Shown here piece after piece: positions 1 to 64,000 of a DNA stretch of 64,000 nt (its first letter is position 1; each line of letters opens with the position of its first letter). The translations under genes and the position numbers were made by a program. The stretch lies in assembly GCA_013115145.1 (NCBI GenBank), contig JAAPAO010000029.1, positions 1-64,000 of the forward strand, given 5' to 3'. This stretch comes from Perkinsus chesapeaki ATCC PRA-425. Taxonomy: Eukaryota; Protista; Perkinsozoa. A model generated the notes under the pieces. The model saw nothing but the letters and a program-made list of their open reading frames with translations. It made no database searches and had not been told where the DNA came from.

Positions 1-11
1 TATTATTGTAT

Positions 12-298
12 CATATATAGGTTATTATTATATTATATATAGGTTATTATTATATTATATATAGGTTATTATTATATTATATATAGGTTATTATTATATT
101 ATATATAGGTTATTATTATATTATATATAGGTTATTATTATATTATATATAGGTTATTATTATATTATATATAGGTTATTATTATATTATATATAGGTTA
201 TTATTATATTATATATAGGTTATTATTATATTATATATAGGTTATTATTATATTATATATAGGTTATTATTATATTATATATAGGTTATTATTATATT
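12..298. repeat. Minisatellite, 22-bp unit (tataggttattattatattata), ~13 copies, intronic
   Basis: Direct inspection; ends just before the ag acceptor at 308-309. Confidence 0.95.
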
Positions 299-309
299 TA
301 TTGTACCAG

Positions 310-2139
310 GTAAGGTAGAGGAAAGTACAGAGAAAGCTGAGGAGAAGACACAGGAAGAGGCTACTGAGGTAATGCAGCGGGGAACTAGCAGTTTCAGATA
401 TTATTGTTATCACATTTGGTTAATCCTCGTTTATCCTTGGTAGCATCTCTAGCTTCATAGTCACCATTTCCTGTCTACACGATAACATTATTCGGAGGAA
501 ATTATCCGTTTTATTATATAACCACGTGGTATGACTGAAATGTCTCATTTTCGGTACAATCAGTGAATTATAAAAGATTACGCTAAAACTCAGTGAAACA
601 GCAAAAAAGCGCGCTTCTAGTCCAGAAGAGTGGATAGGTTAGGATTATGGTAAAATAATAATCGATAGGGAATATTCCCCCTTTTAAAAATAATACTTTA
701 TTACAGATATCAATGTTAAGACTAAAAATAGATCATGGTTCAAGGGTTTTGCCCTTCAACAGAGTGGCGAGGCATGTTTGAAATGTTCACCAGCGCCTGT
801 CAGTAGTGGTAACTGTTGCTACTTGGCTCGTACTACTAATAAGTTGACACCGCCAAGTCGTGTCGAAAATTGATACGGCAATATCAGAGTTGTGACAATC
901 GTTAAGATAGTTAAACGTAGGAAGTCTTATTTATAGTTAACGTTGTTTGCTTTAATGTAGACGTTATTACGGAAAAGATTGCGCAGCCTTGCACAATCTG
1001 CTAAGTGTAATTCGCGAAGAATGTGTTGTACGTGAGAATGTCTCAAAAACGTTTCAAACGTTTCGGAAGCGCCCGCATGTTCTCTATCGGTTAGTGTAAT
1101 CTTCTGTAAGGAATTTTCTGTCTTCCTTCTGTGGCGAATCCGCGGTTCCGCTACTCCCACCACTAGTGGGAGCTCCAGCGTGAGTGTCCAGCGTTACCTC
1201 TGGTGCTGGTGAAGATAGTCTTATATCTCCTCAGCTTCATTACATGCACGGAATGTAATGAAACGAAACAACTGAAACGGCGAGATACCAAATGTCGTTA
1301 GCGCGCGCCCAGACAAAGACACGGATACGCAAGTGATTCACAATGCGACTTGATATAAATCATAACACTTCCATCGGAGCATACCGGTCCTGGAACAATT
1401 ATTTCGGTCAACATTCTTATTGATTTTGTCTTAGTCGAGTGTCGCTGGTGATTCGGCTGAGGCAGCAAGTGAGGAGTTATCGGAGGAAGAGAAGAGAGCA
1501 AAACGAGCGGCTAGGTAGAAGGGAAATAGAGATGTTTAATGGAAGGGAAATAGAGATGTTAAAAAGAAGGGAAATAGAGATGTTAAAAAGAAGGGAAATA
1601 GAGATGTTAAAAAGAAGGGAAATAGAGATGTTAAAAAAGGAAGGGAAGTAGAGATGTTAAAAAGAAGGGAAATAGAGATGTTAAAAGGAAGGGAAATCGA
1701 GATGTTGAAAGGAAGGGAAATATAGACGCAAAAGGAAGGGAAATATAAACGTTAATAGGAAGGGAAATATAGACGCAAAAGGAAGGGAAATATAAACGTT
1801 AATGGGAAGTGGATTTTCCGTTTTCTCTATCAGATTTGGCACTACCACTGAAGCGGACAAACTAGCGTCGAGAGCTGCCCGTTTCGGAACTGCTGAGAAG
1901 GTCAAGCCGAAAAATAAGTAGGTATGAGATTTTGTGGCGCTGGAATCGCTGAATTCTCAGAGCAGTAGCGAGTAGCAAGGTTAGCTCTGAGGAGACACAG
2001 CGACGGTTAAAGCGAGCGAAGAGGTAATTAAAATGATAGCGCGGGTGGGATTCGAACCTGCGTCAGGTTCGGGCTTACAACTCCGGAGACGGAGGCCGAG
2101 AAGAAACGATTGCGAGGTGAACGGTTTGGTAGCGATTGA
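310..2139 (+). CDS. SARNP/Tho1/MOS11-like mRNA export RNP protein, 5'-partial, multi-exon
   Basis: Spliced exons give SEEEKRAKRAAR|FGTTTEADKLASRAARFG..K|AVASSKVSSEETQRRLKRAKR|FGLTTPETEAEKKRLRGERFGSD*. The repeated K/RxxRAxRFG motifs are typical of the Tho1/MOS11 C-terminal region. The N-terminus lies outside the window. Confidence 0.65.
1513..1805. repeat. Intronic purine-rich minisatellite, 23-bp unit (agaagggaaatagagatgttaaa), grading into a longer derived unit
   Basis: Direct inspection; inside intron starting gtagaagg at ~1514. Confidence 0.9.
2037..2061 (-). other. tRNA 3'-end-like fragment filling the 43-bp intron 2024-2066
   Basis: Reverse complement GCAGG-TTCGAAT-CCCAC-CCGCGCT-A followed by tcatttt; no 5' tRNA half seen. 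Confidence 0.6.
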
Positions 2140-2798
2140 GATGTTCCTTTTGGTTCAATACGATGAAGCAGGTTCTCTTTCATCGAAGGTGTTGTGTTGT
2201 GGGCGGGGCATTTGCGCCAACTAAGTAGAAGGAAAAAAGAAGTTAACTCTACTTGTTTCTTGAGAATGGTTTCTAACTTTCGGGGGTTATATTGGATGAA
2301 AGATTCGCTGAATTTGGAAAATGAAACGTCAAATCCGACTGACTCAATATTTGATACTTTATAAAACTGTAGGAGAAATAGATATTAGTTATATCGAGTA
2401 TCTACTCAATTTGGGGACGTAAGAAGAATTCCGTGTGTGATGGGTTATAACATTACTAGGGCATCGGTGCCAGATATATGAGGTCAGGCATTTATTGTTA
2501 GAGGAAGGTAGCTGCTAATTGAACCTTTGAAGACGATAATAATCCCTATAATATTTTACTAATAGATACTTATATCAGTATTAATAGCAGGATATCTTAT
2601 ATCTGTTATTTAAATACTGCCACTAGACTGGATTAATGTTGTTTTTTCGGAAAATTGTGATTTACGTTCAATTGAAGAATAATAAATGTGAATCTTTCAT
2701 TAGGTAGATGGTAGTTTGATTAGTTTCGATTAGCTATAAGATCGTCGGTTATTCATATCAATCGGGTACGTATTTTTATCGAGCTTTGGAGGAATAGA

Positions 2799-2823
2799 TG
2801 CCGTCGGTCGGATTCGAACCTGC
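2799..2823 (-). other. tRNA 3'-end-like fragment (intergenic)
   Basis: Reverse complement GCAGG-TTCGAAT-CCGAC-CGACGGC-A. Confidence 0.6.
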
Positions 2824-3096
2824 GACTTGTGGATGTGGAGCACTCAGGCTCGTGCTAGCGTTGCACGAGCCTGTGACTGCAGCAATTGAGCATCGTTTCT
2901 ACGGTGTAGGATAATTTCAACTGCAGTGTCTCCTTATTAAACTTCCCCTATTGCCACATAATGCTGACGTATATTGTTGGTTTATGATTCTTGTTTGGAC
3001 TCCTGAAATTCTTTCGTTGGGGAGACGGAACAGATACTCTTAGATGGGAAAGAGTTTGACGTTCGGGTTTGCCTTAGGAACTTATTTGCTCTTTAA

Positions 3097-3765
3097 TTTA
3101 CCATATACCTTATATAATATCTTTAACCTTTCCTTTATATAATATCTTTAACCTTTCCTTTATATAATATCTTTAACCATTCNNNNNNNNNNNNNNNNNN
3201 NNNNNNNNNNNNNNNNNNNNNNNNNNNNNNNNNNNNNNNNNNNNNNNNNNNNNNNNNNNNNNNNNNNNNNNNNNNNNNNNNNTCCTTTATATAATATCTT
3301 TAACCTTTCCTTTATATAATATCTTTAACCTTTCCTTTATATAATATCTTTAACCATNNNNNNNNNNNNNNNNNNNNNNNNNNNNNNNNNNNNNNNNNNN
3401 NNNNNNNNNNNNNNNNNNNNNNNNNNNNNNNNNNNNNNNNNNNNNNNNNNNNNNNNNATATCTTTAACCTTTCTTTAACCTTTCCTTTATATAATATCTT
3501 TAACCTTTCCTTTATATAATATCTTTAACCTTNNNNNNNNNNNNNNNNNNNNNNNNNNNNNNNNNNNNNNNNNNNNNNNNNNNNNNNNNNNNNNNNNNNN
3601 NNNNNNNNNNNNNNNNNNNNNNNNNNNNNNNTTCCTTTATATAATATCTTTAACCTTTCCTTTATATAATATCTTTAACCTTTCCTTTATATAATATCTT
3701 TAACCATTCCTTTATATAATATCTTTAACCTTTCCTTTATATAATATCTTTAACCTTTCCTTCAT
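3097..3765. repeat. Minisatellite, 25-bp unit (ctttaacctttcctttatataatat), interrupted by three N gaps
   Basis: Direct inspection; ~100-N gaps starting at 3183, 3358 and 3533, so true length is unknown. Confidence 0.9.
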
Positions 3766-3795
3766 ATCTTCGTCCAGTTCCATTTGCAATATATT

Positions 3796-6194
3796 ATGGT
3801 TGAATCGTATAACGTACACGAGGAAGGCAGTGGTCCTCTTCTTCGATCTTCCCCCACTACTGTGAGGATATTAATTTGTGGCTGCTGGGATCTCATGCAC
3901 ACAGGCCATTTCAACGCTATCAGACAGGTAGGTGCCGTCGCTGGGATTCGAACCAGGGACCTTTTGGCTGTATCAGGTTGCTAATATCGCCCAAGATATT
4001 GAGCAGGAGAGAGCTGACGAAGGAAAGGTAAGGAGGAGAGACGCGTCGTGTGGGTGGTTTCGATCGATTATGATCCGAAATGTATGTACATTAGTAATAA
4101 ATCACTTTTATCACTTGAAATTGTACTTTGAATATTATTTATTTATATCTATTCTCAGCCGGTCCACGTCGAAGTAGTTGCGGGTATCCATCCCAATAAG
4201 GAAATCCGTCGCGTTAAAGGCGGTGAATTCGTGTGCTCGGAAGAAGAAAAAGAGGTAAGCGGCATGATAATTTTGTGGCGCGTGACGATGTCTTCAGACT
4301 ATGTTACGAGCATGCAAATGGGTGGATGATATTGTGCATGACGTTCCCTATAAGCCGTTAACTGTCGAATTCCTGGACAAGGTAAATTGGAGAATATCGT
4401 GGCGCGTGACGGAATTTTTCATCTCATTTTTAGCATCGTATTGACTATGCTGTCCACGGAGATGACATTGCAAAGGCTTCGGATGGTACCGATATGTACG
4501 GCAACGTCAAAGAAGCCGGCAGGTAAACGCACATCAATTTCGTGGCGCGCGGTATTATTGATATCAGATATCGTGAATTCAGAAGGAGTGAGTGTATCTC
4601 AACTACGACCCTGATCAATAGAGTAAGGAAAATCGAGGAAGAATTTCTGGAAAAATTGTGAAAAATCACGTAAAAATTTTGGGAAAAATCATGTGAAAAA
4701 TTTCGGGGAAATCATCGGAAAATTTTATAAAAATTAATGGAAGATATGACGGGGGGGAGATGGGACAATCTTGGTCGGCCGAAATTATGTTTCATCGTTC
4801 TTGCTGAAGATCTTATCAGAAAACTATGAGGAAATGCTATCGACGGTTTTCTCGCTTTTTTCGAATTGTAATTTATTTCGGTTCGAGTCTTTTCGTTGGT
4901 TACTTTCGCCACCGAAAGCTGGGTTCATCTGAATTACGTTTTTTCTATCAGATTTTGGGTCACCATCCAGGAGCCAACGCGGATGAGGCGTTCTCGCTGA
5001 CGAGTAGGAGAATGTCTGAGTTTTCGCGAGGGAACAAACCTATTGAAAGTGCTACTAAGGTGCGTAATTTCGCGGCGCAGTGACGTTATTGTTATCTGTT
5101 GTTATGTCAGATTGTATATATTTCTGCAGTTTGGGACCTTTTACACACTGCCCACGTTGAGGCGCTCCGGCTTGCTTATCAAGCGGTAGAGGGCGCGGAT
5201 TATTTACTGGTAAGCGGGGGTGGGAATTAAACTACTATATTGTTAAGTATAACAAGTATTAAATTCTATGTAGTCGGCATGATATAGTTCATTATCTAAC
5301 GGAGCGATGCCTACTATCGATATCATCTTTTATGACCGTAATTAGTAACCATTAATTATTTTTCATTATTACCTTTCATTATTACCTTTTACTATTGCCT
5401 TTTATTACTACCTTTTATTATTACCTTTTATCATTACCTTTTATTACTACCTTTTATTATTACCTTTTATCATTACCTTTTATTATTAACTTTTATTATT
5501 ACCTTTTATCATTACCTTTTATCATTACCTTTTATTATTACCTTTTATCATTACCTTTTATTATTACCTTTTATTATTACCTTTTATTATCACCATTATG
5601 TTGATTAGGTTGGTGTCCGACATGATTCATCGGCCAAGGGTGAAACCGATAGTACGGTAACATCTGATGGAGAGAGGGCACTATCTCTCCTCAGTTGCAA
5701 GTAGGAAGGATAATTTCGTGGCGCGTGACGGATATGTCATTAGGTATGTATCTGATGTGGTTTTGCAGGCGCCGGAGCGTCCCAGTGCGGACTTCTTTCG
5801 TGCATTCAATGTAAGCCGCTATTTCGTGGATATTTTTTATTTTTATGCCTTCTCATCATTGCATTTATTATTTTCCTTGCTTTCAGATCAGCGCCGTAGT
5901 TGTTGTGACTAACCATCCAGATTTCGATCCCGATGAGACCAAATTCGAGAATGCAAAGGGACAAGCGGAGATAGTCAAAGTGACACTACCAAAGGGCAGT
6001 GTCAGCACTAAGGAGCTCTGCCAACGTGAGAGGGATAGTGCCGCGGTGCTTCTAAGCTATTCCGTATCTTGCATGGTTGAAGCTACGATATTTTAGGTGT
6101 TTTGATGAAGAGAGATGCGTTCGAGGCTCGCAACTCTAAGAAGGTCGACCCCGGTGTCTCGGTCGTATCTTCGAACGCGCAGCTTCGGGCTTAA
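3796..6194 (+). CDS. PCYT2: Ethanolamine-phosphate cytidylyltransferase (two CT domains), ~12 exons
   Basis: Exons splice to RILICGCWDLMHTGHFNAIRQ (HxGH), ACKWVDDIVHDVPY, IDYAVHGDD..DGTDMY, YREFRRSECISTTTLINR, second domain WDLLHTAHVEAL and ERALSLLSCKYVSDVV; stop TAA 6192-6194. Confidence 0.88.
3933..3957 (-). other. tRNA 3'-end-like fragment filling the 49-bp intron 3928-3976
   Basis: Reverse complement CCTGG-TTCGAAT-CCCAG-CGACGGC-A; shares CGACGGCA with the 2799 copy. Confidence 0.6.
5360..5595. repeat. Intronic low-complexity tandem repeat (~30-bp unit built from tta/cctttt)
   Basis: Direct inspection. Confidence 0.85.
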
Positions 6195-6439
6195 TATTAA
6201 TCTTTTATCCAAAGTAAAGCTGCGTGAGCATCTACATCCACTTTCATTACTTCCATCTTGCTCTGAGAAGAAGAAATACTACTACTATTCTTATTGTTGA
6301 TAATGATGTTGGTTTATTAGCCAACGTGTGCTAATCCTATTATTATTCCAGAGCGAGATTTGTAGACTCCATTTGTAGATTAGTATATAATGATGATGAG
6401 ATGAGGGTTGAGTTGGAGTTATGAGCAGTAATGGTGGAG

Positions 6440-6600
6440 GGGTTCATAGGCATTATGGAATAAGGGTTCAGTGACTAGTAGGAGCTGTTTGGTATTGAGT
6501 TAGGGAATAAGGGTTAAGTGTCTAGTAGGAGCTGTTTGGTATTAAGTTAGGGAATAAGGGTTAAGTGTCTAGTAGGAGCTGTTTGGTACTAAGTTAGGGT
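6440..6600. repeat. Tandem repeat, ~47-bp unit (ggaataagggttaagtgtctagtaggagctgtttggtattaagttag), ~3.5 copies
   Basis: Direct inspection. Confidence 0.85.
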
Positions 6601-6832
6601 GTATGGTTGCTTGTTGAGTGTTGTAGGGATAATATTTCCGTCAGTTCTCCTCCAGTAACAAGCTATTTACTAGCTTGATGGGATCGTTGGTCAAACTTTC
6701 CCGTATTACATATACGGTAATGTCGGATGGAATCAGGGATCCAGTCTGGTCGAAGGGTGGAATGAAAACCCGAATGCAGTTTGTTGCGTAAGTTTCTAAA
6801 TATGTATGTTAGGGTTTATATTATCTCCATGG

Positions 6833-8846
6833 ATGGCATCGAGTAGTAGTACAAGTGGCAGCAGTAACCCATCAAATAGTATAATGAACATTTTTAAATG
6901 GAGTAATAATGGGAATTAATAAGGGAATATCATATGTTGATGCGTGCTTTAGCAAGAAATATTTTTCGTGATGTTACAATATGATTTGTTATTCTACTAC
7001 CGCGGTAATTATCTTATTTGTTTCAACACGTTTTTGTCCGTTCATGTCTTTAACGACAACTTGGTATGCGTTCACGTTAAAATGTTTATGACAATTATAT
7101 GATTTATGACAATTATATGATTTATAACAATTATATGATTTATGACAATTATATGATTAATGACAATTATATGATTTATGACAATTATATGATTCATGAC
7201 AATTATATGATTTGTGTCAGTTATATGATTTATGTCAGTTATATGATTTATGTCGGTTATATGATTTATGACAATTATATGATTTATGACAGTTTATCAG
7301 ATATATCTCATTACGTTAAGAATGACAGGCCAGAGTTACGATCGTGTCACTTGCCACCGGATGATGCCACGGGAGTAACACCGCCGCCGCCGGCCCCATT
7401 GGTTATTACACTATTGGTTTCTCAGGTATTGAAGGAAAATGTTAAGGATGTTGCGGAGACCGCAGCTGTGCTGTTTGATCCTGGTAGTATTTAGTCAAGA
7501 CCTATACAAGGCAAATGATGTTTTCATTTCTTCATTATGTAAAAGGAAAAACATAATTTTTGGTCCCGGTGAAATATATAGTTTGGTCCCGGTGAAATAT
7601 ATAATATAAATATAATGTATTATTATTTCATATAATAATGCTTTATTTTTTCGTTCGATGGGATAGTGTTCGTGCTAGTTGATATGTTTTATTGTATCTT
7701 ACATGACTAGGTTTGGTAAAGAGTAGTTGAGGAGTCTTTAATTGTGTCAGATGTCCCCTCGTATGAGAGATGGTCGAGCGTGGTAGTTTATGAAGAGGGC
7801 GCCGAGGGACGACCGAAAATAAGATGTTCGAATGAACGTGAGGAGATGGATAATTTCGTGGCGAGTGACATAATGATGCTGCGACGCTTCGACTTGGAAT
7901 TAATGCTTGCATTAAGATCTGATACGCTCTTTGAAGAGATCATTTAGTTATATATTTGGAGCTACTCGTACAAACAAGGAGGGTGCGTTTTCCTGAAGCG
8001 ATACACTTTTTTATTTCTCGCTAGTTCCGGGAGATGCGCTTCGAAATTTCTAGAGAGACCTGCCTTAAACGTGCTGTAATACGTGGCGAAAGTAAAAGGC
8101 GGAAAATGAAACGGTTTGTGTTGCATGACAGTGCGAGCGAAATTGAAGAAGCCATAATACCATCGTTCAAATTTGATAGTGCAGCTAGCTGATGGATTTG
8201 TGTTATTATGCATTTTATTATTAGTATTATTTATGTATCTCATTATTCGCTTTTTAGGGATTGCTTCTAAATAGGTGTGAAATCGGCGAATGTTTTTCTG
8301 TTGAATATATAACTGAATATACTCGCTTGATCGTCTCTAAAGAGGGCCCCATCACTCCACCACATTCTTACATCCCTTGGGAAATACTACGTTTTGTGTT
8401 TTCAGGTAAATTGGTTCTACTTGTACGTGAGGGTGTTCCGTCTCGCATATTGCCATCTTATTTGTTATATCCTAATGGAGCCTATCGGTAGGTTACCGCG
8501 ATATTTTAAAAGGAATAATGACGGGTGCCGGGATCGAACCTTGGTGAAGTCATTTGGGGGTGATCGTATTCATTTCATACGGTATCGAATAACGTTTTGT
8601 GATAGTTGATGATAAAATACATATAATATTTTCACAAAAGACTTCGATAAGTTTTAGAAGCTCGCGAAAATAGTTTTCTTGAACTTGCTATCCTCGAGGC
8701 CGTTGGTTTTACCTAGGTATCTCTCGGAGCATGATAAAGTACTGGAGCATATGATGACAGCTGTTGAGGATAGGCGTGTCGGAGGTGATAGTGGTGAGTT
8801 GGTGGTGGCGGTGAGAAAGGAAGATGCTCCGTCGTTCTTCTGTTAA
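6833..8846 (+). CDS. Hypothetical multi-exon protein (boundaries approximate)
   Basis: Exon-like segments flanked by ag/gt: HYVKNDRPELRSCHLPPDDATG, VLKENVKDVAETAAVLFDP, DVPSYERWSSVVVYEEGAEGRPKIRCSNE, LLLNRCEIGECFSVEYITEYTRLIVSKEGP, YLSEHDKVLEHMM...APSFFC*; no family recognised. Confidence 0.5.
7085..7275. repeat. Intronic minisatellite, 18-bp unit (atgatttatgacaattat), ~10 copies
   Basis: Direct inspection. Confidence 0.9.
8519..8543 (-). other. tRNA 3'-end-like fragment, probably intronic
   Basis: Reverse complement CAAGG-TTCGATC-CCGGC-ACCCGTC-A followed by ttattcctttt. Confidence 0.55.
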
Positions 8847-9034
8847 GTAGGCGAGATGTAGAAACGTGGGGATTGAAGATCTTGAGAAGTAGATAGAATT
8901 TCGAGTTGATCTCTTTTACGTACTATTATTTCACTATAATACAAGTATGCATAGTTATTACATATATAAGATATATATTACTTTATTTGATTTTTCATAC
9001 AATTATGTCACTATAATTGTTATCACTATATGTA

Positions 9035-9680
9035 CGTATATGTAGATATGTAGATATATAGATGTGTAGATATGTAGATATGTACATATATGTAGATATG
9101 TAGATATATAGATATGTAGATATGTACATATATGTAGATATGTAGATATGTACATATATGTAGATATGTAGATATATAGATATGTAGATATGTACATATA
9201 TGTAGATATGTAGATATGTACATATATGTAGATATGTAGATATATAGATATGTAGATATGTACATATATGTAGATANNNNNNNNNNNNNNNNNNNNNNNN
9301 NNNNNNNNNNNNNNNNNNNNNNNNNNNNNNNNNNNNNNNNNNNNNNNNNNNNNNNNNNNNNNNNNNNNNNNATATGTACATATATGTAGATATGTAGATA
9401 TATAGATATGTAGATATGTACATATATGTAGATATGTAGATATGTAGATATATGTAGATATGTAGATATGTAGATATGTAGATATATGTAGATATGTAGA
9501 TATGTAGATATATGTAGATATGTAGATATGTAGATATATAGATATGTAGATATCTAGATATGTAGATATGTAGATATATAGATATATAGATATGTAGATA
9601 TGTAGATATATGTAGATATGTAGATATGTAGATATATAGATATGTAGATATGTAGATATGTAGATATGTAGATATATAGA
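9035..9680. repeat. Compound microsatellite based on 8-bp atatgtag units, with an N gap
   Basis: Direct inspection; explains the spurious YIS/HIY ORFs on the minus strand. Confidence 0.92.
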
Positions 9681-9764
9681 TACACAATCATGCATAATGT
9701 ATTATTATACAATATTAATGATGATCGTTATATGATTTCGTATCATTCTACATATCATTGATGT

Positions 9765-10150
9765 TTACCTCGCTCTATTTGATTCTCCATAATATGGCAT
9801 CGCTAAAATATGTATGACTCTATTCCTCAACCTGTCATCTGTTCGATGGTGGCTATCAAGGTTTGATAAGTTGATGATTATTTTATCTTGTAGGTCATCA
9901 TAATTCTGGACACCATAATTTGGATAGTACTCCGTTTTACCATTTATTGTCCGATAAGGGATGTAAAGCATTGAGCGATATACTGTAATATAGGGTCCCA
10001 GTGGTTATACTGGCCTCGGCGGGGAAAGGGCGTTTTCGCGAAGTGAGAGTTGGTCCACGGGCTGCCGGGGAAATATAGTGTGTACTGAGGGATACGTCTG
10101 GGCAGATATGGGTTTAGTATGATTTTTCCCGATCGGTTATATTTCTCCAT
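9765..10150 (-). CDS. Possible exons of a small hypothetical gene
   Basis: Two overlapping minus-strand frames with protein-like composition (GKIILNPYLPRRIPQYTLYFPG; YDDLQDKIIINLSNLD..NRAR then gt donor); unresolved. Confidence 0.25.
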
Positions 10151-10522
10151 GAAAGTTATTAAGGTTTGATTCTATTATTAGGGAAACTAGATGTAGGTAA
10201 TTGTTATATCAACTGTAGATTGTAGATGAGCGAGGAAAATGGACAGTTTCAACTTGAATTTATTCAAGCTGTTTCGGGGTCGTTGCGAGATGGGACGCGA
10301 TTTGGGGCGCGGCTGGCACCGTGACAATATGACAGTGTAACTAGTAGTAGTTACGGTCGAATGTGTAGTGTGAGGTGAAACGGCCCGAGGGATAATGATG
10401 GTGAATAATACTGTGTCTGTCTTGACTAGTTTGATGACATAATTTATAGTCATCTTAGAATGCTTCTTCAGGAATTCACCCTGATGTTTTTCATTGTTAT
10501 TAAATGTTTATTATATTTATGT

Positions 10523-13002
10523 CAGGCGTGTGGTATCTCAGCAATATGATGTAGTTGATTATTGTCCAGTGCTGTCTAGTTGGACAGCATTATTGTTGGT
10601 GTATCTTACAGGAGATGAGGCTTTTGCTGTTATTAGAGGGATATTGGAGCATGCGAAGGATGAAGGGGAGATGTAAGCGATTGGTCGTGGGTTCGATCCC
10701 CGGTTGAGGCATTCAATTAGTGTCGGAAAGGGGTAATTCATGATCGTTAGTGAGATAGTGAGTTGCCAGCATTCTCTGGCTAGCTTGTCCGAGCTTACCT
10801 TATTATTGGTATATCTTCTGAATATACAGTCTAGTATGGTCCGAATAAAATGTGCTATTCTTGCCACTATTTTGTTTAAAAGCGAGGTATGTGCCCAAAC
10901 TGGTGAGAAGTGCTGATATTATTGACAGGGAGTTATCTAGTCTCACAGAAGAGTCTTTCTCGGGAATCGAAACGAGTTTTTGATGTGGAGAAAAATTTAG
11001 TTCTCAGAGCGGAAGGAAACTTCAGGAGCTGCGTGATGTTCCTCAATAACCCCTTTATTTCAGATACGTATTCACGAAACGGAGCTCGTTCGTGGATGTT
11101 GTAAATGCTGCATTGAATAAGACCCGAAGGATACTGCCTACGCTATTCCACACTATGCAGAGTTTGGATACTTTGCTATTGGAGGATATCTGTGTTAAAA
11201 CGTTGGGGCGAGGATTTACGGCAGCATCGCCGCAGCTGGCTGTAATGTGCTATGGGAGAGGGGCGTGGGGGATCACAATTCCTTATGCGGCTGTCGACCA
11301 CCGGCGATCACTGTTGAACTGTGTCGAATGATTTATTGGGTGATAGCTGCTGTAATATCAAATACGAGAATGTAATGATCATTTTGTATTATCAATGACG
11401 GATTATTTGAATGGGTGGATCGATGCATCCGATATCCTTCTATGGGGAGACTTCTCAGAGGAGTAGAGCTTTAAAACTAATGCTTGATTCGAAAATAGTC
11501 GGTGCATGGATTTCTGTTCAAATTGATGAAATGGATTTAGTTGGAATCACTTGACGCGTATTAGTCATTGTCGTTTTGAACTACCACGGGTCATTGGTGT
11601 TGCTGCGGGAATTACCTGTGATTTAACAACAACTGCAGGTACGTGTTTTGTGTTGTTTCTTATTAGAAGGTCAAAAGGTGCTCGTGAGGTTCATGGTAGC
11701 GAGCCTAAAGGTTATGTGGAAGAAGCATAGGGGAGAGGTGATACTTGGGTGGGGAATTGCAGAGTGTTAATATAACGCCTAGAGTAGCTGTTATATTAGC
11801 TTTGTTATATGTACACCTATTTGAGTTTCTGTTTAAACTGCGGTGATGTTGACCTCATGAGTCTAGGTCTGCCGCAAACCCCCTTCGCTATCTTCCTATG
11901 AATACGCGTGTGTGGGTCGCATTCTCGATCTGTTATCGAACGAGGTAATGAATTTTGGTCAGGTGGTTGGAGCTAAAAATCGAGAGGAGGTTGTGAAGGT
12001 GTATAATACGCTTATTGGCGATCCGAAGGAGGCTGCGGAAATAAGTAGGATTTGGAGAGATGGAGTGTGTTGGCATTGTAGAGATTGTCATTTCGCTAGA
12101 GACCAATGGCATTCGCAAAATGTTTGAGGCGTTGCCGTGATTTTTTGTCCTCAGGTCGAACGTGTTTTTTGTTGAGACTTCCGAATCCACTGAGTCAGCG
12201 GCACGCTTTGGGTACAGGGGCACTTATTTTCGAGGATGGGTCGGCCCTCAACGGTCAAAGCGAGGAGGAAGGTAGTACATGTACGAGCCTAGCCTGGGAT
12301 CATCAACTATTCAAAGCGGTTCATTCAGTCACATTGTCGTCCGACAATGTAATATATGTTTATCTGAACTCAGTCTCAAGCCCGGAAGGCTTTGATGTCG
12401 AGTCGTGTGTCCGAGGCTGGGTTAGGAGCGTCTGTCCTGTGTTGAGCTTTCTGGAAATTAAGAAGATCTACGACTCGATGACAGATGGGTTCTCATTGAA
12501 GTAATAACGTCGCATCGACGAATAGTGGATGATTGAATACTGACCAACTCTTAGCCATCTCAAAGCTCGTCTTACCAATCTCACGTCATCTTCGTCTGGA
12601 TACGCATTCATTGTGCGGTCTAATGATGGAGATATCTGCGGCCTGTTTGATCCCCTCGGTGATGGTACGGGCTTCTTGTTTAACGAAAAGGAGTATTGGC
12701 CTGTAGCATGTAAGCGACTTCCTTCTAGACAGGTAGTGATTTTACGTTATAGGCCTCCCTAAATCCGGAGAGCTTCATTCATTTAGTGGATCCATGTTGT
12801 TGCTAGGGCACAGCACATTAACTTTGGATTCTGATATGCGGTGGGGAAGATACGTCCCGGATACGGTACTGCTGGACTACACGGGTTCGGTTGCACGTTG
12901 ATGCTTCAGGACGTATTTGGGCCAGATTGTCCAGTATTGATAACGACACCGGATTTTGAGGTCTCAAGGCTGTGGGTATTCACCCTTGTTGAGGAAGACT
13001 GA
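10523..13002 (+). CDS. TBC (RabGAP-like) + TLDc domain protein, TBC1D24-like; 5' end unresolved
   Basis: VDYCPVLSSWTALLLVYLTGDEAFAVI resembles the TBC1D24 TBC segment. C-terminal exons GYAFIVRSNDGDICGLF, LLLGHSTLTLDSDMRWG and PDFEVSRLWVFTL fit TLDc; stop TGA 13000-13002. Confidence 0.6.
10687..10711 (+). other. tRNA 3'-end-like fragment directly after splice donor gtaag (10673)
   Basis: GTGGG-TTCGATC-CCCGG-TTGAGGC-A. Confidence 0.55.
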
Positions 13003-13136
13003 ATTGTGGTGTCTCTCATTTCAACATTCATTACCTTTTAATTAGTATTTTCCTATCGCATTGGTGTTTGAGTATATCTTGTTGCACGTCTCCAGTTGAG
13101 GTTTTAAAGCTCAGTCTTGCGCTTTTATTTTAAAAC

Positions 13137-13725
13137 ATGCCTTACAATGAACTACAAGCTGATAACGACCTAAGGTGAGGCTGAGAACTCTCTGTCCATG
13201 GCATTGCTAATAACTATCGTGTGATGTTCATTAAAGTTTTTATCTTCAGTCGCCGGCAACTCATGCTTTTTACAGCCTTGGTGGTAAAGTGCGAGTTCAA
13301 GGCACCTGGGCAAGGCTGGGAAACGCGCATCCTGACCCGTGCCGGATGCCCAGCCAAGTGGCAGGCATACATCGTAAGTGGATCGGTCATTGCGATGAGC
13401 TCTTGATGCAGACTTTGCGTTGCGGAGTTGTCATTGATTAATTTTCCCCTTCAGATCGATCTCGCTCGTAAGCTAGAGTGCAAATGGAATCACGAAGGGC
13501 GCCCTGGGATGAACGACGACGTGGAGAGTGCTGTGGACGTATTCGTTGCGCAAGAGCTTTCCGACTCGACTTCTACGGCTGCCAGCTCCCATCCGTCGGC
13601 TGGGTCTTCGTATGAGCAGGTTTGTCATTGGGGCTGGTAGTGGCCTAGTGCAGGACAAAAGTGGTGACGAGAATGGTAGTGCTGATGATGATACGCTATC
13701 CCTGGCTGCTCTAGATATGTGGTAG
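13137..13725 (+). CDS. Small 4-exon hypothetical protein (~130 aa), intact member of a local family
   Basis: Splices to MPYNELQADNDLS|RRQLMLFTALVVKCEFKAPGQGWETRILTRAGCPAKWQAYI|IDLARKLECKWNHEGRPGMNDDVESAVDVFV...YEQ|DKSGDENG...LDMW* with GT-AG introns in consistent phase. Confidence 0.6.
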
Positions 13726-14035
13726 GGTTGTTGAGAGTCACTGCTTCCCACTAGTAACCTGTTGTACAATTAGTCTCACTAACTCACAGCTTTGTTGAGT
13801 TGCGTTGTGAGAGTTTCAGATTCCGTTTTCTTCAAGCCTGATAATCCTGGTTGAACAACAAGTGGATTCAGTTATCCAATACGCGGCTCTGGGGAAGCTC
13901 AGTTGGGACGCGGCTTATTTTCCTTATCCTCAGTGAAACTGGAGGCACCAGCAACCAGTGGTCGCTCGCGTTACCCCTACATGAGAGTTTGCGCGCATTG
14001 TCGTTCATTTCCAGTTCACTATCCTTTAGCTGGCA

Positions 14036-17000
14036 ATGTCAAGCCAGGAGTCTCCAGATGCCCCCATGGAAGACGTGCCCGTACAAGAAGTGTCTGTTGA
14101 CTCGGCAGATGTTATTCGGTTGATAATACAATTCTTGAAGGAAAACAACCTGAACCGCTCTATGCAGGTGATCGGTCTCGCCTTTACGTACCTTTTCGAT
14201 GCCGCGAATGTCTCTTTGACGATTCTATAAATGGTATGTAGCACGCTGTTGGAAAGTCAACGATATCAGAGTCCTACAATTTCGGCGTGCTCAACTTGAG
14301 ATAATTCGCGGAAAAATGTTACGGACCTTGTACCAGGGACCGTTCTACAGTTTCTCAGAGACTGTTCTTAACGAAACAGAGCACTCGCCTCAGTTTCATC
14401 ATCGCGCAATCGCGAGTTGTGATTCATAACTCTAACTGCTAAACTTTAACATTCAGTGAATGCCATTCGTAACTGCGTGGTTCGCTACTCATCTGTTAGA
14501 CCCTCCAAGAGGAATCCCAGATTTACCTCGATGCAGTGGAATCGATAGATGGATTTTGTGATGATATTACTCATGGCCGGTAGGCCCCTATCACCACAGG
14601 TTTAGAATGACCCTGGCACTCAGGTGGGATAAAGTTATACAGACGCTCGCTACCGTCCAACTACCGAAAGATCTGTTGCAGGACATTTACGAACAGGTGA
14701 GCTCCTGGCTCCACCTTGCGATTTGTTGGTATCTGTTACTTTCAAGGCGTTCCTCGAGTGTCTAGGAGCTGGAGAGAAGCAACTGTGCTCGCTGTTGTTG
14801 AAACATAGCGCACCACTGCAAAGCATGAAAGGGGATAACCTGAAGAATCTTACGTACCGCAGACTAGAATCCCTTCTGAGCAAGGTGAGTTTGAGATTAC
14901 AAGGCTATTTCTGTCGCGTTTGCAACGACCAGTTTTAGCCGTATATACCGGTAGAAAGCGAGTTATTCCAAGGAGAGGAGAGACCTGAATCGAGGCGCAA
15001 TAAACTTAGTAAGATATATCGAGTGGCAATTGTAAGACATTGACAATTACTTCCATTGTATCAGGCGAGCGAGCGCGTCCATTTGTGAGAGAAGCGGATG
15101 GCCAAAGGCTCCTAACCCTCCTTAACCAGGCTCTAAAATACCAGCAGAATGCGAACCTCCTTCCGCCTGGTAAGTACGGGAGGAGCGGCTCTGTACTGAC
15201 TGATTGAAGGCTGCTAGAGTGTGGTCATATATATAGCTTCTATGTTACTAATTCAGGTGAAAAGATTGATATATTCAGAGGGACGACTGCACCGAAGTCC
15301 AGAAACACGGAAGGTACGAGAAGGACTGAGCTTTTGCTAAGTGCTCTTCAAATACATCACTCCGTACCTAGTGAAGCTGAGTCAGCTTCGGTTCTCCTGA
15401 CTGGATAATCACACTCGATTTCTCTTCGTCATTTAGTCCAAGACTATGTTGTTCCGGAGGAACCACCGACACACGTATCAAAGACTCTGAAGTTTGGCAA
15501 AGGCGCTCACCCAGAGTCTGTCACCTTCTCTCCCTCGGGGCAGTAAGTATGGGAGGGGATTCCATGCGTGCTCATTGTTACAGTCTGGTTCATAGCCATT
15601 TATGGTACGCCACTTGGCGATTGATGCGAGTTTAGCATATCTAAATCTAGGAGGGAATATATGAGATATTACTTTCAGATTTCTCGTCACAGGGGCTGCG
15701 GATGGTCTTATTGAAGTGTGGAACCACAGAACAGGGAAGCGGAATAAAGAAGACCTGCCTTACCAGGCGAAGAAGGAGTAAACCAACCCCATTATACTGC
15801 TGCTGCGATAAATGTTCACATAGGTTTATGTGCCACCCTGATGGCTCGAAGGTGCTGAGTCTCGCGTTTAGCCATGACAGCAACATGCTGGCGTCTGGTG
15901 ATGAGAAGGGCACCGCCAGGGTATGGGATATCCACACCGGGCAGATAACCCGTAAGCATCGAGGCTGTTACTTTGAAGTCTAACGTCATTCAGAGACTTG
16001 AACGAGTGCAATCGATAGCAAGTGGCCTCATAGTGTTACTGTTCTCAGGTGAATTCAAAAGCGTACATTCGGATGGTATAACTTGTATGGAATTCAGTAG
16101 GGACAATCAGAAAATACTCACTGGTAGTGAATGGGATTGAGGCTTCCCGATATAGTAGTATTTGCGACGGCTGACGAGAATTCAGTAATCTTTTGACCTG
16201 GAATGTCTTCTGCGGAGGAGGTCACATGTTTTGACTATGCTCCTCAACGCGGCAACATAGGCTTATGAATATGGCGATTGTTAGAACTACCAGGCTGCTC
16301 CCCTCAGGTTCGCTGGATTACACGTGTCGACTGCACGGAATGCACTCTGGTCGAACATTGAAAGATTTCCGTGGACATAAAAGCTATGTTAATTCAGTGG
16401 GCTTTGCTGATGGTTCTGGACACCAGCGACTGGTAGGCATAGTTCATTGTTGATTCTTGCTCGTAGCTCAAATGAAGCTACTGAATTGTTTCCTGTATCA
16501 TGAAGAGAGATTCTCCTGTATTGCTGAAAATACGGCGTTATGTGATAGTATCGTTCCAAATTGGAACTTCCGATGAAAAAATTGGGCTAAGTCGGGGAAC
16601 TAAAATGATAGTTCAGCTTAGGCTAAGTCGATGAGCTGAACGAGAGCGAGGACTGTTCGGCAAACAGTTTTTGCCGAAGAAAGACTTTTGATAGTGGTCG
16701 CTACGACGAGGTCGTATTCTTCCTCTCAGGTAGTCAGTGGATGTGCTGACGGATTCGTGAGAGTTTTCGACTTGCGATCCAGCGAAATCCTCCATAAGTT
16801 TTCGCCTCCTCCGCCTTCGTACCAGAACGAGAATATCACTCTGGATGTAAGCGAGAACTGCCCACCAGAGATTCTCATGATTCTCGTGTCGCCGTCATGA
16901 ATAACTGCGACCGTCTTATCCCCTCAGGTTCGTGGCATTGTCGTGGTACCAGGCAAAACCAAGGAAGACACGCTTTTGATCTGCCAGCAATCAAGCACTG

Positions 17001-17954
17001 TGCATCACATGAGCGTTTCCGGGCAAGTTCTCAAATCCTACGAGTCAGGTACTGCAGAGGTTGACCCTGAAAGCCTGGGCATCAGATGCTGCAATCATTG
17101 GACTACTTTGCCAGGAGAATAATCAGCATATTTCGATTTTCTTGAAGAAAATTTCTCCACCCAAGCACCTGGTTTCAATCGAGAATCCATTCATTCCTCT
17201 AAGAAATTCACAAAGTATAGGCGCACGTCCACGTGAGACAATCCTTCCACCCGCGATTCGTAGAATGCGCATCGTATTTAGGTAGCTTTGTTGACCATTT
17301 ACATTTTATTAACTCACGATTAGGACACACAATGTTACTAGTGATGCATAGTCAATGACTACATTCCAGTCATTTGGAATCTTGCTTGTAGTGACATTCA
17401 GTTTTTTCATCTGGGCCTCGTTCGCTCCTGACCTCCTTGTAGTTCCATTTATGCTTCAGGTAAACGTGGTAACAAGGGTGATTTCCTGGCACTCTGCACC
17501 TCCCACGGAGGCAGATGGATTTATGCTGCAGCGGAGGACCGTACAATGTAGCTTATCGGCGTGGGTTGAATTTACTCATTCCGGAGTTCTGGCTTGCTCC
17601 AAACCGCCCGAGCTTTTCTTCGAAAAATCATCGAGTCAAGGCAGAATCGCTTTTCTCCCGCTCATTACAATAATTCATAGTATCTCTCAGTGAATTGAAC
17701 CTGCTCTCATAAACTGAATATCTCAACCCCGCGGGTGAGAACACTCCAGGATGTATTATCTGCGGTCCGCAGACTGCATATTCGGCTATTGATTCGTGCA
17801 TCTTAGATACTGTTTCGACACAACCACCGGAGAGCTTGAAAACATCGTTCCTTACACCCATAGTGGAGAAGCGACGGGTATATCGCATCATCCGAATCGC
17901 AATATCATAGCTGTTGCAACATCACAAGAAGGTGTTCATATATTGAGACCGTGA
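14036..17954 (+). CDS. SMU1: WD40 repeat-containing spliceosomal protein SMU1 (LisH/CTLH + WD40), multi-exon
   Basis: VDSADVIRLIIQFLKENNLNRSMQ, LLTLLNQALKYQQ, LKFGKGAHPES, ADGLIEVWN..GKRNKEDLPYQA, GMHSGRTLKDFRGHKSYVN, HHPNRNIIAV; stop TGA 17952-17954. Confidence 0.92.
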
Positions 17955-18489
17955 AGGATATTATACGTTTCTAAGATTCCTTGTTCGGTTACAAATACAC
18001 TAAAGGGTCCATTACCCGAGACTGTCAGGGATGCGGTTTGCTTTCTCTTCTCCTAGTGGATAATCGCTTGGTCGATCGCCGTTACTGAAAAACTCTCCAG
18101 ACTTCTCCGAAAAAATAATGGGCTGACGCAATGTATGGTACATCATGTATGTTCCGATTCGGAACTTCCGAGTATTACATCCTGCAGCAGGGTTGAACAC
18201 CGAGGGTTCTTGCTTCCATTCAGTGGAATCCATCGTACAGCTGCTGCACAGTCTAATGGCGCAGATAGTTGCTGATAGACTGATGACATCACTAGTGCCA
18301 TCAGCCTGTCCCAGGCTGTACGACAGTGCCATAGTACGATTATCGTACTATGGCACTGTCATACAGCCATCAGTGTATCGTTCTACGATACAACCTGGAC
18401 TATCTTAAACTTTGACTCGGAAGTCTTTCAGTATCTGAAGGTTATATTCAGCCCTCCCGCTCTAGGCGTTTTCATAGCTAGTCATTTCA

Positions 18490-18728
18490 TGCTTCTCGTC
18501 AAGTCTGCCCTCACTGCCCCTGCGTGAGGATGGGAATCACGAGTCTTGAGGTCAGTTCAGAATATAGGTCACTTCATATAGCCGGATGTCCAGCCAAGTG
18601 GCAGACTTACATCGTAGGAACGGGGGAGTCGGCGGAGAGTCTTGCACCTATCTAATGTCAGATCGATCTCGCTTCGTTGTCATCGAGCCGCCAGAGAGAC
18701 TCGATTGACGAAGATCCATGGACAGCAT
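18490..18728 (+). pseudogene. Decayed paralog of the 13137-13725 gene
   Basis: LLVKSALTAPA*GWESRVL..GCPAKWQTYI|IDLA; in-frame TGA and a truncated 3' part. Confidence 0.6.
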
Positions 18729-18764
18729 AAACATCACTTAGCTCGGGACTCCCGAGTCGGGAGC

Positions 18765-19260
18765 TAATGAAATTGTTAATAAAAGTGACTTAAAAGTAAT
18801 TGATGGAAATGGAAAAAATAAATTATTAGAGTTACCGGCAGCTGAGAGCTGGTTAAAGAAAATTGTATCTTTGGAAGCGAAAGGGATTGATGTTGTTGCT
18901 TCATTGAATTGGCTTTCAAAAGTTGAAATATCAACTCTACATGAATCAGATATTTAAGTCGAATGATCCGGATTCCACTCTTCAGTCTTAGGTATTAGAT
19001 TCTGGTGGTCTGCCAGCTGGAATAGTTAGTAATATGCCAAGGTCTAATGTTTTTCCCCTATATACTCCTAAGTTAAATGAGATTCGTCAACATCAACCAG
19101 AGCAAATTGTTGAAGCATTTGATTCACATTATCGTAGTGTAGATGATGCTGGTCCTAGATTATGGGAAATAGTACAACGAGATATTCGTCTTGGGCATAT
19201 GCGTGATGTTACAAATGATATGGATCGTTGTACTTTTGATCATTACAAGCGTGATATCAT
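18765..19260 (+). mobile_element. Decayed intronless retroelement fragment (DIRS/Ngaro-like region preceding RT)
   Basis: Interrupted frame ..LKKIVSLEAKG..; GLPAGIVSNMPRSNVFP and HYRSVDDAGPRLWEIVQRDIRLGHM resemble the G.P.GI..IP.S..FP and NY.S....V..E...G segments preceding RT in YR retrotransposons (recalled pattern, not searched). Confidence 0.4.
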
Positions 19261-19679
19261 CATGATAGGTGTGTCAGGGCTTATATCAAAGTCTCTCCCG
19301 AAGGTGCTATCTGATGCCTTATTGTCGGGTGTTGACTTATTAAGATGTCGGCGTGTGGCCAGTATTAGTACTATCCACATTGTTAGACGTGTGTCAGTGG
19401 GCCCTCCTGTGGGTATATAATAAATGGTCATAAGGGTCATGCTGTTTGCTGTTGCCACATTATTGATCTGAAAGTTGATAGAATTTATTTCTATTTGCTT
19501 TCATACCAGCTCAGGCTGTGCGTCCGACATAATTCTGCTAATTTTATCGCAGCTGGCAATTTATAGTCTCAGACTAGAACTCCACTTTCAACCAAGCCTT
19601 ATGCACCAATGTGCTTCGTCCAACGATGGCCAAAGTCAGGAGGGCGGAAATAAGGTGGGTTGGAAGTTCTAGAAAATTC

Positions 19680-19723
19680 TCAATTTGCAAGTTGCAAGTT
19701 CCAACTTGCAACTTGCAAATTGA
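19680..19723. repeat. Perfect inverted repeat, 21-bp arms with 2-nt spacer
   Basis: tcaatttgcaagttgcaagtt-cc-aacttgcaacttgcaaattga. Confidence 0.9.
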
Positions 19724-19877
19724 ATTAGTAAGTTGCAACTTGTAATCTGACTGTGAGCCACGGCCTGTGTCATGAGCCATTTAGTTCTTGCAGAGCCGCT
19801 CTTACAGCGATAAGAGTATCGCTCAATTAGATGAAGCTGAGTATACGGTATACCCTATAGGATACCTCTTTCCTTAA

Positions 19878-20323
19878 GTCACCGGCAACTCGTGCTTTTT
19901 ACAGCGCTGGTGGTCAAGTGTGAAGTGCGAGCAGAGAGGACCTGCGCAAGGATAGGAAGCATGCATCTTAAACTGTCCTGGAATCCAGTAACTGGATGTC
20001 CAGTCAGGTGGCAGACTTACATCGTAAGTGGGTGTCATTTGCAGCCTGTCACTGACAAGCTGTAAGTTGCAGGAGCTGGCTCATACCCTTCATCGATTCT
20101 TGGAAATCCGGACTTTCTGAAAGTCCTGTTTTCGAATTTTTCCTTCAGATCAACCTCACTGGAAATGAAGACTCTCAATTTGAGAGTCCGAATGGAGTTT
20201 GACGGACGCCTTGGGCCGCAGGACGATGTTGAGAAAGTTGTGGATTGGTTGATTGCTACGGAGCTTATGATGGACGAACCGGATTGCGCAGTGACTGCTC
20301 AGCAGTCCCTCTTGCGTTTGTAG
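19878..20323 (+). pseudogene. Second diverged/frameshifted paralog of the 13137-13725 gene
   Basis: HRQLVLFTALVVKCEV...TGCPVRWQTYI| and downstream GRLGPQDDVEKVVDWLIATEL, which aligns to GRPGMNDDVESAVDVFVAQEL but is out of frame. Confidence 0.55.
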
Positions 20324-20982
20324 TGTCAATAGCGAAAATTTGTTATCCTACAAGTTGTAATCTACAACCTTCGCGGTACGTATGATGCATACGTATTGAT
20401 CATATGTATGGATTACCCGTAGTCAAAGTGGTTCTATGATATCAATTGGGCGAGTGTGGACGATGATGACTCAGCATTGCTGAGCCGGCATTGCCGACGG
20501 TATCATGGCGAGTGGGTACTGGCATGTCGCGTCCGACGCGACGCGTCGGCACTGGACGTCTGTTCAGAAAACTAAAGTGGTCCTTCCAGTCCAATTCAAT
20601 CCCATGCCGATACATCATTCAGCCCAAGAGCAGCTCGTATTCATCTTTAGTCAAGCATCATGCAGAATGTCAGCTCCAGAACTTCGCTGGGATGGAGAAC
20701 AAGGCCAAGCAATACCCGTGAAAGTAAAGCTATTAGCGCACTCCACCCTGGCGAAAAAGATAACGCAGACGTACCGCTGACATCCTTTCCTTTTTCCTGA
20801 ATCTCTCACTTTTCTCGTTGACTCATAAACTTCGAGCTACGCATTTAGCAGTCATGGTTGAGTTGCTCCATACATGTATCTAATATCGGTCTTCCAAATC
20901 CGCACAGACGAATTATTTCTTTCCGAAAAGTTTTCAACAAGAAATCTCCGAAACAATTCACCAGACAACAATCAAACAATTG

Positions 20983-21010
20983 AAAAAACGTGCCTGGGGA
21001 TCGAATCTCG
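20983..21010 (-). other. Degenerate tRNA 3'-end-like fragment with T6 run
   Basis: Reverse complement CGAGA-TTCGATC-CCCAG-GCACG-TTTTTT. Confidence 0.4.
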
Positions 21011-21659
21011 GGCTTTTCAAGTTTAAACATAAACCGTACCAGAAGCGGGATTCAAGGGCAAGGCTAGAAAAATGTATGTCTCAGGCATGCATTTTCCGAG
21101 CGAAAATAATGCAGGTGCCTTTTTTAAGCGCGGAAAAGGGATTTTGGTCATCCTTGGTGAAAACCGCCTGCCGCAGCCTGGCTGCCGGCCAGGTTACTTG
21201 CCGTGGCACGGCAAGTAACCTGTCTGCCAAGCCGCTGGGAGGATCCCCGGAGGAATTTAAACTGTGATAACGCAGCGCGTCCGTATCGAATCGATACTAC
21301 CAATTTGCCGGGGAAATTCCCCCCGCTCCAGTCCTAATTATCACGACCCCTACAGTGGGGGCCCTACTGTGTAGACTAGGTCCATAGCGCCGTAGGTCGT
21401 TCACCGACTGTCGACGATAGTCCATCAGTCTTTGTAAATATTGACAGCATTCTCGGTCATGAAACAACGACAGGCCGGCGTCAATGACCGCCGTCATCAA
21501 CGACAGCGACATCACAAGCAGGAACAACAACAGCATGCAAACTTTGCATTGCAAAGTTCTTGGCTTGGAAAAATTTTTTAGATTGTTGTTTTTTTCATGT
21601 TTAATTATTTCTTCAAAACTTCCCGACAAGAAAATTTCTTGTCGGAATATTTAATATTT

Positions 21660-23450
21660 ATGCAGACCAACACATTTGGGAAACCCTGATCCTAAGATAT
21701 AACCTACAAGCCTTCTACTTCAGAGGCCATGGCAATTAGTACGAGACATCATGCTTTCTTCACTGAGAGAGTTGGTTGAGCGTAAACCAGAGGCAGAGAT
21801 CCTGGTAATTGGCTTGGACTACGATAAACCAGACGAGGTCAGAATTCGCTGGCCAATCTAGCCTGGCTTTGAGCCAGTGGCTTATGCACTTTCTGTATTT
21901 CGTTCATGCTACCAGACTTTCTCAGGTGGTCATTCTCAATAGAGTGGCACCGATCGACCCTCAAATGGTTAATATTCGGGCTCAAGCCTTTGACCGGTGG
22001 GTGAACTTGTCGAGCGAAGAATATCAAAGGAAAAGGATAAGAGGTAATAGCTCAGCTGAGGCAGCACGCAAGGCTTCAAGTAAGGTTGACGTCAGGCTCG
22101 ATATCGACTTTTCTGTGGGTTGAGGCCCCGAAAGCCACAGTTTCAGTCTGTCTAGAGAGTGGTAGGAGAACGAAGTCAAAAATGAGACTAATCAAGAATG
22201 CTCTCGGGCAATCGATGGTACGGCGGCCGCACCGCGTCGGGCGGGCGGGATATTAGTGAGACGCCTCGAAAGTTACCTTCGTCACGAAGGCTTCGTGTTT
22301 GTCTGGCCCAGACAAACAGACGGTCTGGGCGACCTTCACCTCTCCGGGACTCGGAGTCCGGGTAAAGAGCTTCAACTAGAGACCTTCAAGATTCACCGCT
22401 TCATATAGGTTTTTCTCTCGCACATATTCTCACCGCAGGTTTCTCTTCGTTGGATTTTTCTCGGAGATGAGCTCGCATCTGTAGCGAATGAGGGAAGCAG
22501 CCCTGAATTTGAGACGCACTTGCCACTGAACGAGCAACTTTTGACGCTCCTGCTCCGCGAGCTCTATCTCACTCCGAAGGTGGCGACCACTCTCACTCTA
22601 CCTGATGAAACTATCGCCATGAGCATATCGCCATTAGGGATGCCTCCTCACACTCCCGTGTACAATTATTATGATGCAATCCTTTTGACGGTCGTGAGTC
22701 GAGTGAAGAAGACATCTATCTCTGGGGCACTAGAATATGGTTACCCAATGCTTGCGCGTAGCTCTGGTCTCAATTTCCATATGCTTTGTCATCTGCTGAC
22801 TGAGAGTGATGAGTGCATCACAATGGTCATAGCGGACACGGCCTCTCAAACAAGAACAAGTTCATTGTTGGCATGCCTTGGATACGACATGGAGCTGACG
22901 CCCCGATTTATAGGCCGACCATCACCGGAAGGGATGGTCATCAAAGGTTTACTGGACTATAGGACAATATCTGCCCCGCTAATGTCTGGAGAAGGTCCTT
23001 TTATTGCCGGTGACGCCCCTGCTGATCACAGTACAGTGCGGGTCGCTAATATAGCTCACGACCCTTTGGCAACGGAGACCATTTTCGGAACGCTCGGAAG
23101 CTTTCCCGGGCATCCTCACTGAGCAAGGCGACTGCTGGCTGTATCATGTACGCCATGTATAAAAATACGCGTTCCTCGTCCAGGACGAGCATTTCATGTT
23201 TAATAGTCTCTGTTTGTCGTAACAAAGTTTCTTTCCGGTTCACTATGGTGGGCGGGATTACATAGCCAAGATCAGAGTTCTCAAATCTCAGTGTGGCTGG
23301 ACGTTTCCCAAGCATGCTGCGCGGATCAACTCCGTTGAACGATTTCTTGCAAGCTGTACACCAAGAACATCACGCCACATATTGGTCATTCTACCGAGTC
23401 TCAAGTTATGAGAGCAAACTGCGTCGTATCTTTAGCTTGCGAATCAGCAC
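21660..23450 (+). pseudogene. Decayed long intronless reading frame of unknown (TE or viral?) origin
   Basis: The frame of ORF 22520-23122 continues upstream to ~22180 through one TAG (~22407). Flanking segments read protein-like with scattered stops and frameshifts; no splice structure seen. Confidence 0.4.
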
Positions 23451-24374
23451 ACAGGGATGCTCTAGGCAATACGAGTGACACTAATATTCAAGGCTGTTGG
23501 TAACACCTCTAGACATGATAGGAAACTGCACAGCGTATTTCAAATAGATCATCCAGGTCCGCAGAAGAGACTACTATCTCGAGTTGCAACTTGCAAACAA
23601 GGTAGTCCTGGACTACTAGTCCAGACTTGCAAGGGTCGAGGGACATGCCCCGACGGAGTATGTCCCTCGGCACAAGGAAACAGACTCGGCTGTATCTTTG
23701 CGTACCTTTGTTGATTACTCAACTTCTCTCCGGTGAGTGCTCAGCTCCGTGATCCTCTTCTAGGCCCATGAGCTACTGAGCCTAACTTAGGCAGGCTATA
23801 GTCTGCATCTTGACGAGTTCACTCGAAAAGAGAGAATCCTCGGGGTTTTGCTGGCACCCTCCGTGCGCGGGTCTTCATCGCTGGTCCAGTCTCTGGCTCT
23901 CATGGGGTTCATTCTTGTTGCATTTTGATTGATGAATCATCACTCCGGTCGAACTATTAGCGCCGTCCCACGAGCAGCCTCTCAAACAGGAGTAAACAAG
24001 CCACAAAAAGCTACATTATTTCAAAGGACCAGCTCTTGAGGGTTGTGATCAAAACTCTATCGCCGTCCACTGTGGCGCCTCCACAGAGTGTGGTAGGACG
24101 TTGCTCTTGGTGAGATGTTACTTTCTCTTACGCTCCATTGCTTGCCTCACCTCGTAGCTGCATTGTCTGTCTGCTCAGTATGAAGCCTTTGAGCTATTGT
24201 TACTAACAATTTGTTAGACTAGTCGGCCATCGTCTACCGATAGTACCAATCGACGTTTCGATCACGACTCCCCCCACAAGGGCCGAGCCCTGTAATTTAA
24301 CGGCGCTGGATTTTACCAATTGCAAGCACTTCTGTGTGCAAGCAACCTAGACTCTTTCAACTAAGAAGATTGCT

Positions 24375-25538
24375 ATGCCCGTGAAGACGAGCAGAAGATC
24401 GCAGCAGGGCCGCTCTCCACCATCATTTCTGAGGACTGCTCTATATGTTTATGGAATTGTGCTCTTACCAGTTCTACCAACTGTGAACGGGCAGGTGGTT
24501 GAAGTTCCCGTCGAGTTGAAAACGATCCCTGGCGGTGACTTATTCTTGTACAGCCATCTCACTAATGGTGGCAAGGACCTTTTGTCGGTGGTGGATACTG
24601 ATTCTCCTGTTTCCTATTTTGTATGGAAGACCTGGTATGAAAGTGCAACCAAGGTTGGTGGGTGTGGCAAGTTCCCTCTTGGCTGTTATGAATGCAAGGC
24701 GCCGTGCGATCCTAAGACCAAGGAGACTTATGTTGCAACATTTCTTGGTGGGATAAAGTTTACTGTCTTTAGACACACTGATAGTAACATAAAATTAGGA
24801 TCCACCGACGTTGGTAACTTGGATTTTGGCGTGATTATCGGTCAGGATCCTCCTCCGAGTAAGAGCCCACCATTCAACCTCTTGGGCTTAGGTCGTCAGA
24901 AAGGTGTTACATTCGCCGCTTCGCTGTTAGACCAGCTAACGCGTAAGTCTCCTAAGCTGGCTGATAGAGATATCTTCGCCATTTATGTCAATCAAAGACA
25001 AAGCGCTTCAGAGGTGTACAATGGAAAGCTCCTACTTGGTCGTGGTGATTCAAGCCGCTACAAGCAGCTACGCTATGTGAAGTTTACACAGGCAGATAAG
25101 TATACGGTCCCGTTGGTCGCCATGCGAGTGGGAAAGCAACAATCTCGTGCGGGTTCGAGGCAGGAGATATTGATCGATAGTGGTAGCAATGCCTTCTTCA
25201 TACCATCAGCCTCTTTCGATAGTATTCTTCGCGATATCTCTACCGAAGTTGGCCAGAAATTGACATATGACTCTGGAGCGGGCACCTGGACTATCCCATG
25301 TGTGTATCGTACCGCTATGCCGACACTAATCTTCAATATGGGCCCTAGGGGAGAAGTCCCTTTAACCGTCCGAGGCACAAGCTATGTGCGTCCTAGAGGT
25401 GGAGGTCAAGTGTGTGACGTTGAGCTCGTGAAGATGGAAACCCCGTTCTGGATTCTGCCTGCCCAGGCGTTCATTGGGTATTACTTCGAATTCCAGCTGA
25501 AGGAGGGCCGCGTTGGTATTGGTGAAGGAGTTAGCTGA
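24375..25538 (+). CDS. Pepsin-like (A1) aspartyl protease family protein, single exon, predicted secreted
   Basis: 387-aa ORF; hydrophobic leader (ALYVYGIVLLPVLPTVNG); VDTDS and IDSGS motifs, NLLGLG, IPC..MPTLIF, RVGIG C-terminus. Confidence 0.88.
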   Translation: MPVKTSRRSQQGRSPPSFLRTALYVYGIVLLPVLPTVNGQVVEVPVELKTIPGGDLFLYSHLTNGGKDLLSVVDTDSPVSYFVWKTWYESATKVGGCGKFPLGCYECKAPCDPKTKETYVATFLGGIKFTVFRHTDSNIKLGSTDVGNLDFGVIIGQDPPPSKSPPFNLLGLGRQKGVTFAASLLDQLTRKSPKLADRDIFAIYVNQRQSASEVYNGKLLLGRGDSSRYKQLRYVKFTQADKYTVPLVAMRVGKQQSRAGSRQEILIDSGSNAFFIPSASFDSILRDISTEVGQKLTYDSGAGTWTIPCVYRTAMPTLIFNMGPRGEVPLTVRGTSYVRPRGGGQVCDVELVKMETPFWILPAQAFIGYYFEFQLKEGRVGIGEGVS

Positions 25539-26354
25539 AGATATGCTATATTAACGCAGTTTCGAGCAGCCTGCTCGCTATTTCCTTTTTTGTCGTACTT
25601 TTGAGTACAGAGCGAATAGGTCGAAGAAATAGTCATTATGTCCGCCACTCAGCAAAGTCTTATTTTATCTCCTCGATTCGAATATCGATTAGCAGCCAGT
25701 CTTGTCGTATGTAATACAAGAACGTCGCGTGTTAGCTAGTTGCGCAAAAAGCTTTCACAACCGTGTCTGGTTCCGCTGTTGTGTTGTCATTCGTGGTGAT
25801 CCTTCTTCATCCCTTCTCATCTTGGTCATACCGAATACGACGATCCTCTCGTTAATCAGAGCCTCGTATACAGCATTTACATACCTTGAAAGAAACGTCG
25901 CGACATTTCCGAAACGATCCAGTACAATATCCATGACAATCAGTAACGATGAGATTATACAGTGAGCCACTTTGCAACTAGCTCGTGCCCCTGACTTGAT
26001 AGCCCAAAGGTGTGGAAATAAATTTTCAGCGAACAAAAAAACGAAGGACATTTTACTCGCCAGTAGTCGGATGTACATCAATACCAAACAAAGCAGCTTT
26101 GCCGAAGCTGCTCACGGTTGCCGAGGGACTTAAATTGTACTGTCCAACAACCATAAACCCGAGCTGAGAACCTCTCACTTGGCGGGATTTGCCAGATGTA
26201 CGAACTTGTTTCAATTCAAAGTTGTGTCTTATTGCTTGGAATTGTTTATTGGAATTGCGCTCTTTTTTGTTTTGTGCAACCAATCGCATCGTTTCAACTC
26301 TTCATGATCGGTTTGGAAATAATTACAACACAACCCTCATCTCACAATCAGAAA

Positions 26355-28494
26355 CTATTTGGCGTCAATAACTTTGACAGCAGGCTTTGGCGCTAGCTCC
26401 GCTCCTTCACCGTCCCCTTTGATGCCCAACACAGGTTTGGTCTTGCCGAGTACCTATAGAATAACAATCTTGTCAAGCAACAAGATTACTGTTTACCATT
26501 CGAAGTCCACCCGCTCCCACAAGGTACATTATGTAGCCAGGAAGTGCGAGATAGAACAAGAATAGGAATGGGACAACCGGCAAGGATTTCTTCGTCAAAT
26601 CCGCGAGCTCATCGGGAGCCGATACCTGACGGCAAAAACAACTATATTTATACCGCTTTGAAATCAACAAATGAAATAAGACGATAATCGAGTAAACTAA
26701 ATATTAATTCCCGTTGATAACATCATCAAACATCACATCTACTCAGCTAGTCCCTACGGGTCCTCGACAGAATTGCAGAGAGTAGCAAACATCGAATCGT
26801 TCCAGTGAAATTCGCAAATACTTCATATCATACTGCCCTTTGCTGTACGTTCCTACAGGAAAAAATTTTCAGTTCAGAAGGGAAGCTTCGGATTCAATTA
26901 TGGATTCCGGGAGACGATCTCACCGCTTACATCTTCCGAGGGGTTGTTCAGCTTTTTCTGTAGGAGATTCGCGAGTCCAGGAACATGCATGGCGCTACAC
27001 ACAACAACTATGGTCTCGCCAGGCTGCGAATTCCACATGATCTGGTGCGCCATGTATTGGTTGCGCTCCTCGATGAGAACCTACACCAGAGATTCATCAA
27101 CATGCTTTTGGTTTGACTTGCTTACTTTGTGTATTCCGGGACAGTATTGCTTCAAGAAGGCATCCAGCTCTCTGATATCTTCCCCATTTGGTTGGTCTTT
27201 CCGAAATACCAGAGACCGGTTACCGTACTTCAGGAAGTTACCGAATGTCACAGGATTCAACAGCTTCTGTGCGACTCTGTTCTTCGTTATGGTAAACCTG
27301 AGAGATTGAGCTGCTACAGAGGAACACGCGGATGATGTACGGTCGATCAACAAGATAAATTGCGGCATTTATTTGTTTGGCAGCTTCAATGGAAGCTTTT
27401 AGCTCCCTCAGCATCAGCCCACCGTGTACCTGACTTACAGCGTGCAGATCTAAGATTTAATCTTGAGTATTGAACAATGCTAACAAACGAGTTGTGATAT
27501 GATTATTATTTCCTCTATTAATGGATATAAATAATATATAATTATACTAATATAATTGATACGGTTGGTAATATACCATATGACACGAGAAAAAACACAA
27601 AGAGTGTATATTATCACTCACATGTGTGCAGTAATAATCAAGTTAGTGTATAATATTACAATAATAAAGGATACTAACTCACTAATAAGTAATATGTAGA
27701 TAAGATAATAAAGGATAACTATGTAGATTCATTTACAATAATAATGCAATCACGACTGACCAAGACGATTGAAGACAGCATGGTGACATCTAACAAATGC
27801 GCCCTAAGTACCATCCCAGTTCTCGAATGCTTCCCTCACCGTGCTGACAATATCCACTCTATTGGGCTGCTGAAGGTGCATTCCCGTGCTAATATGTTCC
27901 AATGCATTTTTATACCGTGCTTGATCCATTTCCAACATAACTTGCCGGGGCTGTAAGGTACGTATCTGATTACGCGATGAGTACTTGTACGTTTTGACGC
28001 GCGTCTAATAAATAGAGGGACTCTCCGATCCTAATAACATAATATATTTCGCCGCTCGTGGTGACTACACTGAATGACGCGATATCTACTTTATAATATT
28101 TGCATTCAGATTTTCCAATTGTCCGGATAGATGATCGATATGTGTTATTCGTCATACTATTATCGACTTTGCTGCCAATTATAATTACACTTCTGAGCTC
28201 GATGTATATCAACATACAATATCAGTGACTAATCCACCATGCATTATCTACGTAGCTCTATGTAGTATTCTGCAGCAGACGCTCCTTTCCCCTTACCGCC
28301 TCGGCAGCTGCTTGAGCTGAGGAGTTGCCGAGTAATCGATCTTGCATGAGCCCAACTAAGTGGAACGTTCGCGGGGGGACGTTTGGTCGTGGGGGCTCCT
28401 TAACAGTGTGGAGATACGCTGAAGGAAGAGAAGGCGATAAGAGCGTGAAGTAGAAATTGTACTCGACCACCGTACTTGAGAAATTACGTCTCAT
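26355..28494 (-). CDS. TRABD: TraB/PrgY-domain protein (TRABD-like), multi-exon, C-terminal TM segment
   Basis: FHLVGL, QPRQVMLEMDQARY, FLKQYCPGIHK|VLIEERNQYMAHQI..IVVVCSAMHVPGL, PFLFLFYLALPGYIMYLVG; stop TAG 26357-26355; start codon uncertain. Confidence 0.72.
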
Positions 28495-28885
28495 TCGGCA
28501 AAATGTCTCGAATGTTCGGATTCGTTTTTGACAATAACTTATTGCGTCAATGTCTTGCTGGACTGATACTATTGAACGATCATTAATCTTTGTAAGTATA
28601 TGAACTATGTCGAGTTGGATCGGATGAAGCACAGAGAATAGTACGTCCTTCGGATGGATGATTACAAACAAGCTGGATTGGATCATGATAATTGAGGCAA
28701 TTATTAACCATATTAAATATGTATTTTACCTTCTCTAACATACGTTGACATCAGCCGTGTTGCTCCCAGTCGGATGGGATGTCGTAATCCACCCAACCCG
28801 ACACTCGCTGAGATGGCTGCCATTCACAAATGTCTACTAGATATCCGTCAGCAGTGATGATGATTCTGCGGTTCACAACATCACG

Positions 28886-28967
28886 GACAGCGTGTCCGAG
28901 TGGTTAAGGAGGTGGACTTGAAATCCACTGGGCTCCGCCCGCGCAGGTTCGAATCCTGCCGCTGTCG
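28886..28967 (+). tRNA. trnS-UGA: tRNA-Ser(UGA)
   Basis: 82-nt cloverleaf: acceptor GACAGCG/CGCTGTC, D-loop AGTGG, anticodon stem GTGGA/TCCAC with loop CTTGAAA, long variable arm, GCAGG-TTCGAAT-CCTGC, discriminator G. Confidence 0.97.
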
Positions 28968-28997
28968 TACACCATCATCAACGCAACTATTTATTTT

Positions 28998-31200
28998 TCA
29001 CAATCCCAAATCTTTTGCAAAGTCCTCCGCCAAACCATCGTCCCCTTCCTCCTTCATAGTAAAGTATCCTCCTTCTAACGAGCTCTGCACATTACGAGCC
29101 AACTCCTCCAGCCGTAGCCGTCGGCGTTTACCTACCAAACGACTAACAGTCAGGGACACTCTTAGAGTCAAAGTTCATGTAAACATAATCCAACGACGTA
29201 AGTAGCGGAACGTAGTAGCATACCACGGTTGTAGATGTCTCGAATGTAGTAAGATATAAAACCCATAGGCTAATTCAGCCTCACGGAAAGCTGTTATTTC
29301 AAATGGCGACATACCGGTGATAGAAAGAAACTATGTCCCTAACGAAAGAAGGCTCACGAGGCGTGTTGCTCCAAGTATGCACATTCAAGGTCCCTCTATA
29401 ACCTCCAGGCGTACAACCACCATTCTGATAGCTCTCCTTTCAACAATAATTACGTCTTCCGATACCGTCCACATTTCAACCCGCTCTGCGATTGCATTCC
29501 AACCAGTCTTACCAGAAACAAAGGTTCCTTTACGTACAGGTTCCCTTCCATCTCCAGTAGCATTATCCCGACCACCTGCCCCCTCCGCGGGCCTCTTGAC
29601 CACTGCCTTGCGTCGCTCAGGAGCCGCCTGCAATCAATTCGTAAAATACTCCTTACCATTAACTCTTTACCAGTCTCCCTCCAATAGTAGTCGTATCGAC
29701 TTCCTTTGGAAACGGCAGCATTCCTGTAGCGGGTAAGGAGGCTGCTGGGATGGGACGAGAGTTCGTGAGATTTATCTGAAAAACATTTCCGAGTGTAGGA
29801 TTTTCAGTGTGGCGCAAAATAAAGGTAGTAATTTCTCGCTGATGAATATGCGTCTTTCCTGATACATATTTGTTTCCGTACTATCCCGTATCGTTAGCCT
29901 CGATATAGCTGCCGGAGTTTTCCCAAATTCTTCCAGCCCCCTTCCACAAACGGTCTCATAGGGCACCATCTCGCCTACGTAAGCTTTCGACTAAGTTTCA
30001 CAGAATTTAATTTCTCCACGCCCTTTGCATAAGGAAAGTTCAGTGCATCTCTGAGGAAAGGCAACACTCGAGACCAAAGCCGCCTTACTTCGTGGGCCGA
30101 GATAATGGCCACACCGCCGCCGGCCATCAACTGGTTAATCAGCGCTGCCAGCTCTCCACCTGAGTAGATATCGAATAGGTGATTGAAGCTGAGGGAGGTG
30201 TCATCTCCCACGGCATTGAAATGAGCTAGCTCGCAATAGTTCGAATCGGTACGTGATGAAATGTGGGAGATGGCCATCAGTAGGTGGAAAAATTGATATA
30301 AAAATACACTTGCGAGATCGGAGTGTGAATTAAGTCAACATTGTTACATACACTTTAGATTGGTATTTACCATTCACATCAACGGTCATGAGTATGATAT
30401 TATACGCTATTCTCCTGCAGTGCTCTTGTTTGCACTATGGTCACACTACCCTTCGTAGCCCTCCCTATTTCGTGGATATGCCCTCCCTAGTAGTACCAGT
30501 TCTGCCTTCCAATTTCCTTGTTACTGCCTCCACGCCATCCTGTGCTATTTCCTGCAATTCTCGCCATCGCTCCTCTGACAGGTCGCCAGTATTCAGCCCC
30601 AACTCTATACGAAGTGACCTTATAAACTCTTCACCATAAATACCCATTACGGGCTGATAAACTAACAATGATAACAACTTCGTCTAGTTTCGGGCTCTAT
30701 GGAAAGAGCCATAGGACAATTCAAAGGAGTTTCGCCCGCGTTATGAATACCCTATCGTGATACACTTAACGCCTCCCAAGCAAGGTAAAACTCCGGTGTC
30801 CTCGGGAAAGCGCAGTTGGTCTGTCCTCTTCTACTAAGAACACACTCCTCAGAAATAAATTTAGATCAAATTTCGAGCGAGCGGCCACGAAACTACGAGT
30901 AATACTAACAGTACTGATTACGCCACTACGGGGGAGGAATAAAACCAACGGCATTATTACGAAGGGTTCACGCATCTGCGGTAACTATATAAAATATATT
31001 CCCAAATGATGTGTCCCACTGCCGTCCACTGTTAAAGGGGTTATAAATACTGCATAACACAATACCAGAGCTAACACTATTGAGAGATACAAACTTCCGA
31101 CACAACACAATGCTGAAGGAACTCAATCAGACCAATCATCAACCTCATCATCTATAGGGGGAGGAGGAGCATCCGCATTATTATCGGTAAGAGAGGGACT
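28998..31200 (-). CDS. Hypothetical multi-exon protein ending 30 bp from the tRNA (convergent); start uncertain
   Basis: Open exon-like frames: FIRSLRIELGLNTGDLSEERWRELQEI, FDIYSGGELAALINQLMAGGG..FLRDALNF, GWNAIAERVEMWTVSED, final LRLEELARNVQSSLEGG..AKDLGL*. Confidence 0.5.
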
Positions 31201-31778
31201 TTTCCAGCATGTTCGGGCGTATCTAAGGTTGAAGTAAGGATCTAGTATATTCCATAGTAGATGTAATAAGTACAGGGAATAGCACATCACAACTATCCAC
31301 CGATGACAGTGAATTTCTAAAATCGATTATCCTCCAAAGGGTGATGCTTGGTTTTGTAGCAACGATAATAATTATAACTTCAACAACGCAGCGAGGATTT
31401 AATGACGTACTAGTGATGGAGGATAATAACAGCCGCAGGACGACTACTAGTGATTCACTAGTTAATAATAAAACACCAGAGGATTGATTACTAAATATAC
31501 ACTATCGTTTAGACACCTCCTCATGCGGTCCACTGTATGTTACTGTAGGTAAATTGTAATCATAGTAATGAGCATTATTCAACCCCCAGATACCATCAAT
31601 GACATGAGTCAGCCTATACTGTAAACTACGGTGTCCCTTGACTGGAGAAAAAATACCGACGACGTGTGGAAATTCGAAAGGACTTTTATAGGACAGCTCT
31701 TCAAAGATTATTTTCCAATTCACAAAAGCAATTTTCACACACAACATTCACAGCTTTTCATACCACATTTCCCCCATA

Positions 31779-33164
31779 TCACCTATTAACAGTGCCCTCC
31801 GCTCCACACGATAATATTGTCCCCAATCGGCTGCTCCATGCTAGACCGCTCATAACGTATATATGTCCTTGGACCCTACACCGCCGATCCATACCGTCTT
31901 CGCTCCAGATACTCATACCATCTCTATTGGCAATCGCAATGCTATTCAAACCATCCAACACACAGGCCACAGAATGCCCGACATGAGGGAATCTCGTAAA
32001 GGAGAGTTTGCTACCGTCCGTTGCATTATACCGATGAATTCCCAAGTCCGCCATCACATACACAACACCACTGTCCCAGCTCACAGGTGGTAAGATATCA
32101 TGAACCCTCCCCAACTGGGAGCTCTTGCCATGCCTCCGCTTGACACTGGTTTGCAGGCCTCCACCGATAAGTGTCCGGCCCGGCGAGAATGTGATGGGCC
32201 TATATTTACCCGACATGAGTTTAACCCCCAAGCTTACAGGCGAGTAAAACCTGAGTGGTCGAGCCGGCTCATTAACTCGACCTTCCGCTCTCAAATTTCG
32301 CCCGATCCGTTTCTTCGGCCGCTTCCCATCTGATTGCCCACTGGACACTACCTGGGGTCTGGTCCGTCCCTGCCGTTCGTGATTGATAACATAACGCCAG
32401 ACTGCTTCCTCATGTTGATCAACAGATGGCCTCTTAGTTCCCCTAGGGCCTTTTACGCCTCCACCAGCCAGCGGCGTCATTCCGCTCATCGGTTGACTGC
32501 GGCCGAATTCCAGCAAGGGAGTCTTGTGGACCAGTCGTATGTCCCACAGCAGAACTTCGCCTCTTCGACTGCCGCCAACGATATGATATTCATCGATGAA
32601 CTGCAGTCCAGTACAGCTGCCTTCCATTCCCAGGAACGGCTCTCCAACGGAACTACGTCGACGAATGTCGAAGATCTCCAACCCGCCTTGCTCAAGGCCC
32701 GCGGCAACCAGAGGACTGGAAAATGCAGGGCAAACAGCGAAGGCTGAAGTTTCGGAAACTGTCTGGAAGCGTTTGACTTTGCGAGCCTGCTCTGTGGTGC
32801 AATCGTAGACCTCAACAGACCTGTCCCGGGCACCGCAAGCGACATGACTCGCCAAGAATTTGATGCATGCAAAGCCCATAAAATTTCGGCGTAGTGATGA
32901 CGTGTCCTCGCGCAACCTGACCGGCTCTTCGGGCAGGTCCTCGTGGAGTCGGTGCAGAAAAACAGCGCCTCTTCGACAGGCTACAGCCAGGAGATCCTGC
33001 GTGAAGGGATTAACAGCTATGGCAGATATGGCATCATTAGTGACTAGAAGCTCCTGCTCTGGACGATGACCGCTGGTTAAAGCATTTAGGAGATTATTAC
33101 GGTATGAGACGGGGAAGGCAGTTGATAGGCCTACTTGACGGGCCTTGTGGTAGTGATAGGCCAT
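31779..33164 (-). CDS. WD40-repeat protein, ERCC8/CSA (Rad28)-like; essentially one exon
   Basis: 461-aa ORF; AISAIAVNPFTQDLLAVA, SVEVYD, LEIFDIR, HIVGGSRRGEVLLWDIR, QGHIYVMSGLAWS..LSCGAEG; layout resembles CSA. Confidence 0.6.
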   Translation of the reverse strand: MAYHYHKARQVGLSTAFPVSYRNNLLNALTSGHRPEQELLVTNDAISAIAVNPFTQDLLAVACRRGAVFLHRLHEDLPEEPVRLREDTSSLRRNFMGFACIKFLASHVACGARDRSVEVYDCTTEQARKVKRFQTVSETSAFAVCPAFSSPLVAAGLEQGGLEIFDIRRRSSVGEPFLGMEGSCTGLQFIDEYHIVGGSRRGEVLLWDIRLVHKTPLLEFGRSQPMSGMTPLAGGGVKGPRGTKRPSVDQHEEAVWRYVINHERQGRTRPQVVSSGQSDGKRPKKRIGRNLRAEGRVNEPARPLRFYSPVSLGVKLMSGKYRPITFSPGRTLIGGGLQTSVKRRHGKSSQLGRVHDILPPVSWDSGVVYVMADLGIHRYNATDGSKLSFTRFPHVGHSVACVLDGLNSIAIANRDGMSIWSEDGMDRRCRVQGHIYVMSGLAWSSRLGTILSCGAEGTVNR

Positions 33165-33351
33165 CGAATAACATTGTAAACTGCATGAGAATTGGACTAA
33201 GCACGGATGTTGTCTTCAAAGCAAATTGCTCGAAGGCACTCTATTATATAATATACGTATATGTTCAAGTTAAATGGGCAATGAACACTATTTCTAATAT
33301 GTCGACACACCACTTCATATGGTAGAGATATTACTCGATAAAACGTATATT

Positions 33352-33375
33352 CGTAACGATTCGCGAATCGTTACG
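33352..33375. promoter_or_regulatory. Perfect 24-bp palindrome ~190 bp upstream of the WD40 gene
   Basis: cgtaacgattcg|cgaatcgttacg (sequence certain; regulatory role is inference). Confidence 0.4.
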
Positions 33376-34962
33376 TTGCCTGACTACACTAGTGAATTAT
33401 ACCATGTTAACTGACGCATCGCATCCACTGCATATATCTAGAAATGCTATTTAGAATATCATTTTGAAACTCTCACCTTACGTACGAGTAGTACGTGAAT
33501 ACGAGTCCGCAGCGGAACTTCCGCTGCATCACCCACATTAGAATTCACCAATGCCAGGGGTTGGCAACCCCGGCTTGGTAGAGCAGACTTGTATGTATCA
33601 CACCTACGGGTTAACGGTGGGAGTGCTGGCTACACTCCCTCGCTGTTTGATCTCGTAATGCTTGCCTCACTGCCGTGAGTCACCGCTGAACAATCTTGTC
33701 AATGCCTAATGAAGTCGAAGTTTGGTCAAAACCTGACCGTCAGGTCGACGACGTCGATTCCGAATGCAGCCGGTCTGGCAACCAAGTTGACAGCGCCAAA
33801 CCTGTCCCGAGCTTCCAGAGTATTTTCACGAGCAGTGGTTACACGATGAGGTCTACTGATATCCAGACATTCATTTGTCTATGTAAGGCCTAGCATTTAA
33901 CCAAGCAATATTACCTGCGTTTGCCACACTCTCTAGATTACTTGAACGCATAGAGGAGGGTCATCAATTGATGGCATAAATTTGATGCTAAACAAGCTAA
34001 GCGCAATAGCCAAGACTCAACTGAGTAACTCAGTCTGAGTTGAGTCGACTTTACCACACGCGATCGGCGTTCCCAATCCCTATACCTGGCAATGCCAGGC
34101 CGTCATCCACGAAGGCATCGAAGGACGCTGTCGTCGACGTTCCACATCCACGTGGGTTCTACGGAAGACAGTCCTCTAAGGACTGAGTCCAGCGCCTAGC
34201 ACCGTGGTAGCAGCACGTCCAAGACATCCAGGTGAATGATCGCAGTCCCATCCCAACTGTAGAGTCTACCGTCGGTAGATTACCGAGTAGACGCTCTCTG
34301 TTTCAAAATCGTGCTACGATTTTCGATTCTCGTAGCACTGGGGATAAGGTAAACATGTCCGGCTTAGGAAGAACCCAATGTGCCGATTTTCGCCGAGGAA
34401 TTCACTAGCAGGGAAACTAGCGGAGCCCATTCGAGGCGGTGAAACCAATTTTGACCCGGGAACTTTCTAAAAAGTTGATAATATCCACTGAGCACACCCC
34501 GCAACGAGGGCGCTTCGACTCGCAGGCAGAATCGTAGGCTTATTGATAGCCTATGAGGTATAGAGATGGAAGTTGAACTTCTGAAGCCCTGAACTAAAAG
34601 TTGCCAAACTATTGCTGATCCGAGCCCTTCCTCTACGTTTCTGACTGGTCCATCAGGATCAGTGATCCACCTAAAGTGGACGCAACCATTGCATCAAGTC
34701 GAGGCACAACACCAGAGCAATTATGAAGGTGTCACTCAATAGCGCATTCGCAGAATATTAAATCATTTCACTCGGAACCTCGTACTAGACGAAATCTGTT
34801 GCTAACTCGCACTGGCGACACCGAAACGCAAGACATTGAGAATGAACAACCCATAATAGAACATCATGTGGGGTAACTTCATCGTGACGGTTCAAGTCGA
34901 ATGGCGAGAAGCATACAAGGGAATCGTATGGACGGGACGAATATAGTAAATGAGCCCTCACT

Positions 34963-35924
34963 CTATTCTGCATGACTACTCGAAATAGTAGGATATTTAT
35001 AAAGATATATAAGAAAGTCAGGGTGACCTAAAACAAAAGGACTCCTCGTCATGTGCACGCTGCCTACGTCAAAGCCTACCAGAAGTCGAGTTGCCTGGTA
35101 TCGCAGTGAAGTTATTCTTCTCATAAAGTTTGATAGCACGTTTGTTACTATCCTGCACTTGCAAATACACTGCTATCGTTTTCGGCCATTTCTCGCGTAT
35201 CTTGTTAACATAGCGGAATTACTGAATGCTGATGATAGTGTACATGTTGTAATGCTAAGGGTAACATTTTAGACCCTACTCCTTTACCCTGCCAACCCTC
35301 CTTCACATCCACCCACGAGATGTATGCAACATCATCAGTCTCCCTTTTTTCAGGTCTAAAAAACAATTTCGCAAAATCTGTCCGTGAATTTCCTCGCAAA
35401 TTTGCCGTAGAAAATGCAGGATATTCGCCGACATATATCAGCGATCATTTGCAAATATGAAACAAATGCAAGTTGCATGTGGCAAGCTGTATATATTCCA
35501 GCCCTGGAACATAACCTTCTAGCGACATAACCTTCTGACATCATTACAGGTTATCTAAAACAGCCTGAGGTGCAGGTTCATCCCGTGTCGACTCCACTAT
35601 CGCTTTTACATTCTAAAATGAATCACTGGCAGATCTCGTTGTGATTAATTCACCTACGTCCCAATTTCCGCCTCCATTAAACACACCGCCGAAAAAACGT
35701 TGTGAATCTTTAAGGGTTGAAGGCCAGCCTATTTCCGCAGCGCTGAGGGGTCTGTATTCGAGATACTCGGCTTTTGGGCCGGTGATAGATACAAGGAATG
35801 GCAGCAAACGTTTCCTTAGTCGGGCACGGAAGCGCGATGACCTGGAAGGTGTGGATGTTGATTTTACCGATGATTGGTAAGTGAAGTTTATAAGGCAGAT
35901 AATGAAGAGGAAGGGTACCCTCAT
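34963..35924 (-). CDS. GNAT-family acetyltransferase with N-terminal signal peptide, ~5 exons
   Basis: MRVPFLFIICLINFTYQSS leader; YISWVDVKEGWQGKGVGSKML (acetyl-CoA motif A); IAVYLQVQDSNKRAIKLYEKNNF (motif B); last exon ends HAE*. Confidence 0.78.
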
Positions 35925-36813
35925 TAATGATAGGTATGACAACTGGTATGATACATTCGATAGCACCCTAGTAAATGAGGGCTGCTCACAATAGCCCTCA
36001 CTACCTTGTGAAATGAACGATACTTGCAACGGCGTAGCGTGCGCACGCCCAGTTGATAGATTTCCTACTACCTCTGGAAAAACCGTCCACCGAATTCCTG
36101 TTTTGGTAATCGGGTCGATTCGAGCGTTATTATACTATGCAGTGCCTAGGGGGCCTCCATGTCTTTAGTAGGCAACGCTGAGTGATGTGGGTCTCCACTG
36201 TTATTACCATTTCTACAATATCCGTTCCCTGCCGTACAGTGGGTCCATGGACGAAGGCTAACGAGTTAAATTTGACAATTGCAAATTGATAAATGCAAAA
36301 TACAAATGCTGTGACTTGTGCAATTGTCCCCACCGTATTATGCGTTGATAACGGCTATCGGATAAGGTCAATAATGGAAGAACATCAATATAACTGCTCA
36401 ATGAGAGTGGGGCTTGCTGACAGCAAGTTTAGAACAAAGTAGACGAACTTCGGCCGCCGACTTCCAGAATGTCCAGCTGTACCTCGTCTAGCTTCATACT
36501 AGTTCTCTCGGGACCAGACTACGCAAATGAATCCCGCCATCGTTAACCACTGTGTTCGATGCGATAAGCGGACACCTCAAACGCATGCCCTGCTTATTAT
36601 AAGTATTGCTACAGCAAACACTATTCTCATTTCTAGACTGTTGCCTACGAGGAATATTACTGGAATTAAAACATCCATTATTAACTGAAACTGGCCCAGT
36701 CAATTATTAAGAAACATTTCTCCTGTACATCAGTAATACATTTAACCATTCACCGAGAAGTTCCTTACGAAAACTAACGTTCATCCATCACTCTCTTTAA
36801 AGTGTCATTCTTA

Positions 36814-39779
36814 ATGGTAACCCTGCCAGATCAGCTATCCAACTGCGTCAGTGCTGTATCGGCCAGTACAGCTGGTGGCCTATCTATGCTGGCTACCTAC
36901 CCCTTAGACCAAATAAAGACCATTTTGCAGGTAACCAAAGATACCATTTCGCTGGGCAGTCTCTTCAGGTCGACGCTGATTCGATCCTGCCATTACCGAG
37001 AGCTCTGCAGCCGCTGGGAACTACTCTGGGAGGGCTTGTGTATCTGAGCTCGACAAATCCTAGGAGACTTTTAATTGGTATCTTCAAAGATATTTTGCGG
37101 TTGATTCGTTGTTGATTGAAAAATAATTTCTTCTAGTAGGTAATGGAAATGTCAGTGGATGACAAGAGACTGTCATCCAATTGAAATAAATAAATTAAAA
37201 GTCGTAATAGATGACATATAATAATATATAAGTTGGTTTAGGCGACGAAAACATTTTCGGATCACTTTTAAAACAGCCGAGAGTGGATATTTTCAAAGCT
37301 AGTTCTTCCAGGTGCATCGGCGTCAACAGAGACTGTTATGATATCCAATTTTATATATTATTATCTTTTAAAAGGAACTGACTCAAAGCTGTCAAATGTT
37401 GTTGCTGTAAGTTGGATATCTTTCATTTCAAATACCCTATTCGATGGGCTAGAACGACTAATGCATAAATTCCTAACAAAATTTACATTAGTTCTTTAAA
37501 CATAATAATTTCGTATTATATCTTCACATTGGGAGCAATGTTTGACCGTTCAGAGTCACATTTGTGCGAGGCAGGATAGATCACCGATTGTTCGTATCAA
37601 CTTTATTCGTTTTTAGACACCATACGTTTAGCCTCCTTGAATAAACCGATTTAGAAACTCAGTTCAGTCGATTCCAGAGCTGCTTTTTTCACGTTAAACG
37701 CGATTATGAATCCCAGAATGGATTTTATGAACAGGACAAATTAATTTTCATCTTCTTCCTTATCAGGCCCGTAATGGCAGCATTAATCCAATAGTATCAG
37801 CGTTGGTCTCCAGTACCAGTAGGCTTGCTTCCCCCTTCCCCCTCAGTACCTTCCTCAGTTGCCGGCTGCCTCAATGTTATTGTTACCGAACCTTTATGGC
37901 GAGCAAGCACCATCGTTAAATTGAGAACATCTGACAGTTCGACTGGAACTCAAAGTGTACTTGTGGAGACTATAAGACTTATCAAAAAAGAAGTAGCGGC
38001 GAATCGCGGGAGAGTCGGCATGGATTTGTTGATAGGGTTTCAGTCGAAGCTTGAACGGTCTGGGGGCGAGCTTGTTGTTGGTTTCAAACCCGGTCATCCA
38101 GTACATGGTCCAGGTGGCACTGCGCGATGCAGTAGTTGGCGGAAGAAGGAAAAACAGTAATCAAGGGAGAGTGGGGAGTAACAGTGATTGTGATTTATAA
38201 ATGAATTACCCATTGTACAGTATTTCAAGTTTGTAAGTCTCCGGTACGCTGTTGTTGGATATAAGATGGTGAACGATGGCATCGTTACGATGCTCATATT
38301 ATATAAGTTATAATGTAAAGTTAATATATAGTGGCACTGTATATAAGTTATATACGTCGAGCAATATATTCTAAGCAACCTCAGAGGGGGTCTCAGTATT
38401 CGCTATAAGGAGTGTAATGGGGAATTTGTGAATACCGTAATATGTTTGGGGCGCCTATGGTTGCTTGGACACTCAGTACGACAAGGCTTAGATCAGGGGA
38501 TATAGGCTGGTAGTGGGTTGTTATAATAGACGTGTGTTAGGTATAAGTATGTATACATATAAAGTAATACGTATAAAGATACAAATATATGCATACATAC
38601 GCATAATACATGTTTACGTGATGTATACTTTACTTGTGATGGCTATTATACTTATTAAATATAATAGTAGTACTCCTGTATTAGTATACATTGTACATGT
38701 CATACACTGTATATAAGTATGGATACTGAATAATATATAGTAACAGATATGATATGAGTCTAGAATAATAGATAGGTTGTATGGTATATAAATTATATAA
38801 TTAATTATATATAGTATGATCAAGCTATCATATATTCTGGGACATCACCAAGTATCATCATCCACCGGAGAGAGGAATGAGTTTGGGATTTCCTTTAGAA
38901 CGGCATATTTTACCGTTGTATGTCCGCATTTAAAGCATTTGCGCATTTCTGTTAGTCTTGACAGCGAAAGAAGCTTTTTTAATCGGAGCGATCGCTAAGG
39001 CGGTTGCCACGTGGATGACATATCCGTTACAAGTGGTTCAGAGTCGACTGAGGGCAGCAGTTAGAGAGGATACAGGGAAGAAGAGTGGTACTAAGGGCTA
39101 ATCAAGTATCCTCGCAGAGCTTCCTTTTCTGCAGAATAAGAGAGATTTTTTCTGAGGAAAACTGTCCATCCGAAAGTAGCCGAATTGTTAGCCAGGGAGG
39201 GAAGTGTTAATGGTATTGCAAAGAATAGGAAATGATAAAATATATTGTGTAAAATTTTCTGGTATACCTCCGCACTTGGAGTCTATCTTAATGTGCCTGG
39301 TTGAGGAGGAAAACGCATATGTGAATGAAGTAGACTAAGGAGACTGTAACTGATACATTATATGATATATTGCGGTCCATTGTGGTCCATTGAAGTAGAA
39401 TGTGAACTATTAAGTATTGCTATTAACAGTTATTTCTCCTCCGATGATTAATCGATTTAGGAATTGAATAATTTCAATATTTTTGTTCACAATTGCTGCG
39501 GCGAGTTGTTTTTAACTAACATTATTGTTTGTGCTGCAGGCTGCTCCTCATCGCTGGTAATCGACTCTATCCGTGAAGTAGTCCGAGTGAATGGTATTTC
39601 TGGATTGTATTCTGGTGTTGGTGCTAAGCTGACACAGACGGTGGCCAATGCAGCATTAATGTAGTAAAGAAAGAAGGCGGATAGACATAGTTTATTATCA
39701 ATCTCACGGGTGGCGAATTTGTACGAAATAGTGGGACAAATCCATATCATCCTTGGCAATGCTCTCTGCACGTATTGAG
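36814..39779 (+). CDS. SLC25A17: Mitochondrial-carrier-family protein, peroxisomal PMP34/SLC25A17-like; 3' end approximate
   Basis: YPLDQIKTILQ, AGCLNVIVTEPLWRAST, AFLIGAIAKAVATWMTYPLQVVQSRLR, GISGLYSGVGAKLTQTVANAALM. Confidence 0.8.
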
Positions 39780-41260
39780 GTACCTCTTAATCAGAAGCAT
39801 TGATTTTGCATTTTACTCTGGGAGCACATTCCTGTACGGAAGTAGGGGGCATTGTGGAGCGCAAGTATAAGTGATTGAACATATTGAGTATTTTGTTATG
39901 GTTCTCCGGAGGTATCGCTTCATTGAGGGACTATATGTTTATTCGCGGAATTAGTGCGAGCTGTCCTTTCTGACTCTCCTTGTGGAGGACATTCCTACGA
40001 CGATAGATGACTTGACTTACTTAATATTGATAACTTGGTCATGAATGTATAAATCAGAAGTCGTTCACCTTCACACTAGTGTGCTCCTTGGAAGGTGAAA
40101 AGTGTCCCCGATACGGAGGAGATCTTGGTAGAAATGATGATCCTGGGCTGAAATGGAATGCATTCCTTCTGGGCCCCGCGTGTGATGTTCCTTTACCCCG
40201 GCTTTAAGGTACCTCTTTATGGAGGGTATCGACGCTAAGCTTCGGTCGGCTGTTATTCATTGGTATATTAAATGGCTTGACAGTGGGAGGCGACGGAAGA
40301 GCTCTGCATGATCGAAAGTTTTTACGTTTTTATTTCGATATTGAACGTCTCGTGTTGAAGTCGGCCAGACTTGGTGGTTTTTCGTGGATGGCAGGGGGTG
40401 GGGTGGAAGGATGTCGGAAGGGGAGCTGGCGAGAGGAGTGGTAGTGAAGTAGATGGGAACTGCAACGAGTTTGGTCAGGATCATGAAATTCGGAGAAGCC
40501 TTTTTCGGTCCTCCTTGTTGGGATGTTATCTCCGAAAAGCTTGGGAGGGTTGTGTTGAAACGTATTTGGGTAAAAACCGGAAAGATTCTCGGAATGACAA
40601 GCAGAAGGCGATACTAGCGTTGTTGAGTGCTTCAAATAACAAGTATCCACGCACATCTCTCATTGCGAATTTTATTGTGAAAATTTCTCCGACCATGTGA
40701 AATCGTTCGATTAATCGTCGGTGTTGGAAGGCGTGCATGTCCTGGCCCAGTTTGTTTGTGATGAAGTTTCCGACCAAGTCATTTGATTCATACTTGAGCG
40801 GTCTGCTATGGAGGGTCCTATCGGGGGAGAATGTTGGCGCTAGAAAAATCCTAAAACTGCATCGCTCCGCTAATAACTGATTGAATTTACAGACTTTCGT
40901 GGCTGCGGACGGCGGTGAAGGTTCGTTGAGTCGGAGTAAATTCAAGGGGGGGGCATCACTGTGCTTTTGTAGCAATCGCCACTGGTGAGCATTCGTAGTG
41001 GTCTCTTCAACTTTTTACTGACCGTATCTGAATGGTCATGCTGAGCTCACTGCTGAGGGAGAGTACTAGACAGACATGACTTCTGTTCTATCAAAAGAAA
41101 TATTTTTCCATAGCATCAAGAGAGGTGATTGAGTTCCTCCTCCCGGAGGCGTGTGTTTGTGATTCACTGTTGTTAGTGTTTGCCTTTCCACGATCCATTA
41201 CTCCTCCCAACAAAGGGGTACTTGGATTGTTGCTGCTGCTGCTGTTGTCTTGCTATACTA

Positions 41261-44200
41261 ATGGCGTTATTGGATTATATTCATTTGAATGACCCAGTTA
41301 TGTGGGCATGCTTTGGTATATCATTTATAGTAGTAGTGGCGGTTACGATATTATTGTTATACCCACGGAAAGCAGCGCAACCGAAGGTAAGGGGAGGACG
41401 ACAGAGGGTTAATAGTAGTAATTGTTATAAAGCATATATTAATAGTAATTGTTATAAAGTATATATTAATAGTAATTGTTATAAAGTATATATTGATAGT
41501 AATTGTTATAAAGCATATATTGATAGTAATTGTTATAAAGCATATATTGATAGTAATTGTTATAAAGTATATATTAATAGTAATTGTTATAAAGCATATA
41601 TTAATAGTAATTGTTATAAAGTATATATTAATAGTAATTGTTATAAAGTCTTCCTCACTACACACGGGAAGTGGCGGGGAGAAATAAATCTTTGTTTGTC
41701 TACTACGGAGGAAGTCCGACAGATTATCAAAATGAACCTTATCTTCTGTGCATTCGAGAACCCTCTTTTTGTCAGCGGATGTTATTGTCACCATTTGACC
41801 TAGCACAAGCCTACGTCCCCGAATCCAAGTCATCATCGGCCACGGCGGCGGCTTTGCCAAAGGTAACCTATTTGGTATCTTTAAGGTTGATTTGCCTATC
41901 AGGATTTTCGGCTCCTTGTGATTTGTAATCCTGTTTCTGGTAGTGGACTCGGACGGAGAGTCTATGATAAGATTGTTAAGGTGAGGAGGGCAGATATTCT
42001 TTACAGTGCGATTGTGGGGGAATGCAGGATTGTAAGTATCTAGGTTGAGCGTGCATCTTGTAGGAGATGGGCGTTTACGATTATGGCTATAGAAAATAAG
42101 TTACCTAAAGTGTTGATTAATTAGTTCAACTGTGATAGAAATGTATTATATGGCAATGTGAGGGTAACACTATATACACTAGACTGGTTGTTGAAATGAG
42201 GCACCCGAATGGCCGACATAAAATTAAGTTAGTAGTCGGGCCGAGCGCCGTCTTAAACGTCATCCGCTGTCGAGTAACTCGGGAATGAGTAAAGTTTGAG
42301 ACGGCGTGACATGCATATTCTGGATCCTCGTAATTCTCTACCGAAAAGTGTAATTATTTTTTGTAAGAATTTTCGTGCCTTAGCCGCACCAAAACATGCC
42401 CATGATAGTTATCTCTGGAAAGTTCAGAGATGTAGCTGTTTTTTATAATTTATAATTACCGTGACATTTTATTGGTGGCCAATGTTTGTCACTAAACTGC
42501 CTTAAGTTGTGCTGAGCATTCTATTAATCCTTTTCGAGTAATGCCAGAACCTCTTCAACTACACCCTTGGAAGACGAGTGTGCTCTGAATAACCTTTTTG
42601 TATTTCCATACTAAACCCTCTGAATAACTCCCCCTGGACAATAACCGCCGTTTGTCATAAATTCATCATCAATGACCAGTGACCACTGACCAGTGGTCAC
42701 TGGCACTGAATACAACGCACTAAATGAATACGTTGGTAGTTGTTGAGATAGTTTGTAAGAACGGATGTCTTATGTAGATGGGCAAACTATATTGCAACAT
42801 TCATATCCATTGAGCCTCAATGATTGAGGTCAGGGGATCAGGTTGCCATAACTTTGTCTTTTAATAGTATATGGCTACATTAGCTCCTCTTCACTTGTTG
42901 CTGTTTAATTAATACAATTAATTTCTATATTATTACTGTTAATAAAATTATTATAATAATATATGTAATTAGTTATCTTGTTACGATGTTGTAGAGTACA
43001 AGAACGATAATTAAATATTAACAAAACCAGAATTATATTTTGCTCAGAGCAGAATATTTTCGAAATGATGGTAGTATCCCCTTTTTATCAGGTTATGTTG
43101 GACCGGAGTGAGACGCCGTACGAGGTCATTTTCACCGAGCATCCGGGGCATGCTTACGACCTCGGGGCAGACCTCGAGATTGATTTGTGAGTCAATAACG
43201 ACTATTAAATAACCGTTTAATTTGGTGTGTATATTTCAATGACTTAATATAGTTAATATCAACTCAGTATAATTAAGTTAATAAATTTATTTATAACTCT
43301 TATTATCATCGCCACCTTTTTCCCTTATTATTATATCTCCCTTTTACCCTTATTATTATATCTCCCTTTTACCCTTATTATTATCTCTCCCTTTTACCCT
43401 TACTATTATATCTCTCTTTTGCCCTTATTATTAATATATCTCTATAAGGTACTCAGCAATCGCTGTTGTAGGAGGTGACTGTCTTCTCCACGAATTGCTG
43501 CAGGGGATGTAAGGATGGCTGCGCATGCGTGCATACCGTATTTTCCTCCCTTCATAGGTATAGCTCATCGAAAACTCTGTCAACACTCAAGCTGTTACTA
43601 TCGCGATTACCATTGGCGATCATTCCGGCTGGAGCGAAGTAACAGGAAACCTGCAAAACAGGAATCGCTTCGCTCCGCGTGATCTCTCTTAAGTAGACTA
43701 AGTCTGAGTACTTTACGAGAATTATGAATCTTAATCAGTACGCGGTCGTCTAATAGCTTTGGCGACCAAATTTCAGGATACTTCGCAGAACTCCTGTCCG
43801 CTTGCACATTTCCCAGCGGTCTCTCTCTCTCTCGGTATAAAGGATAAACTGAGGAAATACGGCAAGGCTGTGCCCAATGATTCTTAGCAAACTCCGCGTT
43901 CATGTGATATCCACGACTACTTCGCTACGTAGGATGCTGGCAGTTGAAGAATTTCGATTGTGGACCTCTGTATCGATCGACTCCTATTTTAGTGATGGCC
44001 TCGCAAATAGCTTGGGTATGCCGAACGCCTACTTGGCATGCAAAAGGATGCTGGACGCCATATATACCGGTCAATACAGGTTGGTAGAGAGGGTGCTTTG
44101 CCTTGTGTTTCATTGTTATTGTTATTGGTATGTCTTTTTTATAATAACGTACCAATGTTAAATATTATATTATATAAATAATATTGGTCTAATATTACCA

Positions 44201-46290
44201 ATATTAATATAAGTATTATATTTCTATATTTTTTGATACCAGCTGTAATTGTTGACTATACAATAACACATATTATACAGGGTGTTCATATCATTAGGGT
44301 ACCCTGTATGATTGGTTACGGTATCTTAGCTTGAATCATGCAAGCTTCATGCAGGGTCGCAGGGCATCTCATGTTATTATCATATTATTATATTGCAAGC
44401 TAAGATTATGTCATATCTCCGAGCTGTACAATGGCGATAATAATACTATTATTGTTGTATATTATTAGACCGCTTGATCTCTATCACGTCATTCGAGAGT
44501 CCTCGATTGCCCCCGACGATGGCACTGAGACTGCTGCTGAAGAAGAAAGTCGAGTTAGTGACGACCAGGGGTACAGCAGTCATGTGCATGCGTGCATAGT
44601 TCACGTTGTGTTCAGATGTGGCGTAATTGATTTTACGATGACTTGTTGGGGATTCATCGCCGATGTTGAGATGATCGCCAGGAGAGCTCTCGGACGTAAG
44701 GCCGAGCGGATTCGGGGCACCTCCTTGTTTCTTCTTAAAGTTCTAGCTTACGTTCACTTGGCAATGGATTTATTTTTACAGTGCAAATTCGGATTTTCGC
44801 AAATATGTCGTTTTGTTTAGCGCAAAGCTACGCCTAGGCTGGGACAAATATCTTTATTGGTTGATAATCACTTGTCCACTCGAGTTCGATCCCCGCACCT
44901 GTCGTTTTTATTAGGTTTGCCGCGGCAAGTAGCCCGGCTAATAGCAGCAGTTATCAGCATTTTGAGAATGGATGCTAAGGCGGGCCATCTTGTCCTATAC
45001 TGCAAGGAGCCAGTTCCCAAGGAGCTTTCAGGTCGGCGGCATCGCTCCCCTCTATAAATGCGCCAGTTTTACAGAGTGCTTGGATGTCTCATTGTAATTG
45101 CTATAATAACGTACCAGTGTTTCATTTCTTGGACCATTTTACCACTTTTATTGTGCGGTTTTTTATCGTGGGGCATTCGACAACGTCGCGTGTCTACCTA
45201 GTGTAGGTGCTTTGAATTTATGATCTATTTCTTGGATAGGCTTACAGAGATTCAACATATCGGAAGGGATGTTTTGGGAAGACCATTTTGAAATATCAAA
45301 TGGGTCGGAAAGTTACGAAGGATATTGCCTAAGAAATCTCGAAGCTTTTATGTCTAAATAATATGTTTATATCATTACATTTATATATTATTATTATATC
45401 ATTACATTTATATATTATTTTCAGCTTTAATTTATATTTTATTTCCAACTCATCGATCAGGAGATCGATTGGCATTTCAGCCTGAAATTTTCAGGTCTCG
45501 GTCTGCCAGAACCAAAGACCTCAGTTGTTACTATACGAGGTCCTGTTATGAACGTTACGGTGACGAACGTCAGCCACGCAGCAGGTAGGTGTGGATGCGT
45601 ATCTTAATAGTGCGCAATTTGTCCCCCCAATTGTGCAGGCGATTTTATTGTCGATCCTAATGCCCGCTGCGATGACGGTGTTCTTTCTGTGTGCGTAATT
45701 AGAAGCTGCAGTCGTTGGCAAGTAAGGCGCGGGTTCGATCCCTGGCAGGGTATTATTAATTTTTTTTGGCACGGTCGATTGGTTTGATATGATCTTACCA
45801 CGAACGAACACAGCTACCACGAGGTGTCCTTCTTGTACTAATTAGGTGGCGCGTGACTATTGGTTCGCTATTGTGAATGTGTTTTTGTTGTCAGGCTGTT
45901 AAGACGTTGATGGCGATGCGAAATGGAACTCATCTTGCGCTACCGTGGATTGAAATGTATACTTGCTCTAAGGTAAACATTATAATATAAAATGCCCTCA
46001 CCAGGGATCGAACCTGGGACCACCCATCTGCATTGCAAGTATTAAACGATAGTTGTATTATTGTATCAGATGGGAGCTTCGCTGATCATCTATGACGCTC
46101 CGATCAACCGAATCTGTAACTAGCCTGGGTCGTCATTTTTTGATTCAAAAAGGAGATTTCCTCAAAGTTTAATTCCAGTTTGGCGTCAGAAATCAGGGTG
46201 GTATTCGTGGTGCGGTTGTTCAGGTATATATCCGTAATGACACCGGCGAGGTCAGCATCGCAGGAGAAGGAGAATCCGAGCTTGGTAAAG
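41261..46290 (+). CDS. Sphingosine-kinase-like (DAGKc) protein with N-terminal TM anchor and degenerate catalytic motifs; 3' end uncertain
   Basis: LVICNPVSGSGLG, YEVIFTEHPGHA, AVVGGDCLLHELLQG, LPLAIIPAGAN|DGLANSLG, RPLDL, CWGFIADVE, PNARCDDGVL, AMRNGTHL. Confidence 0.78.
41408..41648. repeat. Intronic minisatellite, 27-bp unit (aatagtaattgttataaagcatatatt), ~9 copies
   Basis: Direct inspection. Confidence 0.92.
42676..42703. repeat. Perfect inverted repeat, 13-bp arms with 2-nt spacer, intronic
   Basis: ccagtgaccactg-ac-cagtggtcactgg. Confidence 0.85.
43305..43432. repeat. Intronic tandem repeat, ~24-bp unit (ccttattattatatctccctttta)
   Basis: Direct inspection. Confidence 0.85.
44880..44909 (+). 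other. tRNA 3'-end-like fragment with T5 run, just upstream of acceptor 44914
   Basis: TCGAG-TTCGATC-CCCGC-ACCTGTC-G-TTTTT. Confidence 0.5.
45729..45753 (+). other. tRNA 3'-end-like fragment directly after donor 45722
   Basis: GCGGG-TTCGATC-CCTGG-CAGGGTA-T. Confidence 0.5.
45989..46017 (-). other. tRNA 3'-end-like fragment with perfect T-stem and TTTT
   Basis: Reverse complement CCAGG-TTCGATC-CCTGG-TGAGGGC-A-TTTT. Confidence 0.65.
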
Positions 46291-46667
46291 TTGAGCTCAT
46301 AAATATCTTGTGCATGCGAGCATGTTTCAGACCCCCGGCAACCTCCGGAGAATCCTACTGACGGTCCGGACGGAATTCTGTTATCGTGTCTCGAAGGAGC
46401 AGCTAAGTTAATGTGTTGATTATCTTTATATTTCATAATACACCATTATTCCTGTAGCGCTGACGCCCTGTATGGTTTCATTCACATTCGATAGTCTTGG
46501 TGTCGATTTGAGGGGTGTTCGTGGACACGCATGTGGATACGGACACTCTTGCCAAGTGGGAGAAGGTTTGATAGGAAATGCGTTACTACTAGGAACAGCA
46601 AATGCGTTCCGCAACACTGAATATCTAATTCTTCTCTATCCTCGTAGTTTTATTAATTTCTATCGAG

Positions 46668-49600
46668 ATGTCTGTTCCTTATGGTCGTCCCTTTACCGAT
46701 GACGACATCAAAGCTGTCAGCGAGCTCTGTCCAGCAAGTGAGTTTTCAATTATCTGCTTTATTAACTTATTCACGATAGATGTAGCCTAATTCTTGTTAT
46801 TTTCCACTCCATCTACATTTCGTAAATCCGATTCGGATTCGCGGTTACAAAATTATGACTCCGATTCAGATTATCCGATAAGTCATAATTTTGTAACCGT
46901 TCAATCTTGGACGGTTTCGATGAATGTCATCATTGAGCTCGTTACATCGAAAAAGATCGGCATGCAATTCAATTTTTTACGCAGTTTATTATTCAAATTT
47001 TTGATATAATTTATTTTTTTTCGTTTTCCATGATCTCCGCTATGCCGAATCGGACTTTCAGATAAACCTGTTCGACATTGATTTCTTTATTTTCGATGGC
47101 ATTATTCGCAGTACCACGGGAAAAACTAACAGTCGGATAGCAGCAGCACCCAGAATTACCACTAGGCCTTTTCAGAACTACGACAATTCGTTTCTTGGCT
47201 TCCCTTGTGATGTCCTAGCTGGGGTTCGAACTCGGGTGTTCTACCAGGTTCCAGCTCTGACGTCGAGCTCGCCTTATGGCGTTCCAACGGTAATCGTAAC
47301 ATGGCAGCTAATATGCTATTGAACCAGCAAGGCTCTGCAAGCAACAGTGGATCCGGGTAGGGAAAAATGTGGTCCCCGGGGATTGAACTTGGGCGCTCAG
47401 GTGTTGCTTTGGAGGGCAGTCGTCGGCAGAGAGGGTGCCACAACCAGCAATGGTCTCGGTAGGTTCCGTTGTCAGTTCCTCTACTAATCCAATCCTGCCC
47501 CGACAGGCCGCCGTATTTCCGAAATATCTGTTAATCCCTTGAATGTTCCTCACTGGACCATCGCAGAATGTTAATTACTGCAGAGAGAGGTGTGAAATTC
47601 GGCGGAAATTTTATCGAAATTTTGTCGGCTCAATTTTTTTCCTATCGCACTGGGCTTCAGTTGATTGTATTCTGTTTTTTAGGCACAGCCAGTTCCTCAC
47701 CAACAAGTTGATCGCAGCGCTGAGATAAGATGTTGCTCCTGTCAGCAAGTGATGGACGTGAAGGTTCGGGGCTATCGTAAGTCGAGCTCGAAAGAATCTT
47801 TTGGATTCGTAGTTCTTGGTTTCAGTTGATCAGACTGTGGAAGCGGAAGCGCAGTGTCCTAATTGTCATCAGATGAACCGTTTTGTGCTTCCTGCTGAAA
47901 AAGTGAGCACATGAAACGCTTCGCTCCGCTGTATGGTGGTCTGGTTCAGCCAGCCAAAGTCACCCCGATTCCTGCCGAAGCTACTCCATACAAGCCCTAC
48001 ACGCAGTCGATGCCTGAGCAAGCTTCAGCACCTCAAATGGTGCAGCAGGTTGGTGTGGGATAGAATGGCATTCTGGTCGGGAACAGCGAACAACGGAAAT
48101 GCTCCCCCGATATGGCAACCGCTAGCGGTAACCGAATTCCGAAAACGCGGTATACCGCGAAGTAGGAATTCGATTTACCATTTCGCGGTTTCAACGAAAA
48201 CCATGCCGCGGTTACCTGGTGCATCTCCAGTGATTCACAGGGCGTTCCTTTGGAAGGCCCCACCTCCTGTAGCATTTTATCGCGAACAAGTTAGGGCCTA
48301 ACTGTTAGGCATCGAGACTCGTCACGGGTATGTTTTGGTGGGGCTGAAGTTATAAAAATTCTTACAAAAAACTAACTATACTACCCGATAGAGAAAATTA
48401 CGGGGATTCAGAATATATATGTCACACCGTTTCAAACGTTTTTTTACAAGAAACTTCAATAAAATTACGATCGTACTAATCGAGCGCTGAGAAGTAGACT
48501 TGTCCAACTTTTCTATCTTCAGAACCCTCCGATGGTCCAACAGCAGCAGCAGCAGTTACCTAATGGGGGCGTTACTCCTAGCATGGAGGCTCAAGCTCAG
48601 ATGGGCCTACCGCAGAGCATGAAGATGCAACCGGTTCAGGTTGGAACAGTTGTGCCTACATTAACTGGTAAGGGATCCCATTATGGCAGAGCTTCGGTCA
48701 CAACAGAGTAACGTTGTACTGAATTGCTATATGCGTTGCTGTTTACTTGCCTGTATTAGTTCGCGGTGAGTGCAACACACATTTTTAGTTAGATCAATAC
48801 TGATTACACTGTAGAGGTTTAGACGAAGAAGTTCATTGTATTTGTGCGTCTGCATGCTGCAAATTGATTTTCATCCCATTCCCAGGAATATGTATCCGTT
48901 TAGACCAGAATCGTGGCAAGTCCACAGCATTGGGATTAGTAGGTCAGCTAATGCAAATGATTTTCTTCGATATCTTGAATAAGATTGTTGGTATATTCTG
49001 TATGTTGATTTATTAGGTGTACAAAGAGCATTATTAGTTGGTATTAACTATTATGGGAGTAGTTGTGAATTATCTGGTTGTATACCGGATGTACATAATA
49101 TGAAAAGATTATTAGTTGAAACTTATCATTGGAATCCAAATGATATTAAATTATTAACTGATGATGGAGAAAATGAAATGCCAACACGTAAGCTTATACT
49201 GGATTATTCAACTACTCTTCTATTACAACTTCTCAGGTGCAAATATAATCCGTTATATGCATTGGCTGGTTAAGGATGCCAAGCCTGGTGATATATTCTT
49301 CTTCCATTATTCTGGGCATGGAGCTCAACAGGTAGTTATACTCAATGCCACTTTAGCATTATTAATAATGTATTCAGGAGGATCCTTTACATTTGGAAGA
49401 AGATGGTATGAATGAGACTATCATACCAGTTGATGTAAGCCCGAATAATTTACAACGGAGTTCTTGGCGATAGCTGGCTTAATACCATACATCACGGCCA
49501 CTCACAAAACACTAACACTTCTTCGTATTCTTTTGCATCCTGCCTAGGAGGCTGGTAGATGAAACTTTAAAAGCGTTCGATTTGTGGATCCTACTCAGCA

Positions 49601-52407
49601 GGACCTGATGCGCAACAGCATCATGGTCATCAAGTACCGCTCGTTGTTAGCCACTAGCGAGGCAGTAATACATGATGCCTGCTGTCCTCGGTCTAGAGAT
49701 CCGATAAAACATAAGGATGGTTGTTGCTCGGCGGGGCGGCACCACCGGTGGTATGTGGCTCTTACCCAAAGACGGTCGACAGACACTCTGTGTCACACTC
49801 AGCGTGTATGCTTTTATGCAGCCTCATAAAGCACATGCATTGGTTCGAGAAGTTTTGAAGCAGCTTCAACATTGAAGATTTCAATAGGAGCTTCAATGAA
49901 GCTTCTATAGAGCGACTTCATACTCGACGAGATTCTCGTCATGATAACGACAAGCGTACTAGGCTTGATAATCAATAGGCTTAGCCTGGTATGGCCTATG
50001 ACCGTATTTCCCACTGTGAAATTCACACCAGAGAGTTTTTTATAACTCTTTTGCATATCATCGTCGCAGACGCTCTTCTTGCGGTCATCAAACCTGTGCA
50101 TGAAATCTTAATCGAAGTTTTTGGAGCGGCATTGCTCCACTGAAACGGCCACCATCAGGTTAATGAATGTAGCCTAGACAACAACATCAGCGAGACATTC
50201 AATGCCGCATTAACACTGGGGCAGAATGGAGGGCGCCGTATGATTTCTGGGACTGAGGTCTACAACTTCTTGATCACTCATTGTTGCACAATTGACGCAC
50301 CCTTCTGACGAAACTTGAGACATGGCTTGGAAGGAAACCTCGACTTGGTTTCTTCGTAACGTAGGCTCCGTTACGAAGCTATTTGAGTTTCTCGTTATGT
50401 GCTACTATTATACCGATCTTTTCATAGCTCTTCTGAAGTTCACCAATGATGAGGATGATACTTTACCGCAAAGTCTGGATACAGAGTCAATACTTTACCG
50501 CGATTGTCCAGGGCCAACAATCTTTCAGGTTGAAAGCCTAACATGTGACCTAACGTGCTGTTTTTTGAAAACCACTAGAACTAAAGCACGGTCGTCTGAC
50601 GGAACATGAAACCTGAAAAAAAAGAATAATTGGCTTGAAATAGGGAATCCGCAAACGCAGGCTTCGTTGCGGAGTTTTGACAAATATCGTTTGTCCGGTT
50701 GCGTTAATCTAAAACTGTATATGTTTCTCGGCGAGAGCTCTCGAGAAGGCATTCAGTTGCCCTGAAGGAGATGCTAAGTTGGGGCGAAAATGTCGAGAAT
50801 GACCGATGTGGATGACTGCTTTTCGTACAGGTTCAAAAGTCGGGTCAAATCACTGATGACGTTATACATCAGACTTTAGTGGACCCATTGCCAAGTGGGG
50901 CGAGATTGACTAGTGTTATGGATTGCTGTCACTCGGGAACAGGTGACACCGGGAGAATGGAAGTCCCGATGTGAGATATATAGAAGTTTATAACGAGTGA
51001 CTGCGTGTGATTGGTTGCTGCCAGTTCATTCCTTGTTGTGATATCGTATACGGTATAACGCAAGTACTGATCACATAATATTACCTGCATCCACCCGTGT
51101 TGTACTATTCATCCGCCTTTTGTAACTGAGCGCTGAATTTCCTCTCTAAATCGCCAGGTTATTAATGGTGCAAGTCTTACAATGTAAGACCTGTTAGAAT
51201 TTCCTCGAAGTACCTCCTCCTCCCCAACACATGTAGGTCAGCATAGGCATACATTCAAATAGTGGAATTCACTAAGATCCCCAAACCTCTTCCCGAACAC
51301 CCAGTTTCGGACTTGTCTGTGGTATATCAGGTATGGACTTGCCATGGGCGTGGCTGACCGGCAGAGGTTGGAAGGAAGACGTGAATCCATGGCTCTCTAA
51401 AGGAGATGTAAAGTATCCTTGTCTTGGAGCTTTGCAATGCTGCTGTGAACTAGGTTCAGTTGTTCAGTGGATGTGATGACAGTCAGACTTCAGCTGATGC
51501 CTCAACTGGGAATCAAAGAGGTGGAGCTATGACCACTGCATTTTGTAAGTTATTTATGAAGAACGGTAGCATTTGTGTTCGCTGGTGTATGGCATGAACT
51601 CTATGCTAAGACTTCTCAACGTTCGTTTCCACTGGAAACTTTCCGGCAAGTATAAATCCTATAAATACTTCCTCTCGCATTTAGTAAATGCCATTTACTA
51701 TAAGTGGTTTACTGGTAGTCGAGGCTTGTGTTGTATGGTATATAACATATGTCTCTACTACCAGTAAATTGCTAGTAAGATTGAGAGATTGCCCTAGGTC
51801 GTAACCCTACGATGATAATGACTAAGTCGTAGAATAGCCTTCTATCATAATTTCTGTAATGAAGTTCCCGCGAATATTCTTCACGTATGTTTCTTCAGGT
51901 AACGCAATCAGAAGAAATCCTCAGGTCACCTACACCGCCCTTATAGAGAATCTAGATATCGAAATGAAGAGGGAGCATATGTCTCAGCGTCCCCAATTGT
52001 CATCATCTCAAGTCTTCCCCATAGATAGGTCGGAAGGTGGAGGCTCAGTCGCTCGTGATCTGTTCCTCCTCAGACCGTTCAATCTCACTGATATTCTTCC
52101 CAATCAGAATCAGTACGTCGGTCGCATAGTTCACAAGAAGTTCGCGCCGCACCCCAACGCCAATAAAAACCGCGCCCTTAATGCGCTCCTGGCGGGGACT
52201 GCCGGGTTCGCTGGAGGGATGCTCCTAGGCGATGCAATCGGGCAAAACCACCGAAGGCCACCGGTTGTTGTTGGGCCCGGCAGAAGACCGGTTGTCGTCG
52301 AGCCTCGAAGAAGACCTGTTGTCGTCGGCCCAAGGAGGCCTGGGCCGGTGTTTGTAGCTGGCCCTAGAGGGCCATTCGGCGGGAAGGGCAAGGGATTCAG
52401 ATGGTGA
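46668..52407 (+). CDS. MCA1: Metacaspase copy 1: CUE/UBA-like + zinc ribbon + Q/P-rich prodomain + p20/p10 + Gly-zipper/Pro-Arg tail
   Basis: MSVPYGRPFTDDDIKAVSELCPA|SSSSDVELALWRSNGNRNMAANMLL; CCSC..CPNC; [50 protein letters not shown]. Confidence 0.9.
47211..47235 (-). other. tRNA 3'-end-like fragment upstream of acceptor 47247
   Basis: Reverse complement CCGAG-TTCGAAC-CCCAG-CTAGGAC-A. Confidence 0.5.
47363..47392 (-). other. tRNA 3'-end-like fragment with T5 run filling the 44-bp intron 47357-47400
   Basis: Reverse complement CCAAG-TTCAATC-CCCGG-GGACCAC-A-TTTTT. Confidence 0.55.
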
Positions 52408-52985
52408 TTTATTATATTTTGTTCGGTATTTGGCTTCCTAAAGTGGAAGCTAGTTACTACATCCATTTTGGATATTGAGGTCCTTCTGTAACTGCACCAC
52501 CTGCTCAGCAGCATGTTATGCTGCGGTACCGTAATTCTTAAAACGATTTATCGATTTCGATTTCCATTCAAACTGGTGTGAAGTTGAGTGTTCTGAGTAG
52601 CGACTCTTTTACACGCTCTTTTACTTTAACTTTACAGATTTTGAGCTTCTACTTTCGATGGCAGCACTTTTCTGAGCGTTTTACCCAGATACAGATTTGT
52701 TCGCTTATCAAGTCCACTTCGCATACTGATGCATTTTAGTCTTATGTGGTCTTAGGCGACGCAAGTGAATAAATGAGTTGGCTTTGTTGTTTCGATGCTG
52801 AAGTTACATTGAGAGTTGATCACTATCACTGGCCCAGTGCTATAGACGATCTCGTCTTAGAGGGCCTGTAGGGTCTTTTCATCGTAAACTTGTGACTGTC
52901 AATTTAGGTATGGGTGCCTTACAAGTATATTATAGTTATTTACTACTTATAATTTCTTACACTATTTAGTAGTATATTATTTATT

Positions 52986-55900
52986 ATGTCCATCACACCG
53001 CCCATTCCACAGAGCGATATCGATGAAGTTAGATTTCTAAGCCCGTCTAGTAAGAACATACTCGTACTTAGAATCATTGATTACACATTTCCGTGGGCGA
53101 TTCACCGTTCGATGTACCTTCATTATCATCGAGTGTAGAAGTAACATAGGAAAATGTAACTGTATGCTACGGTTACATTCACCCAACTAATACACTGACC
53201 ATATGTTAAAACCAATAAATTTAAAACTTCAAGTGAAAACTCTAAAAAATGAATGTATGAGGCCCGTTGAAAGTTGAACCGTCTTTAGATGACGGGTACT
53301 GTATCAGTACGGCATTTCAGTAAAGTGCGTCTTGTGGCTTTCAAAACAAGATAAACTCGTTAGCCAACTTCTCACCAGTTCATGCTGAAAGTATTTTTAT
53401 CCTCTTAGATAGCAACGGTCTAAAGTCCACATTATTGCTACACCTATTCGTAATGCAGTTGGAATTTCCCTGAGTCAGGTTCTGATAATGAGATAGAGGC
53501 CGCACTTTATAAATACCACGGAAATAAGGACTTGGCCGTTAATGAATTGCTCAGCAAGGCGGAGGACCAGAAGGTATCGAAACGTTCGATGCAGCCGGAA
53601 CAGATGTAAGTAATACGGATTCGGCGGTACGGATTTTGGCTTATGTGACAGGTACACCCCCTCGGTCAATGGTACATATGGAGCTCCTAACCAATCAAAT
53701 GTAACGTGGGCCTCGGCTGAAAACCGGTTTTTTCTGTGGGAAGTTTGTCACTCGGCGAAAATGAAAATAAAGGAGGTTGGAGTTCCCCCTCTACGACTGG
53801 ACTCTCGAGGCGCAAGAAGGGTGAATCTAAAATACTTTCGTGGCTGCGCTGATCGCTCGAAACCTTCTATCTTATCTTATTATCTTGTCTTAGTCACAAT
53901 CAGTACGAGTTCAAGTCGAATGCGGGATGTGTCATGAAGTTTTGATTATTCAAGTGGAAGCGACACGTAAGTTCGGGAAAGTTGAGCTGGCGACCATCTA
54001 GCCTCACGGAGATATGCTCCTCTGATGGAAAGAATTTCCTAATGCGGAGGAGATGCTTCGCGAATTTGGCTAGGAAATAGGTAGAGGAAGCATCACACGC
54101 ACTCCCAAGGGGTCTAGGATGTCATGCGTTAGGGAAGCATCCAATATGGTGCCCTTGCAGGGAAGACCCGAAGCACTCATAATGGATTCTCGCGATGAGT
54201 GTTTAATTGATAGAATGGCAAACTTGATTAGTGTAGATTGAGTTATCTGTTGGTTGGGAAGCCTCGAGGGTATCAAACATCTCAGCAAAAGCTGTCTTGA
54301 GAATTCCTTGTGTACAAAGTCATTTCGTGCTCACCATGGCGGAAGCCTTGATCTCTGCACTGCTGCCAAAGGGATAATTTCGCCTGCCGTAGAGGGAGCA
54401 GTGTTTTCGTCGAATATCGCTGTTATTTGTTGCATTCCTCGGATCGTGCCTCTGTCTTTCAGGTGGTATGCCTCTTCGTGCCCGTGCTACATGTCCACAC
54501 TGTCAGCAGCTCAATGAGTTTGATATTCCTGCGTCACAGCAGCAGCAACAGGTAACCATACCGACTCGATATTACCGAGCGCCTCGTTGCGAGCCACAGC
54601 TAAATAATGGATCTCAGGTCTCGCCAGCTCCCGTGGCCCAGCAAGCTCAGCCTCAAGCGTTTGCTCCAAGCGTTGCGTATCCGGATAATCAGGTAAGGCG
54701 GTCTGTGTTTCATTTGCAAAGGTCCGAAGCTTCTGAAATATATATGTCGAACTTCAAAGTTCGAAGTTGTATAAGTCTTCATTTCGGCAAAATGATGTGT
54801 TAATTAGATTTCCGCCTTGTGTACATACAAGATACAGTTTATCTGATTAAGAAGTTGACTAATTTAGTTAGCAAACGACAGACACAGTCTTATTGCGGAT
54901 GATAGGTCTCCAGTCTATAGAAGCGGTAGGAGTGCTCTGTGTGTTTTGTCAGGTAAACTCTGGTGCGCAAGATCAACCAAGTATGCAGACACAGGCGCAG
55001 TATGGTATGCCAGCCACTATACAAGTCCAACAAGCTACTGTAGCGGTCCCTCCTCCCACACTTAGCGGTGAGTGCAGTCTGTGTCGGAGGTGTATTCAAT
55101 GTGATGGTTTGTTGTCATACATGAAGTGGACTACATTCCCGGGCTTATACAGTAGAAGTCCGTATTAGACATAGCAGTTTGGAATTAGCACAGTAGTTTT
55201 TCACACTCATTTAGCTCTAGTAAGAATCTGTCTCGCTGAGTGGTAGTTGGCGAAGACCCATTTGTGGTGGGTTACGTTCTGTAGATTCACGGGGCTTTAG
55301 ATTTGGTACGGGTTCCTATTCGCCTCAGTCTGCAATAATGCGCGAGTGCACGAATGCGCGCTATGCTTCGGTAGTGAACGGTGTTGTGATTTATTAGGTG
55401 TACAAAGAGCATTATTAGTTGGTATTAACTATTATGGGAGTAGTTGTGAATTATCTGGTTGTATACCGGATGTGCATAATATGAAAAGATTATTAGTTGA
55501 AACTTATCATTGGAATCCAAATGATATTAAATTATTAACTGATGATGGAGAAAATGAAATGGCAACACGTAAGCTTATACTGGATTATTCAACTACTCTT
55601 CTATTACAACTTCTCAGGTGCAAATATAATCCGTTATATGCATTGGCTGGTTAAGGATGCCAAGCCTGGTGATATATTCTTCTTCCATTATTCTGGCCAT
55701 GGAGCTCAACAGGTAATTATACTCAATACCACTTTTTTCATTATTAATCATGTTTTCAGGAGGATCCTTTACATTTAGAAGAAGATGGTATGAATGAGAC
55801 TATCATACCAGTTGATGTAAGCAGGTGAATGTAGCTTGAAAAATCTATGAACAGATTCTAGACATTCTAGCAGCATAATGTCAGAAGTCTCCTGTGTAAA

Positions 55901-58511
55901 TGCTAGGCCATGTCATGGACCATGCATCATTATAGCTTTTTGGTAACTCTCTCTGCTGCATGCCACGACTTACGATAATTCACGGCTTCGAAAAGACTTC
56001 GTATGGGTGACCAGCCAGCATTCAGAGGAGCGCAACTCCGCTGAGTGGCAGCTTTCTTACGAGCTACAACTCGTAGCCTACAAGCAGACTAATTAAGGTT
56101 CATCATACATTGTAAAGTGCACTGCTTGTAGTACAACATTCCAGCGCCACCGATATATTGTACGCGGCTTAGTAAGCAGGGCTATAGCTAATCTTAGGCC
56201 AAGATGAGTGATTCTCGAGATCAGATCGTAGATCTTGAAGATCTATCTAAGATCCTTGGATGACTGAATTGGGTATGCCGGAATTTGCGGTATGCCGAGG
56301 CACAGACCTTCCAGTTACATCTGCGACAGCACCCAGGGCTTTATCACTGCTGTCAAACACGTCTATGAAGGGTCACATCAACACAATTCGCTGCCATTGC
56401 CACACCATAGAAGCGGCAAAAAGCCCACATACAATGTAAACGTTTAACACCTGTCTTAGCAGACAATGATGTTTTATCATTAATGAGATCTGAACGGATT
56501 AGTTCGTACAATCCCCCGGTACTGACCTGGTAAAACGTACTGAGTGGATTACGTCATAAGTAAACGACAATGGCTTGTCTCAAGTGCAAGTTCTACGGCT
56601 TCTAATCCTGCGAACGATCCAGCTGCCGGACACCAAGTCTGAAAGGAGAGCAGTTCGTTCTAGTGACGTTGCAGGCTGGGCCGCAAGTAAAAATTATTGA
56701 TTGAATCACATGAAGGTACATGGACTATGGGTCTTTTTTCTACCTCAATGTGTCGAGTAATCAATCTATAGTAATGCGATTGAGTGTATTTCTGTACCGA
56801 CATGAAGATTTCGACATGTGGCCTCAACGAAAACCCAATAAATTTGGAGCACGTTTTCGAGCCTGTTTTGGCCAAGAATTGCACTTCATCAGGTTAAGAA
56901 AGCTGGCCAAATAACAGATGATGAGATATTTCAGAGTTTAGTAGTACCGCTTCCCAGCGGTGTACGTCTTACAAGCGTCATGGATTGCTGCCATTCAGGA
57001 ACAGGTTTGTTCGCCACAGCTCCTGTCGATTTCTCACTCTAACACGCTGTATTGTTTACCGCATTCCGCGTCAGCATCAGTTGAACTTGTCTTTTTTGTA
57101 GGTATGGATTTGCCCTGGAAATGGGTGGAGCATCGAGGCTGGAAGGAAGACGTTAATCCATGGCATTCAACGGGAGATGTAAGGCATGTGTGAGGAGTAG
57201 TTCCGTAGACCTCGATTTAGTACGCTATTTGCCCGGTACATTATTCGGGATGCAATGGCCATCAGTCGCTGATATTATCATAATAATATTATTAGCCATT
57301 TAGCTTGCAGTCTGAAAGTTGCAAAATATTACTCCTATGGTGCACCAGGCTTTATGTGATAGGTCCAGCTGTTCAGTGGTTGTGATGATGCCCAGACTTC
57401 AGCAGATTCCTCAGCGGGGCCGATTAGTGGTGGAGCAATGACTACTGCATTTTGTAAGATGCAGTTCCTCTCAGTTAGGGAAGTCCACTCGGAATGAGCT
57501 CGTACGTTTATACTGTAGGCGTCCGCGAGAAGACTTAAAAGTCTTGTGAAATTTCGTCAGACTATTCACGGTTTGTTGCACTTCCCTTCACTTGAGACGG
57601 TATACATTATTTTCATAAATTCTGTGCCTTGATGAAAGTTGTGCAGTTTGTCGCTCCTGGACCAGGAATCCTGGTTTCCTATATAGGTCTATATTAGACT
57701 TCCGGTTCCATTCTTTTAGAGGGCTCGCGTGAGCTAGGATTCTACTCCATTTTGTCATTTCGGAGTTAGAGTAATCCGTGATACCTTGGCGGAAACTGAG
57801 CTTTGCACTTGTGACAGTTTTGCTGATATTTCCCGGAAATAATTTCCCGTAATGATGCAGAATCGACATCACATAGCTGCTATGTCATAGCACCGTTCTC
57901 CAGGTAACGCAATTCGCGCTCGCCCGCAAATTTCATACGTTGATCTCATCGATAGACTGAATGATGAGATGCGTAGGAAGCATATGTCACAGAGGCCTCA
58001 GTTATCAAGCTCACAGGTGTTCCCTTTGGACAGGTAAGATTCCCTCGTGATTGGGCGGATGAACTTGAAGGGAAAACTCTGCAGTATTGATTGGATAACC
58101 CGTTCTTAGTGGTTGGTTTTTCCCGCTCAGCACCAGTCACTGGCTCTCCCTTCATTCGACGTTCACCCAACTTGGAGAGACGTCTGACTTTGACTTTGTC
58201 TGTTTCCGCTCAGACCGTTTAATCTCACAGATATCCTGCCCAACCAGAACAAGCATATCGGCCGAACTGTGCGCCAAAAATTTAAGGCCCGTCCAGATCC
58301 GAAGAAAAATGATTTCCTGAAGAAGATGATGGTGGCCGGCGGAGTTGGACTGGTCGGCGGCATGCTCCTCGGAGCGGCCACGGACGATTCTCCTCGCCCG
58401 ATCGTTTTCGCGCCGAGACCGCCAGCTCTGTTTAGCGGACCGCGAATCGTTTTGGGCGGAGGGGGCCCGTTTAGAAGGGGACCATTTGGAAAGGGAAATG
58501 GAATCTGGTAG
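52986..58511 (+). CDS. MCA1: Metacaspase copy 2, same architecture
   Basis: [21 protein letters not shown]|[25 protein letters not shown]; ECGMC..TCPHC; FFHYSGHG; VMDCCHSGT; tail [23 protein letters not shown]. Confidence 0.9.
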
Positions 58512-59093
58512 AAAGATTCCCCCACTGAAAATCTTTACAGTGCGATTCTGGAGTTAGTGTGACTCGCACTGTGCGAAATGGTGAGTATCATTCAGTGTGC
58601 TTTATTATAGTTAGTTAGTAGTAGTAAGATTCCTCGCATTGATGTGGATATCTTTACCAGCGAATTACTATCGTGAAAAGCTTCGTTTTGTGTTTTGCTA
58701 TTGCGAAAAAAACCTTCACAGTGCGTATGAGAATCTTTCTAATGCGTTGTGATATACCGATTTTAGTCATATACAGTGTATGATTGTTTACTGAGGTAAT
58801 ATAAGATATTCTGAATTTACTGGACGTGTGGTTTGAACCAGGAACCTTTCGATTACGCAGATGTTCCTTCTCTCTGTTCCGCTATTTTGATGTTGTGTTG
58901 GCTGGGATTTGCCGAACGATCATGTTTTTATTACTGAGGAGGATTTACTTGTTGTTACCGTCTCTTCGTGTGTCGCCGCAGGAGCTGATCAAGGGTCGTG
59001 GGAACACGTTCTACAGATCTACAAACAGAAGAGAAGTTTTCTTAGAAAATCGTAATTAGTATACCAGGCATCAATAAATAGTTTATTTTAATA

Positions 59094-62000
59094 ATGGTAA
59101 CCAAGCCGTTCTCACCTGATGCCATTTCACAGATAAGGTTCCTGTGCCCCAATAGTAAGTTTTCTATTGCCTTTCACACTGGACATCTAGTTGTCTTTGT
59201 GTAATTTGTCCCCCTCCAGGTTCTGATAATGAGATTGAAGCAGCTTTATATAAATACAACGGCGACCAGAATATGGCTGTAAATGAGTTGTTGAATCAAC
59301 AGGAACAGAGACGATCGAACAGCCGCCATCAAAGTGGAAGTCGAAATTAGTAGGTCCATCCGCCTCGTTGGCACCCCACAATGCGCGCTGTCTATTTTTT
59401 ATGATTTTATATATGAACTCTAATGCATGTTAAAAATTTGAATTAATGCCTTTAAAATGTTGCCTATAGATATTGGTGTCACAAAGGTCAATCCGCTTTA
59501 CCCATCGACAAACTCCGAGCCGTGCATCTGTGTCGTTGTTAGTTACCAGCAGGCCCCTCAAGTCGCTACCGGAAACAGCGCACCATTACAGGCTACAGTG
59601 GTGAGCTTCAAAATCCGCAAATCGGCGTGACCTGTGTTCTAGGTGCAACCGAGAGAAGTGACGAGAACGGCTCAGGTGCAGTGTGGATCTTGCCACCAAG
59701 TTTTGACGGTCCAGATGACAGCGATGCGTAAGAAGCTCTGCGTCTCTTTCCCGTAGGCCCCCCATATAATTTAGGTGACCAATCTGTGAAGGCTCAGGCG
59801 ACATGTCCGCATTGCCAGATGCTGAATGAGTTCATGATTCCCCCTGAGACGGTAAACTTTCGCCGAACGAAATCGAGTCGAACTATTATGGCCTATTTGG
59901 AGACACCGGAGACTATGGTGTAGAGTCACTAGAATTTCGTGCATAAATTGCTGGCGGATCGCGAACTGCGAGTCGCAATTTTCGTGGCATTTGTCAAATG
60001 TCTTCTTTTATGCGGTTTTCCTGGCTTATGATTTTAAAAACTGAGTTGATTTCATGTGTTCACTGGTTAAACCAGTTTGGTTTTATCCAGTGCCGCCGTT
60101 TGTATGCTTTCATCCTTCCAAATTGCGCGGACATCTGAATCCGTATCTCACTGTGTTGCAGTTGATTACGCTTACATCAGGTGCCAACGGCAACAGCGAT
60201 GCCTATGAGCGGCGGCGGTGGCCTGCCGCAGCAAGCTCCTCCACCGAGTATGCAAAGTCAGGCAATGTATGGGCTGCCGAGCACGATGCAAATGCAACAA
60301 ACATCACAAGTCGGAATGCCAACACCGTCTCTTACTGGTACAGAGGGCAAAGTCACGCGCCAGGAAATTGTGTGTTTTAGGTGTACAGAGAGCTCTATTG
60401 ATTGGTATTAATTATTACAACACACCGGCGCAGCTTTCGGGATGCATACCTGATGTAGGTTGGGAAAAATCTTCATAGTGCGAAAAGATTCGTGGTTCTC
60501 AAAGGATACGTGTGTGGCAATGTATGAAAGTCTCTTGGAAATGAATTGTATATGGCTTGCCGACAGCAAGTTGGCTCTTTTCGGGCGCGAATGCGAACAT
60601 CCGCATGCACCACGTTGGTAATTACACCATATCGAACTGAATTGTCAGCTCTAATTTTCTTATCGGAAGATAGCGGCTTGCAGCGGCCTCTGCTGAATCG
60701 AGCAGCACTCGTGCTATTAAGGACTCTTGTTGTTTCTTTCTAGTGTATCCTGCACCGTATTTCGTATTATGATAATTTGTGTGTTTAACAGGCTCACAAT
60801 ATGTTCCGATTGCTTACTGAGACTTATCGGTGGAATCCTGGTGATATAAGAATGATGACAGATGATGGAAGGGCTGAGATGCCAACTAGTAGGTTCGGAT
60901 TGGTTGGTCACGAATTTGATTTCCATCGGACTTTTGCAGCTTGTTAAGCTTGGTGTAAGTCTTGCAAATGGCGCGGTAGTTTTTGTCGATAGCGTTATCT
61001 CCTCAAATTTCCGAAGAACTTTGTTTGCAGCCCATCGCATTTAATTGCTTGCAGGAGCTAACATCATAGCGGCATTGCATTGGCTGGTGAGGGATGCCAA
61101 GCCAGGTGATGTATTCTTCTTCCATTATTCTGGTCATGGATCCCAACAAGTAATAACCTATCTACCTTCGCTCCGCTAGGATTCTATCCTTCCAGACCGA
61201 TCCTTATGGCTTGGAGGAGGATGGAATGAATGAGACGATCTTACCGTGTGATGTAAGTGATAACGCTTAAAGAATCATATTGTCTCTGGATGAAAATTTC
61301 CGGATCCGTATAAGCATGTGCGCGTGTCACATAGTAAATTGACGAACTCATCGGCATGCAGTGGCCCACTGCTAGTGGGATATCGCTATGTCATTTGACT
61401 TATCTCATTTACTGCTAGAGTTTACATAGTTTACGCAGAAGAGCGGAGTCTTTATGCATTTTCGTATTTCACTCAGGTGCGTCAAGCAGGCATGATTTCA
61501 GACGATGAAATATTTGCTATCTTGGTTGCACCTTTACCGAGTGGAGTCAGGCTGACAAGTGTTATGGACTGCTGTCATTCCGGAACAGGTACAGAACACT
61601 GGTGGCTTTTTGTTGCGTATGGTAGTTTTCAAAAGTAAGTTTCACTCTAATTCCTGGAACCTGCCAAAACTCACCGATTATTTTCTTGGGATACATGAGG
61701 GTCAGGTTTGGGGGCAGCACACAAAATTATCATGTTTCTGGGAAAAGCAGGTGTTTGACCGTCAAACTTTGAGAAGAATGTTTTATCGTGGGTAGTTTGA
61801 CTCTGTTCAATCAGGCATGGATTTACCCTGGCGCTGGATTGAGAGAAGAGGCTGGAAAGAAGAGACGAATCCATGGCATTCACTCGGCGATGTGAGTTCG
61901 AAGTATCTTTGTACTCTGAGCTTCCTATTCGTATCACGCATTCATTGCTGCACATACCATCATTTCGTTACGCACGTGTTGTCCATTGTACACAGTCCAT

Positions 62001-62924
62001 ATGCCTTTCCAATAGGTTCAACTATTCAGTGGTTGTGATGATGCTGGTACATCAGCCGATGCCTCTGCAGGCAGCATGAGGGGAGGCGCAATGACCACGG
62101 CATTTTGTAAGCCTCATGGTCGTTGTTCTTCCTTTTGTCCTGGAGGGGCAAATTTCCCTCAGAAGGCATCCGGGCATGGGCTACCCATGATGGGGTTTTT
62201 GAAATTCCCAGATACGCCCTCGACTCAAGGTCGTGTGTTGGTATTTTACTCGCGTCGAAATTGCGAGAATACACAGGATAACTTCTTATTCTTCTATGCA
62301 ATAGATTACTGACATCTGTGGTTTATTGATCGACCCTCAGGTAACTCTATTCGGGCTAGCCCATACATAACTTATATCGATCTAATTCACCGTCTAAATG
62401 ATGAGATGCGGAGGCATAGGATGGGACAGCGCCCGCAGCTGTCTAGCACGCAGGTCTTCCCAGTTACCAGGTGAGTTGCAATCCAACTTCTAGTTGTAGT
62501 TCAATGTGCGCCGCCGGCAACAGCCAGCCGCAGTGCCACTGTGTGAAATTTCCATTCTGGGGTAAATTCCCTGTTCGTTTTTACTCACTGAGTTTGTATT
62601 CTGGAAATAGTTGAACTAGTTCCAGAATACAAACTCAGTCTAGTTCCGTAGACTCTTCCGTCATCCCTTCCTTGCGGAGGCATGGCGCAAGTTAGAAACT
62701 GAAGAAATCGAGTTCCGATTTTTATTATTGCTGATGTTTTTGCGATCAGGCCGTTCAATCTCACCGACATCCTGCCGAATCAGAATCAGTATATCGGCAG
62801 AATCGTTCGTAAACGATTCAAGCCCCGCAAGAACAAGAAGAAGATGCAAGGACTTGACGGCCTATTGCTACCACTTGCTGGAGGCATGCTAGCTGGTGCA
62901 TTGCTAGGCTCGATATTTGACTAG
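59094..62924 (+). CDS. MCA1: Metacaspase copy 3, same architecture with a shorter tail
   Basis: MVTKPFSPDAISQIRFLCPN|..[24 protein letters not shown]; QCGSC..TCPHC; FFHYSGHG; VMDCCHSGT; ends PLAGGMLAGALLGSIFD*. Confidence 0.9.
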
Positions 62925-64000
62925 TATAAGCACAATAATCATTCGTGAGAAGTAAATTTTACCTCCTTTCTGTAGTTGATTGTGTGTAAGTTTCTCTAGT
63001 TGAAATAATTGAATGTTTGCTTGCTGATCTTGCGTTCGAGGACGGTCCAATAGCGGTGGGTGTTCTTCCATTGCAGGGAGACGGCTCTGCTGCGATTTTG
63101 TACCAAAATAAATGCGCTCACACATTGTTTCAATAGGCTCATATTGTTTGAAATGGTGTACGCATTTTGATGAATTAAACTCTCGGCGATTCGCAGACCG
63201 CGATCTCTCTATCTTCTACGCAATGTCATTGCCTTTCTCACTCTTCCTCATTCATATAGCTTGCATGAAGTATTGGTGCACTGGTAGCGTATAGCGATGC
63301 TCGTCAGATGGAAGAACAGCCGCTCAGTCACTAGGATTTCGGGTGCCATGTGTTAGTCGACTTTCGGCCCAGCAGGCTTGAAGCGTTGAATGCCTATGTC
63401 ATCAAGCGATGAAGCCATCCGGGGGCGCAGCCGCCATTCCTGAGTAGGAAGAGAACCCTTCCAAATCCCCGAGGATGAAGCTACAGAGGGAGCCTTAGAG
63501 CCTCTGACTCCAAGGATACTGCTAAGAGCAAGGCGTCAGACCCACAAAACCAGCATCTGGCTCCAAACTCAACCGTCAACTTGATGGCATCAAGGCCATC
63601 GATTTCAGGCAGAATGGTATGAGGGAAACCCTTGGCTGGAAACTCCAGCCTGGAGTGGAGCCGACTCGGCTCGGCTGAAGCTTGAATCGTATAATCTTTG
63701 ACACAGATTCTGTGATTCTGTGTTGCCTGTTGGGTTTTACCTTCGTACGAGCCAAGGTTACTCACAGCCAGTGCTTCATACAGAATAACAGGGGGTTATT
63801 CACGCGCTTAGGGGGTGGCTGGGGGTGTCCACTGGAGCCAGCGGCTTTGCTCGATAGCAGACGAGTCAACCGTGAAAGGAGTCACTGGAAGTTACTTGTG
63901 TGTTATGGTTCGCCACTTAGACCCTGACAGTGTCAGGCTGACACAGCAGAACCGAAGGAGTCCTTGGTGGACGTCAAACAAGTTAAAACCGATGGTGAAT

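Follow-up and report, generated by a model that had tools for sequence, protein, structure and literature searches.

Three intron-rich type I metacaspase genes are arranged in tandem on the forward strand of the oyster/clam parasite Perkinsus chesapeaki ATCC PRA-425, at positions 46668-62924 of the window, by which we mean the whole stretch of 64,000 nucleotides examined (contig JAAPAO010000029.1 of assembly GCA_013115145.1, positions 1-64,000). We propose, with a probability of roughly 0.78, that they are paralogues equipped with a diverged CUE domain and a zinc ribbon, and that they present the Perkinsus version of an architecture widespread in their clade. The order of domains is the same in all three: a three-helix unit, a low-complexity linker, a zinc ribbon, a linker rich in glutamine, proline and methionine, the p20-p10 protease domain and a C-terminal module.

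Gene models

Gene 1 (46668-52407, +) was modelled by spliced alignment with 15 exons and codes for 572 amino acids. Gene 2 (52986-58511, +) has 14 exons and 513 amino acids, with less certainty in its linker exons, and gene 3 (59094-62924, +), aligned to the Perkinsus olseni protein P0151, has 15 exons and 491 amino acids. In these models every intron is bounded by GT-AG and the frames are open throughout. The initial annotation had placed a metacaspase triplet in this interval, and its limits agree exactly with the models: it starts with the ATG of gene 1 and ends with the stop codon of gene 3. Database searches were performed with single exons of the window or with the database orthologues P0151, P0157 and P0002, and the joined (spliced) protein models of the window were built and compared by script.

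Apart from exon 49017-49187, which is skipped in the deposited P. chesapeaki protein P0177, the product of gene 1 matches P0177 with 100% identity. The product of gene 3 shares 92% identity with P0151 in the spliced alignment. For gene 2, the MMETSP transcript product P0001 (79% identity over 161 aligned residues) reproduces the joins leading from the ribbon exon through the linker exons to the p20 exon that comes first. For gene 3, the P. chesapeaki model on deposit, P0172, lacks exons 1 and 2 and starts at ATG 59457, inside our proposed intron 2. Gene predictions made independently in P. marinus, P. olseni and P. chesapeaki place the CUE-like exons and the protease in one gene; on the basis of gene prediction and homology, exons 1-2 are predicted to be joined to the ribbon and protease exons. 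In the P. olseni model P0157, the gene 2 orthologue is fused to a P0153-like gene. Such a gene is absent from the window. We take this fusion as an annotation artefact.

The duplications that gave rise to the triplet are older than the separation of P. chesapeaki, P. olseni and P. marinus. Around the P. marinus orthologue of gene 3, no other metacaspase exons were found within 10 kb on each side, so the tight spacing of the triplet is not conserved at that locus.

The N-terminal CUE-like unit

Each gene is opened by two small exons, 61-70 nt and 95-130 nt long. That such a pair encodes a three-helix unit at the start of all three genes had been noticed initially, and the gene models bear it out; the peptide quoted at that time matches, letter for letter, what exons 1 and 2 of gene 2 encode once spliced. 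In gene 1, the most diverged copy, exon 1 (46668-46737, +) codes for helix 1 and ends with E-L-C-P, and exon 2 (47248-47356, +) codes for helices 2-3, with M-L-L as the di-leucine. Helix 1 of gene 2 (52986-53049, +) carries the motif F-L-S-P and that of gene 3 (59094-59154, +) the motif F-L-C-P; exons 2 of both genes (53479-53573, + and 59220-59349, +) supply helices 2-3 and end with E-L-L.

The Met-Phe-Pro motif of CUE domains lies at the end of helix 1, and its phenylalanine touches ubiquitin in solved CUE complexes. At this position genes 1 and 3 read L-C-P and gene 2 reads L-S-P. The proline is retained and the phenylalanine is replaced by cysteine or serine, a loss also seen in the orthologues of both P. 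olseni and P. marinus. The di-leucine of helix 3 is invariant in the alignment, and the Ala/Gly core positions are retained as well. In the CUE-region codons, 98% of synonymous and 22% of non-synonymous sites differ between gene 2 and gene 3 (pS 0.98, pN 0.22). These codons are under strong purifying selection. Since, in addition, the same exon pair is present at the P. marinus orthologue locus, the unit is not a product of chance.

No Perkinsus copy reaches the Pfam cut-off for CUE (PF02845) or UBA, the best score being 14.5 bits against the required 21.1 (CUE, gene 2 exon 2 alone). Below the threshold, gene 2 exon 2 matches CUE (E 0.028) and HBS1_N (E 0.006), and gene 3 exon 2 matches HBS1_N (E 0.0015), GIP1_N and UBA_HOIP. 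The N-termini of the orthologues match only HBS1_N, GIP1_N and UBA_HOIP (E 0.01-0.3), and gene 1 exon 2 searched alone gave no Pfam match. All these families are UBA-like. A sequence search of PDB returned the UBA domain of EDD, the CUE domain of Tollip and a UBA-like domain as top matches; the individual Pfam and PDB E-values, 0.0015-0.3, are not significant. A word search with the first 60 residues of P0151 retrieved the P. marinus orthologue only, with no exact words shared with other proteins in that length band. Profile-profile comparison by hhalign was made against seven CUE/UBA-like segments of five related metacaspases, three of which (P0158, P0115 and P0028) carry Pfam CUE or UBA above the cut-off. 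It gave a probability of 96.5% and an E-value of 7e-10 over 42 columns.

An AlphaFold2 model was made from the gene 3 orthologue of P. olseni, a protein that in residues 1-52 shares, judged by eye, ~80% identity with gene 3. The model contains three helices (residues 8-17, 23-32 and 37-53; pLDDT 84.6) packed as a bundle of UBA/CUE topology. The first twelve Foldseek matches of this model are UBA-fold domains and the top ten are annotated as UBA or CUE, with the UBA of EDD (TM up to 0.82, rmsd 0.7-0.9 A), the CUE domains of Tollip and CUEDC1 and the UBA of Ddi1 leading. The leading match comes from a structure in which the UBA is bound to ubiquitin. UBA-like domains of EF-Ts and NAC are also found among the matches.

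Taken together, sequence comparison and modelling support a divergent unit of UBA/CUE fold that is homologous to true CUE domains. The CUE/UBA reading of the initial annotation is upheld by the predicted fold and by the profile-profile match to related CUE segments; at the level of the standard Pfam CUE and UBA profiles it fell short of the cut-off. As the unit is divergent, with L-C/S-P in place of Met-Phe-Pro and the di-leucine retained, ubiquitin binding is something that we infer. A complex predicted for the CUE-like domain and the genome's own ubiquitin monomer (L001:1495-1722:-) scored 0.26 (mark 0.34), and was counted neither for nor against binding.

The zinc ribbon

A four-cysteine element of the form C-x2-C-x~20-C-x2-C had been noted downstream of the helical unit. 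It was found in all three genes as C-x2-C-x21-CP-x-C, with the signature CP-x-C-x3-N, spread over two exons in each case: 47683-47776 and 47826-47902 in gene 1 (47683-47902, +), 53894-53966 and 54463-54551 in gene 2 (53894-54551, +), and 59643-59727 and 59775-59851 in gene 3 (59643-59851, +). An alignment of 26 ribbon sequences has six invariant columns, including C11, C14, C36 and C39. Zn_ribbon_4 is matched, below the threshold, by 21 of these 26 sequences. The AlphaFold2 model of the ribbon has four strands (pLDDT 92.7), and its best fold match is the ribbon of Tim15. From sequence and model, the element is best described as a generic, Zn_ribbon_4-like four-strand zinc ribbon and not as an LSD1 finger.

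The LSD1 type, named initially among the candidate profiles for the prodomain, was considered separately. LSD1 fingers have a short C-x2-C...C-x2-C spacing; in the ribbon it amounts to 21 residues. With three full-length orthologues as queries and E-values up to 1, the zf-LSD1 family (PF06943) did not appear, and it was absent both from the 25 families listed for residues 90-140 of P0151 and from the 25 families most often matched across the 26 ribbons. The LSD1 reading was rejected because of this lack of a Pfam zf-LSD1 match.

The protease domain and the C-terminal module

The p20/p10 exons occupy 49017-52028 (+) in gene 1, 55398-58033 (+) in gene 2 and 60381-62470 (+) in gene 3. The catalytic histidine lies in exons 49237-49331, 55618-55712 and 61055-61149, respectively, and the cysteine in exons 50831-50942, 56893-57004 and 61477-61588. 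Direct reading of the models shows undamaged HYSGHG and DCCHSG motifs in each gene; the intact SGHG and DCCHSG and the Q/P-rich linkers that had been described earlier are thus found in every model. Single exons of all three genes match Peptidase_C14 with 25.8-28.8 bits (cut-off 21.4), and full-length orthologues with E-values of 1e-30 to 1e-35. In the orthologues the match is one stretch of about 235 amino acids, in which p20 is followed directly by p10, with no long linker. The prodomains are 165-220 amino acids long. Assignment of the three genes to type I metacaspases (Peptidase_C14, MEROPS C14B) is supported by these sequence features.

The last exon of gene 1 (52074-52407, +) encodes a conserved motif of 13 residues, a basic stretch, a Gly-rich hydrophobic segment and a tail of Arg/Pro/Val repeats. 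In gene 2 (58214-58511, +) the C-terminal motif and the hydrophobic Gly-rich segment are followed by a Pro/Gly tail. In gene 3 (62750-62924, +) the motif, a Lys-rich stretch and the hydrophobic Gly-rich segment form an end resembling a tail anchor: the segment stops 1 residue before the stop codon and has a 19-residue Kyte-Doolittle mean of 1.96. In genes 1 and 2 the segment is followed by 55 and 42 residues, respectively. It is rich in glycine and only moderately hydrophobic. Judging from the sequences, this module is specific for the family and ends in the Gly-rich hydrophobic segment, which may hold the protease at a membrane.

Related CUE-metacaspases

Precomputed Pfam annotation lists CUE together with Peptidase_C14 in 13 of the 120 best homologues, and CUE is N-terminal of p20 in all eight homologues that were rescanned. 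In relatives from transcript assemblies, both domains are coded for by one open reading frame. Within the same clade, this layout is present in dinoflagellate-like transcripts, in the gregarine Digyalum and in Pyramimonas. The fusion had been thought undescribed. Because it is common among the nearest homologues and has been reported, as C2 + CUE + C14, for TgMCA of Toxoplasma gondii (PMC4717298), that claim does not hold: the CUE-metacaspase fusion is already known, and the Perkinsus genes are new, diverged members.

Alternative explanations

Exons 1-2 could constitute a separate small gene for a stand-alone CUE-like protein of ~60 amino acids, with the metacaspase starting at a downstream ATG. 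Exon 2 of every gene runs into a stop 0-11 codons past the proposed donor, and the start of P0172 would fit such an arrangement. It would, however, require a small gene to have been duplicated along with the metacaspase on three occasions, always lying 300-500 bp upstream and on the same strand. Phase-compatible GT-AG junctions with uninterrupted frames in all three genes, the predictions joining these exons to the protease in three species and the single reading frames of the transcript-derived relatives speak against it too, and we regard it as quite unlikely. More improbable still, to the point where we give it hardly any weight, is a chance likeness of a short amphipathic helical leader to UBA/CUE domains. 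The individual E-values would permit it, but the profile-profile E-value, the confident fold model with top structural matches exclusively of UBA/CUE type and the strong purifying selection all contradict it.

A stronger contender accepts the UBA-like fold and holds that it no longer reads ubiquitin, its role being instead generic protein-protein contact, dimerisation or autoinhibition by the prodomain, comparable to the domains of HBS1, NAC and EF-Ts. Loss of the Met-Phe-Pro phenylalanine throughout the triplet and in its orthologues from P. olseni and P. marinus favours it, as do the best Pfam matches, which are HBS1_N and GIP1_N rather than CUE, and the EF-Ts and NAC domains returned by Foldseek. 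On the other hand, the di-leucine and the Ala/Gly core persist, canonical CUE domains homologous to the unit stand at the same place in sister metacaspases, and the closest fold match is a ubiquitin-bound UBA. We consider this explanation possible, with the odds somewhat against it.

Proposed function

Under our preferred reading, that of a diverged CUE domain, the unit would dock an Arg/Lys-specific, probably Ca2+-dependent protease onto ubiquitin, onto proteins that carry ubiquitin or onto itself when ubiquitinated; we hold the chances of such docking to be about even. A broader and more speculative scheme, which we consider rather unlikely as a whole, would see the prodomain in this myzozoan/algal metacaspase clade as an exchangeable reader slot, combined with a conserved C-terminal hydrophobic anchor. 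Ubiquitin would be recognised in this slot by CUE/UBA domains and RanBP2-type fingers, poly(ADP-ribose) by PBZ and WWE, and Ca2+ or membrane by EF-hand and C2 domains. Such enzymes would be proteases tethered to a membrane (or deubiquitinase-like, as has been reported for the core of yeast MCA1) and aimed at substrates marked by modification, and the three Perkinsus genes would have subfunctionalised, their CUE having shifted towards an altered ubiquitin or ubiquitin-like ligand.

No metacaspase loci other than these three were detected in this Perkinsus genome; the present models correct and complete them, and N-termini left blank by standard domain scans appear to be diverged CUE domains. 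Metacaspases have been reported to be linked to ubiquitin in yeast, and in this context the triplet lends itself to a compact natural test of whether a CUE prodomain directs a metacaspase to ubiquitinated material, although the idea itself is not new.

Comparison with known metacaspases

In plant type I metacaspases of the AtMC1 type, a four-Cys zinc-binding element and a Pro/Gln-rich region precede p20-p10, and the Perkinsus prodomains resemble them in both respects. The plant element is an LSD1 finger, whereas the Perkinsus ribbon has the x21 spacing and the CP-x-C-x3-N signature, and its four-strand model is closest to ribbons of the Tim15 type. Yeast Mca1/Yca1 likewise belongs to type I and is directed to protein aggregates by its prodomain; this prodomain is Q/N/P-rich, without CUE or zinc ribbon, and the hydrophobic C-terminal tail is missing. 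The MCA1 prodomain has been reported to drive stress condensates and the catalytic core to cleave ubiquitin chains (PMC11567894).

TgMCA (TGGT1_206490), compared here by its published description, is likewise a type I metacaspase from an alveolate, and its N-terminal region is reported to contain a CUE, ahead of a p20 with intact His/Cys (SMART/CD predictions, PMC4717298). It differs in possessing an additional C2 domain and in having no zinc ribbon reported, and its CUE is found by standard domain tools, unlike that of Perkinsus. The gregarine relative P0277 combines C2, CUE and Peptidase_C14 by Pfam in the same way as TgMCA.

A further group of close relatives consists of CUE-metacaspases of marine protists (P0184, P0190, P0221, P0224, P0228 and Pyramimonas P0308, the last named 'CUE domain-containing protein'), in which CUE lies at or near the extreme N-terminus and is followed by linkers and p20-p10. 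Unlike the Perkinsus copies, they show the canonical MFP-type motif and score high enough to pass the Pfam cut-off, and many add EF-hands, a second UBA or WW. Among the 50 family members listed, the CUE-metacaspases P0158, P0184, P0186, P0190 and P0198 have the Perkinsus-type C-terminal motif and hydrophobic end, and P0028 carries a Perkinsus-type zinc ribbon between CUE and p20. Their diverged CUE domains place the Perkinsus proteins in a broader set of metacaspases, alveolate and algal, with ubiquitin-type reader prodomains.

Gene models

The region 46668-62924 is part of an intron-rich eukaryotic contig with about 45% G+C, and the open frames of the + strand present one and the same series of short coding pieces, repeated three times. 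The gene 2 model, assembled by hand on GT-AG sites, comprises 14 exons and a single open frame of 513 aa, and was recovered exactly by a purpose-written protein-to-genome spliced aligner. Guided by database orthologues, the aligner also gave gene 1 (46668-52407, +; 15 exons, 572 aa) and gene 3 (59094-62924, +; 15 exons, 491 aa). The bounds proposed in the initial annotation are the ATG of gene 1 (46668) and the stop of gene 3 (62924). Searches employed single window exons, and full-length work was done on database orthologues taken by id. Introns of only 42-49 nt are frequent in these genes (e.g. 55569-55617, 55713-55759, 47357-47400), while others span 0.3-1.4 kb. Elsewhere in the window, 3183-3631 and 9277-9371 contain four N runs of about 95-100 each, which are either gaps or withheld sequence, and the first 12 kb have low G+C (31-40%) and a strongly positive GC skew.

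Several public gene models look faulty. Of the deposited P. chesapeaki proteins, P0177 leaves out the first p20 exon (49017-49187), and P0172 starts at an ATG inside intron 2 (59457), so that it lacks the CUE exons, and misreads a portion of p20/p10; P. olseni P0157 is fused with an unrelated 195-aa neighbour. The gene 1-like P. marinus model P0173 has two tandem zinc ribbons and starts inside CUE helix 3; it represents a genuine duplication of the ribbon or else a chimera of two neighbouring genes.

Age of the triplet

In a search of 1.84 billion representatives, Perkinsus proteins rank top for the first p20 exon. Gene 1 is 100% identical to P0177. For gene 3, P0172 is a match, and identity with P. 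olseni KAF4665274.1 (P0151) is 92%; for gene 2, identity with P. olseni P0157 and P0175 is 77-78%. The paralogues share 59-64% identity among themselves and more than that with their respective P. olseni counterparts; the triplication is therefore older than these species. The P. marinus orthologue of gene 3 has the same first two exons, and the 10 kb on either side contain no further metacaspase. Across the whole 41.7 Mb assembly, a family scan detected Peptidase_C14 in these three genes only, a count to be read as a lower bound. A 436-bp block, composed of three exons and both short introns between them, is 97.5% identical in genes 1 and 2 (49006-49440 and 55387-55822); outside it, the two genes are alignable in exons only (70-80%). 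This pattern suggests recent gene conversion across the part of p20 that carries the His.

N-terminal domain

The CUE-like unit is encoded by exon 1 (61-70 nt) plus exon 2 (95-130 nt); the peptide on which the UBA/CUE proposal was originally based is the product of this pair in gene 2. Codons of this region in genes 2 and 3 have diverged at 98% of their synonymous sites and at only 22% of the non-synonymous ones, so the exons are coding and under constraint. Pfam at curated cut-offs gave no match on the Perkinsus N-termini, and the weak matches (HBS1_N, GIP1_N, UBA_HOIP and CUE only) all belong to UBA-like families. In several of the nearest non-Perkinsus metacaspases, p20 is preceded by canonical CUE and/or UBA domains according to Pfam, and an alignment of Perkinsus N-termini matched that of the relatives' CUE domains over 42 columns (probability 96.5%, E 7e-10). 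These two results are the decisive evidence for the predicted CUE/UBA identity. In a profile search of PDB sequences the leading matches were EDD UBA, Tollip CUE and a UBA-like domain. AlphaFold2 folded residues 1-55 of the P. olseni gene 3 orthologue, which by eye is about 80% identical to gene 3 over residues 1-52, into three helices (pLDDT 84.6); the first twelve Foldseek matches of this model have the UBA fold, the top ten being annotated UBA or CUE (TM up to 0.82, rmsd 0.7-0.9 A). Profile match, model and fold matches thus support the proposed UBA/CUE fold and homology to CUE domains.

Judged by its residues, the putative Perkinsus CUE domain is diverged. In CUE-ubiquitin complexes, Phe of the Met-Phe-Pro motif contacts the Ile44 patch; the Perkinsus copies read Leu-Cys-Pro or Leu-Ser-Pro at this position, and retain the di-leucine of helix 3. 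The odds that the domain binds ubiquitin are put at about even. The genome also has a polyubiquitin gene (locus L001, G000:C664:37064-38647, minus strand) with seven or more canonical 76-aa ubiquitin units arranged head to tail, and no introns within the units read.

The exon pair could instead be separate from the protease: the exon 2 frame ends shortly past the donor, and one deposited model begins 3' of the CUE exons. For a single gene speak phase-compatible junctions in all three genes, co-duplication of the pair with each metacaspase copy, and gene predictions of three species, which connect exons 1-2 to the protease. The joins further down, between ribbon and p20, are confirmed by an MMETSP transcript product, and in relatives known from transcripts a single ORF holds both CUE and protease. 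On these grounds exons 1-2 very probably belong to the same gene as the protease (probability roughly 0.85-0.9).

Zinc ribbon, catalytic part and C-terminus

The remaining architecture is as initially described: a ribbon C-x2-C-x21-C-x2-C (x~20 had been claimed), encoded by two exons, linkers rich in Q, P and also M, and intact HYSGHG and DCCHSG motifs with the catalytic His and Cys. The signature C-x2-C ... C-P-x-C-x3-N does not vary among 26 family members. The ribbon model has four strands (pLDDT 92.7) and is nearest to Tim15-type ribbons. Pfam returned sub-threshold generic zinc-ribbon matches only, with no match to zf-LSD1; identity with the LSD1 finger was rejected because that match is lacking. 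By sequence and model, this is a family-specific zinc ribbon and not the plant LSD1 finger.

All three proteins end (52074-52407, 58214-58511, 62750-62924) with a conserved 13-residue motif, a basic stretch and a Gly-rich hydrophobic segment. The motif occurs in 63 of the 314 proteins compared, 61 of which have a hydrophobic segment of this kind, mostly at the very C-terminus; no Pfam model exists for this ending. The segment may be a tail anchor.

Comparison with known metacaspases

The initial annotation reported a real observation, read it well and named the right fold, and the function it proposed is a prediction; its claim of an undescribed fusion is wrong. Of the 120 best homologues of P0151, 13 have precomputed CUE plus Peptidase_C14, among them a gregarine protein with C2, CUE and C14 and a Pyramimonas protein named 'CUE domain-containing protein' in UniRef. 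Sister metacaspases (e.g. P0007, P0178, P0197, P0220) carry other modules at the prodomain position: PBZ poly(ADP-ribose)-binding fingers (13 of the 120), RanBP2-type fingers (8), EF-hands (9), and also C2 and WW; WWE matched one of 75 prodomains scanned. Full-text literature search found no paper describing a metacaspase-PBZ fusion. Particular to the present genes are their arrangement as a tandem triplet, the diverged CUE and its combination with the ribbon. For the metacaspase MCA1 of yeast, a functional tie to ubiquitin has been reported (PMC11567894). In Toxoplasma TgMCA, C2, CUE and proline-rich elements were reported by Li et al. 2016 (PMC4717298), a precedent for CUE in a metacaspase.
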